From assembly GCA_965220745.1 (NCBI GenBank), contig CBDCQT010000010.1:608001-672000 (forward strand): a DNA stretch of 64,000 bases, written 5' to 3'. The stretch is from Alphaproteobacteria bacterium. Its GTDB lineage: Bacteria > Pseudomonadota > Alphaproteobacteria > UBA828. Of this stretch, positions 1 to 64,000 are shown one piece after another (the stretch's first letter is position 1; each line of letters opens with the position of its first letter). The notes beneath the pieces were generated by a model. That model was not told the origin of the DNA. It saw nothing but the letters and a program-made list of their open reading frames with translations, and did not search any database. A program made the position numbers and the translations under genes.

Positions 1-689
1 AGCCGATGACGGCCGCGAGCGGCGGGATCAAGCCGCCACCTGAATATTTCCCCATGCTGCGTGAGATCTGCGACCGTTACGACATCCTGATGATCGCGGA
101 CGAGGTGATCTGCGGCTTCGGCCGCACCGGGCGCTGGTTCGGCATGGAGCACTGGGGCGTGGTGCCCGACCTGATGGCGGTCTCCAAGGGCATCACCTCC
201 GGCTACATCCCCATGGGCGCCGTGCTGATGCGGCCTCACGTCGCCGCGCATTTCGACGACGACTGGTTCCCGCTCGGCTCGACCCAGACCGGCAACCCCA
301 TCGCCTGCGCCGCAGCCTGCGCTGCGCTCGATGCCTACGAGAACGACGGGCTGATCGATAACGCGGCGCGGATGGGCGAGGTGCTGGCGTCGGGACTGGA
401 GGACCTCAAGCGGCATTCGTGCGTCTCTGACGTGCGCTCGCTGGGACTGCTCGGCGCCATCGAGCTCACCGCCGATGCGGCGACCGACGCGCCCTTCTCG
501 ACGGCGCCGAACCACGCGGCGGTGAACAACCTGATGAAGCGCCGGCTGGTCGAGCACGGGCTGGAGGCCCGGACCTGCCTCAACGGCCTCCTGATCGGCC
601 CGCCGCTTTGTATCGACGCCGACCAGATCGGCGACGCCATCGGGGTTTTCGACACGATCCTGGACGAGGTTGACGACGCGCTCGGCTGA
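1..689 (+). CDS. Class III PLP-dependent aminotransferase, 5' end outside the window
   Basis: ADEVICGFGRTG and PDLMAVSKGITSGY motifs (PLP lysine); the frame is open at the window start. Confidence 0.9.
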   Translation, partial: PMTAASGGIKPPPEYFPMLREICDRYDILMIADEVICGFGRTGRWFGMEHWGVVPDLMAVSKGITSGYIPMGAVLMRPHVAAHFDDDWFPLGSTQTGNPIACAAACAALDAYENDGLIDNAARMGEVLASGLEDLKRHSCVSDVRSLGLLGAIELTADAATDAPFSTAPNHAAVNNLMKRRLVEHGLEARTCLNGLLIGPPLCIDADQIGDAIGVFDTILDEVDDALG

Positions 690-701
690 CGTTGGGAGCA
701 C

Positions 702-1538
702 CTACTGCTTGATCGCGCCCAGCGTGAACGCGCGGGCGAGGTGCTTCTGGATCAGGAAGCCGAAGAGAACGATGGGGAGTGCGGCTGCGACCGCGAGCGC
801 CGCCTGCACCCCATAGACCCCGGTGTGATGGTGCAGATAGATCGGCACGGTGACGATCAGCTTGTCGCTCAGCGTGACCGTCAGCAGGAATTCGTTCCAG
901 GTGAGGATGAAGATGAAGAGGCCGGTGACCGCGAGCCCGCCTCGGATCATCGGCACGGTGACGACGAGGTGCGCGCGCAGGCGGCTCATGCCGTCCATCA
1001 TGCCGGCCTCCTCGATGGCGGGCGGCACCTCGTCGATGAAGCTCTTCAACATCCAGAAGGAGAACGGCACGCCAAAGGCGGTGTGAACCAGGATGATGCC
1101 GATGTGGGTGTCGCGCAGGCCCATCGAGGTGAAGAGGAAGAGAGCCGGGATCGCGAGCGTGATCGGCGGCACGGCGCGGACGGCGAGAATGCCGATGGCG
1201 AGCCGGTCGCTGCCCGCGCGGTAGCGCGAGAAGCCGATCGCCGCGAGCAGCCCGATCGCCAGCGCGAGCGCCGTGGTGCCGCCGGCGATGATGAAGGAGT
1301 CGAGAATGGCGCCGAGCCCGGTCCTCGGCGCGGTGACGTAGCTCTCCTCGTAGCGCTGGAAGAGCGGCGCGTAGTTTCCGAGCGTGAGATCACGTGGCAC
1401 CCAGGGCACCGGCACCGCCGCCCACTCGCCAAGCGGCTTGAGCGACGTGGAGACCATCCAGAAGACGGGGAAAAGCGCGAAGGTGAGCGCGGCCACGAGG
1501 CCGAGCGCATGGTGGGGCCGGAAGCGGGGAGAGGTCAC
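702..1538 (-). CDS. Carbohydrate ABC transporter permease (MalG/UgpE-like)
   Basis: LFPVFWMVSTSLK, EAA loop (IEEAGMMDGMS), FILTWNEF and several TM helices; GTG start chosen inside ORF 702..1898. Confidence 0.85.
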   Translation of the reverse strand: MTSPRFRPHHALGLVAALTFALFPVFWMVSTSLKPLGEWAAVPVPWVPRDLTLGNYAPLFQRYEESYVTAPRTGLGAILDSFIIAGGTTALALAIGLLAAIGFSRYRAGSDRLAIGILAVRAVPPITLAIPALFLFTSMGLRDTHIGIILVHTAFGVPFSFWMLKSFIDEVPPAIEEAGMMDGMSRLRAHLVVTVPMIRGGLAVTGLFIFILTWNEFLLTVTLSDKLIVTVPIYLHHHTGVYGVQAALAVAAALPIVLFGFLIQKHLARAFTLGAIKQ

Positions 1539-1573
1539 GGATGGACACCGGTGCGGCGGGGACTGGCGTGCCC

Positions 1574-2557
1574 TCAGCCTGCGCCGATCTCCTCGATGGC
1601 GTCGGGTGCTTCGCAAAGCGCATCGAGCGCGGCGCGGGCCTCCTGCGCCTCGCGCACGCTGACGGCGCGGAAGCGGAAGATGTCGCCGGGCCGCGCCTGA
1701 CCGGGCCTCCACAGCGAGCCGGTCGGCACCGTGTAGGGGTTGATGAAGCCGCCGAGGGTGAGGCCGTCCGGCCCAAGGACGATGGGCGTCTGGCCGCAGA
1801 GGTTGATCGAGCCGAGGCCATAGCCGTGCTCGATGATGTTGGAGGGGTGCGTGCCGTTCTCCGGCGACTTGTCGTAGGCGCGGCGGGTGAAGGTCCACTC
1901 CGGCCCTTCGAGGCGCACGCCCACCCGGTTGCTGTGGGCGGAGACGCGCCAGTCATGCGTCAGGAAGCGGGCATGGCCGGCCTCGTCGATCCAGTCCTCC
2001 CTGGGCCCAGGCACCGCTTCGACCGACCAGACCCGGCCCTCGGGGAAGCGCGGCCGGGCGTGGGCCGCGGCCCGCCGCCCTGGTGTACCGTCTCCGGCAC
2101 CGAGGGCCAGATGCTGCCCGGCCTTGAGCGGCTCTCCTCCGGCGCCGCCGATTTGCCCGAGGCGATAGGTCGCGCGGGAGCCGAGGAAGGGCGGCACGTC
2201 GATACCGCCGGAGACCGCGAGATAGGCGCGGGCGCCGCGCGTGGCCGAGCCGAGTGCCACGGTCTGCCCGGCACGCACCGCGACGCTGGTCCAGCCCTCG
2301 AAGGGCTCGTCGTCGAGCGCCGCGGGCATCTCGGCGCCGCAGACCGCGACCACGCGGTCGTCGCGGAAACGCAGGGTGGGGCCGATAAACTGGCACTCGA
2401 GCCCCGCGGCGCTGGCGTCGTTGCCCACCAGGCGATTGGCGATGCGGAAGGACCAGCCGTCCATCGGGCCCGAGATCGGGTAGCCGGTGCTGACCATGCC
2501 GACGCGGCCCGGATAGTCCTGAACCGTGGTCTCCAGGCCGGGTTTCAGCACCTCCAT
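1574..2557 (-). CDS. Biotin-dependent carboxyltransferase family protein (PxpC / allophanate hydrolase subunit 2-like)
   Basis: TTVQDYPGR, SGPMD, ANRLVGN, RAYLAVSGG, SNRVGVRL and PDGLTLGG motifs. Confidence 0.9.
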   Translation of the reverse strand: MEVLKPGLETTVQDYPGRVGMVSTGYPISGPMDGWSFRIANRLVGNDASAAGLECQFIGPTLRFRDDRVVAVCGAEMPAALDDEPFEGWTSVAVRAGQTVALGSATRGARAYLAVSGGIDVPPFLGSRATYRLGQIGGAGGEPLKAGQHLALGAGDGTPGRRAAAHARPRFPEGRVWSVEAVPGPREDWIDEAGHARFLTHDWRVSAHSNRVGVRLEGPEWTFTRRAYDKSPENGTHPSNIIEHGYGLGSINLCGQTPIVLGPDGLTLGGFINPYTVPTGSLWRPGQARPGDIFRFRAVSVREAQEARAALDALCEAPDAIEEIGAG

Positions 2558-2571
2558 GACGGGCGTCGCGC

Positions 2572-3447
2572 TCAGTGCCTCTGCTCCGCGTCGAGCGTCG
2601 CCACCCAGGCCTCGTAGGCGGATAGGGAGAAGCGCTGATACTCGACGATGTTGAAGGGGTAGGTTCCTTCCGCCAGCTTCGCCTCGATGCGGTCGTATTC
2701 GCTGCGGTCAATGGGATCGAACTTGATGCGATCGCCGACGCGGAGCAGTGCGATGCCGCCGCCGAAGGCCGGGATGCGTCCCTCCGGGTCCAGCATCGGG
2801 AGCGGCGTGCGGCCGATCATGTTGAAGCCGCCGGGCGAGTGCAGGGTCTGGATCGCGCTCTGGCCGCCGGCGCAGACCACCGCGCCTTGGGGCGTCCACA
2901 TGCGGGGCGGGTCGTACTTGGGCGCGTAGATGATGCAGCGCGGGTCGAGCGGGCGCATGAGCGGCAGGCCGGGATAGGCGCCGATGATGCCGATCCAGTA
3001 CTCGGTCGCCGAATGGAGCGCAACCAGCTCGTCGAGGCCGGAGAGCCCGTTCTCCGCCACGATGAACTCGGGGTCGTAGGGCCGCTCCTTGATGGTGCGG
3101 TGGTACTCCTCCATGCAGGCGCGGGTCCAGGGGTCGAGGTAGAGGGTGGGCACGTGGACCAGCCGGCTCTCGATTTCGTCGGGCGTGCCCACCGCGTCGG
3201 CCAGCGCCAGCGCCTCGCGCACCAGGTCGTCATAGGCGATGCGCTGCCAGTCGTACTCGATGAGCACGGAGTTGAAGCCGGGATTGGTCTCGATCACGCC
3301 GGGAATGCGGGCCTCGTCCACGGCCTTGGCGAAGCCGCGGGCCTGCAGGTTGAGCCTGAGCCCGCCGTCGTCGCCGAATTCGATCAGAACGAAGCGGTCG
3401 CCGTTGGGCGCGACCAGGGGCTCCTCGTACTTCATGCCGCGCATCAT
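2572..3447 (-). CDS. Carboxyltransferase domain protein (PxpB / allophanate hydrolase subunit 1-like)
   Basis: GDRFVLIEFG, YLDPWT, PKYDPPRMWTP, SPGGFNMIGRTP; start may be 3435 instead. Confidence 0.88.
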   Translation of the reverse strand: MMRGMKYEEPLVAPNGDRFVLIEFGDDGGLRLNLQARGFAKAVDEARIPGVIETNPGFNSVLIEYDWQRIAYDDLVREALALADAVGTPDEIESRLVHVPTLYLDPWTRACMEEYHRTIKERPYDPEFIVAENGLSGLDELVALHSATEYWIGIIGAYPGLPLMRPLDPRCIIYAPKYDPPRMWTPQGAVVCAGGQSAIQTLHSPGGFNMIGRTPLPMLDPEGRIPAFGGGIALLRVGDRIKFDPIDRSEYDRIEAKLAEGTYPFNIVEYQRFSLSAYEAWVATLDAEQRH

Positions 3448-3531
3448 AGCGGACGATTCGCCGTTGGCGCGGGGCGGGGAGCGGCGTAAGCATGGGCGCG
3501 CGGCGCGAGCGCGCGGAATGGAGGCACTCGT

Positions 3532-3993
3532 ATGGCGGAAGAGCCGTCGGCGCCTGATACGGCGGAGCAGTGGCAATACCAGCTTCGCGTCGATCTGGCG
3601 GAGGACGCTGCTGAAGCGGCGCGGGCCGGTGGGGAGCATGCGGGGCTCGGGCCCTTGCGGGAGATTCTCGCCACCCACGATGCGCGGCTCATCTGCCAGT
3701 ACGACGCCTTTGCCGGCTATTGCGCGGAGGCCGAGGAGCACGGCATCGAGCACTACCCGCTCTACGCCTGGACCAAGGCGGTGATCGCCGACCCGGCCAA
3801 GCAGGCGAAATACGTCAAGTCGTTCTCGATCCATGTGGGCGGGGCGGAGGTCTACGACAAGGACAAGGCGGACGCGCTGGAAGCAGCGCTCGCGCCGCTG
3901 GTGGGCGCCGGCGTGGTGGCCCGGCTCGCCAAGCACGATACCAATCCAGCCAACAGCCCGCAGATGCCGGAGAAATACCGCTCCGGATCGTAA
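3532..3993 (+). CDS. Hypothetical protein, 153 aa
   Basis: GGAGG RBS before ATG, host-like codon usage, globular composition; fills the gap between flanking genes. Confidence 0.8.
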   Translation: MAEEPSAPDTAEQWQYQLRVDLAEDAAEAARAGGEHAGLGPLREILATHDARLICQYDAFAGYCAEAEEHGIEHYPLYAWTKAVIADPAKQAKYVKSFSIHVGGAEVYDKDKADALEAALAPLVGAGVVARLAKHDTNPANSPQMPEKYRSGS

Positions 3994-3999
3994 GAGGAC

Positions 4000-4518
4000 T
4001 TAGCCGCTGCCGGCGGCGAGTTTTTCGCGCAGGTAGGGGATCAGGCCGCCGGCCTGCAGCATGCCGCGCTCCGCGGTGGAATAAGGCGCGATGGGGAGCG
4101 TGCCGCCCCGGCTCAGATTGCGGACCTGGGCCCCCTCCCAGTCGATTTCGATCTCGTCCCAGCGCCGGACCAGGCCGGTGATGCCGGGGCAGGCGATCTG
4201 CGGGAAGCCCTCGGCGATCTCCTCTCGCCAGTAGCCGGTGGCGAAGGAGTCCGCGATCACGGCGCGGACGCCCAGGTGGCGCAGCCCGATCATCGGCGCG
4301 AAGTGGGGATGGCCGTAGCCGAAGTTCTCGGCACCGACGACCACGTCGCCGGGCGCGACCTTCTCGGCGAAACCGGGGTCGAAGCGGCGCATGGCGCACG
4401 CCGCGAGCGCATCCGGGTCGGTGAGGCGGATGTTCTCGACGCCCACGATCTGGTCCACGTCGAAATCCGCTTCCTCGAAGACGTAGGCGACGCGGCCGCG
4501 AAGGGGCGCGAGGCTCAT
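4000..4518 (-). CDS. LeuD-like aconitase-family small subunit (non-canonical)
   Basis: DVDQI, GDVVVGAENFGYG, GVRAVIADSFA, GGLIPY; overlaps the large subunit stop. Confidence 0.85.
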   Translation of the reverse strand: MSLAPLRGRVAYVFEEADFDVDQIVGVENIRLTDPDALAACAMRRFDPGFAEKVAPGDVVVGAENFGYGHPHFAPMIGLRHLGVRAVIADSFATGYWREEIAEGFPQIACPGITGLVRRWDEIEIDWEGAQVRNLSRGGTLPIAPYSTAERGMLQAGGLIPYLREKLAAGSG

Positions 4519-5789
4519 TCGCCGGCCTCGGCCAGATAGGGACGCGGGTCGGCGATCCGCCCCTCCAGCGCCGATGCCGCCACCGCCGCAGCGTTGCAGA
4601 GGTAGATCTCGGAATCGGGGCTCCCCATGCGGCCGGTGACGTTAAGCGTGCCGGTGGAGACCGCGCGCTGGCCGGCGGTCATGGTGGCGATCCGCCCGTA
4701 GCAGTAGTCGCACGACGACGAGGTGACGAAGGCGCCGGCCTCGATCAGCGTGGTCAGCAGGCCCTCGCGGACGGCGTCGGCCATGATCGCCTGGCTGGTG
4801 GGCACAACGTGGAGCTGGAATCCCGGCGCGACGCGGCGGCCCTTGAGTACCGCGGCAGCGGCGCGCAGGTCTTCCAGCCGGCCGGAGGCACAGGAGCCGA
4901 GATAGCCCGCCTGGACTTCGAGCCCGGCGTGGTCCGCGAGATCGGCGGTGGCGGCCGGGTTGGGCGGCACCACGACGATGGGCGCGAGATCGGTGAGATC
5001 GACCTCGTGCAGCGCGGCGTAGGTGGCGTCCTCGTCGCTCACCTGCGGCTCGAAGGGCCCGGTCACGTGGTTGCGCGCGTAGTCGAGGGCCAGCTGGTCC
5101 GGGTTGCAGATCGCGGTGAGCGCGCCGGTGAACATGGCGAGCCCGGTGATAGTCTGGCGCCCTTCCAGCGAGATGTCGCCGAGCGCTAGCCCGCCCAGCT
5201 CCAGCACCTGAAAGCGGCACGAGCGGGGGCCGAGCACGCGCACCAGATGGTGGAACACGTCACGTGCCATCACGCCGGGCGCGAGCCGGCCGGTGAGGTT
5301 GACGCGCGTGGTCTCGGGCACGGTGAAGTCGATGCGCTCGCGCACGAAGGCCTCCAGGAGCTGCGTGTGGATGCCGATGGCGAGCGTGCCGAAGGCGCCG
5401 AGCTGCGCGATGTGACCGTCGAAGTGGACGGCGAAGCCGCCGGGCACGGCATAGCCCGCCTCCGCCGCCACCTGGTGGCCGATGCCCTCGCGCTCGTGGA
5501 GCTTGACGCTGTTCTCCGCGCACCAGGTGCGGGTGACGATGTGCAGCTCCTCCTCCTCGGGCGTGTTGGCCGGCACCATATGGTCGATGAAGAGGGCGTA
5601 GCGTTCCGGCTCGGCGACGCGCTCGATGCCGAACTCCTCCTTCATCTGCTTGAAGATGAGGTCGAGATAGCCGGGGAAGTCGTAGCCCAGCACGTAGTCG
5701 GGCTTGACCTCGACTTCGGTGCCGGCCGGCACCGGCACGCCCGCCCGGCTCGCGCGCCCCATGATCTTTTCCGCGATCGTGTAGCCCAT
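4515..5789 (-). CDS. LeuC/homoaconitase-like large subunit, [4Fe-4S] (non-canonical)
   Basis: MGYTIAEKI, IDH, GIGHQV, GSCASGR and CDYC (three cluster cysteines), GRMGSP. Confidence 0.88.
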   Translation of the reverse strand: MGYTIAEKIMGRASRAGVPVPAGTEVEVKPDYVLGYDFPGYLDLIFKQMKEEFGIERVAEPERYALFIDHMVPANTPEEEELHIVTRTWCAENSVKLHEREGIGHQVAAEAGYAVPGGFAVHFDGHIAQLGAFGTLAIGIHTQLLEAFVRERIDFTVPETTRVNLTGRLAPGVMARDVFHHLVRVLGPRSCRFQVLELGGLALGDISLEGRQTITGLAMFTGALTAICNPDQLALDYARNHVTGPFEPQVSDEDATYAALHEVDLTDLAPIVVVPPNPAATADLADHAGLEVQAGYLGSCASGRLEDLRAAAAVLKGRRVAPGFQLHVVPTSQAIMADAVREGLLTTLIEAGAFVTSSSCDYCYGRIATMTAGQRAVSTGTLNVTGRMGSPDSEIYLCNAAAVAASALEGRIADPRPYLAEAGE

Positions 5790-5869
5790 GGCTCTCCGCC
5801 CGCACCGCTCTGCGTCTTGGCCCGATGGTAGCACCATCGGGCGTACGCCGCGCGGACCCACGCGGGCCA

Positions 5870-6856
5870 TCACTCGTCGAGGCGGAAGAGGAGCAGGAGC
5901 GTGCGCTGGAGAAAATGGAAGTTGTCGTCGGAGAGGATGTAGACGAGGGTGGCGCCGTCCGCATCGCGCGTGACCGCCACGCCCTCGAAGTTGTCCACAG
6001 TGAGCGGCGGTGCGAAGCGGGCGAGAAGCTCGCCCTTCAGCACGGCGCCGCCTTCGACGGCACGCGCGGGAATCCGCTCGAGCCGCGCCTTGAACCCGCC
6101 GAGCAGCTTGAAATAGCGGGAGAGGATGAGCACGTCGCCGTTGGGCAGCATCGCCGCGTCCGTCGGCTTGAAGTCTCGCGCGGTGCGGTAGCCGAGGGGT
6201 TCGACGCCGCCCTCGCCGACGAGCCAGCCGGCGCGGAAGCCGCCGGTGCGCTTGAGGCTCTCCGCCAGCATCAGGATGCGGCCGTCGACAAGCGGGGTGA
6301 GCGCCTCCAGCCCGCCGTTGAGCGGGGCAGCCGCGATGCCCTTCGGTGTCGGGAAGGGCACGGGGCGGCCCTGCAGCCCGCCGGTCTCCGCCGGGTAGCG
6401 CCAGACGCGGTGACGCTGTTCGAAGCTTACCAGCCAGTCGCCGCCCGGCAGGCGCTCCAGCGCTTCGGCGTCGCGCCACTCGCCAGTGACCGGCCGGCCT
6501 TTCGTGTCGAGGAGCGGTCCCAGCGTGGCGTCTGTCAGGTCTACGAGGCGGCCGGTGCGGTTGCGCACGATGCGGGCGGTGAACCAGCGGCCGCGGTCCG
6601 TAACGGCGGTGAGTCGCCCGTCAGCCGAGACGCTGAGGCCCGACAGCCCGCCGAATCCCGGCTTGTTCCATCTTAGATCCAGCCCGCCGAGGAAGTGCAG
6701 GCGGCCGACCTGACGCACGGTACGGTCGGTGGGGTCGAGGGCGACCGGGCGCGAGGAGAGCGAGGTCGAAGCGGCGAACGCATCGCCGCAGGCCAGCGCC
6801 AGCGCGCCGACCATGGCTGCGGCAATGAGGGTGCGAATCAGCGAGCGGCCGCCCAT
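5870..6856 (-). CDS. Esterase-like activity of phytase family secreted protein
   Basis: Signal peptide, FGGLSGL, DAEAL, NGGLEAL, DNFEG, SDDNF, QRTLL. Confidence 0.85.
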   Translation of the reverse strand: MGGRSLIRTLIAAAMVGALALACGDAFAASTSLSSRPVALDPTDRTVRQVGRLHFLGGLDLRWNKPGFGGLSGLSVSADGRLTAVTDRGRWFTARIVRNRTGRLVDLTDATLGPLLDTKGRPVTGEWRDAEALERLPGGDWLVSFEQRHRVWRYPAETGGLQGRPVPFPTPKGIAAAPLNGGLEALTPLVDGRILMLAESLKRTGGFRAGWLVGEGGVEPLGYRTARDFKPTDAAMLPNGDVLILSRYFKLLGGFKARLERIPARAVEGGAVLKGELLARFAPPLTVDNFEGVAVTRDADGATLVYILSDDNFHFLQRTLLLLFRLDE

Positions 6857-8067
6857 CACGTCGCCGCCGCCAATCGTCCGAGACGTGCATCCGCCCGCCA
6901 CACGCCGACAACGACTGCGAGACCGAGAGAGGACCAGACCAGCATCGTCCACCATGCGGCGTCCCACCCGCCGAGCGCCTCGGTCACCGCAGCCAGCAGC
7001 GGCGGGCCGAGCACGGCGCCGAGCGCGGCTCCCTGCGCGACGAAGCCGCCGGCCATCGCCACCTGCGCCTGGCTCGGCGCGTGGGCGATGCCGCCTTCGA
7101 AGCAGACGGCGGGTAACGGGCCACCCGCCAAGGCGAAGCAGACGGCCAGCGGGATCTTGGCGTCGACAGGCGTGAAGGGCGCGAAGAGCGTCGCAGCGCA
7201 CACGCCCATGCCTGTGAAGGTGAGTCCCAACAGCAGCCAGCGCGCGGCGCCACGCTGCAAGAGCCACGCACTGGTTACGGAGCCCACGGTGGTGGCGAGG
7301 ACGAAGAGCGCGGTGAAGAGCGCGGCAGCCTCGACCGAGCGGCCTTGCGTCTCGATCAGGAAAGTGGGCAGCCACGCCATCAGCGCCTGCCACTGCACGG
7401 CGAAAATCGCGAAGGCAATGCCGAAGAGCCAGGGCCCCGGCCGAGCCAGAGTCGCGCGCACGCCGGCTCGGTCGAATGTGCTGCCCGCCGCCGGCATCTG
7501 CCAGCGCCCCGGCGCCGCGACCCAGGCGAAAGTCACGAGGAAGAGCAGGATCAGCCCGGTATTGATGAACCAAAGGCCGCGCCAGCCGACCGTCTCCAGC
7601 AGCACCGTCGCGATCACCAGCGAGAGCGCGATGCCAACCGGCATGTAGGTGCCCCAGACGCCGAGGACGAAGCGGCGCACGCCGGTATCGGTTGCGGCGA
7701 CGAGCATCTTGGGCCCGGCAACCGTGAGGGTGGCGAAGCCGAAGCCTTCGACGATGCGGGCCGCGAGCAGCTGCGCGCCGTTCTCCGCGAAGCCTCCGGC
7801 AAGGCTCGCGCAGGCCATCACGGCGCCGCCCACGAAGACCATGCGCCCGATGCCCGCCCGGTCGACTATCACCCCGCCGGCAACCCCCAGGACGGCGCCC
7901 ATGCCGTAGAAGGATGACGCGATCAGCCCGGCGATGACGCGGGGCAGGGCGAGCTCCGCTTCCAGCATCGGCAACGCGGGCGGCACCTTGCCGACCTGCA
8001 TGCCCACCATGTAGCCGGCCGTGAAGGCGAGGGCCACGATGTCCCAACGGGTGCGGGTAGGGGACAC
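6856..8067 (-). CDS. MFS transporter (CynX-like)
   Basis: About 12 hydrophobic segments, GKVPPALP, DRAGIGR loop, RIVEGFG. Confidence 0.85.
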   Translation of the reverse strand: MSPTRTRWDIVALAFTAGYMVGMQVGKVPPALPMLEAELALPRVIAGLIASSFYGMGAVLGVAGGVIVDRAGIGRMVFVGGAVMACASLAGGFAENGAQLLAARIVEGFGFATLTVAGPKMLVAATDTGVRRFVLGVWGTYMPVGIALSLVIATVLLETVGWRGLWFINTGLILLFLVTFAWVAAPGRWQMPAAGSTFDRAGVRATLARPGPWLFGIAFAIFAVQWQALMAWLPTFLIETQGRSVEAAALFTALFVLATTVGSVTSAWLLQRGAARWLLLGLTFTGMGVCAATLFAPFTPVDAKIPLAVCFALAGGPLPAVCFEGGIAHAPSQAQVAMAGGFVAQGAALGAVLGPPLLAAVTEALGGWDAAWWTMLVWSSLGLAVVVGVWRADARLGRLAAAT

Positions 8068-8069
8068 GA

Positions 8070-10274
8070 TCAGCGCCGCCGACGCGGCCTGCCACGCCGT
8101 CTGCCGTCACGGTCCCGCGACGACTCCCAGGCCTCACCGTTCACGGCAGAGAGCGAGAAGACGAGGCCGCCGGCGACCGGGTTGGCCTCCCGGAGCGTCA
8201 CGACCACCGGATCGCCCAGGCGCAGGACGCGCCCGTCGACCGCGAGCGAGTGCCGGCGGGAATCGAAGCGCGGCCGGGCGGCGCCGAGGGTCGCACCCGG
8301 CACCAGGCCTTCGGCACCGGTCTCGTCGAGGGAGACGAAGATGCCGAAGCGCGTCACGCCGGCGATCCGCCCGTCGAATTCCGCATCCACGCGATCGGCC
8401 AGGTAGGCGGCGCAGTAGCGATCCCCGGCATCGCGCTCGGCGGCCTGCGCGCGCCGCTCGGTGGAGGAGATGTGCGCGCTGACGCGCTCCAGCACCTCCG
8501 GCTCTGTGCGGCCGGCGCCGCCCGGCCCGAGGTTGTAAGCATCGATCAGGGCGCGATGGACCAGCAGGTCGGCGTAGCGGCGGATCGGCGAGGTGAAATG
8601 GGCGTAGCGCACGAGGCCGAGCCCGTAGTGGCCGATGTTGCGCGGGCTGTAGGCGGCCTGCGCCTGGGCGCGCAGGATCATCAGGCTGGCGATGCTGGCA
8701 TCGCGCGGGTTCTCGAGCAGGGCGAGGAAGCGGTTGAAGGTATCGGGGCTGAGCGCGCCGCTGCGCGGCAGAGCGATCCCGCGGCTGCGGAGGAACTCGC
8801 GCAGCACGTCCAGCTTCGCGGTATCGGGCCGGTCGTGGACGCGGTACATGCAAGGCACACGCTTGGCTTCGAGGGCGCTGGCGGCAGCGACGTTGGCCGC
8901 GATCATCAGCTCCTCAATCAGGCGGTGACTGTCGTGACGGCGGGCAAAGCCGATGCGGGCCACGGTGCCGTCGTCTGCCAGCGTGATCTCGCGCTCCGGC
9001 AGCTCCAGGTCGAGCGCGCCGCGCCGCTCGCGCGCCGCCTTGAGCGCACCGAAGACGCCGTAGAGCGCGGCGATCGAGGCACGGACCGGCGCTGGCAGGC
9101 CCTCGCCGTCGCGCTCGGCGGCGGCCTGAACCTCGTCGTAGGTGAGCCGCGCGGCCGAGCGCATGAGCGCGCGCTCGAAGCGCCAGTCGCGCAGTTCGCC
9201 GTCGGCGTCAATGCGGAGGTGCGCGGCGAGGCAGGCGCGGTCGACACCGGGCTTCAGCGAGCAGAGCTCGGCGGAGAGCGCCTCCGGCAGCATCGGCACC
9301 ACGCGATCGGGGAAGTAGGCGGAATTGCCGCGCTCTTGTGCCGCCCTGTCGAGAGCGCTGCCGGGGCGCACGAAGTGGGCCACGTCGGCGATGGCGACGA
9401 CCGCGCGCCAGCCGCCCTTGTTGTCCGGCGCGGGGTCGGGCTCGGCCCAGACCGCGTCGTCGAAATCGCGGGCGTCGGCGCCGTCGATGGTCACCAGGGG
9501 CAGGGTCCGCAGGTCGGCGCGGCCGTCGAGGTCCGGTGCCGCCGCTTGCTCCGCCTCCGCGAGCGCCGCGTCGGAGAAGCGGAGCGGCAGGCCGTGAGCG
9601 TGGATCGCGGCGAGGCTGACCGCGCCGGGCGAGTCCGCGTCGCCCAGCCGCTCGACCACCCTGGCTTCGGCCAGGCCGAGGCGGCTGCCGGGCTCGGTCT
9701 CGCCCACCACCAGCTCGCCCGTGCGCGCACCGGCGGTCTGCTCCGCCGGCACCGTTAGATCGCGGCGGGAGCGGCGCTCGGCGGGCTCGATCACGCCGCC
9801 GCCGCTGCCGGTGGCGCGGAAGACGCCGACCACCCGGCGCGGGCCGGCATCGAGCACGCGCATGGGCCGCGCCAGGTAGCCGCCATCGGGCGCGGGCCTG
9901 AGCCGCGCGAGCACGCGATCGCCTTCCCCCGGCTCGGGCACGCCGCGCGGCGCGGGGTCGAGGGTGATTCGCGGGGGCGGATCGTCTTCCTCCCAGCGCG
10001 CCGGGCGGGCCGTGAGCGCGCCGTCCGCGTCGAGGCCGTCGACCTCCAGCACCGTGACCGACGGCAGGGTGCCGGCGGGGCGGCGTCGGGTGCGGCGCGC
10101 GTCGATTGCGCCCTCCGCCTCCAGCGAGCGCACGAGATCCTTCAGCGCGGCGCGATCGTTGCCGCGAATGTTGAAGGCGCGGGCGATCTCGCGCATTCCG
10201 GTCTTGCCGGGGCTCTCCCGGACAAAGCGCAGAACCTCGTCCCTGGTCGGAAAGGGAGCCGGCTTGCCTGCCAA
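8070..10274 (-). CDS. rnr: Ribonuclease R
   Basis: TIDGADARDFDDA, MLPEALS, YAHFTSPIRRYADL, C-terminal S1 domain. Confidence 0.95.
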   Translation of the reverse strand: MAGKPAPFPTRDEVLRFVRESPGKTGMREIARAFNIRGNDRAALKDLVRSLEAEGAIDARRTRRRPAGTLPSVTVLEVDGLDADGALTARPARWEEDDPPPRITLDPAPRGVPEPGEGDRVLARLRPAPDGGYLARPMRVLDAGPRRVVGVFRATGSGGGVIEPAERRSRRDLTVPAEQTAGARTGELVVGETEPGSRLGLAEARVVERLGDADSPGAVSLAAIHAHGLPLRFSDAALAEAEQAAAPDLDGRADLRTLPLVTIDGADARDFDDAVWAEPDPAPDNKGGWRAVVAIADVAHFVRPGSALDRAAQERGNSAYFPDRVVPMLPEALSAELCSLKPGVDRACLAAHLRIDADGELRDWRFERALMRSAARLTYDEVQAAAERDGEGLPAPVRASIAALYGVFGALKAARERRGALDLELPEREITLADDGTVARIGFARRHDSHRLIEELMIAANVAAASALEAKRVPCMYRVHDRPDTAKLDVLREFLRSRGIALPRSGALSPDTFNRFLALLENPRDASIASLMILRAQAQAAYSPRNIGHYGLGLVRYAHFTSPIRRYADLLVHRALIDAYNLGPGGAGRTEPEVLERVSAHISSTERRAQAAERDAGDRYCAAYLADRVDAEFDGRIAGVTRFGIFVSLDETGAEGLVPGATLGAARPRFDSRRHSLAVDGRVLRLGDPVVVTLREANPVAGGLVFSLSAVNGEAWESSRDRDGRRRGRPRRRR

Positions 10275-10289
10275 GAGCGCCGCGCGTCG

Positions 10290-12908
10290 CTAGGGCGCGC
10301 CGTCGGCAGGCGCGTCCGCTTGTCGGCGCGAGCCGCGCTTGGACTTCGACCGTGCCGTGCCGGTCGTGGCCGTTGCGGACTTGCGCCCGCGCCCGGCGCT
10401 CTTCTTCTTGGCGCCGCCCTTGACCGCCTTGGCGGCGAGCAGCTTGACCGCTTCATCGAGGGTGAGGTCGTCGTCGGACGTGCCTTTGGGCAGTGAGGCC
10501 CGCAGCCTGCCATGCTGGACGTAGGGCCCGTAGCGGCCTGTGTGGAGTGTTACCGCCTGGCCGCCGTCAGGGTGGGCGCCGAGCTCGCGCAGCAGACGCG
10601 CGCCGCCCTTCTTCTCGGCAATCAGGACCACGGCACGGTTCAGGCCCACGTCCAGCACGTTCTCGCCGCGCGGCAGCGAGCGATAGGCGCCGTCGTGCTT
10701 GACGTAGGCGCCGAAGCGGCCGATGCCGGCGGTGACCGGCTTGCCGGTCTCGGGGTGAGTGCCGATCTCACGCGGGAGCGCCAACAGGCCGAGCGCCGTC
10801 TGGAGATCGACCAGGTCCGGCGCGAGGTCCTGAGGTAGCGACACGCGCTTGGGCTTCTCCTTGGTGGTGCCGTCCACGCCGCGCTCGACGTAGAGGCCGT
10901 AGGGACCGCGCTTCAACTGAACGGGGAAGCCGGTCTCAGGGTCGTTCCCCAGCGTGCGGGGCTCCGCTGCATCGCCGCCGTTGTCGGCGAGCGGGCGCGT
11001 GTACTTGCACTCGGGATAGTTGGCGCAACCGACGAAGGGGCCGTAGCGCCCGAGCTTGAGTCCGAGGCGCCCGTCCGCGCAGGAGGGGCAGCGGCGGTCC
11101 TCGCCGCCGTCCTCGGCGGGAAAGAGGTGCAGGCCGAGGGTCTCGTCGAGGGCGTCGAGCACATGCTTGACCCGGAGCCCCTTGGTCTCTTCCACCGCGC
11201 CGGCGAAGTCCCGCCAGAAATCGCTCAGCACCGCCCGCCAGTCGATTTCGCCGGCGGAGATGGTGTCGAGCTGGCCTTCGAGCGAGGCGGTGAAGTCGTA
11301 CTCGACATAGCGGCTGAAGAAGTTTTCGAGGAACACCGTGACGATGCGCCCGCGGTCCTCCGGCACGAAGCGGCGCTTCTCCAGGCGCACGTAGTTGCGG
11401 TCCTGCAGCACCGAGATGATCGAGGCATAGGTGGAGGGGCGGCCGATGCCGAGCTCTTCGAGCCGCCTGACCAGGCTCGCTTCCGAGAAACGCGGCGGCG
11501 GCTCGGTCACGTGCTTGTTCGGTGTGACGCCGGCGACCGCCATCGCCTCGCCCACGGTGACCGCCGGCAGCCTGCGCTCGTCGTCCGCGTCGTCGCCGCC
11601 TTCGCGCCGGGCGTCGTCGCGGCCCTCCTGATAGACGCGCAAGAAGCCGTCGAAGGCGATCGTCGAACCGGTGGCGCGCAGCCCGGTGCGGCCGTCGTCG
11701 GAGGCGATATCCACGCTCACACGGTCGATCTCGGCACTCGCCATCTGGCTCGCGAGCGCGCGCTTCCAGATCAGCTCGTAGAGCCGCGCCTGGTCCTTCT
11801 TGAGCACGGCCGAGAGCGACTGTGGCGTGCGGGCGAGATCGGTGGGGCGGATGGCTTCGTGCGCCTCTTGCGCGTTCTTGGCCTTGGTGCGATAGCGGCG
11901 GGGCTTCTCCGGCACGTAGTTCGAGCCGTAGCGTTGCCCGATCACATCCCGCGCCTGGCGCAGCGCCTGCTCGGCGATCTGCACGCCGTCGGTCCGCATG
12001 TAGGTGATGAGGCCCACCTGCTCGCCGCCCACCGCGATGCCTTCGTAGAGTTGCTGGGCCACCTGCATGGTGCGGCGCGCGGCGAAGCCGAGCTTGCGTG
12101 AGGCCTCCTGCTGCAGGGTGGATGTGGTGAAGGGGGGCGCCGGATTGCGCTTGACCCGCTTGGGCTCGACGGCGGCGATGCGGTAGCGGCCGGCGCGGAC
12201 GAGTTCGGCCGCCCGTTCGGCCGCAGCCTGGTCGCCGAGTGCGTACTTGCCGAGCTTCTCGCCGTCGAAGGCGGCGAGGCGGGCCACCATGCGCTCGCCC
12301 CTGGGCGTGTCGAGATCGACCTCGATCGACCAGTACTCGCGCGGCTTGAACGCCTCGATCTCGAGCTCGCGCGCGCAGATCAGGCGGAGCGCGACCGATT
12401 GTACGCGGCCGGCCGAGCGCGAGCCGGGCAGCTTGCGCCAGAGCACCGGGGAGAGCGTGAAGCCCACCAGGTAGTCGAGCGCACGGCGCGCCCTGTAGGC
12501 GTCGATCAGGTTGTCGTCGAGGTCGCGGGGGGCGGCCATGGCGTCGAGCACGGCGGACTTGGTGACCTCGGTGAAGACCACGCGCTTGACCGCGACACCG
12601 TCCAGCAGCCCGCGCCGGCTGAGCTCGTCCCGCACGTGCCAGGAGATCGCCTCGCCCTCGCGGTCAGGGTCGGTGGCGAGATAGAGATGGTTCGCGCCCC
12701 GGAGCGCCTTGCGGATGGCGCCGATGTGCTTCTCGGCACCATCGGCGACGGTCCAGTCCATGGCGAAGGCATCGTCCGGCCGCACCGAGCCGTCCTTGGG
12801 CAGGAGGTCGCGAACGTGCCCGTAGGAGGCCACGACCTTGTAGTCGGGCCCCAGGTACCTGCCGATGGTGGACGCCTTGGTGGGCGATTCGACGACGACG
12901 ACGTTCAT
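10290..12908 (-). CDS. topA: DNA topoisomerase I
   Basis: VVESPTKA, ATDPDREGE, SAGRVQS, LITYMRTD, zinc ribbon and C-terminal GRYGPY repeats. Confidence 0.97.
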   Translation of the reverse strand: MNVVVVESPTKASTIGRYLGPDYKVVASYGHVRDLLPKDGSVRPDDAFAMDWTVADGAEKHIGAIRKALRGANHLYLATDPDREGEAISWHVRDELSRRGLLDGVAVKRVVFTEVTKSAVLDAMAAPRDLDDNLIDAYRARRALDYLVGFTLSPVLWRKLPGSRSAGRVQSVALRLICARELEIEAFKPREYWSIEVDLDTPRGERMVARLAAFDGEKLGKYALGDQAAAERAAELVRAGRYRIAAVEPKRVKRNPAPPFTTSTLQQEASRKLGFAARRTMQVAQQLYEGIAVGGEQVGLITYMRTDGVQIAEQALRQARDVIGQRYGSNYVPEKPRRYRTKAKNAQEAHEAIRPTDLARTPQSLSAVLKKDQARLYELIWKRALASQMASAEIDRVSVDIASDDGRTGLRATGSTIAFDGFLRVYQEGRDDARREGGDDADDERRLPAVTVGEAMAVAGVTPNKHVTEPPPRFSEASLVRRLEELGIGRPSTYASIISVLQDRNYVRLEKRRFVPEDRGRIVTVFLENFFSRYVEYDFTASLEGQLDTISAGEIDWRAVLSDFWRDFAGAVEETKGLRVKHVLDALDETLGLHLFPAEDGGEDRRCPSCADGRLGLKLGRYGPFVGCANYPECKYTRPLADNGGDAAEPRTLGNDPETGFPVQLKRGPYGLYVERGVDGTTKEKPKRVSLPQDLAPDLVDLQTALGLLALPREIGTHPETGKPVTAGIGRFGAYVKHDGAYRSLPRGENVLDVGLNRAVVLIAEKKGGARLLRELGAHPDGGQAVTLHTGRYGPYVQHGRLRASLPKGTSDDDLTLDEAVKLLAAKAVKGGAKKKSAGRGRKSATATTGTARSKSKRGSRRQADAPADGAP

Positions 12909-12943
12909 CCTGAAACGATTGCTGGTAGCGTCATCGGGCGGCG

Positions 12944-14092
12944 CTACGCCGCCGGCTCGGAGAGTGAAACGCGGTTGCCGGGCTGCCGCTCCAGGCGTCC
13001 CGCCAACTCAAGCTCAAGCAAAATGGTTGCCACCATCGCGGGAGTCAACCGGCTCTGCCTGACCAGCATGTCCACCGGCACGGGGCTCGGGCCGAGCAAT
13101 GCGCTCACCGCGTCGCGGGCGTTGGCAGGGGCGTCGTGGTCCTCGGGCGGGCCGGGAGCGGCCTCTGTCGGCCAGCGTTGCCGGGGTTCGCTGAGCGCCT
13201 GGCGGCCGCCTTCGGCGAGCGCCTCGAGCACGTGGTCGGCGTTCTCCACCAGCGTGGCTCCCTGGCGAATCAAGCGGTTAGGACCGCTGGCGCGGGGGTC
13301 GAGGGGCGAGCCGGGGACTGCCATCACTTCGCGGCCCTGCTCGAGCGCGAGCCGCGCCGTGATGAGAGAGCCGGAGCGCGCCGCGCCCTCGACGATCACG
13401 ACGCCTCGGGAGAGTCCGGCGATGATGCGGTTGCGGCGCGGGAAGTGGCGCCCTATCGGCACGGTGCCGAGCGGCGCCTCAGCGACGACCGTCCCTTCCG
13501 CCAGCAGCTTCTCGAAGAGCGCCCTGTTCTCCTTGGGATAGAGCACATCGACGCCGCCGCCCATGACAGCCACCGTGCCGGTGGCGAGCGCGCCGGTGTG
13601 GGCGTGGGCGTCGATGCCTCGGGCCATGCCCGAGACCACGGTGAGCCCGGCCGCGCCGAGGTCCGTCGCCAGTCGCTCCGCGAAGTGAAGCCCGTTGGCA
13701 GACGCGTTGCGCGCCCCCACCACGGCGATGCACTCGCTCGCGAGGAGGTCCGCGCGTCCGCGCAGGGCGAGCACCGGCGGCGGGTCGTCGATAGCGGCGA
13801 GCGCCAGCGGATAGGCGGGCTCGCCGACGGCGATCAGGTGCCCGCCGAGCCGGTCCAGCGCCTCGACCTCGCGCTCGGCGGTGGCGCGCGCGCAGACCTT
13901 GATGGGGCGCCGGCGGCCGCCGCGGCGCGCGAGCGCAGGCAGCGCGTCGAGCACGGCGGCGGGGGAGCCGAAGCGCTCCAGCAGAGCGAAGAAGGTGATC
14001 GGGCCGACGTTCTCGCTGCGCGCGAGGCGCAGCCAGTCGAGCCGCTCGGCGTCGGTCAGTGTGCGGGGTTCGTCGACGTGAGAGGCGTTCAT
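12944..14092 (-). CDS. dprA: DNA-protecting protein DprA
   Basis: VVGARNAS, SGMARGID, FPRRNRIIAG, SGSLITA; located between plsY and topA. Confidence 0.95.
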   Translation of the reverse strand: MNASHVDEPRTLTDAERLDWLRLARSENVGPITFFALLERFGSPAAVLDALPALARRGGRRRPIKVCARATAEREVEALDRLGGHLIAVGEPAYPLALAAIDDPPPVLALRGRADLLASECIAVVGARNASANGLHFAERLATDLGAAGLTVVSGMARGIDAHAHTGALATGTVAVMGGGVDVLYPKENRALFEKLLAEGTVVAEAPLGTVPIGRHFPRRNRIIAGLSRGVVIVEGAARSGSLITARLALEQGREVMAVPGSPLDPRASGPNRLIRQGATLVENADHVLEALAEGGRQALSEPRQRWPTEAAPGPPEDHDAPANARDAVSALLGPSPVPVDMLVRQSRLTPAMVATILLELELAGRLERQPGNRVSLSEPAA

Positions 14093-14739
14093 TGGCCCGC
14101 CGGCGGCTCGGCCTCTGGCACGGCCTGTGCGCTGCGGCCGATGCGGGGCTCGCGGCCCCGCGCGAGGCGCACGATGTTCGCGGCGTGGCGCAGCGTCACG
14201 ATGACCGCGAGGAAGCCCGCGAGCCACGATATCTGCGGCATGTCGAAGAGGATCGCGAAGCCAGGTGACGCGCAAATCGCGATCAAGGCGGCGAGGGAGG
14301 AATAGCGGAAGAGCCCGGCGACGGCGAGCCAGAGCCCGCAGGCGACGAGCCCCACCGGCCACGCGATGGCGAGCAGCACGCCCAAGGTCGTGGCCACGCC
14401 CTTGCCACCCTTGAAGAGAAGCCAGACCGGCGCGATGTGGCCCACGACCACGCAGCCTGCGGCGATCACCGCCATGTCGGGGCCGAAGCGCTGGGCGATG
14501 ACCACGGCGACGGCGCCCTTGCCGCCGTCGAGCAGCAGGGTGAGCGCGGCTGCCGCCTTGTTTCCGGTGCGCAGCACGTTGGTCGCCCCGATGTTGCCGG
14601 AGCCGATGCGCCGCAGGTCGCCGAGCTTGAAGAGGCGCGCGACGATCAACCCCATGGGGAGCGCGCCGATCAGATAGGCGATGACCCCGCCGGCGTAGAA
14701 CGGCCAGGTGAAGGCGAAGTTGCCGAGCGGATCGGGCAC
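14089..14739 (-). CDS. plsY: Glycerol-3-phosphate acyltransferase PlsY
   Basis: GSGNIGATN, GGKGVAT, RHAANI. Confidence 0.95.
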   Translation of the reverse strand: MPDPLGNFAFTWPFYAGGVIAYLIGALPMGLIVARLFKLGDLRRIGSGNIGATNVLRTGNKAAAALTLLLDGGKGAVAVVIAQRFGPDMAVIAAGCVVVGHIAPVWLLFKGGKGVATTLGVLLAIAWPVGLVACGLWLAVAGLFRYSSLAALIAICASPGFAILFDMPQISWLAGFLAVIVTLRHAANIVRLARGREPRIGRSAQAVPEAEPPAGQ

Positions 14740-14753
14740 CGCGACCGGCCGGA

Positions 14754-15785
14754 CTAGGGCCGCATGATCATGCGACCGAAGAAGTTGCGGCTTTCCATCA
14801 GCGCGTGGGCCGCCGGCGCCTCGCTCAGGGCGAAGGTCTGGTGGATCACCGGCTTGAGATGGCCCTCCGCCATCAGCCCGAGCACGCGCTCGACGTGGCC
14901 CTTGGTCGAGCGCCCGCAGCCGTGCACCGCGATGTGCTTGCGGAAGAACTCGATGAAGTCGATCTCCACCCGCTCGCCGCCGTGGGCGCCGATGGTGGCG
15001 AGCCGGGCGCCGGGCGCGAGCGCGTCGATGGCGCCCACGAGGATTGCGCCGCCGGTCATCTCCAGCGCCGCGTCGACGCCGCGGCCATCGGTGAGCCGGC
15101 GGGCCGCGTCACCGATGTCCTCGCGGGTGTAGTCGATGGCCGCGTCGGCGCCGAGCGCGCGGGCCTTCTCCAGCTTCTCCTCGGAGCCTGCGGCGGCGAT
15201 CACCCGCGCACCCGCGAGCTTCGCGATCTGCACGGCGGCGGAGCCGACGCCGCCGCCCGCCGCAGTGATCAGCACCGTCTCGCCGGCGCGGAGGGCGATC
15301 TCCTCGATCAAAGCTTCCCAGGCGGTGGCGAAGGGAATCTGGCCGGCCACCGCGTCTTCGTAGGAGAGCGAATCGGGGATGCGGACGACGTGGTCATGGC
15401 GCACCCGCACATACTCCGCGTAGCCGCCCCAATGGGTGACTCCGAGGACGCCCGCGTTCATGCACAGATTCTCGCGGCCGTCGCGGCAGTCGCCGCAGGT
15501 ACCGCAGCTCAGCATGAAGTGGGGCGCGACGCGGTCGCCCTCGCTGAAGCCCGTCACCCCGGCACCCACGTCCGCGACCGCGCCTGCCGCGTCCACGCCC
15601 ATGACGTGCGGCATGGGGCTGTCCACGCCGAAGAGCCCCTTGCGCAGGTCGGTGTCGCAGTGGTTCACGCCCGAGGCGTGGACCTTGATGAGGAGCTCGC
15701 CAGGGCCGGCGGCGGGGGTCTGGACATCCTCGTAGACGATCGTGTCGAAGGCCTCGCCGTAGCCGTGGATCACCGCCGCTTTCAT
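14754..15785 (-). CDS. Zinc-binding MDR dehydrogenase / quinone oxidoreductase
   Basis: GVNHCD, CGTCGDC...C structural zinc site, AAGGGVGS Rossmann motif. Confidence 0.88.
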
Positions 15786-16732
15786 GCCCTCCCTCCCGCG
15801 ACCCGCACCCTGGCGCGCCCGTCTGCCGAGGCCGCCACCAGGGCCGCGGCCCGATGGACGCTCGTATGCCGGCGCGCAAGGCGGTCCAGATCGTCGGCAT
15901 AGCCGCCACCCACCACGCAGGCGGTCGGCACATCGGCCTCGCGGCAGGTCTCGATCACGTAGCGGTCGCGCCTGGCGAGGCCGCCGTCGCCAAGCGCGAG
16001 CCGGCCGAGCTTGTCCTCCACATGGGGATCGACGCCGGCATTGTAGAACACGATGTCCGGCCGATGGTCCGCGAGCAGTGCCGGCAGGTGGGTCGCCAGC
16101 ACCGAATGATAGACGTCATCGCCGGTGCCGGGCGGGACGCCGATGTCGAGATCGCTGGTCTCCTTCGAGGGCGGATAGTTGGCCTCGCAGTGGAGCGAGA
16201 AGGTGAAGACCTCCGGCTCGCTCTGGAAGATCGCCGCCGTGCCGTCGCCCTGATGGACGTCGAGATCCACCACCAGCGCCCGCTCGATCAGCCCTTCGGA
16301 ACGCAGCACGCGGATTGCGACGGCGACATCGTTGAAGAGGCAGAAGCCGGCACCGTGATCGGCAAAGGCATGGTGGCTGCCCCCCGCCGTGTTGCAGGCG
16401 AGCCCGTGCTCCAGCGCGAGGCGGCCGGTGAGCACGGTCCCGCCCACCGCGGCGCGACCGCGGCGGACCAGGGCGTCGGAGAGCGGCAGCCCGAGCCGGC
16501 GGATGGCGCGGCGGTCGAGCGCGAGGGTCAGCACAGCGTCGACGTAGGCCTCGTCATGCGCGAGCGTCAGCCACCCCCGAGACGCGGGCGTTGGCTCTAC
16601 GAGGTTCGCCGGCGCAATCACGCCGTCCTCCAGCAGCACGTCCTTGATCCGGCCGAACTTCCCGATGGGGAAGCGATGGCCGGGCGGCAGCGGAACCGTG
16701 TAATCGGGGTGAAAGACGACCGGAAGGGTCAC
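15782..16732 (-). CDS. Histone deacetylase family protein
   Basis: [31 protein letters not shown]. Confidence 0.92.
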
Positions 16733-16749
16733 GGGCACCGGGCAAACGA

Positions 16750-17097
16750 CTAGAGGATGGACAACACGCTCTCGGGCGGCCGGCCGAGGGCCGCGCGGGC
16801 GCCGTTCACGACGACGGGCCGCTCGATGACGATGGGATTGGCCACCATAAGGTCGATCAGCGCGCGGCGGGAAAGACCATCGTCGGCCATGCCGGCCTCG
16901 CGATAGGCGGCCGCCTTCGTTCGCATCAGCGCGCGTGGCTCGATCCCGAGCTTGGTGAGCACGACGTCCAACTCGTCGGCCGAGGGCGGTGTCTTCAGAT
17001 ACTCCACGACTTGCGGCTCGATGCCCTGGTCCCGCAACAACTGCAATGTTTGACGGGACTTGGAGCAGCGCGGGTTGTGGTAAATAGTCACCGCCAT
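16750..17097 (-). CDS. arsC: Arsenate reductase, glutaredoxin-dependent ArsC family
   Basis: [22 protein letters not shown]. Confidence 0.88.
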
Positions 17098-17194
17098 GTC
17101 GTCCCTCCCGGTGCATCGCAGGGCGGCGGCACTCTGGCACGCGCTCACGCGGGGTGTCCAGAGGCCGGCCCCATGCGCCTCGCGCGCACGTATC

Positions 17195-19534
17195 GTGAGG
17201 GCCGCGGCGCTGCTGCTGGCGACCCTGTGGCTCGCCGCGAGCGCGCCGGCGCTCGCCCAGGACGGCACGCCCGCCGCCGACGCGGCCGACGCTCAGGCCC
17301 TCGAAAGCCTGGTCGAGACCCTCGAATCGCCGGAGCAGCGCGAGCGCTTCATCGCCGACCTCAAGGCCGCGCTGGAGGCCCAGCAGGCAACGGAGGCGAG
17401 CAAGGATGCCGAAGGCGCATCTGCCATGCGCGCGATTTCGGACGGGGTCGCCGTCCTCGGCAAGCACATCGTCGAGCTCGCGCGGGAAATCGCCGGCATC
17501 CCCGACGCCATCGCTTGGCTAGTCGAACATTGGGGCGAGCCGAGCGAGCGCGACGCCTGGCTGATCTCCTTCGGCAAGCTGGCCGCCGTCATGGCCGGTG
17601 GGATCATCGGCGGCCTGATCGCCTTCTACGCGCTCACCACGCTCAGGCGCCGGGTGGAGGGGCGGGAGGCACCCTCCCTCTGGCTCCGACCGGTGCTGCT
17701 GCTTTATCACGCCGTGCTCAGGGCGGCGCCCAACCTGATCGCGGCCGGCGTCGCCTACGGCGTCCTCACCGTGATATCGCCGGTCGACTCGGTTCGGGTG
17801 ATCGCGCTCGCGATTATCAACGCGCATCTCATCGTGACCGTGGTCAAGGTGGCGGGCACCCTGGTGCTGGCGCCTTACGCGCCGCAGCTTCGCCTCGCCC
17901 CGATCACCGACGAGAACGCCGCCTATTGCTCGGTCTGGTGGCGGCGCCTGGTAAACATCGGGGCCTACGGCTACGTCTTCTGTCAGGCGGCGCTGCTGCT
18001 CGGCCTGCCCGAGAGCGGCCACGACGCGCTGATCCGCCTGCTCGGCATCCTCCTGGTCGGGCTGCTCATCACCTTCATTCTGCAGAATCGCGTGGCGTTT
18101 GCGCGCTGGCTGCACGAGACCGGGCGGACCAGCGGCACGCGGGCGCACCTCAGGGTCTTCGCGTTCCTGGGCAAGCTCGCGGATTTCTGGCACATCCCGG
18201 CGATCCTCTACGTCGTCGCGGGCGGCCTGCTGGCTGCCGCCGAGGGGCTGGAGGGCTTCCTCTTCCTGATCAAGGGGAGCGCGCTCACTCTCTTGATCGC
18301 CTGGGCCACGGGCTTTGGCTTCGCAGGCGTCCGGCGCGGCTTCGAGCGAGGCTTTCGCATCCGTGCCGAGCTGCACGAGCGCTATCCGGGACTACAGGCA
18401 CGGGTCAACCGCTACCTGCCGGTGGCACGCCGGGCGGCGCAGGCGGTGATCCTGCTGCTGGGGATCTGCCTCATCCTCGAGGCGTGGAACGCCGACATTT
18501 TCACCTGGCTCGCGAGCGAAATCGGCCGCGCCGTGATCGCAACGATCGCCTCGATCGTGGCCATCGCCCTCATCGCGACGATCGTGCTCGAAGTGGCGAC
18601 CACGCTGGTCGACCGCTACCTCACCCAGGTCGACGAGAAGGGCGAGCTGGTGGAGCGGAGCCAGCGCGCCCGCACCCTGCTGCCGCTCGCGCGCAACGCG
18701 CTCCGCGTCGTCGTCGGTGTGATCGCGGCGCTGATGATCCTCTCGGAGATCGGCCTGGATATCGCGCCTGTGCTGGCGGGCGTGGGCGTCGCCGGCCTCG
18801 CCATCGGCTTCGGCGCGCAGACCCTGGTGAAGGACATCATCACCGGGCTCTTCATCCTGCTGGAGGACAGCGTCGCCGTGGGCGACGTGGTGACCGCCGG
18901 CGGCCACACCGGGACGGTCGAAGCGATCACGATCCGCACCATCCGCCTGCGCGACCTGCAGGGCCACGTGCACACCGTGCCGTTCAGCGGGGTCGACACG
19001 ATCTCCAACATGACCAAGGAGTTCTCCTACTACCTGATCGACATGGGCGTGGCCTACCGCGAGGACTACGACGAGGTGGTGGAGGTCATGCGCGAAGTGG
19101 GCGCGGAGCTGCAGCAGGACCCGGAGATCGGCCCCAACATGCTGGAGCCGCTGGAGATCATGGGCCTCAACAGCTTCGGCGATTCGGCCGTCATCGTCCG
19201 CGCCCGGCTCAAGACCAAGCCGCTCACGCAGTGGGCGACCGGCCGGGAGTACAACCGCAGGCTCAAGGCCGCGTTCGACGAGCGCGGGATCGAGATCCCC
19301 TTCCCCCATACGCAGATCTACTTCGGGGAGGACAAGCAGGGCCGCGCGCCAGCCGCCCAGGTGGTCATCGAGGACGCGCGGACGGACGACGACGACACAC
19401 CGCCGCAGTCCTCCGCTGATGACGAGAAGGAGCAGGAGAGACGGGCGCGGCAAAGGGAGCACACGCCGCGCGAGCGGAGCGGCGACGGGCCGGAAGACGC
19501 AGGCAGCGGCTCGGGCGACGATGCTCCGGGTTAG
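17195..19534 (+). CDS. Large MscS-family mechanosensitive channel (YbiO-like)
   Basis: Signal peptide, many TM segments, [21 protein letters not shown]; start uncertain. Confidence 0.9.
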
Positions 19535-19565
19535 GAGTCCTTACATTTCCCTCAGGCGCCGGGCG

Positions 19566-19594
19566 TTGACTCGAGTAGGCCATTGGCCTACATC
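19566..19594 (+). promoter_or_regulatory. sigma70-type promoter with an overlapping palindromic operator for the TA operon
   Basis: TTGACT-17nt-TACATC; perfect inverted repeat GTAGGCCA-T-TGGCCTAC at 19575-19591. Confidence 0.65.
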
Positions 19595-19599
19595 ATGAC

Positions 19600-19881
19600 A
19601 TGGAATTCGAATGGGACGATGCCAAGAGTGACGCTTGTCTCGCACTGCGCGGCTTCGACTTCGACTATGCCATCCGCGTCTTCCTGGATGACAACCGAAT
19701 CGCCGGCCGGGACCGCCGCTGGGACTACGGCGAGGACCGCTATCGGCTGCTCGGGGCGATAGAAGGTCGCGTGTTCGTTGTGATCTACACCATGCGCGGT
19801 TCGGCCATCCGCATCATTTCGGCGCGCAAGGCCAACGGCAAGGAGGTTCGGGAGTATGAGCAGGACACGCGTCAGGATTGA
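19600..19881 (+). CDS. BrnT family toxin
   Basis: MEFEWDDAK, RGFDF, DYGEDRY, IRIISARKA. Confidence 0.9.
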   Translation: MEFEWDDAKSDACLALRGFDFDYAIRVFLDDNRIAGRDRRWDYGEDRYRLLGAIEGRVFVVIYTMRGSAIRIISARKANGKEVREYEQDTRQD

Positions 19882-20191
19882 CCCGGGCAATCCAAGCAGC
19901 CTTCCTCCGGGGCGGGTCGATCATGCGGTGCTCGATGCGACGAGCGAGGATGATATCGCACGGCAGGCGCGCGAAGACGACGCCGAGGCGATGCAGGACA
20001 TGGCGCGATTTACCCGCCGGGTGCGCAAGCGCCTGGGGCTGACGCAGTTGGAGTTCGCTCGCCGCATCGACGTGCCGCACGAGACGATCCGCAACTGGGA
20101 GCAAGGCAAGCGCGGGCCCACGGGTGCCGCCAGAGCCTTGCTCAGGATCCTCGACAAGGCGCCCGAGACGGCCCTGCGCGTGCTGGACTGA
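19856..20191 (+). CDS. XRE/Cro-type HTH antitoxin
   Basis: RKRLGLTQLEFA, IRNWEQGKRGPTGAARALL; overlaps the toxin gene. Confidence 0.85.
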   Translation: MSRTRVRIDPGNPSSLPPGRVDHAVLDATSEDDIARQAREDDAEAMQDMARFTRRVRKRLGLTQLEFARRIDVPHETIRNWEQGKRGPTGAARALLRILDKAPETALRVLD

Positions 20192-20293
20192 TTTTCGGGG
20201 AAGCCCGCTCCAAACCGCCTCGTCATTCCGTTCAAGCGGTAGGCTCTGCACGATCATTCAACAGTTCAAACAGGGACGTGATCCGTACCGCGG

Positions 20294-20327
20294 GCGCGTT
20301 GACTTGAGCGCGCCGCAGTCCCATCGT
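20294..20327 (+). promoter_or_regulatory. Putative sigma70 promoter of the acetolactate synthase-like gene
   Basis: TTGACT-17nt-CATCGT; the 15-mer GCGCGTTGACTTGAG is shared with the argD upstream region. Confidence 0.5.
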
Positions 20328-20383
20328 GCGCCGCGCATTCAACCGGGCGTGGTGGACAGGGCCGCGCCCTGGAAGGGGGCTCC

Positions 20384-22051
20384 ATGAAAGCGTCCGATCT
20401 GATGGTCAAATGCCTCGAAACCGAGGGCGTGACCCACATCTTCGGAATTCCCGGCGAAGAGAACGCCGACGTGATGATGTCGCTGATGGACAGCAACATC
20501 GATTTCGTCCTCTGCCGCCACGAGCAGGCGGCGGCCTTCATGGCGGACGTCTACGGCCGGCTCACCGGGAAGGCCGGTGTCTGCCTCGGCACGCTCGGCC
20601 CCGGCGCGACCAACCTCGTCACCGGCGTCGCCGACGCCAACATGGACCGCGCGCCGCTGGTCTGCCTCATCGGCCAGGCCGGCACCCAACGCCTTCACAA
20701 GGAGAGCCACCAGAACATGGACTCGGTCTCCATGTTCCGCCCGATCACCAAGTGGGCGCAGACGGTGCACCAGCCGGACAACATTCCCGAGATCGTGCGC
20801 AAGGCCTTCAAGGTCGCGGAAGCCGAGAAGCCGGGCGCGGTGCTGATCGAGCTGCCGGAGGACATCGCCGAGCACGAGGCGAGCGGCGCGCCGATCGCCC
20901 CGATCAAAACCCGGCGGCCCGGCGCCGATTACAAGGCGGTGGCGCGCTCGGTGGATGCGATCATGGGTGCCAGGAACCCGCTGATCCTCGCCGGCAACGG
21001 CGCCATCCGCAAGCGGGCGTCGACCCAGCTCAGGCGCCTCGCCGACCTCACCGGCATCGGCGTGGTCAACACCTTCATGGGCAAGGGGGCCGTGCCGAGG
21101 AGCGACGAGCACTGTCTCTTCACCGTGGGCCTGCAGGGCAAGGACCACATCATCGCAGCACTCCGCGAGGCCGACGTGATCGTCTCCGTCGGCTACGACC
21201 TGGTGGAGTATTCGCCGGCGTTCTGGAACCGCGGCGCGGAGAAGACCATCGTCCATATCGACTTCTGGCCGGCCGAGGTGGACGGCGACTACCAGGTGGA
21301 GGTGGATGTCGCCGGCGATATCGCCGATGCGCTCTGGCAGATCAACGAAGAGATCGAGCGGCGCAGCGCCGACAGCGGCGCGAACCTGCCGCTGTTCGAT
21401 ATCGGCGAGCGCCAGGCGCTGCGCCACACCATCCACGACGACCTCACCGCCGAGCGGGGCAGCAGCCACTTCCCCATGCGCCCGCAGAAGGTGCTCTACG
21501 ACGTGCGCAACGTCATGGGGCCGGAGGACGTGCTGCTCTCCGACGTGGGCGCGCACAAGATGTGGATCGCCCGCTACTACCAGTGCGACGAGGCGAACAC
21601 CTGCCTCATCTCCAACGGCTTCTGCACCATGGGCTTCGCCTTCCCCGGCTCGCTCGGGGCCAAGATCGCCATGCCCGAGCGGCGCATCCTCTCGATCAAC
21701 GGCGATGCCGGGTTTTTCATGAACGCGCAGGACATGGAGACCGCGGTCAGGCGCAAGCTCAACGTGGTCGCCATGATCTGGATGGATGGCGCCTACGGGC
21801 TGATCGAGTGGAAGCAGCGCAACGCCTTCGACGGCCGGCACTTCGACCTCTCGTTCACCAATCCGGACCTCCAGCTCTGGGCCGAGTCCTACGGCGCCTG
21901 GGGGTGCACCATCGAGAAGGCCGATGAGCTCGTGCCCGCGCTGGAAGAGGCGTTCCGGCAGCCGGGGCCTGCGGTGATCGGCGTGCCCATCGACTACGGC
22001 GAGAACATGAAGCTGTCCGCGCGCCTCGGGAAGATCGAATACCCGATCTGA
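20384..22051 (+). CDS. Acetolactate synthase large-subunit family ThDP enzyme
   Basis: FGIPGEEN, RHEQAAAFMA, TLGPGATN, GDAGF ThDP motif; no ilvH small subunit adjacent. Confidence 0.9.
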   Translation: MKASDLMVKCLETEGVTHIFGIPGEENADVMMSLMDSNIDFVLCRHEQAAAFMADVYGRLTGKAGVCLGTLGPGATNLVTGVADANMDRAPLVCLIGQAGTQRLHKESHQNMDSVSMFRPITKWAQTVHQPDNIPEIVRKAFKVAEAEKPGAVLIELPEDIAEHEASGAPIAPIKTRRPGADYKAVARSVDAIMGARNPLILAGNGAIRKRASTQLRRLADLTGIGVVNTFMGKGAVPRSDEHCLFTVGLQGKDHIIAALREADVIVSVGYDLVEYSPAFWNRGAEKTIVHIDFWPAEVDGDYQVEVDVAGDIADALWQINEEIERRSADSGANLPLFDIGERQALRHTIHDDLTAERGSSHFPMRPQKVLYDVRNVMGPEDVLLSDVGAHKMWIARYYQCDEANTCLISNGFCTMGFAFPGSLGAKIAMPERRILSINGDAGFFMNAQDMETAVRRKLNVVAMIWMDGAYGLIEWKQRNAFDGRHFDLSFTNPDLQLWAESYGAWGCTIEKADELVPALEEAFRQPGPAVIGVPIDYGENMKLSARLGKIEYPI

Positions 22052-22070
22052 TCCCTTGTTCAGCGTGCTA

Positions 22071-22104
22071 GCGCGTTGACTTGAGGGGCCTCTGAACGGA
22101 TAGT
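22071..22104 (+). promoter_or_regulatory. Putative sigma70 promoter of argD-argF
   Basis: TTGACT-17nt-GATAGT. Confidence 0.5.
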
Positions 22105-22135
22105 GCGCGCTTTCCAAATCTTGGGAGGCGCTGCC

Positions 22136-23305
22136 GTGTCCACCTCATTGATGGCCAACTATGGCCGTTTCGACCTCACCTTTGAGCGGGGCGAGGGATC
22201 GTACCTCTACACGGCCGACGGCGAGCGCTACCTGGATTTCGGCTGCGGCATCGGCGTGACCAGCCTGGGGCATGCGCATCCGCATGTGGTCGCCGCGCTG
22301 GAGGGGCAGGCCAAAGAGCTTTGGCACGTCTCCAACCTCTATCACATCCCGCCGCAGGCGCGTCTCGCCGAGCGGCTCACCGCCGCGTCTTTCGCCGACC
22401 GTGTGCTGTTCTGCAATTCCGGGGCGGAGGCGATGGAGTGCGCGATCAAGCTCGCGCGCATCTACCAGACCAGCCGCGGCGCGCCCGAGCGCTACCGCGT
22501 GGTCACCTTCCGCAACGCCTTCCACGGACGGACGCTCGCGACCATCGCGGCGGGCGCGCAGGCCAAGCACCTCAAGGGATTCGAGCCTGCCGTGGATGCC
22601 TTCGACCAGGTGGACCTGAACGACCTGGATGCGACCCGTGCCGTAATCGGCGACGAGACCGCGGCCCTGCTGGTCGAGCCGATCCAGGGCGAGGGCGGCG
22701 TCCATCCGGCGACCGACGAATTCTTGCAAGGTTTGCGCGCGCTCGCGGACGAGGCTGGGCTCGTGCTCATCTTCGACGAAGTGCAGTGCGGCGTGGGCCG
22801 CACCGGCCGGCTCTTTGCCCACGAGTGGGCAGGCGTGACGCCCGACATCATGGGTGTCGCCAAGGCGCTGGGGAACGGCTTCCCGATGGGTGCCTGCCTC
22901 GCGCGGGAGGAGGTCGCGGCGGCGATGGTCCCCGGCAGCCACGGCACCACCTTCGGCGGCAACCCGATGGCGTGCACGGTGGGCAATGCCGTGCTCGACG
23001 TGGTGCTCGCCGACGGGTTCCTCGACACCGTGCAGAAGAACGCCGCGCTGCTAGCGGAGCGGCTGACCGCGCTTGCCGGTAACAAGAGCGTCTACACCAG
23101 CGTGCGCGGACGCGGCATGATGCTGGGCCTGGAGTGCATCGTGCCCAACATGGAGCTTCTCGGCGCGCTGCGCGAAAACAAGGTGCTGGCGCTGCCGGCG
23201 GACAGCAACGTGCTGCGCATGCTGCCCCCGCTCACCATCGGCGAGACCGAGATCGACGAGGCCTGCGACGCGCTGGAGCGGGCCTTGGCCCAGGTGGGGT
23301 CGTGA
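22136..23305 (+). CDS. argD: Acetylornithine aminotransferase
   Basis: FCNSGAEA, FHGRT, EPIQGEGG, DEVQCG, AKALGNG, HGTTFGGN; adjacent to argF. Confidence 0.92.
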   Translation: MSTSLMANYGRFDLTFERGEGSYLYTADGERYLDFGCGIGVTSLGHAHPHVVAALEGQAKELWHVSNLYHIPPQARLAERLTAASFADRVLFCNSGAEAMECAIKLARIYQTSRGAPERYRVVTFRNAFHGRTLATIAAGAQAKHLKGFEPAVDAFDQVDLNDLDATRAVIGDETAALLVEPIQGEGGVHPATDEFLQGLRALADEAGLVLIFDEVQCGVGRTGRLFAHEWAGVTPDIMGVAKALGNGFPMGACLAREEVAAAMVPGSHGTTFGGNPMACTVGNAVLDVVLADGFLDTVQKNAALLAERLTALAGNKSVYTSVRGRGMMLGLECIVPNMELLGALRENKVLALPADSNVLRMLPPLTIGETEIDEACDALERALAQVGS

Positions 23306-24207
23306 CCCAGCCGCGCCACTTCCTCGATTTCGACGGGATCGACGCCGCCACGCTGCGCGCGACCATCGACCGGGCGCGCACGCTCAAGGGCCGGAGCGGC
23401 GCCGCGCCGCTCGCCGGCAAGACCCTCGCCGCGATCTTCGAGAGCCCGTCGACGCGCACGCGGGTCTCGTTCGAGGTCGCCATGGACGAGCTCGGCGGCA
23501 AGACCATCACCATGACGGCGTCCGACATGCAGCTCGGGCGCGGCGAGACCATCGAGGACACCGCGTGCGTGCTCTCGCGCTATGTCGATGCGATCGCGCT
23601 ACGCACGTGCTCCCACGAGACCCTGCTGGCGCTCGCCGACGGCGCGAGCGTGCCGGTCATCAACGCGCTCTCCGACCGCAGCCACCCCTGCCAGCTGGTG
23701 GCCGACGTGATGACCTACGAGGAGCACCGGGGCCCCATCGCAGGCCGCACCGTCGCCTGGTTGGGCGACGGCAACAACATGGCCGCGACCTGGGTGCAGA
23801 CCGCCGCGCACTGCGGCTTCAGCCTGCGCCTCGCCTGCCCGGCCGCGTACCCGCCGCCGGCCGAGATCGTTGCTTGGGCGAAGGAGCGGGGCGCCGACAT
23901 CGAGGTGGGCACCGACGTGGCCGGCGCGGTGACCGGCGCCCACTGCGTGGTGACCGACACCTGGGTGTCGCTGCACGATGACCCTGCGCGCAAGGGCAAC
24001 GTGTCGTTCGAGCCCTACCGCGTGGACGAGGCGGTGATGGCGATGGCGGCGCCCGACGCGATCTTCATGCACTGCCTGCCGGCGAAGCGGGGTTGCGAGG
24101 TGACCGACGCGGTGCTCGACGGGCCGCAGTCGGTGGTGTTCGACGAAGCGGCCAATCGCGTGCCGGCGCAGAAGTCGATCCTGCTCTGGTGCCTGGAAGG
24201 CGCCTGA
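23302..24207 (+). CDS. argF: Ornithine carbamoyltransferase
   Basis: STRTRVSF, HPCQ, GDGNNM, FMHCLP. Confidence 0.95.
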   Translation: MTQPRHFLDFDGIDAATLRATIDRARTLKGRSGAAPLAGKTLAAIFESPSTRTRVSFEVAMDELGGKTITMTASDMQLGRGETIEDTACVLSRYVDAIALRTCSHETLLALADGASVPVINALSDRSHPCQLVADVMTYEEHRGPIAGRTVAWLGDGNNMAATWVQTAAHCGFSLRLACPAAYPPPAEIVAWAKERGADIEVGTDVAGAVTGAHCVVTDTWVSLHDDPARKGNVSFEPYRVDEAVMAMAAPDAIFMHCLPAKRGCEVTDAVLDGPQSVVFDEAANRVPAQKSILLWCLEGA

Positions 24208-24268
24208 GCCTTCCCGCGTCGCTACTTATCGTCTAACGCAGCATGCTGACGGCTCCTGAATAACGTGG

Positions 24269-24297
24269 TTGACACTTTGGGTTGTTTGTCACATTAT
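24269..24297 (+). promoter_or_regulatory. Putative sigma70 promoter of the Mrr_N-antitoxin/VapC operon
   Basis: TTGACA-17nt-CATTAT in an AT-rich spacer. Confidence 0.55.
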
Positions 24298-24341
24298 TAC
24301 TTACAAATGAATTCACATCGTCTCGTTCGAGGAATGGTGCC

Positions 24342-24904
24342 GTGCCGACAATCCGCATATCTGACGAATCGATGCAGCGACTGAAGGCGTGGGCGGAGCC
24401 GCTCGTGGACTCGGCGGACTCGGCCCTTGCGAAGGCGCTGGACGCCGCCGAACGCTATCGTGAGACACACGCCCCAACGGCCACAGCCCCCGTTCCACGA
24501 TCCGGCGATCATGCTCCGGGGCTACCGGAGGAGACCGTTAGAGAGCCCCTCATGGATGTCATCTATGAGCGAGGCGGCAGCGCGAGCGGGCGCGAAGTTT
24601 ATCCGGCCCTGAGAGAGCGCGTGAAACGCTACATGACGCCCGGCGATTTCGATCGAATCAGCTCGGGCGACGACAGATGGAGAAGTACTGTGAAGTCGGC
24701 ACGCGAAGACCTGGTTCAAGACGGATATCTCCGCGACGATTCGCCGCGCGGGGTCTGGGCGTTGTCCGACGCGGGCGTCGCATTGGTCGAGAGCCGTCGC
24801 GTGGCTTCCTCGGGCAGCTTCGTCGATCACCTCCTCGCGTTTCCGGACGTGGGCGACGATTCGGACTTCGATCAGCCGCGCTCGGGCCCGCGGCCGGTGG
24901 ACCT

Positions 24905-24908
<4 letters not shown>
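24342..24908 (+). CDS. Putative antitoxin: RHH-like N-terminus, Mrr_N-like winged helix, VapB-like C-terminal tail
   Basis: PTIRISDE..., central GGSA...RW...AREDLVQDGYL..DSPRGVWALSDAG, C-terminal SFVDHLLAFPDVGDDSDF...RPVDL; GTGA overlap with the PIN gene. Confidence 0.7.
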
Positions 24909-26837
<1,929 letters not shown>

Positions 26838-27063
26838 GACGCCCAACACAACATGCTTACGGAGCCTACGTTTAATCTAATGTGAAATGGCTCCAGCCAA
26901 GGCAAGGCAACCATGGATGCGTTTGAGAACGTTGTATCAGAGATTCTCTGGCGCGACGGCTATTGGGTTCAGAATTCCGTAAAGGTTAGACTTACTAGTA
27001 CTACAGTTGCATATTAGTCGATGATGTGATGTCCTCGCTGCGTGATGGACGGGAAGAGGGGGA

Positions 27064-28263
27064 ATGATGAGTATCGCGGCCTGGTCCGGTTCCCTCGTGG
27101 AGTGGGAGGGTGAGCTGTCGTCGCTGAAGGCGCGTCTTGGCCCGGTCTTCGGCCGGCGCGAGCTTCGCGAGACGGGAAGCGCGTTTCTGGATGGCCTCCT
27201 GTCGGGGATTGCGCGCAAGACCGGATGGATGCTGTCGGAGCACGCGGGCTTTGAACGTCCCTGGCGGATCCAGGGCCTCCTGGGCCGAAACCGCTGGGAT
27301 GCTGACGCGCTGCGCGACGAGGTGCGTGCCTATGTCGTGGAAGCGCTCGGTTGCGAGGACGGCGTCCTGGTGGTGGACGAGACAGGCTTTCTGAAGAAGG
27401 GGCGTCACTCGGTCGGGGTCGCACGCCAGTACACGGGGACTGCAGGCCGCATCGAGAACAGCCAGGTCGGTGTCTTTCTCGCCTATGCCGGCCGTTTCGG
27501 CCAGGCCCTGATCGACCGGCGCCTGTACTTGCCGAAGGATTGGGCCTCGGATGAGGCCCGGCGGGCGAAGACGGGCGTCCCGGCCGACCTGACCTTCGCC
27601 ACCAAGCCCGCGCTGGCACGGGAGATGGTGGCGCGCGCCCTGGATGCGGGCGTTCCCTGTGCGTGGGTCCTGGCCGATGCGGTCTACGGGTCGGACTTCG
27701 GCCTGCGCTCCATGCTGGAGGAGCGAGGACAGGCCTACGTGCTGGCGATACGCAGCAACCATCATCTGCGCTTCATCGACGCCGCGGGCTTGATTGAAAC
27801 GACCCCTGCTCAGATCGCCGACGGTCTTGACCACGACGCCTGGTCGGCCCATGCCGCCGGCGAGGGCAGCAAGGGTCTGCGGCTCTACCACTGGGCGCGG
27901 TTCGCTCTGCCCTGGGACTGCCCCTCGGGCTGGCAACGCTGGCTCCTGATCCGCCGCTCCCGGAAAGACCCGGAGAAGCGGGCCTACTATCTTGTCTTCT
28001 GTCCCGTCGCCACGAGCCTTGCCGAGCTGGCAGGCGCCGCCGGTCTGCGCTGGACCATCGAGGAATGCTTTCAGCGGGCCAAGGACGACCTCGGCCTCGA
28101 TCACTGCGAGGCCCGCTCCTGGCACGGCTGGCACCGCCACATGAGCCTCGTCATGGCCGCCGCCGCCTTCCTTGCCAAGGTGACTGCCGACATGCGCCGC
28201 ATGGCATGCCGCAAACGGAACAAATCGAGTCCAGTCATGGCAACAGCCGTCTCGCCGCCATGA
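27064..28263 (+). CDS. IS701-family DDE transposase
   Basis: VVDETGFLKKG..SVGVARQYTG, ADAVYG, RWTIEECF. Confidence 0.93.
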   Translation: MMSIAAWSGSLVEWEGELSSLKARLGPVFGRRELRETGSAFLDGLLSGIARKTGWMLSEHAGFERPWRIQGLLGRNRWDADALRDEVRAYVVEALGCEDGVLVVDETGFLKKGRHSVGVARQYTGTAGRIENSQVGVFLAYAGRFGQALIDRRLYLPKDWASDEARRAKTGVPADLTFATKPALAREMVARALDAGVPCAWVLADAVYGSDFGLRSMLEERGQAYVLAIRSNHHLRFIDAAGLIETTPAQIADGLDHDAWSAHAAGEGSKGLRLYHWARFALPWDCPSGWQRWLLIRRSRKDPEKRAYYLVFCPVATSLAELAGAAGLRWTIEECFQRAKDDLGLDHCEARSWHGWHRHMSLVMAAAAFLAKVTADMRRMACRKRNKSSPVMATAVSPP

Positions 28264-28430
28264 ACGCTCTCGTGCCGACAGTGCCGGAGGTCCGCCATCT
28301 GCTCGCCAAGCTCCTTCTCAGGCCGCCGATCTGTGCCGCGTTCGTCATGCAGTGGTCTCTCTGGCGACGAAGACACCAAGCCCGTGCCGCACGAGCCCAT
28401 TACAAACATCGCCACAAAACGCAACTGTAG
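28260..28430 (+). CDS. Small IS701-associated ORF (transposase C-terminal-like segment in another frame)
   Basis: ATGA overlap with the transposase stop; TVPEVRHLL...WSLWRRRHQARA..AHY. Confidence 0.5.
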   Translation: MNALVPTVPEVRHLLAKLLLRPPICAAFVMQWSLWRRRHQARAARAHYKHRHKTQL

Positions 28431-28435
28431 TATTA

Positions 28436-29276
28436 GGCCGCGTACTCATAAAGTAATTGTCGGCGAGCGCGAATCATGATTCAAGCTCCCAAATTGCGGG
28501 AGCCTGCCGATGAACCGCTACGACCTGACCGACTTCGAGTGGGGCGTGATCGAACCGTTGCTGCCGAACAAGCCTCGCGGCGTCCCCCGCGTGGACGACC
28601 GGCGCGTGCTCAACGGCATTATGTGGGTGCTCCGTTCCGGCGCTCCCTGGCGGGACCTGCCGGAGCGCTACGGGCCCTACACCACCTGTTACAACCGCTT
28701 CAATCGCTGGCGCAAGAACGGGGTGTGGGATCGCCTTATGGACGCCATCGTTGAGGCTTACGACGGCGACATACAGATGATCGACAGTTCCAGCGTCCGG
28801 GTTCACCAGCACGCAGCGGGCTCAAAAAGGGGGGTCCGGATCGTTGCATGGGTCGTTCCCGAGGCGGACTGACGACGAAGATTCACACCGTAGTCGACGC
28901 CAGCGGACTGCCGCTCCGCTTCGCCTTGAGCCCCGGTCAGGCCCACGACAGCACGCTTGCCGGAGCTTTGCTGGACGATCACCTGCCGCCCGACAGTTTC
29001 GTGCTCGCCGACAAGGCCTACGACGCCGATTGGATCAGGGCGATGATCGAGGCGCAGGATGCGGTGCCGATCATCCCCGATCGCAGCAGCACCACCAGGA
29101 CCCATGCCTTCAGCCGCGTGCTCTATCGCCTGCGCAACCGCGTCGAGCGTTTCTTCAACAAACTCAAACAGTTCCGGCGCATTGCAACGCGCTACGAAAA
29201 ACTCGCGGCCAACTACCTCGCCATGATCAAAATCGCCGCAATACGCATCTGGTTGCGTGCTAATGAGTCCACGCCC
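28436..29276 (+). mobile_element. IS5-family (IS427-like) insertion sequence, 841 bp
   Basis: Imperfect 14-bp IR GGCCGCGTACTCAT / ATGAGTCCACGCCC (11/14 match); TA on both flanks. Confidence 0.88.
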
Positions 29277-29279
29277 TAA
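28510..29279 (+). CDS. IS5-family transposase split over two ORFs (28510-28872 and 28848-29279), probable programmed -1 frameshift
   Basis: LTDFEW, WRDLPERYG, IDSS, then GRSRGGLTTKIH, ADKAYD, RNRVERFF; A5G6 run at 28824-28834. Confidence 0.88.
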
Positions 29280-29887
29280 AGCCGACAAGGAAAAGATTAA
29301 TCGGCCATCTTCGCCGCGATGGGAGTTAGACGTTGTTGGATACAGCGGCAAGCAGAACAAAGTTCTGGTGGTGGAGTGCAAGAGTTATCTGGATTCACGC
29401 GGGGTCACCTATAGGGCAGTTTGCGATAATGACAAGAAAAGAGCAAACCGATACAAGCTGTTCATTGACGATACGCTCCGACAAGTCGTACTCAATCGTC
29501 TAAGCTGCCAAATGTTCGAAGGTGGCCTTATTCCTGGAAAGCACCAAATTCAGCTGGTCCTTGCATGTGGGCATATCGCGAGTGAAAACGACAGACAATC
29601 GTTGCATCAGTACTTCCAAAAGCGCGACTGGCTCCTTTGGGACGAAACGTGGCTTCGGAAGCGATTGATCAAAATGTCAGAGGCTGGTTACGAGAATAGC
29701 TCAGTTGCAGTGGTTTCAAAGTTGCTTCTTCGCGAATAGAAGCTATTCGCTTAAGTATTGGCCCAGCTAACTGTCATGCTATAGAGTGGCTTGGGAGCAT
29801 AGGCATATCGTGCGCCAACTAGTATGTGTGTCACAGCCGGCGTGTAGAGCGAGCCGGCGGTTGAGCGATGTCACGGGAGGCAGAGCG

Positions 29888-30427
29888 ATGAGCGACGACA
29901 TCATCTCGGTGGACGAGTTCGAGAAGACGCGGGTCGCGCGCTTCAACGAGCTCCACGGCAGCACGCTGCCCATGCTGGACGCGGTGATCCCCGGCTGCGA
30001 GCGCGAAATCTTCCACATCATCGGCCGCGGCGTCGGCGAGGACGCGACGCAGAAGGCCGCGATCACCGACAACCGCGACTTCAACGTTGCCGTGGTGCGC
30101 TGCGAGGCCGGCAAGGGCACGCTGCACCATGACCACGAGACCAACGAGGTCTTCATGCCGCTCAAGGGCCGCTGGAAAATCTTCTGGGGCGACGACGAGG
30201 ACACCCGCTGCGTCTTCCTCGACCCGTGGGACGTGGCCTCCTGCCCGCCCCACGTGATGCGGGGCTTCCGCAATGTGAGCGACGAGGAAGGCCTGCTCTT
30301 CGTCATCGTCGGCGCCACCGACCCCGGCCGCGTGACCTGGCGAGATGACGTGCTTGAGGAGGCCGAGCGCCGCGGCCACAAGCTGACCGAGAACGGCATC
30401 GAGCGGGTGCCGGCGGCAGCCGAGTAG
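29888..30427 (+). CDS. Cupin domain protein
   Basis: HHDHETNEVF and PPHVMRGFRN cupin motifs; GGAGG RBS. Confidence 0.8.
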   Translation: MSDDIISVDEFEKTRVARFNELHGSTLPMLDAVIPGCEREIFHIIGRGVGEDATQKAAITDNRDFNVAVVRCEAGKGTLHHDHETNEVFMPLKGRWKIFWGDDEDTRCVFLDPWDVASCPPHVMRGFRNVSDEEGLLFVIVGATDPGRVTWRDDVLEEAERRGHKLTENGIERVPAAAE

Positions 30428-30508
30428 CCGCGCAAGAGCGCCTTTTTTCGCTCACGGCAGCCGGCGATTCTGCGATTCCGCGCGCCTGCCGGCGCGACCG
30501 GCGCCCTC

Positions 30509-31951
30509 TTACGAAACCAGAGCAGGCCAGCGGTCGCGCCAGGGACGGGCGGCCTCGAAGGCCGCCGCCGCGCGCAGCACCATCGGGTCGTCGAGGTGGC
30601 GGCCCACGATCTGCAACCCCACTGGCAGTCCGTCCGCCGTCCAGCCGGCGGGCACGCTGGCGGCGGGCTGACCGGTCATGTTGAGCGGGAAGGTGAAGGC
30701 GAGCCAGGCGAACGGCGGCACCAGGCGCCCCTCGATGATCTCCGGCCCTTGCATGTAGAGCCCGAAGGGCGGGCACGCCAGCGTCGGCGTCAGCAGGACG
30801 TCGTAGTTTCGCATGAAGCGCCACATCTTGTTGACCAGCGCCTTGCGCCCGATCACGGCGTTGGTCAGGTCCTCGGCGGTCCAGGGCCGGGTAATGAAGT
30901 CGACCAGATGCGGCGTCATGTTCGCGCCGTGCTCGGCCACGAGGCGGCGCATCCCGGCAAGATCGGTCTCCGCCGCCACGAGGCCCCAGAAGGCGAAATA
31001 AGGGTCGTCCCAGCCGGGGTCGGCCTCCTCCACGGTGCAGCCGAGCTCGCTCTCGAACACCTTGACCGCATCGCCCACGATCTGGCGCACCTCGGGATCG
31101 ACGGCGGCGTAGCCCCAGTCGGCGCTGTAGGCCACGCGGCAGCCCTTGAGATCGCCGCCCACGTCCGTCCAGTCGAAGTCGGCAGCGGGAAGCGAGTGGC
31201 GGTCGCGATCGTCCGGCCCGGCCATGACCGAGAGCATGAGCGCCGAGTCCGCCACCGTCCGCGACAAGGGGCCGATGTGCTCAACCCCCTCCCAGCTGGA
31301 GACGCCGGGATAACGCTCGTCCCGGCATCCGGGATAGAGCGGCACCCGCCCCATCGAAGCCTTGACCCCCACCAGCCCGGAGAAGGAGGCCGGAATGCGC
31401 ACCGAGCCGCCACCGTCGCTGCCGACCGCGAGCGGCCCCATGCCCGCTGCCACCGCCGCGCCGGAGCCCGCGCTGGAGCCGCCGGGCGCGCGCTCCAGGT
31501 TCCACGGGTTGCGCGTCGCCTCGAACACGGCGTTGTGGCTCGCGCCGCTGTAGCCGAACTCCGGTACGTTGGTCTTGCCCAGGATGACCGCGCCGGCATC
31601 CCGCAGGCGTTCGACCACCACGTCGTCCTCCTCGGCCACAAAATCCTTGTAGGCGATGGAGCCGGAGACGGTGGGCAAGTCCTTGGTACAGACGAGGTCC
31701 TTGATGCCGACCGGCACGCCCGCGAGCGGTCCCGGGTCCTCGCCCGCCGCGATCTTGGCATCCACCTGGCGCGCGGCTTCACGAGCATAGTCCGGCGCGG
31801 GCGTGCAGAAGGCGTGAACGTGGGGCTCCACCCGCTCCATGTGGGCGGTCACCGCGTCGGCAACCTCGATCGCGGATAACTCCTTGGCCCGCACCCGCGC
31901 AGCCAGGGTCACGGCGTCCATCCGGCAGATTTCGTTGGCTTTCGTTGTCAT
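30509..31951 (-). CDS. Amidase-signature family amidase
   Basis: GIKDL, GKTN.PEF, GGSSAGSG, GSDGGGSVRIP. Confidence 0.93.
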   Translation of the reverse strand: MTTKANEICRMDAVTLAARVRAKELSAIEVADAVTAHMERVEPHVHAFCTPAPDYAREAARQVDAKIAAGEDPGPLAGVPVGIKDLVCTKDLPTVSGSIAYKDFVAEEDDVVVERLRDAGAVILGKTNVPEFGYSGASHNAVFEATRNPWNLERAPGGSSAGSGAAVAAGMGPLAVGSDGGGSVRIPASFSGLVGVKASMGRVPLYPGCRDERYPGVSSWEGVEHIGPLSRTVADSALMLSVMAGPDDRDRHSLPAADFDWTDVGGDLKGCRVAYSADWGYAAVDPEVRQIVGDAVKVFESELGCTVEEADPGWDDPYFAFWGLVAAETDLAGMRRLVAEHGANMTPHLVDFITRPWTAEDLTNAVIGRKALVNKMWRFMRNYDVLLTPTLACPPFGLYMQGPEIIEGRLVPPFAWLAFTFPLNMTGQPAASVPAGWTADGLPVGLQIVGRHLDDPMVLRAAAAFEAARPWRDRWPALVS

Positions 31952-31961
31952 GTGACCTCCT

Positions 31962-32987
31962 TCAGCCCGCCTTGGGTGCGAGCGGCCATGCGATCTCCCG
32001 ACCCGACGTCAGTCCTTGCGGGCGAAACAGCAGAATCATGAGCATCAAGAATGATAGCCCGACCTCACGCAAGCCGCGCGGCGCCGCCAGGTGCACGGTA
32101 CCGATGTCGAAACCGGCCTCGATCAGGCGCAGAAGCTCGCCGAGCACGCTCACCACGATGGTTCCCGTCACCGCGCCCGCCAGGCTGTTCATGCCGCCGA
32201 TCACCAGCATGGCCAAGGTGATGAACGTGACGTCCAGATAGAACGAGCTCGACGACAGAACACCGATGAAATGCGCGTGCAGCACGCCGCCGAAACCCAC
32301 GATAAAGGCGCTGAAGACGAACGCGATCAGTCGCTCCCGCCGCACATTGATACCGGTCGCCAGCGCTGCGACCTCGTTCTCGCGCGAAGCGCGCAGGCGC
32401 CTCCCGTAGCGGGACTCCTGGTAGGCGTAGGCCAGCCCAAGCGCGAGCAGCGCATAGATCAGGGCGACCCAGATGTCCGTGTAGACCGGCAACCCGATCA
32501 GTGCGCTCGCTCCTCCGGTCACCTCTTTCCAGTTGGAGATCACCACGTAGACGATGGCGAGCGAGGCGAAGGTGCCCATCGCGGCCGAGATGCCCGAGAG
32601 ACGCATCAGCGGCACGCCGATGACGAAGGCGAAGACGGTCGAGAGCGTTCCCGCGATCAAAGCCGCGGGGATCGTCGGCAACTGCAGGGCCGTCAGGAAA
32701 GGAGGCAGATCGAGAACGATCTTCTTCATGTTGGGCGGGATGGTCAGCAAAGCGGACCCGTAGGCGCCGATGGCCATGAAGCTCACGTGCCCAAAGGAGA
32801 GGATCCCGGAGTTCCCGATGAAGATGTAGAGCCCGATGACAACGATCAGCCGGATGAACGCCTCGGTCGCCGTGCGTTGCAGGGGCATCGGTCCGAGCGA
32901 AAGGAGAGCGGCCAAGACGACCAAAATGAGCGCGAGGGAGAGCACCGGCCAGATCAGCCTCGCGGTCTTTTCCACCTGGCCGATCAT
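31962..32987 (-). CDS. Branched-chain amino acid-type ABC permease (LivM-like)
   Basis: SFGHVSFMAIGAY, TGGASAL, IGGMNS, RPQGL. Confidence 0.9.
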   Translation of the reverse strand: MIGQVEKTARLIWPVLSLALILVVLAALLSLGPMPLQRTATEAFIRLIVVIGLYIFIGNSGILSFGHVSFMAIGAYGSALLTIPPNMKKIVLDLPPFLTALQLPTIPAALIAGTLSTVFAFVIGVPLMRLSGISAAMGTFASLAIVYVVISNWKEVTGGASALIGLPVYTDIWVALIYALLALGLAYAYQESRYGRRLRASRENEVAALATGINVRRERLIAFVFSAFIVGFGGVLHAHFIGVLSSSSFYLDVTFITLAMLVIGGMNSLAGAVTGTIVVSVLGELLRLIEAGFDIGTVHLAAPRGLREVGLSFLMLMILLFRPQGLTSGREIAWPLAPKAG

Positions 32988-32990
32988 CGG

Positions 32991-33875
32991 CTAGATGCGC
33001 TCCCGCGCGCTGCGGCCGCGCAGCAGGCCCTGCGGACGAACCAAGAGGAAGCCGATCAGAACCGCGAACACGAAGGCATCGCGATAGGGCCTGAGCTCGA
33101 CCGTAAGGACCGCCTGCAACGCCACCGTCAGAACGCCGACCACAAGACCGCCGACGGCCGCACCGACCAGGCTGCCCATGCCGCCGATCACGGTGGCGAC
33201 AAAGGCGACGAGCACGAGGCTCACGCCCATTCTTGGTGTGAGCGTGCCCGTCTGCACCACGTAGAGCAACGAGATGATCCCGGCGAGCACGCCGCTGAGG
33301 AGGAAGGCGATCGCGATGACGGAATTGGCACGCACGCCCACGAGTCGCGCCATGCCGAAGTCCTCGGCGGCGGCGCGCATCTGCGTGCCGATGCTGCTGC
33401 GGCGGAAGAAGACGACCAGTCCGACCAGCAGCACGATGGTAATCGCTATAGTCACCACCTGGAGCTTCGGAATGCGCAAGCCCTCGACGACGAAATACTC
33501 GCTCAGCTCGTAGAGGAAGGTGACGCTCTTGGGGCGCGCACCGAAAATCAGGAGAACGAGGTGCTGGAGGAAATAAGCGAGCGCGAATGACGCGATCAGG
33601 AGCGTTGCCGGGTTGGCGCGCCGCAACGGCCGGAATGCGACCCGTTCCATCACGATCGCCGCCACGATCACGAGAGCCATGGCAACGAGCCCCATGATGG
33701 CCTCGTGCATGCCGAAGGTGAAAAACAGCGCGTAGGCGCCCAGCATGATCAACTCGCCATGGGCAAAGTTGATCAGGCGCATGATGCCGAAGATCAGCCC
33801 GATACCGAGCGCGGTCAGCGCATAGAGCGCACCCAGACTGATCGCATCCACGATGTTCTGCAGGACGAACGTCAT
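32991..33875 (-). CDS. Branched-chain amino acid-type ABC permease (LivH-like)
   Basis: INFAHGE, GTQMRA, IGGMGS, RPQGL. Confidence 0.9.
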   Translation of the reverse strand: MTFVLQNIVDAISLGALYALTALGIGLIFGIMRLINFAHGELIMLGAYALFFTFGMHEAIMGLVAMALVIVAAIVMERVAFRPLRRANPATLLIASFALAYFLQHLVLLIFGARPKSVTFLYELSEYFVVEGLRIPKLQVVTIAITIVLLVGLVVFFRRSSIGTQMRAAAEDFGMARLVGVRANSVIAIAFLLSGVLAGIISLLYVVQTGTLTPRMGVSLVLVAFVATVIGGMGSLVGAAVGGLVVGVLTVALQAVLTVELRPYRDAFVFAVLIGFLLVRPQGLLRGRSARERI

Positions 33876-34591
33876 GGATCGCGCGCCTTGTAGCCGAAAT
33901 AGGCGTCCTCAAAGCCCTCTTCCGCACGCAACTCCGCCGCGTCACCGGCCATCACGATGCTGCCGGAGGCCAGCACGTAGGTGCGGTCCGCGGCTTCAAG
34001 CGCTCGTGTCGCGCTCTGCTCCACGATGAGAATGGTGACGCCTTCCGCACGAAGATCGGCGATCGCGCGGTAGACCTCGCCGACGACGAGGGGCGCCAGG
34101 CCGAGCGAGGGTTCGTCGATCAAAAGCAGGCGAGGCCGTGCCAGCAGAGCGCGCCCGATCGCGAGCATCTGCTGCTCACCGCCGGAGAGCTTGCCCGCCG
34201 GCTGACGCAGGCGCTCGCGAAGCACGGGAAACATGGCGAGCACGCGGTCCACGTCGCCGTCGATCGCGTTGCGGTCGCGGCGGGCGACGGCGCCGATGCG
34301 TATGTTCTCGGCAACCGTGAGACCCCCAAAGATGTGCCGCCCTTCCGGGACCAGAGAAATGCCCAGACGCACGAGCTCTTCAGGCGCGGTCCCCGCGATC
34401 GTCTGGCCCTCGAACTCGATGCTGCCCGAAGCGACCGGCACGACGCCGGCAATCGCATTGAGCAGCGACGACTTGCCGGCGCCGTTCGGTCCGATGACGG
34501 ACACGATCTCGCGCTCTTCGATACGAAGGGAGACGCCACCCAACGCCAGGATGTTGCCGTAGGTGACGTTCAGTTCCTCGGTTGCCAGCAC
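33872..34591 (-). CDS. ABC ATPase (LivF-like)
   Basis: GPNGAGKS, LSGGEQQM, DEPSLGLAP. Confidence 0.92.
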   Translation of the reverse strand: MLATEELNVTYGNILALGGVSLRIEEREIVSVIGPNGAGKSSLLNAIAGVVPVASGSIEFEGQTIAGTAPEELVRLGISLVPEGRHIFGGLTVAENIRIGAVARRDRNAIDGDVDRVLAMFPVLRERLRQPAGKLSGGEQQMLAIGRALLARPRLLLIDEPSLGLAPLVVGEVYRAIADLRAEGVTILIVEQSATRALEAADRTYVLASGSIVMAGDAAELRAEEGFEDAYFGYKARDP

Positions 34592-34594
34592 GGG

Positions 34595-35341
34595 CTACAC
34601 GAAGTCCTCGCCGAGATAGGCCCTCTTGACATCGGAGTTCGCGCGAATGTCTGAGGGCGCCCCCTCGGCAATGGAGCGACCCTGATCGAGCACGTGGATG
34701 CGGTCGCAGAGGCCCATGATGACGGCCATGTTGTGTTCGATCAGCAGCACGCCGCAGTCCAGGCGGCGGCGGATATCGCGGATAACCTCCCGCAACTCGT
34801 CGCACTCGCGCTCGTTGAGTCCGGCGGCCGGCTCATCAAGCAGAAGGAAGCGCGGGCGCATGGCGAGAGCGCGGGCGATGCCGACACGCCGCTCTTCCCC
34901 GAAGGGCAGGGCATCGGCTCGCGCCATAGCCTGGGAAGCCAGATTGAGCCATTGCAACACTTCGTCCGCGCGTTCGCGCGCCCGGTGGCCGCCGAGGCCG
35001 ACGCCAAGCGCGCCCGCTTCCACGTTCTGAAATACGCTGAGACCGCCGAAGAGACGGACTCCCTGAAAGGTCCGCGCCACCCCGTCCCGCGCCAACTGAA
35101 ACGGCGTCCGTCCGGTTACGTTCCGGCCGGAGAGCCACACGCTGCCCTTGTCCGGTCTTTGAAACCCGGTCAGGACGTTGACGAGAGTGGTCTTGCCCGC
35201 GCCGTTCGGCCCGATGAGGCCGAGAATTTCGTTCTGACCCAAATGCAGGCTCGCGCCGCTGATCGCACGAACGCCTTCGAACCGCACATGAACGTCTCGC
35301 GCTTCCAGCGTCCCGCTATCAGCGGCACGCACGCTCTGCAT
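34595..35341 (-). CDS. ABC ATPase (LivG-like)
   Basis: GPNGAGKTT, DEPAAGL, IEH, AYLG. Confidence 0.92.
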   Translation of the reverse strand: MQSVRAADSGTLEARDVHVRFEGVRAISGASLHLGQNEILGLIGPNGAGKTTLVNVLTGFQRPDKGSVWLSGRNVTGRTPFQLARDGVARTFQGVRLFGGLSVFQNVEAGALGVGLGGHRARERADEVLQWLNLASQAMARADALPFGEERRVGIARALAMRPRFLLLDEPAAGLNERECDELREVIRDIRRRLDCGVLLIEHNMAVIMGLCDRIHVLDQGRSIAEGAPSDIRANSDVKRAYLGEDFV

Positions 35342-35373
35342 GTCCTCCTGCCGACGATCTCCTTCGTGGCGGA

Positions 35374-36567
35374 TCAGAAGACGATCGAGGCGGCCTTGGT
35401 CGGACGGAACACACCGATGGCGCTGTGCTTGCCGTCTTGCACCTGCATGATCGTCATCGGCCGGGTCACGCTCATGTGAAGCTCCGGCGTATAGGTCGTC
35501 GCCCCGACCAGGGAGGGCTCGTCGGTATAGCTCTCCAGCACCTCGCGCACCGCATCACCGTCCAGCGACCCGGCCTTCTCGACGGCCTGAGCCCAAGTCT
35601 CGATGGCGGCGTAGCCGGTGTACATCTGGCCGGTGGCGGGCGGGCCGCCATGCATCTCGATGAACTTATCGAGCACCTCGTTGATTTCCGGGCGCGGGTC
35701 GTCGCCGAAGATCGAGCCGTAGATCGCGTAGTAGAGGCCGCTCAAGTTCGGCACCGCGTCGAGCCAGTAATTGCCGCCCATCCCCTCGCCGCTGAGCATC
35801 GGGATGTTCACACCGGCGGCACGCAGCTGCTTGAGGGCAGCCGCGCCACCAGGGGGATAGGAGCAGTACATGATCGCATCAGGCTGCGGATCGAGCGCCT
35901 TCAGCCGCGTGATCTGGGAGGCGATGGACGGATCGTTGTTCTGGAACGTGTCCTCGCCGAGGAATGAGTCCTCGCCCGCGATCTCGATCCATCGCTCCTT
36001 GAACGAGCGGCACAGGGACACGTCGAATTCCACGGTCGGGTCGACCAGCATGTAGGCGGTGCGATAGCCTTGGTTGTTGTATCCCCACTCCGCCATGAGG
36101 GCGCCCTGGCCGGGTGTGCCGATCGACATGGTGAAGGCGTATGGCCCAATGCCCTGCACGCCGAACTTGGGATCGGCGGCACAGCTCGAGAACGCGATGA
36201 TGCCGCGCGCATTGGCGACCGACGCGGCACCGCCGCCGAAGTCGTAGTCGCAGGTCACCAGCACCATCTGCGCGCCCTGGTCGAGCACCTCGAGGCCGGC
36301 GTTGGCGCCGTGGGCGATGTCCGACTTCGTATCGGCGAAGACCATCTCGATCTGACGGCCAAGCACGCCGCCCCGCTCGTTGATGACCTTGACGGCAAGC
36401 TGGGCCGCCTTCTGCGGGCCGTCATCGTAGGGTGCGACGAATCCGCTCAACGCAACGGCGGCGCCGATGACGATCGGATCTTCGTCTGCGGTGGCCTGGT
36501 GGCTGAAGCCCAATGATGCCGCCGCGACCAATCCGAGTGCGACGCAAGGCACTCTCATCATTTTCAT
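35374..36567 (-). CDS. ABC substrate-binding protein (Liv/leucine-binding family)
   Basis: Signal peptide, INERGGVLGRQIE, DTKSD; GGAGG RBS. Confidence 0.88.
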   Translation of the reverse strand: MKMMRVPCVALGLVAAASLGFSHQATADEDPIVIGAAVALSGFVAPYDDGPQKAAQLAVKVINERGGVLGRQIEMVFADTKSDIAHGANAGLEVLDQGAQMVLVTCDYDFGGGAASVANARGIIAFSSCAADPKFGVQGIGPYAFTMSIGTPGQGALMAEWGYNNQGYRTAYMLVDPTVEFDVSLCRSFKERWIEIAGEDSFLGEDTFQNNDPSIASQITRLKALDPQPDAIMYCSYPPGGAAALKQLRAAGVNIPMLSGEGMGGNYWLDAVPNLSGLYYAIYGSIFGDDPRPEINEVLDKFIEMHGGPPATGQMYTGYAAIETWAQAVEKAGSLDGDAVREVLESYTDEPSLVGATTYTPELHMSVTRPMTIMQVQDGKHSAIGVFRPTKAASIVF

Positions 36568-36732
36568 GTGAATGACCTCCCCGTTCTTCATTGTTGCAGC
36601 GACGCATCGAGAATCCGCTGCTCTCCCGTGAGGCAACCATGCATATCAAGCGAGGACCGTGTCAACGCCGCCCCTGCCCAGGCGGGCTCCGCGCCGAGCC
36701 CGGTGGCACGCGCCGCCTGCCAAGCCCAAACC

Positions 36733-36768
36733 TTCACCTTTTGGACGCGATGTGCTATAAAAGGTGAA
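36733..36768. promoter_or_regulatory. 10-bp inverted repeat enclosing an extended -10-like element upstream of the KamA-family gene
   Basis: TTCACCTTTT-16nt-AAAAGGTGAA with TGCTATAAA overlapping the right arm. Confidence 0.5.
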
Positions 36769-36806
36769 AGAGTAATAAAACCTAATGACCCTAAGGAGAC
36801 GCAACA

Positions 36807-38204
36807 GTGAATATTGATACGATCCCGGGGTCGGCGGCTCTTCGAGAAGGGCCGGGCGCGAACCGTCTTCGTGATCTGAAAGTCGTCGCGCCACCGGACG
36901 GCAAATTCAAGGCGCTGACCCGGAGAAATCTCGATTCGATTTCTCAGTACGGTAACGTGACCGATGACGACTTGTTCGACATGAAAGTCGTCAGCGCCGT
37001 GCTGCCGTTCCGCACCAACCGCTATGTGATCGAGCACCTGATCGATTGGGACCGGATCCCGGACGATCCGGTCTACCGGCTGGTGTTCCCGCAGCGGGGA
37101 ATGCTGGAAGGCGGCGACTTTAGCCGGATCGCCGATCTCATGACCCGCGACGCCACGCCGCAGGAAGTCGAGGGGGCGGCCGCCGACATTCGCGCGCGCC
37201 TCAATCCACATCCGGCCGGGCAACGCGAGCTCAACATTCCGCAGGAAGAAGGCGAGACTCTGGAAGGACTCCAGCACAAGTATCGCGAGACAATGCTGTT
37301 CTTCCCGAGCCAGGGTCAGACCTGTCACGCCTACTGCACCTTCTGCTTCCGCTGGGCGCAATTCGTGGGCGATAAGGAGCTGAAGATCGCGTCAAAGGAT
37401 GCGGTCAACATGCACCGTTATCTCGCCGACCATCCCAACATCTCGGACGTACTGTTCACCGGCGGCGACCCGATGATCATGAAGACCCGGGTGATGGAGG
37501 GCTATCTCCGGGCCTTCATCGACGATCCGGCGCTGGCCCACGTGCAGAACATCCGGATCGGCACCAAGGCGCTCACCTTCTGGCCGCATCGCTTCGTCCA
37601 CGACGAGGATGCGGACGATCTGCTGCGCCTGTTCGAGGATCTCGTCGTTGCGGGCCGTCACATCGCGATCATGGCCCACTTCAATCACTGGCAGGAGCTC
37701 AGGACCGACGTGGTGCAGGACGCGATCCGCCGCATCCGCGATACCGGCGCGGTGATCCGCGCCCAGGCGCCGCTGCTCGCCAACATCAACAACGACTCCG
37801 ACATCTGGGCCCAGATGTGGCGCGAGCAGGTGCGCCTCGGCGTCATCCCCTACTACATGTTCGTAGAGCGCGACACCGGCCCGCGGCACTACTTCGAAGT
37901 GCCGCTGGAGCGCTGCTGGGAAGTCTTCCGGGGCGCGATCGAGCAGGTCTCGGGGCTGGCGCGGACGGTCCGGGGCCCGAGCATGAGCGCGACGCCAGGC
38001 AAGGTCGAAGTTCTGGGCGTGCAGGAGGTCGCGGGCGAGAAGGTCTTCGTGCTGCGCTTCCTGCAAGGGCGCGATCCCGACTGGGTCGGGCGGCCGTTCT
38101 TCGCGCGCTACGATCCCAAGGCGACCTGGCTCGACCAGCTCGAACCCGCCTTCGGCGAAGAGGCCTTCTTCTTCGAGGACGGCTTGAAGGCACTGACCGC
38201 ATAA
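36807..38204 (+). CDS. KamA-family radical SAM / PLP aminomutase (lysine 2,3-aminomutase-like)
   Basis: GLQHKY, CHAYCTFCFR, FTGGDP, HFNH, PYYMF. Confidence 0.88.
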   Translation: MNIDTIPGSAALREGPGANRLRDLKVVAPPDGKFKALTRRNLDSISQYGNVTDDDLFDMKVVSAVLPFRTNRYVIEHLIDWDRIPDDPVYRLVFPQRGMLEGGDFSRIADLMTRDATPQEVEGAAADIRARLNPHPAGQRELNIPQEEGETLEGLQHKYRETMLFFPSQGQTCHAYCTFCFRWAQFVGDKELKIASKDAVNMHRYLADHPNISDVLFTGGDPMIMKTRVMEGYLRAFIDDPALAHVQNIRIGTKALTFWPHRFVHDEDADDLLRLFEDLVVAGRHIAIMAHFNHWQELRTDVVQDAIRRIRDTGAVIRAQAPLLANINNDSDIWAQMWREQVRLGVIPYYMFVERDTGPRHYFEVPLERCWEVFRGAIEQVSGLARTVRGPSMSATPGKVEVLGVQEVAGEKVFVLRFLQGRDPDWVGRPFFARYDPKATWLDQLEPAFGEEAFFFEDGLKALTA

Positions 38205-38330
38205 GCCGGGCGCCGGCAGCGGTACGCCGGCGCACCCGATTACGCCGACCTCCAACGCTGCAGCGTTGCGCGGCAGGCGGCCCTGCGCCACCTTGGGTCT
38301 GCCCCGAATCGTGCGGGAGTCGGCCGCGCC

Positions 38331-39209
38331 ATGCTGCGTATCGTCCTCGCGGACAATCTGGAGGTCCTGCGCACGCTCGAAGCAGCCAGCTTCGACCTGA
38401 TCTATATCGACCCGCCCTTCAATACCGGCCGCACCCAGACGCGGGTCGCGCTCAGGACCGAGCGTGACGAGGCCGGCGACAGGACCGGCTTTCAAGGTCA
38501 GCGCTATCGGACCACGACGCTCGGTGCCACCGGCTATGCGGACAGCTTCGACGACTACCTGGCCTTCCTCGAGCCTCGCTTGATCGAGGCCCACCGGGTG
38601 CTGGCCGCGAGCGGCTCGCTTTTCTTTCACAGTGATTGCCGCGAGGTGCACTACTGCAAAGTGCTGCTCGACGGCATCTTCGGGCGCGAGAGCTTCATCA
38701 ACGAGATTATCTGGGCCTACGATTACGGCGGACGGCCCAAGAATCGCTGGCCGGCCAAGCACGACACCATCCTCTGGTACGCAAAGGACCCGGCGCACTA
38801 CACCTTCAACTTCGACGAGATTGACCGCATCCCCTACATGGCGCCGGCGCTGGTGGGGGCCGAGAAAGCCGCGCGCGGAAAGACGCCGACGGATGTCTGG
38901 TGGCACACCATCGTGCCCACCACGGGCAAGGAGAAGACCGGTTACGCCACCCAGAAGCCGCTCGGGCTGCTGGAGCGCATCGTCAAGGTGCACTCATCGC
39001 CGGGCGACAGGTTGCTGGATTTCTTCGCAGGCTCCGGCACCTTCGGCGAAGCCGCCGCCCTCCACGGCCGCTCGTGCCTCCTCGTCGACAACAACCCCGA
39101 GGCGGTGCGGATTATGAGCCGGCGATTGGTGCGTTTTGGCCCGAAAGTAGAGGGGGTGGAGGCAGATTACGACGCGTCTGCCATGCTCCGGCGCGACCTG
39201 CCGTTTTGA
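38331..39209 (+). CDS. Beta-class amino (m6A/m4C) DNA methyltransferase
   Basis: DPPF precedes TQKP and DFFAGSGT. Confidence 0.92.
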   Translation: MLRIVLADNLEVLRTLEAASFDLIYIDPPFNTGRTQTRVALRTERDEAGDRTGFQGQRYRTTTLGATGYADSFDDYLAFLEPRLIEAHRVLAASGSLFFHSDCREVHYCKVLLDGIFGRESFINEIIWAYDYGGRPKNRWPAKHDTILWYAKDPAHYTFNFDEIDRIPYMAPALVGAEKAARGKTPTDVWWHTIVPTTGKEKTGYATQKPLGLLERIVKVHSSPGDRLLDFFAGSGTFGEAAALHGRSCLLVDNNPEAVRIMSRRLVRFGPKVEGVEADYDASAMLRRDLPF

Positions 39210-39275
39210 AGGACAATGGTTAGGCTGCTACAGTTCGTCGCTCCAGCCCAATCGAGCTTGACCACCTGAGGCAAC

Positions 39276-39332
39276 TAGACCATCACTCCTACATATAGTA
39301 GAATTACGAAATTTATGTACAAGGTGTAGCGT
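39276..39332 (+). promoter_or_regulatory. sigma70 promoter overlapped by tandem NrdR-box-like motifs
   Basis: TAGACC-17nt-TAGAAT (39276-39304); boxes ctcCTACATATAGtag (39286-39301) and gtaCAAGGTGTAGcgt (39317-39332), 31 bp apart. Confidence 0.6.
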
Positions 39333-40830
39333 GACCAACGCACATTCCGATAGCGGGCAACCCCCTCAAGCCCTCGAAAGTGCCAAGGAGAGGGGCGCGT
39401 ATTACACACCCGAGCAAGTTGTGCGCAGCCTTCTCAGCTGGGCCGTCCACAATACCGAAGACCGCCTTCTCGATCCCTCATGTGGAGACGGGCGCTTCAT
39501 CGCCGGTCACCTCAAAAGCGTCGGGATTGAGCAGGATCCAAATGCCAGTGCGACCGCGATGGAGCGTGCACCGGGCGCTCTCATCCATGAAGGCGACTTC
39601 TTCGCCTGGGCGAGCAGCACCGAAGAGCGCTTTGAGTGTGCTGCTGGCAACCCACCCTTTATTCGTTATCAGCGCTTCAAGGGCGCCACACGCACGCGCG
39701 CGATCGACCTTTGCGACACGCTCGGCGCCCGCTTTTCCGGCTTGTCGTCATCCTGGCCGTTGTTCCTGGTTGCGACTGCCCATCTTCTTAACCGAGGCGG
39801 GCGCATGGCCTTTGTCGTACCAGCTGAAGTGGGCCATGCACCATATAGTGCGCCTCTAATTGAGTATCTAGCGCAAAACTTTTCTTTCCTTCAGATCGTT
39901 GCAGTAAGAAGTAAAATCTTCCCACATTTGTCGGAAGATTGTTGGCTGCTTTATGCGGGCGAGAAGGGCGGATCGACCAAGGAGATATGCTTCAGCATCT
40001 TGGATGGATTCTATTTCTGCGACAAACCGCCCCCGGTAAATGTGCGTGTTGCGTTGAGCGCTTGGCGCTCCATCTGGAATTCGCGGTTGCGCCCATTCCT
40101 TATGCCGAAGTCAGCTCGTGACCTTTACGAACGCGTGGCGCATGAACATGACTGCTTGCGACTAGGCGCAATCGCGCAAATCAATATTGGGTACATCTCA
40201 GGAGCCAACGACTTTTTCCATCTGCGCCTTTCTGAGGCGCAAGACTTGGGGATTCCAAGCACCTGTTTGCAAACGACAGTTCGCAACGGCCGCGCTCTTC
40301 CGTCGAATCGGCTCGACGAAACGACAGTGGAGAGGTGGTTACGCGAGGATCGTCAGACCCTGTTACTCCGGCTACGAAAAAATCAAGAGCTTCCCGATCC
40401 AGTCCGTGCTTACTTACAAACTACGCGGGCAAAGGAGGTATCGAGTGGATATAAGTGCCGAACGCGCAATCCCTGGTATGTTGTACCGGACGTTAAGATT
40501 CCAGATTATTTTTTAAGTTACATGTCGGGACGGGAAGTTTTGCTCGTTCAGAACGCAGCAGGCTGTGCCTGCACGAACTCGCTGCATACAGTTCGACTCA
40601 GGAATAAAGCGGCACAGACCCATATTCGAGTGGCTCAAAAGTCGCCATTATTCCAGCTGAGCTGTGAAATCGAGGGACATCCCTTGGGTGGTGGAATGCT
40701 GAAATTAGAGCCGCGAGAGGCATGTAATGTCCTAGTACCAGATTTTGCCGCACTTTCCAGAGGAGATACGAGCATCGTAGAGGACGGGATCACCGCCCTC
40801 CAGGCATGGAGACACTATGCCCCAGCTTGA
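39331..40830 (+). CDS. Gamma-class N6-adenine DNA methyltransferase of a putative type II R-M system
   Basis: GAYYTP, LLDPSCGDG, GNPPF, C-terminal TRD ending GGGMLKLEP; lower GC than flanks. Confidence 0.9.
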   Translation: MTNAHSDSGQPPQALESAKERGAYYTPEQVVRSLLSWAVHNTEDRLLDPSCGDGRFIAGHLKSVGIEQDPNASATAMERAPGALIHEGDFFAWASSTEERFECAAGNPPFIRYQRFKGATRTRAIDLCDTLGARFSGLSSSWPLFLVATAHLLNRGGRMAFVVPAEVGHAPYSAPLIEYLAQNFSFLQIVAVRSKIFPHLSEDCWLLYAGEKGGSTKEICFSILDGFYFCDKPPPVNVRVALSAWRSIWNSRLRPFLMPKSARDLYERVAHEHDCLRLGAIAQINIGYISGANDFFHLRLSEAQDLGIPSTCLQTTVRNGRALPSNRLDETTVERWLREDRQTLLLRLRKNQELPDPVRAYLQTTRAKEVSSGYKCRTRNPWYVVPDVKIPDYFLSYMSGREVLLVQNAAGCACTNSLHTVRLRNKAAQTHIRVAQKSPLFQLSCEIEGHPLGGGMLKLEPREACNVLVPDFAALSRGDTSIVEDGITALQAWRHYAPA

Positions 40831-41731
40831 AGGTTTCACCGCAGACGATTGGAAGTCTTGTCATTGGCTTGGTACGGAAGAAACTTTCCGTCATCTTGCT
40901 ACATCGAGAGAGCGAACACAAAGTCAGAAGATCGTCAAGCCTCTGCATTGGTACATCGCGTGCCGACTGGTTCTAGAAGGCGGCTTTCTTCCCGATGACA
41001 TCAAGCCTCGTCCTCCCTTCAAAGCGGTTAAGAAGGGCAACCGGTGGTCGCTGAGTTTCGATCAAACAGAAGCTGGCGGCGGCGAAGCTACTGTCCTCGG
41101 TGGCCTCAAGACGAAGGACGTAGATATCGTTGTGGACAAGCCAGGGATTGGCCCGGTCATCGCGATCTCTTGCAAGAGTACTGGTAACGCATTCCGCAAT
41201 CTTACTAACCGAATGGAAGAAGCGGTCGGCGAATGCACGAATTTGCACATGACTTATTCGGCGCTTGTGATTGGATACTATTCAGTGTTTAGAGCGCATC
41301 GCGCGGGTAGCGACCCAGAGTTAGAGGATAACGATGTAGCTCTTCAGGCAGATGGCAATCCTGTTGACGGGATCATCCGATACCACGAGGCGTTTCGCCA
41401 ACTCGAGGGGCGCACGGACCTCAGAGATACTATCAGCAAATACGAAGCTGTGAGCCTCTCTTTGCTCGAGACCAAAGGTCCTAATGTTGGTGAGCTCTTC
41501 GATTCCTTCCCTCCGAAGGGCAGCCCGTTGCGTTCGGAGAATTTTTTCAACAAGATTTACCGTCGCTACGACGAGCGGTTTGTGTTCGCAGCTCCAATCT
41601 TTGCCACACGCAAAATTACACCCAGAATTGAATGGGATGCAGACTCACCGCTCTTCACCGCGAATTTGGGATTGATAATCGGCGAAGCGCCCGAACTCGA
41701 CTATGAACCGCGCAAATCCTTGCAAGCGTAG
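40817..41731 (+). CDS. Putative type II restriction endonuclease, PD-(D/E)xK fold
   Basis: Overlaps the MTase by 14 nt; KDVDIVV...AISCKS...NLTNRMEEAVG resembles the XhoI/PaeR7I-type core; low GC. Confidence 0.65.
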   Translation: MPQLEGFTADDWKSCHWLGTEETFRHLATSRERTQSQKIVKPLHWYIACRLVLEGGFLPDDIKPRPPFKAVKKGNRWSLSFDQTEAGGGEATVLGGLKTKDVDIVVDKPGIGPVIAISCKSTGNAFRNLTNRMEEAVGECTNLHMTYSALVIGYYSVFRAHRAGSDPELEDNDVALQADGNPVDGIIRYHEAFRQLEGRTDLRDTISKYEAVSLSLLETKGPNVGELFDSFPPKGSPLRSENFFNKIYRRYDERFVFAAPIFATRKITPRIEWDADSPLFTANLGLIIGEAPELDYEPRKSLQA

Positions 41732-41958
41732 AGAGGCCTGAGGAGCCCAACAGACTGGCGAGCAAGCCCTATCTTGCCGACTCCCCGGACGATGGTGCGG
41801 TGCAGGGGGTGAGGCGCTTGGGTCAGGATCGCCGCATGGACTGAGGGAGCGAACAGGTTGGCGCAGGCCGAGGACGGCTGAGCGCGCGGTCGTCGCTTGT
41901 GCGTTCAGGGTCACTTATCAGGGCCCGCGACCCATGCCCTCTACGCCCGCGACCTTCC

Positions 41959-42033
41959 CAGGCTCGGGCGACTCAGGCGTGCGCGACTCAGGCGCGGGCG
42001 ACATCCCGCCTAATCCCGGCTTGTCCCGCCTCA
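41959..42033. repeat. Short tandem repeats (3x15 bp followed by 3x10 bp)
   Basis: CAGGCTCGGGCGACT / CAGGCGTGCGCGACT / CAGGCGCGGGCGACA, then TCCCGCCTAA / TCCCGGCTTG / TCCCGCCTCA. Confidence 0.65.
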
Positions 42034-42166
42034 ATAATTTGATGTGCGTCCCACGGGCCAGGCCGAGGCGCCGCCCCCGCCCGCTCCCCACCGCCGCGCG
42101 CCCTTCCGCCGGCGCGGCATCTGCGCCATGATCCCGCGCACACACGCCACGGATGGGGAGAGGGTC

Positions 42167-42931
42167 ATGGCCAAGATACTCGTAATCGTTCCCTTCGCCT
42201 TCGACGAGAAGGGGCTCGCGAACCGGCGCTCGCAGCTGGATTCGGTCTCGTTCGGCCCGGACATCGAGTTCGACTTCCGGGGCGTCAAGGCGGGGCCGGC
42301 GCTGCTCGACTGCTACCACGACTACAGCATGGCCGACATCTCGCTGTTCGAAGCGGGCCTCACGGCCCAGGAGGACGGCTACGACGCCGTCTGCATCGAC
42401 ACCATGAGCGATTCCGGCATGAACGCCATGCGCTCGGTGCTCGACATCCCGGTGATCGGGCCGGGGCGGGCCTCCTACATGATGGCGCTCATGCTCTGCA
42501 ACCGCTTCTCGGTGGTGACCCAGTGGGACGGCTGGATCCCCCTCTACAAGAAGAGCAGCGTGGAATACGGCGTCGCCGACCGCTTGGCCTCCGTCCGCTC
42601 CATCAACGTGATGCCGGATGTCGAGAACCTGCTGGGCGGCAAGGAGGAGGTGGTCTTCCCCAAGCTGGTGGAGTGCTCCACGCGCTGCATCGAGGACGAC
42701 GGCGCCGAGGCGATTCTGCTCGGCTCCACCACCATGCACCAGGCGCACGGCCACATGGCCGAGAACCTGCCGGTGCCGGTCATCAACCCCGGCCCGCTCA
42801 CATACAAGCTCGCCGAATGCGTGCTGGGCCTGGGGCTGAGCCACAGCCGCAAGGCCTATCCCAGCCCGACCGTGCCGAAGCCCGCCATGGTCCACGCCAT
42901 GATGGACGGTGCTGCGACCGTCGCCGACTGA
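42167..42931 (+). CDS. Asp/Glu/hydantoin racemase family protein
   Basis: GYDAVCIDTMSDSG, LDIPVIGP, GAEAILLGSTTM, PVPVINP. Confidence 0.85.
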   Translation: MAKILVIVPFAFDEKGLANRRSQLDSVSFGPDIEFDFRGVKAGPALLDCYHDYSMADISLFEAGLTAQEDGYDAVCIDTMSDSGMNAMRSVLDIPVIGPGRASYMMALMLCNRFSVVTQWDGWIPLYKKSSVEYGVADRLASVRSINVMPDVENLLGGKEEVVFPKLVECSTRCIEDDGAEAILLGSTTMHQAHGHMAENLPVPVINPGPLTYKLAECVLGLGLSHSRKAYPSPTVPKPAMVHAMMDGAATVAD

Positions 42932-42946
42932 CGAGGGGAGAACACC

Positions 42947-43738
42947 ATGGCCGGACGGCTGGCAGGCCGCGTCGCGCTCATCACCGGCGCCGCGAGGGGC
43001 CTCGGCGCTGCAATGGCGCGCGGGATGGCGGCGGAGGGCGCGCCGGTCGCGCTTAGCGACATCGACAAGGAGGGGGGCGAGGCGCTCGCGGCAGAGCTCG
43101 AGGCCGGCGGCGCCGAGACCATGTTCATCACCCTCGACACGACCAGGGAGGCCGATTGGGAGGCCGCGATCCCAGCGGTGATCGATCGCTTCGGCGGCCT
43201 CGACATTCTCGTCAACAACGCGGGCGTCGTCGTCGTCGAGCCGGTCGACGCGATTACGGTGGAAAGCTGGCAGAAGACCATGTCGGTCAACCTCGACGGC
43301 GTCTTCCTCGGCACCAAGCACGGCATGGCCGCGATGCGCGCGGGCGGCTCGATCATCAACATCTCCTCGATCATGGGCTTTACGGCCACGCCAGAGCTCA
43401 CCGCCTATTGCGCGAGCAAGGGGGCGGTCAGGCTCTTCACCAAAGGGGCGGCGCTGGACGGCGCCAAGGACGAACGCCGCATCCGGGTGAATTCGATTCA
43501 TCCCGGCTACATCCATACCGAAATGATGGAGGCCACCTGCTACAGCGAGTACGGCAGCCTCGAAGCGGGCATCGAGGCACTCGCCAAGCGCCACCCCATC
43601 GGGCGCGTGGGCAAGCCGGAGGACATCGCCAACGGCGCGATCTTCCTCGCGTCCGAGGAATCGAGCTTCATCACCGGCACTGAGCTGGTGATCGACGGCG
43701 GCTTCCTGGCGGTGGGCGGCTACGGCGTCCATCCGTAG
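42947..43738 (+). CDS. SDR oxidoreductase, copy 1
   Basis: TGAARGLG, NNAG, YCASK, IHPG. Confidence 0.93.
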   Translation: MAGRLAGRVALITGAARGLGAAMARGMAAEGAPVALSDIDKEGGEALAAELEAGGAETMFITLDTTREADWEAAIPAVIDRFGGLDILVNNAGVVVVEPVDAITVESWQKTMSVNLDGVFLGTKHGMAAMRAGGSIINISSIMGFTATPELTAYCASKGAVRLFTKGAALDGAKDERRIRVNSIHPGYIHTEMMEATCYSEYGSLEAGIEALAKRHPIGRVGKPEDIANGAIFLASEESSFITGTELVIDGGFLAVGGYGVHP

Positions 43739-43790
43739 GCGGAGCAGCGCATAGCCCCTGTCATCATTCTTCAGGGAGATCGAAAAGGAA

Positions 43791-43906
43791 CACCCCCTCC
43801 TCATCTCGGCCTCTCCTCCCCCGCCGGGAGGAGAGGGAGAGAAATCCGGCGCTACCTACGTCCCCCCTCCGCCCTTCCGGGGGGAGGGGGACAGGGGGAG
43901 GTGGGG
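43791..43906. repeat. REP-like double-hairpin palindromic intergenic element
   Basis: CCTCTCCTCCC-ccgcc-GGGAGGAGAGG (43810-43836) and CCCCCTCC.CCC-ttcc-GGG.GGAGGGGG (43863-43890). Confidence 0.65.
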
Positions 43907-43941
43907 CGACCGTCGACAATTGACGAGAGGAGAAGCAGAGA

Positions 43942-44733
43942 ATGGCAGGACGACTGGAAGGCCGCGTCGCGCTCATCACCGGTGCCGGGAGGGGCCTCGG
44001 CGCAGCAATGGCGCGCGGGATGGCGGCGGAGGGCGCGCCGGTCGCGCTCAGCGATATCGATGAGGAAGGCGGCAAGGCGCTCGCAACGGAGCTTGGGGCC
44101 GGCGGCGCCGAGGCCATGTTCATCACCCTGGACACGACCAAGGAGGCCGATTGGGAAGCCGCGATCCCGGCCGTGATCGATCGCTTCGGCGGGCTCGACA
44201 TTCTCGTCAACAACGCGGGCGTCGGCATCGTCGAGCCGCTCGACGTGGTCACGCTGGAAAGCTGGCACAAGACCATGTCGGTCAACGTCGACGGCGTATT
44301 CCTCGGCACTAAGCACGGCATGGCCGCGATGCGCGCGGGCGGTTCGATCATCAACCTTTCCTCGATCCTGGGCTTTACGAGCATTCCGGCTCTCTCGGCC
44401 TACAGCGCGAGCAAGGGGGCAGTCAGACTCTTCACCAAGGCTGCGGCGCTGGACGGCGCCAAGGACGAACGCCGCATCCGGGTGAACTCGATTCACCCCG
44501 GCTACATCCATACCGAGATGATGGAAGCCACCTGCTACCGCGACTACGGCAGCCTGGAAGCGGGGATCGAGGCGCTCGCCAAGCAGCACCCCATCGGGCG
44601 CGTGGGCAAGCCGGAGGACATCGCCAACGGCGCGATCTTCCTCGCCTCGGAAGAGTCGAGCTTCATCACCGGCACGGAGCTTGTGATCGACGGCGGCTAC
44701 CTGGCGGTAGGCGGATACGACGTCCATCCGTAG
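43942..44733 (+). CDS. SDR oxidoreductase, copy 2 (about 89% aa identical to copy 1)
   Basis: TGAGRGLG, NNAG, YSASK; 29 differences in 263 aa by manual count. Confidence 0.93.
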   Translation: MAGRLEGRVALITGAGRGLGAAMARGMAAEGAPVALSDIDEEGGKALATELGAGGAEAMFITLDTTKEADWEAAIPAVIDRFGGLDILVNNAGVGIVEPLDVVTLESWHKTMSVNVDGVFLGTKHGMAAMRAGGSIINLSSILGFTSIPALSAYSASKGAVRLFTKAAALDGAKDERRIRVNSIHPGYIHTEMMEATCYRDYGSLEAGIEALAKQHPIGRVGKPEDIANGAIFLASEESSFITGTELVIDGGYLAVGGYDVHP

Positions 44734-44820
44734 GAATACCTGCATTGGTCCGGCTTTGTCTGGGTTGTTCCGGACCGATCCGGCGCGCGACAACATCCTG
44801 AGACAAATGGAGAGACTGCG

Positions 44821-45837
44821 ATGAACGCGACCATCAATCGGCAGGTCAGGCTCGCGGCGCGGCCGGTGGGCATGCCGAAGGCAAGTGACTTCTCGCTGGC
44901 CGAGGAGCCGGCGCCCGAGCCCCGCCAGGGCCAAGCACTAGTGCGCGTGCTCTCGCTCTCGCTCGATCCCTACATGCGCGGGCGGATGAGCGACGCGAAA
45001 TCCTACGCAGCGCCGGTCGGCATCGGCGACGTGATGACCGGCGGCGCCGTGGGCGAGGTCGTGCGCTCGGAGACCGGGGGCCTCAAGGAAGGCGACCTGG
45101 TCGAGGGCATGTTCGGCTGGCAGGAATACGCGCTCTGCACGCGCGGCACCGCGCGGGTGCTGCCGGAGTCCGGCCATCCGCCCTCCTACGCCCTCGGCAT
45201 CCTCGGCATGCCGGGCGCCACCGCGTACTTTGGCCTGTTGGAGGTGGGACAGCCGCACCCCGGCGACACGGTGGTGGTCTCGGCGGCCTCGGGCGCGGTG
45301 GGCGCCGCGGTGGGGCAGATCGCCAAGATCGGCGGCTGCCGGGTGGTCGGCACGGTGGGCAGCGACGAGAAGGCGGCCTACATCACGGACGGGCTGGGCT
45401 TCGACGCCGCGATCAACTACCGCACGGCGAACGACATCGGCGCGGCGCTGGACGAAGCCTGCCCCGGCGGCATCGATGTCTACTTCGACAACGTGGGCGG
45501 CCCGATGACCGACGCGGTGATGCAACGCCTCGCCTTCAAGGCGCGCGTCGTGGTCTGCGGCTGCATCCACCACTACAACCTGACCGAGCCCTACCTCGGG
45601 CCGAGCCATCTGCGCCACATCCTCGTCAACCGGGCGCGGGTCGAGGGTTTCCTGGTGTTCGACTGGCTGGCCCGCTACCCGGAGGCGTTCGCGCGGCTCA
45701 CGGCGTGGCTCGACGACGGCTCCATGACCTACAGGGAGCACGTGATCGAGGGGCTGGAGAACGCGCCCGAAGGGCTCGGGATGCTGTTCGAGGGGCGCAA
45801 CTTCGGCAAGCTCGTGGTCAAGGTGGCGGAGCGCTGA
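44821..45837 (+). CDS. NADP-dependent alkenal/one reductase (CurA/PTGR-like)
   Basis: SLDPYMRGRM, GMPGATAYFGL, SAASGAVG, YFDNVGG, GKLVV. Confidence 0.92.
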   Translation: MNATINRQVRLAARPVGMPKASDFSLAEEPAPEPRQGQALVRVLSLSLDPYMRGRMSDAKSYAAPVGIGDVMTGGAVGEVVRSETGGLKEGDLVEGMFGWQEYALCTRGTARVLPESGHPPSYALGILGMPGATAYFGLLEVGQPHPGDTVVVSAASGAVGAAVGQIAKIGGCRVVGTVGSDEKAAYITDGLGFDAAINYRTANDIGAALDEACPGGIDVYFDNVGGPMTDAVMQRLAFKARVVVCGCIHHYNLTEPYLGPSHLRHILVNRARVEGFLVFDWLARYPEAFARLTAWLDDGSMTYREHVIEGLENAPEGLGMLFEGRNFGKLVVKVAER

Positions 45838-45841
45838 CGCC

Positions 45842-46933
45842 ATGGCCCAAGCGGGGGTCAGCGCGCCGGAAGCGACCGTCTGCGTCCTGATCGAGGACAT
45901 CTTCGGAGCGTTGGGCTTCGCCGCGGACGAGCGCGCGATTCTGACCGAGACCCTGCTGGAGGCGAGCCGCGAGGGCTATCACTCCCACGGGGTGATGCGC
46001 ATTCCCACCTTCGCCGAGGACACCAGGGCAGGGATGATCGCGCCGGCGGTGGCGCCGGTCGTGGTGCACGAGACGGCGGCGGCGGCGATGATCAATGCGC
46101 GGCGCTGTCTCGGTCCCGCCTCCTGTGTTTTCGCGGTGGAGCAAGCTGTGGCCAAGGCGCGGGCTCAAGGCATCGGCTGCGCGGCGGTGCGCAACGGCAA
46201 CGACGTGGCCCGCCTCGGCGCCTACGTCGGCGGGCCGGCACGCGCGGGGCTGATGACCCTGCTGCTGGTGAACGATGCTGGCGGCGGCGCCTGCGTCGCG
46301 CCCTTCGGCAGCGCGGCGCCCTTCCTCAGCACCAACCCGCTCGCCTGCGGCATCCCGCGCGCGGCGGGCGAGCCGCCGCTGGTGATCGACCTCTCCACCT
46401 CGATCACGGCGCTCGGCAAGATCCGGATGGCTGCGAACCAGGGCGAGGCCGTGCCGGAAGGCTGGCTGATCGACCGCGAGGGCCGTCCGACCACGGAGCC
46501 TGCCGGCTTCTTCGAGTCGCCGCGCAGCGCCTCTTTGCTGCCGCTGGGCGGCTTGGCCGACGGCCACAAGGGCTTCCTGCTCAGCCTGATCGTCGAGGCC
46601 TTTGCGGGTGCGCTCGCTGGCGCCGGCATGAGCCGGGGCAACGAGAACGAGGACCAGGGCAACGGCCTCTTCGTGCTCGCCGCCGACCCGCAGGCGCTCG
46701 GCAGGGGCGCGGAGTTCGTGCGCATGATGGAGGCGTTCGTCGCCGGGCTGGAGGCGCTGCCGCCGGCCGAGGGCGGCGCGGGCGTGCGCCTCCCCGGCGC
46801 GCGGGCGGGTGGCGGGCCCGGCGGCCCCTACCCCATCGATGGCCCGACATGGGCGCGGATCGTGGCGATCCTGGACGCGCTCTCGCTCGGCGACGACTAC
46901 GACGTGACGCCGGCGGCAGGTGGGGAGCAATAA
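45842..46933 (+). CDS. Ldh_2 family (malate/L-lactate/ureidoglycolate) oxidoreductase
   Basis: SHGVMRI, STNPLA, DLSTS, LLPLGG...HKG, RLPG. Confidence 0.88.
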
Positions 46934-46938
46934 CCCCC

Positions 46939-47790
46939 GTGGTCGATCCGGGCGACGAAGCGGCGCGGCAAGAGCGGGCGCGGGTCTGGTTTGAGGCGCT
47001 GCGGGACGAGATCTGCGCCGCCTTCGAGGCGATCGAGGATGAAGCCGAGACCGCGGGCGCCCGCCCCGGCCGCTTCGAGCGCAAGCCTTGGGAGCGGCCC
47101 GGCGGTGGCGGCGGCGTGATGTCGCTCATGCGGGGCCGGGTGTTCGAGAAGGTGGGCGTCAACGTCTCCACCGTCCACGGCACGTTCTCCGAAAGCTTTC
47201 GCCAGAAGATCGCCGGCGCTGCGGACGACGGCCGCTTCTGGGCGAGCGGCATCTCCGTCGTGGCCCACATGCGCTCGCCGCTGGTGCCGGCGGTCCACAT
47301 GAACACGCGATATATCGTCACCAGCACATGGTGGTTCGGCGGCGGCAGCGATCTCACGCCCACCTACCCGGACGAGCGCGACACGGCTGACTTCCACGGG
47401 GCGCTGGAACAAGCCTGCGCGCGCCACGACGCCGACTACTATCCGCGCTTCAAGGCCTGGTGCGATCGCTATTTCTACTTGCCTCACCGGGAGGAGGCGC
47501 GCGGCATCGGCGGCATCTTCTACGACGATCTCAATACCGGCGATTGGGCGGCGGATTTCGCCTTCACCCAGGATGTCGGCCGCGCCTTCCTCGACATCTA
47601 TCCGAAGCTCGTGCGCCGCCGCATGGACGAACCCTGGACCGAGGACCAGCGCGCACACCAGCTCGCGCGCCGCGGCCGCTACGTCGAGTTCAACCTGCTC
47701 TACGATCGCGGCACGCGCTTCGGGCTGGAGACCGGCGGCAACACCGAGGCGATCCTGATGTCGCTGCCGCCCGAGGTGCTCTGGCCCTGA
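46939..47790 (+). CDS. hemF: Oxygen-dependent coproporphyrinogen III oxidase
   Basis: [37 protein letters not shown]; start approximate. Confidence 0.95.
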
Positions 47791-47844
47791 GCGGCGGCCG
47801 GCGCGGCTCTTGCCGGTTTCGCCCCGCCCTCGTAGCGTAATCGC

Positions 47845-49134
47845 ATGCAGGAAGCGGAAAACGGGGGCGGAGCGGACGCCGCAGCGCTGCGCGGCAGGCG
47901 CATCCTGCTCGTGATCGCGGGCGGCATCGCTGCCTACAAGTGCCTCGACCTGATCCGGCGGCTCCGGGAGAACGGGGCGCACGTGCGCTGTATCCTGACG
48001 CGCGCCGGGGCCGAGTTCGTCACGCCGCTCTCGGTCGAGACCCTGGCTGGGCAAGCGGTCTACACCGACACGCTCGCGCTCACCGCCGAAAGCGAGATCG
48101 CCCACATCGGGCTGGGGCAGGAGGCCGACATCGTGGTGGTGGCGCCCGCGACCGCCGCCATCATGGCCAAGATGGCCCACGGCATCGCCGACGACCTCGC
48201 GACCTCGACCCTGATCGCGGCGGACAAGCCGGTGCTCGTCGCGCCCGCCATGAACACGCGCATGTGGCAGCACCCCGCAACCGAACGCAACCGCGCGCGG
48301 CTGGAGGCCGACGGCGTCGCCTTCGTCGGCCCCAACGACGGCCCGCTGGCGGAGGGCGAGAGCGGCCCCGGCCGCATGGCCGAGGTGCCGGAGATCGTGG
48401 CCGCCATCGCCGACGTTCTGGCCGCCCGCTCCGGCTCCCTCGCCGGCCTGCGGGTCTTGGTCACCAGCGGCCCGACCTACGAGCCCATCGACCCGGTGCG
48501 CTTCCTCGGCAACCGCTCGTCGGGCAAGCAGGGCCACGCCATCGCCGCCGCTTGCGCCGAGGCGGGCGCCGACGTGCTGCTCGTCTCGGGCCCGACCGCC
48601 GAGGCAGCGCCAGAAGGGGTCGAGACGGTGCGCATCGGGACGGCCAAGGAGATGTTGGCCGCCTGCGAACAGGGACTCCCTGCCGACATCGCCATTTGTG
48701 CGGCGGCGGTTTCGGACTGGCGCGCGGCGGCGCCCCAAGACCAGAAGATCAAGAAGCCCCGAAGGGGCGAGGGACAGGGCGACGGCGCTCCTACGCTGGA
48801 GCTCACGGAGAACCCGGACATTCTGGCCACGCTCAGTGCCGCCGGCCCAAAGCGTCCTCGCCTGGTGATCGGCTTCGCCGCCGAGACCGAGGACGTCGAA
48901 GCCAACGCCGCCGCCAAGCTCACGGCCAAGGGCTGCGACTGGATCCTCGCCAATCAGGTGGCGGAGGGCGCGGTCTTCGGCGACGACGAGAATGTCATCC
49001 ACCTGCTCACGCACGCCGAGGAAAGCGGGGCGCCTGCGGTGGAGCGGTGGCCGCGCATGAGCAAGGCCAAGGTCGCCGCGCGGCTGGTCCAGCGCATCGC
49101 CGAAGCGCTCTCCTCGGACGCTGAGACGGCATGA
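47845..49134 (+). CDS. coaBC: Phosphopantothenoylcysteine decarboxylase/ligase
   Basis: [34 protein letters not shown]. Confidence 0.96.
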
Positions 49135-49619
49135 GCGCGCCGGTGGAGACACCGGTCGAGATCACGGTCCAGCGCCTCGCCCACGCACAGGACTTGCCGC
49201 TGCCGAGCTACGCAAGCGCGGGCAGCGCCGGCCTCGATCTTTACGCCGCCGTAGGCCCGCTCACGCTTGCGCCAGGCGCCCGCGCCCTGGTCGGGACCGG
49301 GCTGGCGCTGGCGCTTCCGGAGGGCTTCGAGGGCCAGATCAGACCGCGCTCCGGCCTCGCGCTCAAGCACGGCGTGACCGTGCTCAACGCCCCCGGCACC
49401 ATCGATTCCGACTATCGCGGCGAAATCGGCGTGCTGCTGGTCAATTGGGGCGGTGCCCCGTTCGTCGTCGAGCGCGGCATGCGCATCGCCCAGCTCGTGA
49501 TCTCGTCGGTCTGCCGCGCGCGTCTGGTGGAGGACGAGGTGCCGCCCAGCGGCAGGGGCGCCGGCGGCTTCGGCTCGACCGGGCTGGGCCTGGAGAGCGA
49601 AGACGGCTCACGGGAATGA
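49131..49619 (+). CDS. dut: dUTP diphosphatase
   Basis: [32 protein letters not shown]. Confidence 0.96.
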
Positions 49620-49707
49620 GCGAACGCCGTTGATCGCGTTCGTCCCGCATTGCACAATGGCTTGCCGGTACCGGAGAGCGCCGGGCCGGCCATGAAGGGG
49701 GACAAGC

Positions 49708-49980
49708 ATGACGATGAGGCGCAGAGGTCGGTTTGGTGTCGGTGCCGTGCTGTCCATGGCGTTTGTCGCAGGCTTGGCGGTGGCGGCGTTCACGAGCCAT
49801 CCCGGCGGCGAGGCGCTCGCGGACGACGCGCAACTCGAGTTGGTCTCGATCGAGGCGGAGGGCGGCAAGACTCAGTCGAGCGTCGACCAGTCCGACGCCA
49901 CACACGTTGCGTCTACGGTCCTCGACGAGGACGCAACCCCGAAGGTCAAGAAGAGAGGCTGCTCTATAGCCGCCAAGTGA
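49708..49980 (+). CDS. Small putative exported protein
   Basis: Basic N-region, hydrophobic helix, ALA cleavage site, acidic mature part; GGGGGA RBS. Confidence 0.5.
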   Translation: MTMRRRGRFGVGAVLSMAFVAGLAVAAFTSHPGGEALADDAQLELVSIEAEGGKTQSSVDQSDATHVASTVLDEDATPKVKKRGCSIAAK

Positions 49981-50097
49981 TACGCCGGGCGGTGAGTTAC
50001 CGCCGGCCGCACTAGCGCGTCTGCTCGGCTCCCCTCGCTGGCCGGTTGGACGGCGAGGCGACCGCAAGGCTGCATGAGCGAGCGATCCGAGCGGACC

Positions 50098-51099
50098 ATG
50101 GCACGAGACCACCCGGACGAGGCTGCAGCCCCCGCCGTCACGGCGCCGCCGCCAGCGGTGCGCGGGCGCATCTACGACAGCATCGCGGAGACCATCGGCT
50201 CGACACCGCTGGTGCGCTTCAACCGCTTGCCCGCCGAGGTCGGCTGCGGCGCCGAGATCGTCGGCAAGCTGGAATTCTTCAACCCCCTCGCCTCGGTCAA
50301 GGACCGCATCGGCGTCTCCATGATCGAGGCGGCGGAGGCGGAGGGCAGGATCGAGCCCGGCCGCTCGGTGCTGGTCGAACCCACCTCGGGCAACACCGGA
50401 ATCGCTCTGGCCTTCGTGGCGGCGGCCAAGGGCTACCGGCTGATCCTCACCATGCCGGAGAGCATGTCCATTGAGCGCCGCCGTATCCTCCTGTTTATGG
50501 GCGCTGAGCTGGAGCTGACCCCGGCGGCCAAGGGCATCCCCGGCGCGCTGGCGCGCGCCGAAGAGCTGGTCGACGAAATCGACGGCGCCGTGATGCTCCA
50601 GCAGTTCGAGAACCCCGCGAACCCGGCGATCCACCGCGTCACCACGGCCGAGGAGATCTGGCGCGATACCGGTGGTGTTCTGGACGCCATCGTCTGCGGC
50701 GTCGGCACCGGCGGCACGGTGACCGGCATCGGCCAGGTGCTGAAGCCGCGCCTGCCGGCGCTCAAGCTGATCGGGGTCGAGCCCGCGGCGAGCGCCGTGC
50801 TTTCCGGCGCACCGGCGGGCCCGCACAAGATTCAGGGCATCGGCGCGGGTTTCGTGCCGGGCGTGCTTGACCGCTCGGTGATCGACGAGTTGTTGCAGAT
50901 CAGCGACGAGACCGCCATGGAGACCGCCCGGCGGGTAGCGCGGCTGGAAGGCATCCCGGTGGGCATCTCGTCGGGCGCCGCCATCGCGGCTGCGCTCCAG
51001 GTCGGCGCGCGCGCGGAGATGGCGGGCAAGCGCATTCTCGTCATCGTGCCTTCCTTCGCCGAGCGCTACCTCTCCACCGACCTCTTCGCCGGGCTGTAA
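50098..51099 (+). CDS. cysK: Cysteine synthase A
   Basis: [35 protein letters not shown]. Confidence 0.95.
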
Positions 51100-51105
51100 G
51101 GCGCC

Positions 51106-51921
51106 ATGTTCAACGAACGTCAGCTGGAGCGTTATGCCCGCCACATCCTGCTGCAGGAGGTCGGCGGGCCGGGCCAGCAGAAGCTACTGGACTCCAAGGT
51201 GCTGGTAGTGGGCGCCGGCGGGCTCGGCTCCCCGCTCATGCTCTATCTCGCGGCGGCGGGCGTCGGCACTATCGGCGTGGTCGACGACGATGCGGTGGCG
51301 CTCTCCAACCTGCAGCGGCAGATCGCCCACACCGAGGCGCGTATCGGCCATCCCAAGACCGAGAGCGCGGCCGAGACCGTGGCGCGGATCAACCCGGACG
51401 TGACGGTCGAGTGCCATCCGGTGCGCCTCGCCACGGACAACGCCATGGACTTGATCGGGCGCTACGACCTGGTCGCCGACGGCAGCGACAACTTCGCGAC
51501 GCGCTTCCTTATCAACGATGCCTGCTACCTGTCGCAGACCACCCTGGTCTCGGCCTCGATCCTGCGCTTCGACGGCCAGCTTGCGACCTTCAAGGCCCAT
51601 CTCGCGGGCGACAATCCCTGCTACCGCTGCATCTTTCCCGAGGCGCCGCCGCCGGGGCTGATCCCCTCGTGCGCGGAGGGCGGCATCCTGGGCGCCGTCG
51701 CGGGCTCCATGGGCTCGCTACAGGCGACCGAGGTGCTGAAGGAACTGCTCGGGATCGGCGAGAGCCTCTCCGGCAGCCTGATCGTCTACGACGGGCTCGC
51801 CGCAATCTTCCGCAAGATCAAGGTGAAGCCGGACCCGGCGTGCGCGCTCTGCGGCGAGCGGCCCAGCATCGTCGACCTTTCCGGCGCCGACAGCACGGAC
51901 GCGGACTACTGCGCGGCCTGA
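51106..51921 (+). CDS. moeB: MoeB/ThiF adenylyltransferase
   Basis: RYARHI, GAGGLG, SNLQRQ, CYRC, CALC. Confidence 0.88.
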   Translation: MFNERQLERYARHILLQEVGGPGQQKLLDSKVLVVGAGGLGSPLMLYLAAAGVGTIGVVDDDAVALSNLQRQIAHTEARIGHPKTESAAETVARINPDVTVECHPVRLATDNAMDLIGRYDLVADGSDNFATRFLINDACYLSQTTLVSASILRFDGQLATFKAHLAGDNPCYRCIFPEAPPPGLIPSCAEGGILGAVAGSMGSLQATEVLKELLGIGESLSGSLIVYDGLAAIFRKIKVKPDPACALCGERPSIVDLSGADSTDADYCAA

Positions 51922-51933
51922 ACGCCGCCTCGC

Positions 51934-52941
51934 TTACTCTCCGGCGCTGAACGCGCGGATTACCTCATCGCGGGCGAAGCGCGGCACCGCACCGCCTGAC
52001 TCGAATCTAACGCCACTTCCCGTTTGGACGCGGGCGATAGGTGCGCAGGCGAAACCCTCGGCGGTGAGCGTTGCCAGCGCTTCCTCGGCGCTGTCGGCGG
52101 GGAAGGCCGCAAGCAGGGCGCCGGAGGCGAGCAGCCCCCAGGGGTCAATGCCGAGCGCCTCCGACAGGATGCGGCCCGGCTCGTACCAGAGCACGGCGTC
52201 GGACGAGACCACGAGCTCGACGCCCGCCGTCTCCGCCATCTCATAGAGCCCGGCGGAGAGCCCGCCCTCGGTGGGGTCGTGCATGGCGGAGGCCCCAAGC
52301 GTCGTGGCACCGAGCGCGGCATCCACCACCGAGATGCCGGGGTCGCTCAGCGCGTCCTCGGCCTCCGCCAGAGTCGCGGCGGCAACCTTGCCCTCCAGTT
52401 GTGCGCGCGCCTCGGCTGCGAGCACGGCGGCGCCCTCCACCGGCGCAGGGCCGATCTGCACCACCACATGCCCCGGCTCCAGCGCGGCGGTGCGGGCGAA
52501 GTTGCCGTCCTGCCGGAGCCCCAACATGTGGCCCACGACCACGGTGCGTCGGACTGCGTCGGTAACCTCGACATGTCCGCCCACCAGCACGGCGTCGATA
52601 TCCGCCAGCGCCTCGTGCATGCGCCGATAGAGCGCGCGCACCGCGTCCTCCGTGATCCCCGGCGGCAGCAGGACCGTCGCCAAGAACCAACGGGGCCTGG
52701 CGCCCATGACCGCGATGTCGTTCGCGTTCACCAGCACCGCGTGGGCGCCGACATCCTGTCCGGTCAGCGTCACCGGGTCGCTGGCGGCGATCAAGGCGCC
52801 CCGCTGCACGGCGACGACGCCCGCGTCCTCGCCCACCGTCGGCGGCAGCAGCAGCTCGGGCGGCACGGGTCGCCCTGTCACCAGCACCTCGGCCAGCAAT
52901 TCCGGCGGCAACTTGCCGACTTCGAGAACTTCGTCGCTCAT
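51934..52941 (-). CDS. AIR synthase (PurM/HypE-like) family protein
   Basis: GKLPP, GEDA, NANDIA, GGHVE, MHDPTEGG. Confidence 0.85.
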   Translation of the reverse strand: MSDEVLEVGKLPPELLAEVLVTGRPVPPELLLPPTVGEDAGVVAVQRGALIAASDPVTLTGQDVGAHAVLVNANDIAVMGARPRWFLATVLLPPGITEDAVRALYRRMHEALADIDAVLVGGHVEVTDAVRRTVVVGHMLGLRQDGNFARTAALEPGHVVVQIGPAPVEGAAVLAAEARAQLEGKVAAATLAEAEDALSDPGISVVDAALGATTLGASAMHDPTEGGLSAGLYEMAETAGVELVVSSDAVLWYEPGRILSEALGIDPWGLLASGALLAAFPADSAEEALATLTAEGFACAPIARVQTGSGVRFESGGAVPRFARDEVIRAFSAGE

Positions 52942-53155
52942 TCCGCAGGGCTCACACGCTTAGCCGCTACCGGCGGCCACGGCAGCGGCATGTAACAGAC
53001 GCGCGCAGAATGCGCCACCGCACACCGCTTGCGCTGGCTTGTCGTGCAGGAAGCACCTCCTCTTGGCCGACTGGAGAAAGGGGACATGAAAGCGGTCTAA
53101 TACGAGGTCATATCGGAGCTTGAATATCGTCTAATATACTCTAATATAGTCTCTT

Positions 53156-54388
53156 ATGGTCAACTCTCCAGCAGACATGAAACCGGACATGCGAGTATCA
53201 GACCGCGGCGAATCGGTGGCGTTGATGGAGCCGTTGGTCGTGGCCGAAGGCTCGCCGCACCGCACCGGATTGACCGACCTCGCGGTGGAGCTGGCCGGCA
53301 AGGCGGCGGGATTTCGTCGTAGCCTGCCCGAGGGCGTGCTCGCCGCGCTGGCCGATCTCGTGCGGGCCATGAACTGCTACTACAGCAACCTGATCGAGGG
53401 CCACGACACGCACCCGGTCGATATCGAGCGCGCGCTGCGGGACGATTACAGCGCCGATGCCGGCAAGCGCAATCTTCAGCTCGAAGCCAGGGCCCACATC
53501 GCCGTCCAGGCGTGGATCGACCGAGGCGGGTTGGCGGATCGCGCCGCGACCCGCGACGGCCTGGTCGACATCCATCGGCGCTTCTGCGAGGCGGTCCCCG
53601 ACGACCTGCTCCGGGCAGAAGACCCGGCAACCGGCGAGAGCGTCGCCGTGGTCCCCGGCGCGCTCCGCGAGCACGACGTCAAGGTGGGCCACCATGTGCC
53701 GGTCAGTCCGGGCGCGCTGCCGCGCTTCCTGGAACGCTTCGAGATGGCCTACACCGGGCTGGGCAGGACGGACAGCATTCTGGCCGCCGCCGCCGCCCAC
53801 CATCGCCTTCTCTGGCTTCACCCGTTCCTGGACGGCAACGGCCGCGTTGCGCGACTGATGTCCCACGCGATGCTGCTGGAGAGCCTGGATACCGGCGGCG
53901 TCTGGTCCATCGCCCGCGGTTTCGCCCGCAGCGAAGACACCTACAAGGGCCAGCTCATGGCCTGCGACGCGACGCGGCGCAACGACCTCGACGGACGAGG
54001 TCACCTGAGCGAAGAGGCGCTGGCCGGGTTCACGCGCTTCTTCCTGAGCACGTGCATCGATCAGGTCGACTTCATGGAAGGCCTCGTGCAGCCGGACCGT
54101 CTGCGTCATCGCATCCTGATCTGGGCCGAGGAGGAGATCAGGGCCGGCGCCCTGCCGCCCAAGTCCGGCGCCGTTCTCCAGGCCATCCTTTATCGGGGCG
54201 ACCTTCCCCGAGGCGAGGTCTCTCAGCTATTGGGTACAGGCGAGCGTCAGGCACGGCGCGTCACCGCGGCGCTCGTCGGGCAAGACGTTCTGGCCTCCGA
54301 CAGCTCGCGCGCACCGCTCCGCCTTGCCTTCCCCGCCAGGCTCGCCTCGCGCTGGCTGCCGGGGCTGTTCCCCGACAAGGAGCCGTAG
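53156..54388 (+). CDS. Fic family protein (class II, N-terminal inhibitory motif) with C-terminal HTH
   Basis: SNLIEG inhibitory motif and HPFLDGNGRVAR catalytic motif; start may be 53177. Confidence 0.9.
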   Translation: MVNSPADMKPDMRVSDRGESVALMEPLVVAEGSPHRTGLTDLAVELAGKAAGFRRSLPEGVLAALADLVRAMNCYYSNLIEGHDTHPVDIERALRDDYSADAGKRNLQLEARAHIAVQAWIDRGGLADRAATRDGLVDIHRRFCEAVPDDLLRAEDPATGESVAVVPGALREHDVKVGHHVPVSPGALPRFLERFEMAYTGLGRTDSILAAAAAHHRLLWLHPFLDGNGRVARLMSHAMLLESLDTGGVWSIARGFARSEDTYKGQLMACDATRRNDLDGRGHLSEEALAGFTRFFLSTCIDQVDFMEGLVQPDRLRHRILIWAEEEIRAGALPPKSGAVLQAILYRGDLPRGEVSQLLGTGERQARRVTAALVGQDVLASDSSRAPLRLAFPARLASRWLPGLFPDKEP

Positions 54389-54537
54389 GACCCCCGCGCG
54401 AACTCGTTTGGCACCGCCCGCCGGTGCTTGCCTGCGGCACGGGATGGGCGCATTGTGGCGCCGGCTCGCGGAGGGCGTGCGCGGCGACGGCGCGGAAGGC
54501 TCTCGTGCGGGCACATCCCCCGGCAGGAGTCTCGACC

Positions 54538-55866
54538 ATGGCGTATCCCGATCCGCACTCGCGTTCAGCCGTGCTCGGCGCGCGGGCGCGCGCGGTGTTC
54601 CCCGGCGGCGGCACGCGCGGCCTCACGCAGCTCTCGCCCTATCCCATCTACGCGCGCGAGGCCCAGGGCTGCCGCGTTACCGACGTGGACGGGGTGGAGC
54701 GGATCGACTTCATCAACAACTACACGGTCCAGCTCTTCGGCCACTCGCACCCGGCCATCGTCGAGGCGGTGGTGACGCAGGCCGAGCGCTTCATGTCGCT
54801 CACGCTCGCGACCGAGAGCGAGATCGAGCTGGGCGAGGCGATCTGCGGCCTGGCGCCGTCGCTCCAGCACATCCGCTTCACCAATACTGGCACCGAGGCG
54901 GTGATGCACGCCATCAAGGGTGCGCGGGCCTTAACCGGGCGGCCGAAGATCGCCAAGTGCGAGGGCGTCTACCACGGCGCTTACGACTACGCCGAGGCGA
55001 GCCTGGACCCGGACCCGCAGAACTGGGGCACCGACCGGCCGCGCCCGGTGGGCTACGCCAAGGCCACGCCCGCCGGGTTGCTGCAGGATGCTGTGATCAT
55101 TCCCTTCAACGACGTGGCGGGGACTCGCGCGATCCTGGAGCGCCATGCCGACGAGCTCGCGGCCGTGCTGATCGACCTGGTGCCGGCCCGCTGCGGCGGC
55201 GCACCGATGAGCCCTGCCTATATCGAGATGCTGCACGAGTTCCGCCGCTCGTCCGGTGCGCTCATCATCGACGACGAGGTAATCACCTTCCGCCTGCACG
55301 AGCGTGGCGCCCAGACCCTCTACGGGCTCGAGCCGGACCTCACCACCCTCGGCAAGGTGATCGGCGGCGGGCTCCCCATCGGCGCGGTGGCGGGCACCGA
55401 GGAGGCGATGGCGGTCTACGACAGCAGCGCGGGCAAGGCCGCCTGCCCGCAGTCCGGCACCTTCACGGCCAATCCGCTCTCCATGGCCGCAGGCGTTGCG
55501 GCGATGCGCATGTTCACGGCCGAGAACGTCGAGCGGTTGAATGCGCTCGGCGAGAGCGCCCGCGCCAAGTTGCGCGAGGCCTTCCGCATCGCCGGCTGCG
55601 AGGGGCAGATCACCGGCGAGGGCTCGCTCATTCTCTTCCACATGAGCGACGAGCCGCTCACCGATTACCGCGCGGTCTATCGCGCAGGCACCGACGGGCG
55701 GGCGCGGAGGCTCGATGCGCTCTTCCGCGCGCTGCTCAACCACGGCGTCGTGACCTCGGTCTCCGGCATGGCGTGCCTCTCCACCCCGATGGAGGAGGCG
55801 GAGATCGACCACTTTGCCGACGCCGTACTGGCGAGCCTGCGCACGGTCGAGCGCGAGGCCGCCTGA
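54538..55866 (+). CDS. Class III aminotransferase (glutamate-1-semialdehyde aminomutase-like)
   Basis: FTNTGTEA, YHG, DEVITFR, GKVIGGG, SGTF. Confidence 0.88.
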   Translation: MAYPDPHSRSAVLGARARAVFPGGGTRGLTQLSPYPIYAREAQGCRVTDVDGVERIDFINNYTVQLFGHSHPAIVEAVVTQAERFMSLTLATESEIELGEAICGLAPSLQHIRFTNTGTEAVMHAIKGARALTGRPKIAKCEGVYHGAYDYAEASLDPDPQNWGTDRPRPVGYAKATPAGLLQDAVIIPFNDVAGTRAILERHADELAAVLIDLVPARCGGAPMSPAYIEMLHEFRRSSGALIIDDEVITFRLHERGAQTLYGLEPDLTTLGKVIGGGLPIGAVAGTEEAMAVYDSSAGKAACPQSGTFTANPLSMAAGVAAMRMFTAENVERLNALGESARAKLREAFRIAGCEGQITGEGSLILFHMSDEPLTDYRAVYRAGTDGRARRLDALFRALLNHGVVTSVSGMACLSTPMEEAEIDHFADAVLASLRTVEREAA

Positions 55867-55895
55867 AGGTCACGCGGCCCGAGCCGCCCCGCGCC

Positions 55896-56231
55896 ATGAC
55901 CCGCCGCGTGCTCTGCCAGCTCGACGAGATTCCCGATCCCGGCTCCAGGGGCTTCGACTTTCGCGAGGGCGATGATCTGCGCTCGGTCTTCGTCGTGCGT
56001 GCCGGCGACACGGTGCGGGCCTACGAAAATTCGTGCCCACACACCGCTGGTCCGCTCGACTGGGTGCCGGACCAGTTCCTCACCCGCGAGAAGGACATGA
56101 TCCTCTGCGCCACCCACGGCGCGCTCTTCCGCATCGAGGACGGGCACTGCCTCTCCGGCCCCTGCATCGGCGAGGATCTCAAGGCGCTCCCGGTCTTCAT
56201 CGAGCGCGGCGCAGTCGCGGTGGAGTTCTAA
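55896..56231 (+). CDS. Rieske [2Fe-2S] ferredoxin
   Basis: CPH...CATH Rieske ligands, GPC. Confidence 0.88.
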   Translation: MTRRVLCQLDEIPDPGSRGFDFREGDDLRSVFVVRAGDTVRAYENSCPHTAGPLDWVPDQFLTREKDMILCATHGALFRIEDGHCLSGPCIGEDLKALPVFIERGAVAVEF

Positions 56232-56293
56232 CCGTATATAATCCGGCCGCGCCGAGACGGTCGGCCAATCCTTGAGGGAGGCGTTGCGCCACG

Positions 56294-58237
<1,944 letters not shown>

Positions 58238-58273
58238 AGCTATCGCATCGCGCGCCGCCGGCGGCCCGGACTC

Positions 58274-59794
58274 ATGCCTGACCCCACCGACATCCACGCG
58301 CTTCTGGAGCGCGGCGGGCGCGAGGACATCGCCATCGCGGCGCCGGAGCAGGAGCCGCTGACGTATAGCGGCTTGCGCGAGCAGGTCGGCCGAACGGGCG
58401 ATGCGCTCGGCCAAGCCGGGATCGGGCCGGGCGATCGGGTGGCCATCGTGCTCCCCAACGGGCCGGAGATGGCGGCGGCCTTCCTCGCAACCGCCGCGCA
58501 CGCCACGGCGGCGCCGCTCAACCCCGCCTACCGGGTGGACGAGTTCGCCTTCTACCTCGAAGACCTGCGGGCCAAGGCGCTGATCCTGGAGACGGGCGCG
58601 GAGAGCCCGGCCATCGAGGCGGCGGAGCGCGTGGGCGTGCCGATCATCGGGCTGACGCCGGACAGCGGTGCGGGTGCCGGCACTTTCACCCTCGATGCAT
58701 CGTCGGGCGCAGCGACGGAGGGTGACGGGAGCGGCAGGGACGATGCCGCATTAGTGCTCCACACCTCGGGCACCACTTCGCGGCCCAAGATCGTGCCGCT
58801 CACCGGCGCGAACCTCTGCGCCTCGGCACGCAACATCGCGAACTGGATCTCGCTGGAGCCGGGCGACCGCTGCCTCAACATCATGCCGCTCTTCCACATC
58901 CACGGGCTGATGGCGGGCGTGATGGCCTCGCTGTACGCGGGCGCCTGCGTGATCTGCACGCCGGGCTTTAACGCGCTCCGCGTCTTCGCCTGGCTCGACG
59001 AGACGGTGCCCACCTGGCTCACAGCCGTGCCCACCATGCACCAGGCGATCCTCGCGCGGGCTGCGCGCAACAAGGAGATCGTGGCGCGCCGCAGGCTCCG
59101 ACTGCTGCGCTCCTCCTCCTCCTCGCTGCCGGCGCCGGTGATGGAGGAGCTTGAGGCGACCTTCGATGCGCCGGTGATCGAGTCCTACGGCATGACCGAG
59201 GCCTCCCACCAGATGACCAGCAACCCGATGCCGCCGGCCGAGCGCAGGCCGGGCGGGGTGGGGATCGCCGCCGGGCCGGAGGTCGCGATCATGGACGAGG
59301 CCGGCGCGCTGCAGGCGCCGGACAGCGTGGGCGAGGTGGTGATCCGCGGCCCCAACGTCACCCACGGCTACGAAAACAACTTGGAGGCCAACGCGGCGGC
59401 GTTCTCGAACGGCTGGTTCCGCACCGGCGACCAGGGCGTGATCGACGGGGCCGGCTATCTCACGCTCACCGGCCGGCTCAAGGAGATCATCAACCGGGGC
59501 GGCGAGAAGATCGCGCCGCGAGAGGTGGACGATGTGCTGATGGGCCACCCGGCGGTAGCGCAGGCGGTGGCCTTCGCCGTGCCGCACCAAAAACTCGGCG
59601 AGGACGTGGCGGCGGTGATCGTGCTGCGCGAGGGCGCCAAGGCGGGCGAGCGGGAGCTCCGCGCCTTCGCCAGCGAGTCGCTCGCGGACTTCAAGGTGCC
59701 GCGCACGATCCTCTTCCGCGACGAGATTCCCAAGGGCGCGACCGGCAAGCTGCAGCGCATCGGCCTCGCCGAGAAGCTGGGCATCACGTCGTGA
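58274..59794 (+). CDS. Acyl-CoA synthetase, oxalate--CoA ligase-like
   Basis: LHTSGTTSRPK, MPLFHIHGL, YGMTEASHQM, PKGATGKLQR. Confidence 0.82.
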   Translation: MPDPTDIHALLERGGREDIAIAAPEQEPLTYSGLREQVGRTGDALGQAGIGPGDRVAIVLPNGPEMAAAFLATAAHATAAPLNPAYRVDEFAFYLEDLRAKALILETGAESPAIEAAERVGVPIIGLTPDSGAGAGTFTLDASSGAATEGDGSGRDDAALVLHTSGTTSRPKIVPLTGANLCASARNIANWISLEPGDRCLNIMPLFHIHGLMAGVMASLYAGACVICTPGFNALRVFAWLDETVPTWLTAVPTMHQAILARAARNKEIVARRRLRLLRSSSSSLPAPVMEELEATFDAPVIESYGMTEASHQMTSNPMPPAERRPGGVGIAAGPEVAIMDEAGALQAPDSVGEVVIRGPNVTHGYENNLEANAAAFSNGWFRTGDQGVIDGAGYLTLTGRLKEIINRGGEKIAPREVDDVLMGHPAVAQAVAFAVPHQKLGEDVAAVIVLREGAKAGERELRAFASESLADFKVPRTILFRDEIPKGATGKLQRIGLAEKLGITS

Positions 59795-60780
59795 AGATCT
59801 GCATTGTCGGTGCCGGGGCCATCGGCGCCTATTTCGGCCTGGAGCTTGCGGAAGGCGGCGCGGAGGTCTCGCTGATCGCGCGCGGGCCCCATCTCGCGGC
59901 CATGCAGGCGGGCGGCGTGCGCGTGCGCGCCGGCGGCAAGGAGCGCAGGGCCGAGATTCGCGCGACCGACGACCCGGCGGAGCTCGGCCCGCAGGACGCC
60001 GTCATCATCACCCTGAAGGCGCACTCGGTGTCGGGCATCTGCGAACGTTTGCTGCCGCTGCTCGGGCCGGAGACCGCGGTGGTCACGGCGTCCAACGGCA
60101 TCCCCTGGTGGTACTTTCACAAGCTGGAGGGGCCCTACGAGGGCCGGCGTATCGCCGCCGTGGACCCCGACGGCACCCAGTGGGAGCTGATCGGGCCGGA
60201 GCGCGCCATCGGCTGCGTCATCTTCGCGGCGGGCGAGATCGTCGAGCCCGGCGTGATCGAGATATCCGGCCATCTCAGCCAGAAGCGCCTGCCCTTCGGC
60301 GAGCCGGACGGGTCGCGCAGCGAGCGGGTGCAGGCGCTGAGCCGGGCCTTCATCGCCGCCGGCTTCAAGTCGCCGGTGCGGCCCGACATCCGCTCGGATA
60401 TCTGGGTCAAGCTCTGGGGCAACCTCGCCTTCAACCCGGTGAGCGCGCTCACGGGCGCCACGCTGGAGGACATCGCGCGCGACGCCGGCACCCGCGCCGT
60501 GGTCCGCGCCATGATGGCGGAGGGGCAAGCGGTGGGCGAGGCGCTGGGCGCGCGCTTCGCCATCGACGTGGACAAGCGCATCGAAGGCGCCGAGCAGGTG
60601 GGCGCGCACCGCACCTCGATGCTTCAGGACCTCAACCTGGGCCGGCCAATGGAGACCGAGGCGCTGGTCGGCGTGATCGCCGAGCTCGGCCGCCTGGTGG
60701 GCGTGCCGACGCCTGCCATCGACATGGTCTACGCGCTGGTAAAGCAGCGCGCGGTGGAAGCGGGGTGCCTGCCGGCGTGA
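59791..60780 (+). CDS. Ketopantoate reductase family protein (PanE2 / oxalyl-CoA reductase-like)
   Basis: GAGAIG, NGIPWWYF, WVKLWGN, HRTSMLQD; coupled to the CoA ligase gene. Confidence 0.82.
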   Translation: MKICIVGAGAIGAYFGLELAEGGAEVSLIARGPHLAAMQAGGVRVRAGGKERRAEIRATDDPAELGPQDAVIITLKAHSVSGICERLLPLLGPETAVVTASNGIPWWYFHKLEGPYEGRRIAAVDPDGTQWELIGPERAIGCVIFAAGEIVEPGVIEISGHLSQKRLPFGEPDGSRSERVQALSRAFIAAGFKSPVRPDIRSDIWVKLWGNLAFNPVSALTGATLEDIARDAGTRAVVRAMMAEGQAVGEALGARFAIDVDKRIEGAEQVGAHRTSMLQDLNLGRPMETEALVGVIAELGRLVGVPTPAIDMVYALVKQRAVEAGCLPA

Positions 60781-60876
60781 GCCTCTATCAATTGCTCGAC
60801 CTTTGGCAATATTATCAGACATGGAATTCCAAGATGGTCACACCAAGATAATGTAAACTCAACTTTGATGCGTTGT

Positions 60877-61095
60877 TTATTTATCGTGACCTAGTTTCTT
60901 TATTTCGTCTTCAATAGCGTTCAAGGTAAATTCATCGCAACGTCTGTCAGGCCCCTCGGATGGAACGAAAAAATAGTGACCCTTTCGGGTCACCCATAGT
61001 TCCGCTGTCTTCAGTACAGTGCCTGTTGGCTTGCATCCCAGTTGGCCGAGTCTTGTTTCAACTTCCTCGCGCGCGCACAACCGGACCGAGATCAT
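60877..61095 (-). CDS. Small protein, divergent HicA-like
   Basis: 72 aa with alpha-beta3-alpha pattern (EVETRLGQLG...W.TRKG..F.VP...TLNAI); starts 4 nt after the upstream gene stop. Confidence 0.45.
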   Translation of the reverse strand: MISVRLCAREEVETRLGQLGCKPTGTVLKTAELWVTRKGHYFFVPSEGPDRRCDEFTLNAIEDEIKKLGHDK

Positions 61096-61099
61096 GCCG

Positions 61100-61399
61100 T
61101 TAGCCGGCCGCGCGCGTAATGGCGAATTGGCCAGTCTGCATCGCCGCAACGACTGGCGTGGGGTCTGGAGAGGGAGCGAGCAGCGCTTCCACCGACGCCA
61201 CCACCGGATGCCACTCGATATCGATGTCGTGGTTCGCCTTGAACAGCATCTGGATCGCTGGCCCTACATCGGCGAACACGGCGTCCCTGTCGGCACCGGA
61301 TAGATGAAGGCCAGGAACGTCGGGGCTTGAAACACGCACGCCACCGTCGCCGCGCTCTTCGCAGACAACGCGGATGATGGCGGTTTCATTGTGATACAT
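61100..61399 (-). CDS. HicB-like / DUF1902-type protein
   Basis: GGVRVSSPDVPGLHLSGADRDAVF matches the HicB N-terminal pattern; GGGGAG RBS. Confidence 0.6.
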   Translation of the reverse strand: MYHNETAIIRVVCEERGDGGVRVSSPDVPGLHLSGADRDAVFADVGPAIQMLFKANHDIDIEWHPVVASVEALLAPSPDPTPVVAAMQTGQFAITRAAG

Positions 61400-61627
61400 G
61401 GCGGTCTCCCCTTGCGAGTAGTTTTGACTTTCGCACGTTTAGAACAAAATGCAATACAGAATTCGAACTTCATAAAATATCAATATATATCAATACACTG
61501 GAAACAGTCATAGCGACTCATGAAACGTCACAACAGACAGTATCGGACAAAACACGGAAATTGAGATCAATTGAACCAGGAAACTAAATTCCGTGTTTCA
61601 GGCCGCATACAAGTGCGCCTTCTAGCC

Positions 61628-63217
61628 TCAAATCCCCAGCGCGCAGCCGTCCTTGCGGGGGTCGGAGCCGCCGGTGAGCACGCCCGAGGCGCGGTCGATC
61701 GCGATGGCCTGACCGCCGCCGTGGGGCATCGCCGCCCACGCGACGTCGTGGCCGAGGGCCGCGAGGCGCCGGGCGGTCGTCTCGGCGATGGTGGTCTCCA
61801 GCGCCATGACGCCGCCGAAGTGGAAAGCGCGGGGGCAGTCTAGCGCCGCCTGCGGATCCATGTCGTAGTCGATCACGTTGGTGAGGAAGTGGGCGTGGCC
61901 GCAGGCCTGGAAGTGTCCGCCCATGACGCCGAAGGGCATCACGGCGTGCTCGCCCTGCCCCACCATGCCGGGAATGATCGTGTGCATGGGCCGCTTGCCG
62001 CCGGCGATGCGGTTGGGGTGGTCCGGGTCGATGACGAAGCTCGCGCCCCGGTTCTGCAGCAGCACGCCCGAGCGCGTGCAGAGGCCGGTGCCGAATGAGG
62101 CGAACAGCGAGTTGATGAAGGAGATCGCGTTGCCCTCGCCATCCACCACGGTGAGGTAGACGGTATCGCCGTGGGCCGGGTAGCCCGGCGGCAGCTCTGG
62201 CGGCATAGCGCGCGCCGGGTCGATGTGGCGGCGCATGGCGTCGGCGTACTGGGTGGAGAGCAGCGCGTCCACCGGCACGCCCACCGCATCGGGGTCGGCG
62301 ATCAGCGCCGCGCGGTCGCGGTAGCCGAGGCGGCTCGCCTCGGCCTCCAGGTGCAGGCGCTCGGCCCCCACCGGGTCGAGCCCAGCAAGCTCGAAGCCTT
62401 CCAGCATGTTGACGATGAGCAGCGCGATGATGCCCTGGCCGTTGGGCGGGCACTCGTAGATGTCGTAGCCCCGGTAGTTGGCGCTGATGGGCTCCACCGC
62501 TTGTGGCTGGAAGGCGGCGAGGTCGTCCGCCGTCATCAGGCTGCCGTGGGCGCCAAGGTGGGTCACGATGTCGTCGGCGATGGCGCCCTTGTAGAACGCG
62601 GCTGCACCCTCCCTCGCGATCAGTCGCAGCGTTTCCGCCAGTTCCGGCAGGCGGTGAAGGTCGCCGGCGGCAGGCGCGCGGCCTGCGGGCAGGTAGATCG
62701 CGCGGGCGTTCTCGCAAGCGTGGAGCTTGTCATCGGCCGCATTCGCCCAGTCGTGGGCGACGCGGCTGTGGACCACGAAGCCCTCCTCGGCGTAGCGGAT
62801 GGCGGGCTGCAGCACCTCGTCGAGACCCTTGGTGCCGTGGTCCGCGAGCAGCCGCTCCCAGGTGCCGACCGCGCCCGGCACGGTGACGGCGTGCGCGCTT
62901 TCGAAGCAGATGGCGTCGATGCCCCGCTCTCTGAACCAGTCCACGCTCGCCGCAGCCGGCGCAGGACCTGAGCCGTTGATGGCATAGGGCGGCACCCGGC
63001 CGCCTGGGGCGTAGAGCGCGAAGCAGTCGCCGCCGATGCCGGTGGACTGCGGCTCGACCACGCCTTGCACGGCGCAGGCCGCGATCGCGGCATCCACGGC
63101 GTTGCCGCCCGCGCGCAGAATCTCGATGGCGGTAGCGGTGGCGAGTGGATGCGAGGTCGCCGCCATGCCGCGCGTGCCGTGGACCATGGACCGCCCCGGA
63201 TGCTGAAAATCCCTCAT
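61628..63217 (-). CDS. ggt: Gamma-glutamyltransferase family protein
   Basis: GGNAVDAA, GIGGD, DTVYLTVVD nucleophile Thr, KRPMHTIIP, SDPRKDG. Confidence 0.93.
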   Translation of the reverse strand: MRDFQHPGRSMVHGTRGMAATSHPLATATAIEILRAGGNAVDAAIAACAVQGVVEPQSTGIGGDCFALYAPGGRVPPYAINGSGPAPAAASVDWFRERGIDAICFESAHAVTVPGAVGTWERLLADHGTKGLDEVLQPAIRYAEEGFVVHSRVAHDWANAADDKLHACENARAIYLPAGRAPAAGDLHRLPELAETLRLIAREGAAAFYKGAIADDIVTHLGAHGSLMTADDLAAFQPQAVEPISANYRGYDIYECPPNGQGIIALLIVNMLEGFELAGLDPVGAERLHLEAEASRLGYRDRAALIADPDAVGVPVDALLSTQYADAMRRHIDPARAMPPELPPGYPAHGDTVYLTVVDGEGNAISFINSLFASFGTGLCTRSGVLLQNRGASFVIDPDHPNRIAGGKRPMHTIIPGMVGQGEHAVMPFGVMGGHFQACGHAHFLTNVIDYDMDPQAALDCPRAFHFGGVMALETTIAETTARRLAALGHDVAWAAMPHGGGQAIAIDRASGVLTGGSDPRKDGCALGI

Positions 63218-63508
63218 CGGCCGAACCCTCTCGCCTGTGCGCCGCCGCGATCGCCGCGCTGCCGAGTTTGTAGACCCTTTGGCGCGCTCGCGAAACGCCC
63301 GCGGCCCTTCACGAACTGTTGCACGGTCGAAGCCGGCGCTCGCATGGCGAGTGCGGGCGAAGCTTGTTAGTGTCGCTCGCGCGTGCTGGGCCCGATCGGC
63401 ATTCTTGCGAAGAGCGCCGCCCGGGCCAATATCAATGGCAACAAGGCGCGCGACGCCATCGCGCGCGGAACGTTACGCGACAAGAACCGCAACGCGGGGG
63501 TGAAGATT

Positions 63509-63958
63509 ATGCGCTTGATACGGTTGGCGGCCGCAGGCTTGGTCGCCGGAGGCATGGGGTTCGCGGCCGTTGCCGCAGCACCGGCCTCGGCAGCGGAGCC
63601 ACAGCGGATCACGGTGACCGGCGAGGTCATCGATTCCTGGTGTTACCTGAGCGAGATCATGTGGGCGACGGGCTCGGCCCATCACCGCTGCGCGGTCTGG
63701 TGCGCGCGGGGCGGGGTGCCGGTGGGGATCCTGAGCGAGGACGACGAGGAGGTCTACGTCGTGCTCATGATGGAGAACAATCCCGACGTGATCGGTAACA
63801 AGGCGATCTTCCGCATGCAGACCAACGAGGTCGTCGTCACGGGCGACCTCTACGAGCGTGACAGTGTCAAGTATCTCGCCGTCAACGAGATCGTCGAGGA
63901 CCATGGGATCGTGAACTACTCCCACGAGGACTTCGACATCCAGCCGGGAGGGCTCTAG
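63509..63958 (+). CDS. Exported hypothetical protein with Cys/His motif
   Basis: Signal peptide ending ASA; GEVIDSWCY...HHRCAVWCARGGVPVG. Confidence 0.75.
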   Translation: MRLIRLAAAGLVAGGMGFAAVAAAPASAAEPQRITVTGEVIDSWCYLSEIMWATGSAHHRCAVWCARGGVPVGILSEDDEEVYVVLMMENNPDVIGNKAIFRMQTNEVVVTGDLYERDSVKYLAVNEIVEDHGIVNYSHEDFDIQPGGL

Positions 63959-64000
63959 TCATGCAGGCCCATCGCACGATAACCCGCTTCGCCGCGGCCC

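Follow-up and report, generated by a model that had tools for sequence, protein, structure and literature searches.

A candidate tandem NrdR-type operator on the predicted promoter of an acquired methyltransferase–nuclease operon in an alphaproteobacterial genus

INTRODUCTION

Can a restriction-modification (R-M) operon that entered a genome by horizontal transfer come under the control of the host's nucleotide-pool sensor? This question is raised by a locus in the 64,000-nucleotide stretch of alphaproteobacterial DNA analyzed here (the window), in which the first-pass annotation pointed out two sequences resembling the boxes of the repressor NrdR on the promoter of a methyltransferase–nuclease gene pair, and proposed that this acquired operon is wired to the host NrdR as a dNTP-sensing anti-phage switch. 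NrdR is described as a specific repressor of ribonucleotide reductase (RNR) genes (PMC13584703, PMC12051234), and rules for its binding are given in PMC13584703. According to that source, C4, A6, A8, T9, T11 and G13 are the conserved box positions, among which C4 and G13 are critical for binding, A6 and T11 are important, and A8 and T9 are dispensable; two boxes are needed, with at least 63% AT within C4–G13 and a linker of 15–16 bp of free sequence. Asp15 and Arg17 of NrdR contact C4 and G13, and tetramers loaded with dATP bind DNA, whereas ATP-only oligomers do not (PMC13584703). NrdR from one species has also been published to bind foreign boxes in vitro.

RESULTS

An acquired operon of an adenine methyltransferase and a putative nuclease

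The boxes precede two overlapping genes, which lie together with their promoter region in a segment of low GC content:

39200..41900, + strand: low-GC inserted cassette comprising the promoter region, the methyltransferase gene and the nuclease gene (about 2.7 kb, edges approximate)
39331..40830, + strand: gamma-class N6-adenine DNA methyltransferase, 499 aa, GTG start (Pfam Eco57I, M_Eco57I_C and N6_Mtase; PADLOC MTase_II, E = 3.8e-84)
40817..41731, + strand: putative restriction endonuclease according to its predicted fold, 304 aa (14-nt overlap with the methyltransferase gene)

The GC content was 0.505–0.56 between about 39200 and 41750, compared with 0.63–0.70 in the flanks. Homology to the window ended at 39109–39182 in 15 relatives, and in one of them (L149) it resumed at 42096 after only about 230 bp. 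Because the homology of the relatives stops upstream of the boxes, the box-bearing promoter region is part of the inserted segment. Judged by the GC dip and the homology break, the operon is horizontally acquired, as the first-pass annotation had claimed. The cassette was present at an identity of at least 80% in three of the 21 genomes of the genus (the window's own, G030 and G034), and the other two species carried it at the same insertion site as the window; the G034 locus (also L007) shares 4.9 kb of syntenic sequence with the window, at 84% identity.

Homologues of the methyltransferase aligned from residue 1, and its translation contains an NPPF motif. The 304-aa protein had no family match in Pfam, NCBIfam, PADLOC or PHROG; its family comprised 2,483 homologues (E ≤ 1e-5), relatives at 76–85% identity exist, and every source name among the 120 listed was 'hypothetical'. 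We name it by the fold predicted in an AlphaFold (AF2) model built from 30 homologues (pLDDT 82.6, pTM 0.86), for which the best structural matches were PD-(D/E)xK nucleases, namely NucC (Z = 8.5), BbvCI (8.1), Kpn2I (7.6) and NgoMIV (6.9). Foldseek alone returned only weak matches (best E = 3.5e-4, TM about 0.2). The residues invariant in the 30 homologues (D103, S118-C119-K120, E134, E135 and E139) suggest what we take to be an active site like that of NgoMIV/Cfr10I. The gene pair is also kept in distant loci, and the DNA homology in L010 and L006 continues through the nuclease gene. The 304-aa protein is probably a restriction endonuclease, an identity that is likely and not firmer because the structural Z values (6.9–8.5) are middling, and the operon is probably a Type II M-R system consisting of an adenine methyltransferase and this putative nuclease.

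Two NrdR-type boxes on the predicted promoter

The elements upstream of the methyltransferase gene are as follows:

39219-39233, + strand: 15-nt element GTTAGGCTGCTACAG, within the cassette and close to its left edge (14/15 columns invariant among the three orthologues; one strain variant at 39231)
39276-39281, + strand: predicted –35 hexamer TAGACC, from direct reading and a promoter scan (5/6 columns invariant among the three orthologues)
39286-39301, no strand: NrdR-type box 1 ctcCTACATATAGtag, in the promoter spacer and reaching 3 nt into the –10 hexamer
39299-39304, + strand: predicted –10 hexamer TAGAAT, from the promoter scan (TAGAAT and TATAAA in the orthologues)
39302-39316, no strand: inter-box linker, 15 bp (9/15 columns variable and zero indels among the three orthologues)
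39317-39332, no strand: NrdR-type box 2 gtaCAAGGTGTAGcgt, covering the RBS AAGGTG (39321-39326) and reaching two bases into the GTG start codon (39331)

The spacer between TAGACC and TAGAAT is 17 nt long and the two hexamers matched at 9 of 12 positions in the promoter scan. The boxes overlap this –35/–10 pair, which is a prediction only, because the number of promoter-like sites in 36000–44500 (3 in 8.5 kb, compared with 1.7 ± 1.1 in shuffles) does not exceed the shuffle expectation and the match alone is accordingly not significant.

Direct reading of the letters gave the promoter and box coordinates that the first-pass annotation had reported, with two 16-bp boxes whose starts are 31 bp apart. 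Its count of core matches was also right when set against the six positions of PMC13584703: box 1 contains all of C4, A6, A8, T9, T11 and G13, and box 2 contains five of them, with G at position 8. C4 and G13 as well as A6 and T11 are present in both boxes. The middle dinucleotide is AT in box 1 and GT in box 2, and GT is absent from the variants listed in PMC13584703. Between C4 and G13, 7 of 8 positions are A or T in box 1 and 5 of 8 in box 2, the latter being exactly the published lower limit. Both boxes conform to the published NrdR rules, box 2 barely so because of its 5/8 AT and its GT centre.

The genome also encodes NrdR itself. In a profile search of the genome contigs, nrdR was detected on contig C5 (TIGR00244, 174 bits against a cut-off of 124.65), and its translation contains the zinc-ribbon cysteines C3, C6, C31 and C34 together with D15 and R17. 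The remark that no nrd gene lies nearby held for the entire contig of the window, which contains no RNR large-subunit gene; the four PF02867 matches in the genome were on contigs C5, C1 and C12.

Conservation of the box core among orthologues

The principal alternative to an NrdR operator is chance resemblance, according to which an AT-rich foreign promoter happens to contain CnAnATnTnG with a weak second match 31 bp away, and ordinary constraints and a short divergence account for what has been kept. The two readings were compared on an alignment of the three orthologous promoters (the window, G030 and G034), which are kin sequences whose columns are not independent events. None of the 12 core columns was variable, compared with 5 of the 8 interleaved degenerate columns (positions 5, 7 and 10 of box 1 and positions 10 and 12 of box 2), 3 of the 12 outer columns and 9 of the 15 linker columns, and no indels were found. 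The invariant core includes the G at position 8 of box 2. For these three related sequences, the difference was significant between core and interleaved degenerate columns (Fisher P = 0.0036) and between core columns and all the rest (P = 0.0018). Because core and degenerate columns alternate base by base, regional conservation cannot give this pattern, which counts against chance resemblance.

When a tandem mask of the core was slid along the intergenic alignment, the true register was the unique best of 90 offsets. Among 3,569 masks combining offsets with spacings of 17–59, only the true register at spacing 31 had 12 of 12 core columns invariant, again speaking against chance. The boxes of the two orthologues scored 14.5 + 7.0 and 13.0 + 9.0 bits, as good as those of the window or better. 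In contigs from four other runs, the differences listed (there were 31 further ones) included variants at positions 2 and 7 of box 1 and at two linker positions, and no core-position variant or indel was among those listed. In the nrdJ pair of the same three genomes, the core was largely fixed and the degenerate positions were variable.

Ordinary constraint does account for some of this, as chance resemblance would have it. Box 2 lies over the RBS and the start codon and box 1 extends over the –10 hexamer, and 57% of the intergenic columns in the three-orthologue alignment are invariant regardless of the boxes. Part of the conservation of box 2 is explained, on this layout, by the RBS and the start codon. 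However, five of the six core positions of box 1 are in the promoter spacer, outside the hexamers, and no constraint from promoter function is known there. The alignment indicates that the core positions of the boxes are selectively conserved, and this evolutionary pattern is the strongest sequence evidence for NrdR-type sites at the R-M promoter.

Matrix scores and chance expectation

We scored the genome with a palindromic 16-bp matrix refined from the consensus on the 260 bp upstream of nrdJ in 30 genomes of the order (the order matrix). Its information was high only at C4, A6, A8, T9, T11 and G13, that is, at the core known from the literature, and its boxes recurred 31–32 bp apart. The first-pass annotation had suggested scoring both sites with a matrix derived from nrd promoters, and the outcome was divided between the two boxes. 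Box 1 reached 12.0 bits, a score as high being found at only 114 of 4.82 million genome positions and exceeding those of the genome's own nrdJ boxes (9.4–11.1 bits), but box 2 reached only 7.0 bits, which was equalled at 2,922 genome positions. By letters and score, box 2 is the weak link of the candidate operator. Pairs scoring at least as high as the R-M pair occurred five times at spacing 31, twice at spacing 30 and at neither 32 nor 33, compared with a genome-wide mean of 0.38 pairs over 102 other spacings. The R-M pair was the weakest of the five pairs at spacing 31; within the 64-kb window it scored 19.0, compared with 9.2 for the next pair. The mean of 0.38 also favors chance resemblance to a degree, being the number of pairs expected per spacing and genome even with the order matrix.

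A second matrix, trained on 11 promoters from other genera only, gave 11.4 bits for box 1, which thus exceeded the genome background by either matrix, and 3.0 bits for box 2, the latter being equalled at 16,000 positions. With this matrix the pair was at background (9 pairs at spacing 31, compared with 6.8 on average and at most 23 elsewhere), and with loose published criteria spacing 31 was not enriched (5 pairs, compared with 0–12 at other spacings); both results are in line with chance resemblance. On the other side, of 20,000 dinucleotide-preserving shuffles of 39210–39345, one contained an equal pair by the order matrix and 21 did so by the loose criteria. Background-level scores, which the first-pass annotation had regarded as evidence against its proposal, were therefore obtained with the other-genera matrix and not with the order matrix. 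The genome-wide significance of the pair depends on the matrix, and the score statistics alone do not settle the identity of the operator.

Wider homologous loci

The pair was also sought in 76 homologous methyltransferase loci from genome and metagenome collections. Conservation in such loci, another expectation of the first-pass annotation, was confined to the genus: the boxes are kept in both orthologues with the pattern of the NrdR mask, but a comparable pair was absent from 74 of the 75 loci other than the window's, and the single exception (L007) is the G034 orthologue. The next-best pairs among the 76 loci scored 18.1 (at spacing 30) and 15.5. No hit of the metagenome scan exceeded 72% identity, no close homologue outside the genus turned up among 401 sampled genomes of the class, and the promoter regions of the relatives at 72–74% identity were unrelated to that of the window. 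Since the pair is no general feature of the R-M family, NrdR-type wiring would be specific to the genus.

The absence from 74 loci is again what chance resemblance would predict. Taking this together with the interleaved conservation, the unique mask register and the single equal shuffle, we consider chance resemblance rather unlikely, though it is the most serious competitor of an NrdR operator.

Other tandem pairs and RNR genes in the genome

The four other spacing-31 pairs found with the order matrix were at nrdJ, at parE, at a pcm–ABC intergenic site and at a second low-GC cassette. The nrdJ pair was found by construction, because the matrix was built from nrdJ promoters. The parE pair was the best of the genome with the order matrix (26.7 bits, spacing 31, C5:326496-326542, L068:2497-2543), and is located about 75 bp upstream of the gene for topoisomerase IV subunit B (TIGR01055, L068:2615-4702). 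Among 30 loci of the order, 19 had a best pair at spacing 31–32 upstream of parE with a summed score of at least 20 bits (18/21 in the genus and 1/9 in other genera), and by this distribution parE is a conserved non-RNR candidate target of NrdR in the genus. Box 1 of the parE pair in this genome also has G at position 8. Because it shows the same deviation as box 2 of the R-M pair, a position-8 G does occur in a conserved site.

Two further RNR large-subunit genes (C5:381986-384406 and C1:9986-12628, with frames of 806 and 880 aa, the C1 copy being on a 20.9-kb contig) had no upstream pair with the order matrix (best sums –4.0 and 0.8). The nrdR gene itself had no upstream pair either, the best sums for nrdR and these two RNR genes being 1.7 or lower. 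The matrix scan also ruled out NrdR boxes upstream of the second C5 RNR gene, which had been a candidate. Because two RNR genes and nrdR have no pair, the matrix does not simply track nucleotide genes.

At the pcm–ABC site (C10:16820-16866, L070:2521-2567), NrdR-like boxes flanked by genes for a pcm-like methyltransferase and an ABC ATPase were found in 17 of 18 loci of the genus. Their spacing varies from 30 to 33 among these loci, a misfit with the rule of a 15–16 bp linker, and the boxes may belong to another regulator. The ORFs downstream of this pair, initially taken as unknown genes, were rejected in favor of the real genes on the opposite strand, which encode the ABC ATPase and an alcohol dehydrogenase; because these two genes are on the other strand, the pair is upstream of the pcm-like gene. 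A cobalamin riboswitch beside the pair was likewise rejected, since Rfam gave no match at the gathering score in L068–L070. In positions 36000–44000 of the window, Rfam gave a single, chance-level match (E = 0.96).

The pair at the second low-GC cassette (C11:341544-341590, L069:2545-2591) scored 24.3 or 26.2 bits with the two matrices, which makes it one of the two best-scoring NrdR-type pairs in the genome, and it is located at the 5΄ edge of the islet. This islet (L069, about 2450–4050, with 44–58% GC compared with about 70% in the flanks) contains three ORFs. Their products are a 196-aa protein from a rare family, for which 20 homologues were found, a protein that weakly matches a family of phage transcriptional regulators (E = 6.5e-4), and a protein of 140 aa. 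In G043, the one relative with the islet, a single box of the pair remains. A conserved palindrome, ATTGAC..GTCAAT, follows immediately downstream.

DISCUSSION

The pattern of conservation, the canonical spacing and the presence of nrdR suggest that the boxes are a genuine NrdR operator tying the acquired R-M operon to the state of DNA synthesis, to which we assign a probability of roughly 0.6. The wiring to the host NrdR proposed in the first-pass annotation thus gains from the nrdR gene and from the genus-level conservation of the core, and loses from the weakness of box 2 and from the background-level result with the other-genera matrix.

What we infer for the R-M boxes is binding by NrdR, the sign and size of its effect, the start of transcription and their physiological role. 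Accumulation of dATP, for example when DNA synthesis has halted, would give an NrdR tetramer loaded with ATP and dATP, which would occupy both boxes and bend the DNA. With box 1 at about –25 to –10 and box 2 at about +7 to +22 relative to the predicted start, such binding would be expected to keep RNA polymerase off the promoter. At a low ratio of dATP to ATP, as in active replication or under any drain on dNTPs, NrdR would form non-binding oligomers, and the released operon would be transcribed together with nrdJ and parE, at a high level during DNA synthesis and at a low level when dATP accumulates. This direction of regulation is the one put forward in the first-pass annotation, and it agrees with the dATP/ATP mechanism published in PMC13584703. 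The most economical purpose would be to couple the supply of methyltransferase and nuclease to DNA synthesis, when new DNA is made, and induction during phage replication would then be a corollary. Because strong induction of the S. pneumoniae NrdR regulon by lytic phage is reported in PMC6755750, induction of the R-M operon during infection is plausible, but to read the R-M operator as an 'anti-phage switch' is speculative.

The candidate operator resembles the NrdR sites of RNR operons (nrdAB, nrdHIEF and nrdDG of E. coli; nrdAB and nrdRJ of S. coelicolor) in its two partially palindromic 16-bp boxes with C4, A6, T11 and G13, its AT-rich centre, its non-conserved 15-bp linker and its overlap with the RNA polymerase site, which is predicted here (PMC13584703). 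It differs from them in preceding methyltransferase and nuclease genes on an acquired cassette instead of RNR genes, and in the GT centre of box 2, which is at the published lower AT limit. Non-RNR candidates for NrdR control have been reported elsewhere: topA of P. aeruginosa, which has a single box and is doubted for that reason (PMC12051234), and a two-gene operon of S. pneumoniae with an NrdR site, which lytic phage induces (PMC6755750). Neither of these is an R-M system, whereas the R-M promoter described here has both boxes at the canonical spacing. The parE site of the genus is alike in genome, matrix, 31-bp spacing and the G at position 8 of one box; it differs in belonging to a core gene and being kept in 18 of 21 genus loci, whereas the R-M site is found only in the three of 21 genomes that carry the cassette. 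In a literature search judged by titles and abstract openings, we found no link between NrdR and an R-M promoter and no control of phage defense by NrdR.

Type II R-M operons are commonly self-regulated. In systems autoregulated by a C protein or by the HTH of the methyltransferase, the operator of the repressor overlaps the R-M promoter and limits expression of the nuclease. The present site resembles these in being an operator on an R-M promoter (predicted here), but no controller-type gene or HTH was found in the cassette, whose five small ORFs had no Pfam match at E = 0.05, and the candidate repressor is a housekeeping dATP/ATP sensor of the host that does not belong to the R-M system. An operator for another factor, either the methyltransferase itself at a target-like site or a host regulator with a similar half-palindromic motif, is improbable: the habit of self-regulation in such operons and the conserved GTTAGGCTGCTACAG element 55 bp upstream of the boxes speak for it, whereas the lack of a controller among the small ORFs, the start of the catalytic region of the methyltransferase at residue 14, which therefore leaves no space for an N-terminal HTH, and the exact coincidence of the conserved columns with the published NrdR core and spacing speak against it.

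If the boxes are an NrdR operator, a canonical two-box site that purifying selection maintains at an R-M promoter, together with the parE site, would mean that the NrdR regulon can be expanded to DNA-handling genes, and it would provide a concrete, testable tie between nucleotide-pool sensing and the control of a defence system. The non-RNR nature of the downstream genes is the new point, which bears on membership of the NrdR regulon and not on binding. A broader version, in which NrdR has been recruited in this sponge-associated, Rhodospirillales-like genus as a sensor of DNA synthesis for parE and for acquired cassettes (the R-M operon and the C11 islet), with restriction inducible by a fall in dATP arising from replication or phage, strikes us as doubtful, and somewhat more so than the chance origin weighed above.

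Several features of the surroundings of the cassette were also recorded. The gene immediately upstream (38331-39209) encodes a beta-class N6/N4 methyltransferase, apparently without a nuclease partner, and is a core gene of the genus (18/21 genomes). The region just downstream of this gene differs among genomes (L136–L157), and the site may be an insertion hotspot. G034 contains about 1.2 kb more than the window after the nuclease gene. Further upstream (36807-38204) is a gene for a KamA-family radical SAM aminomutase-like protein (TIGR00238, 130 bits, under its cut-off), and this protein is 97% identical between the window and G034, compared with 80% for the adjoining R-M genes.
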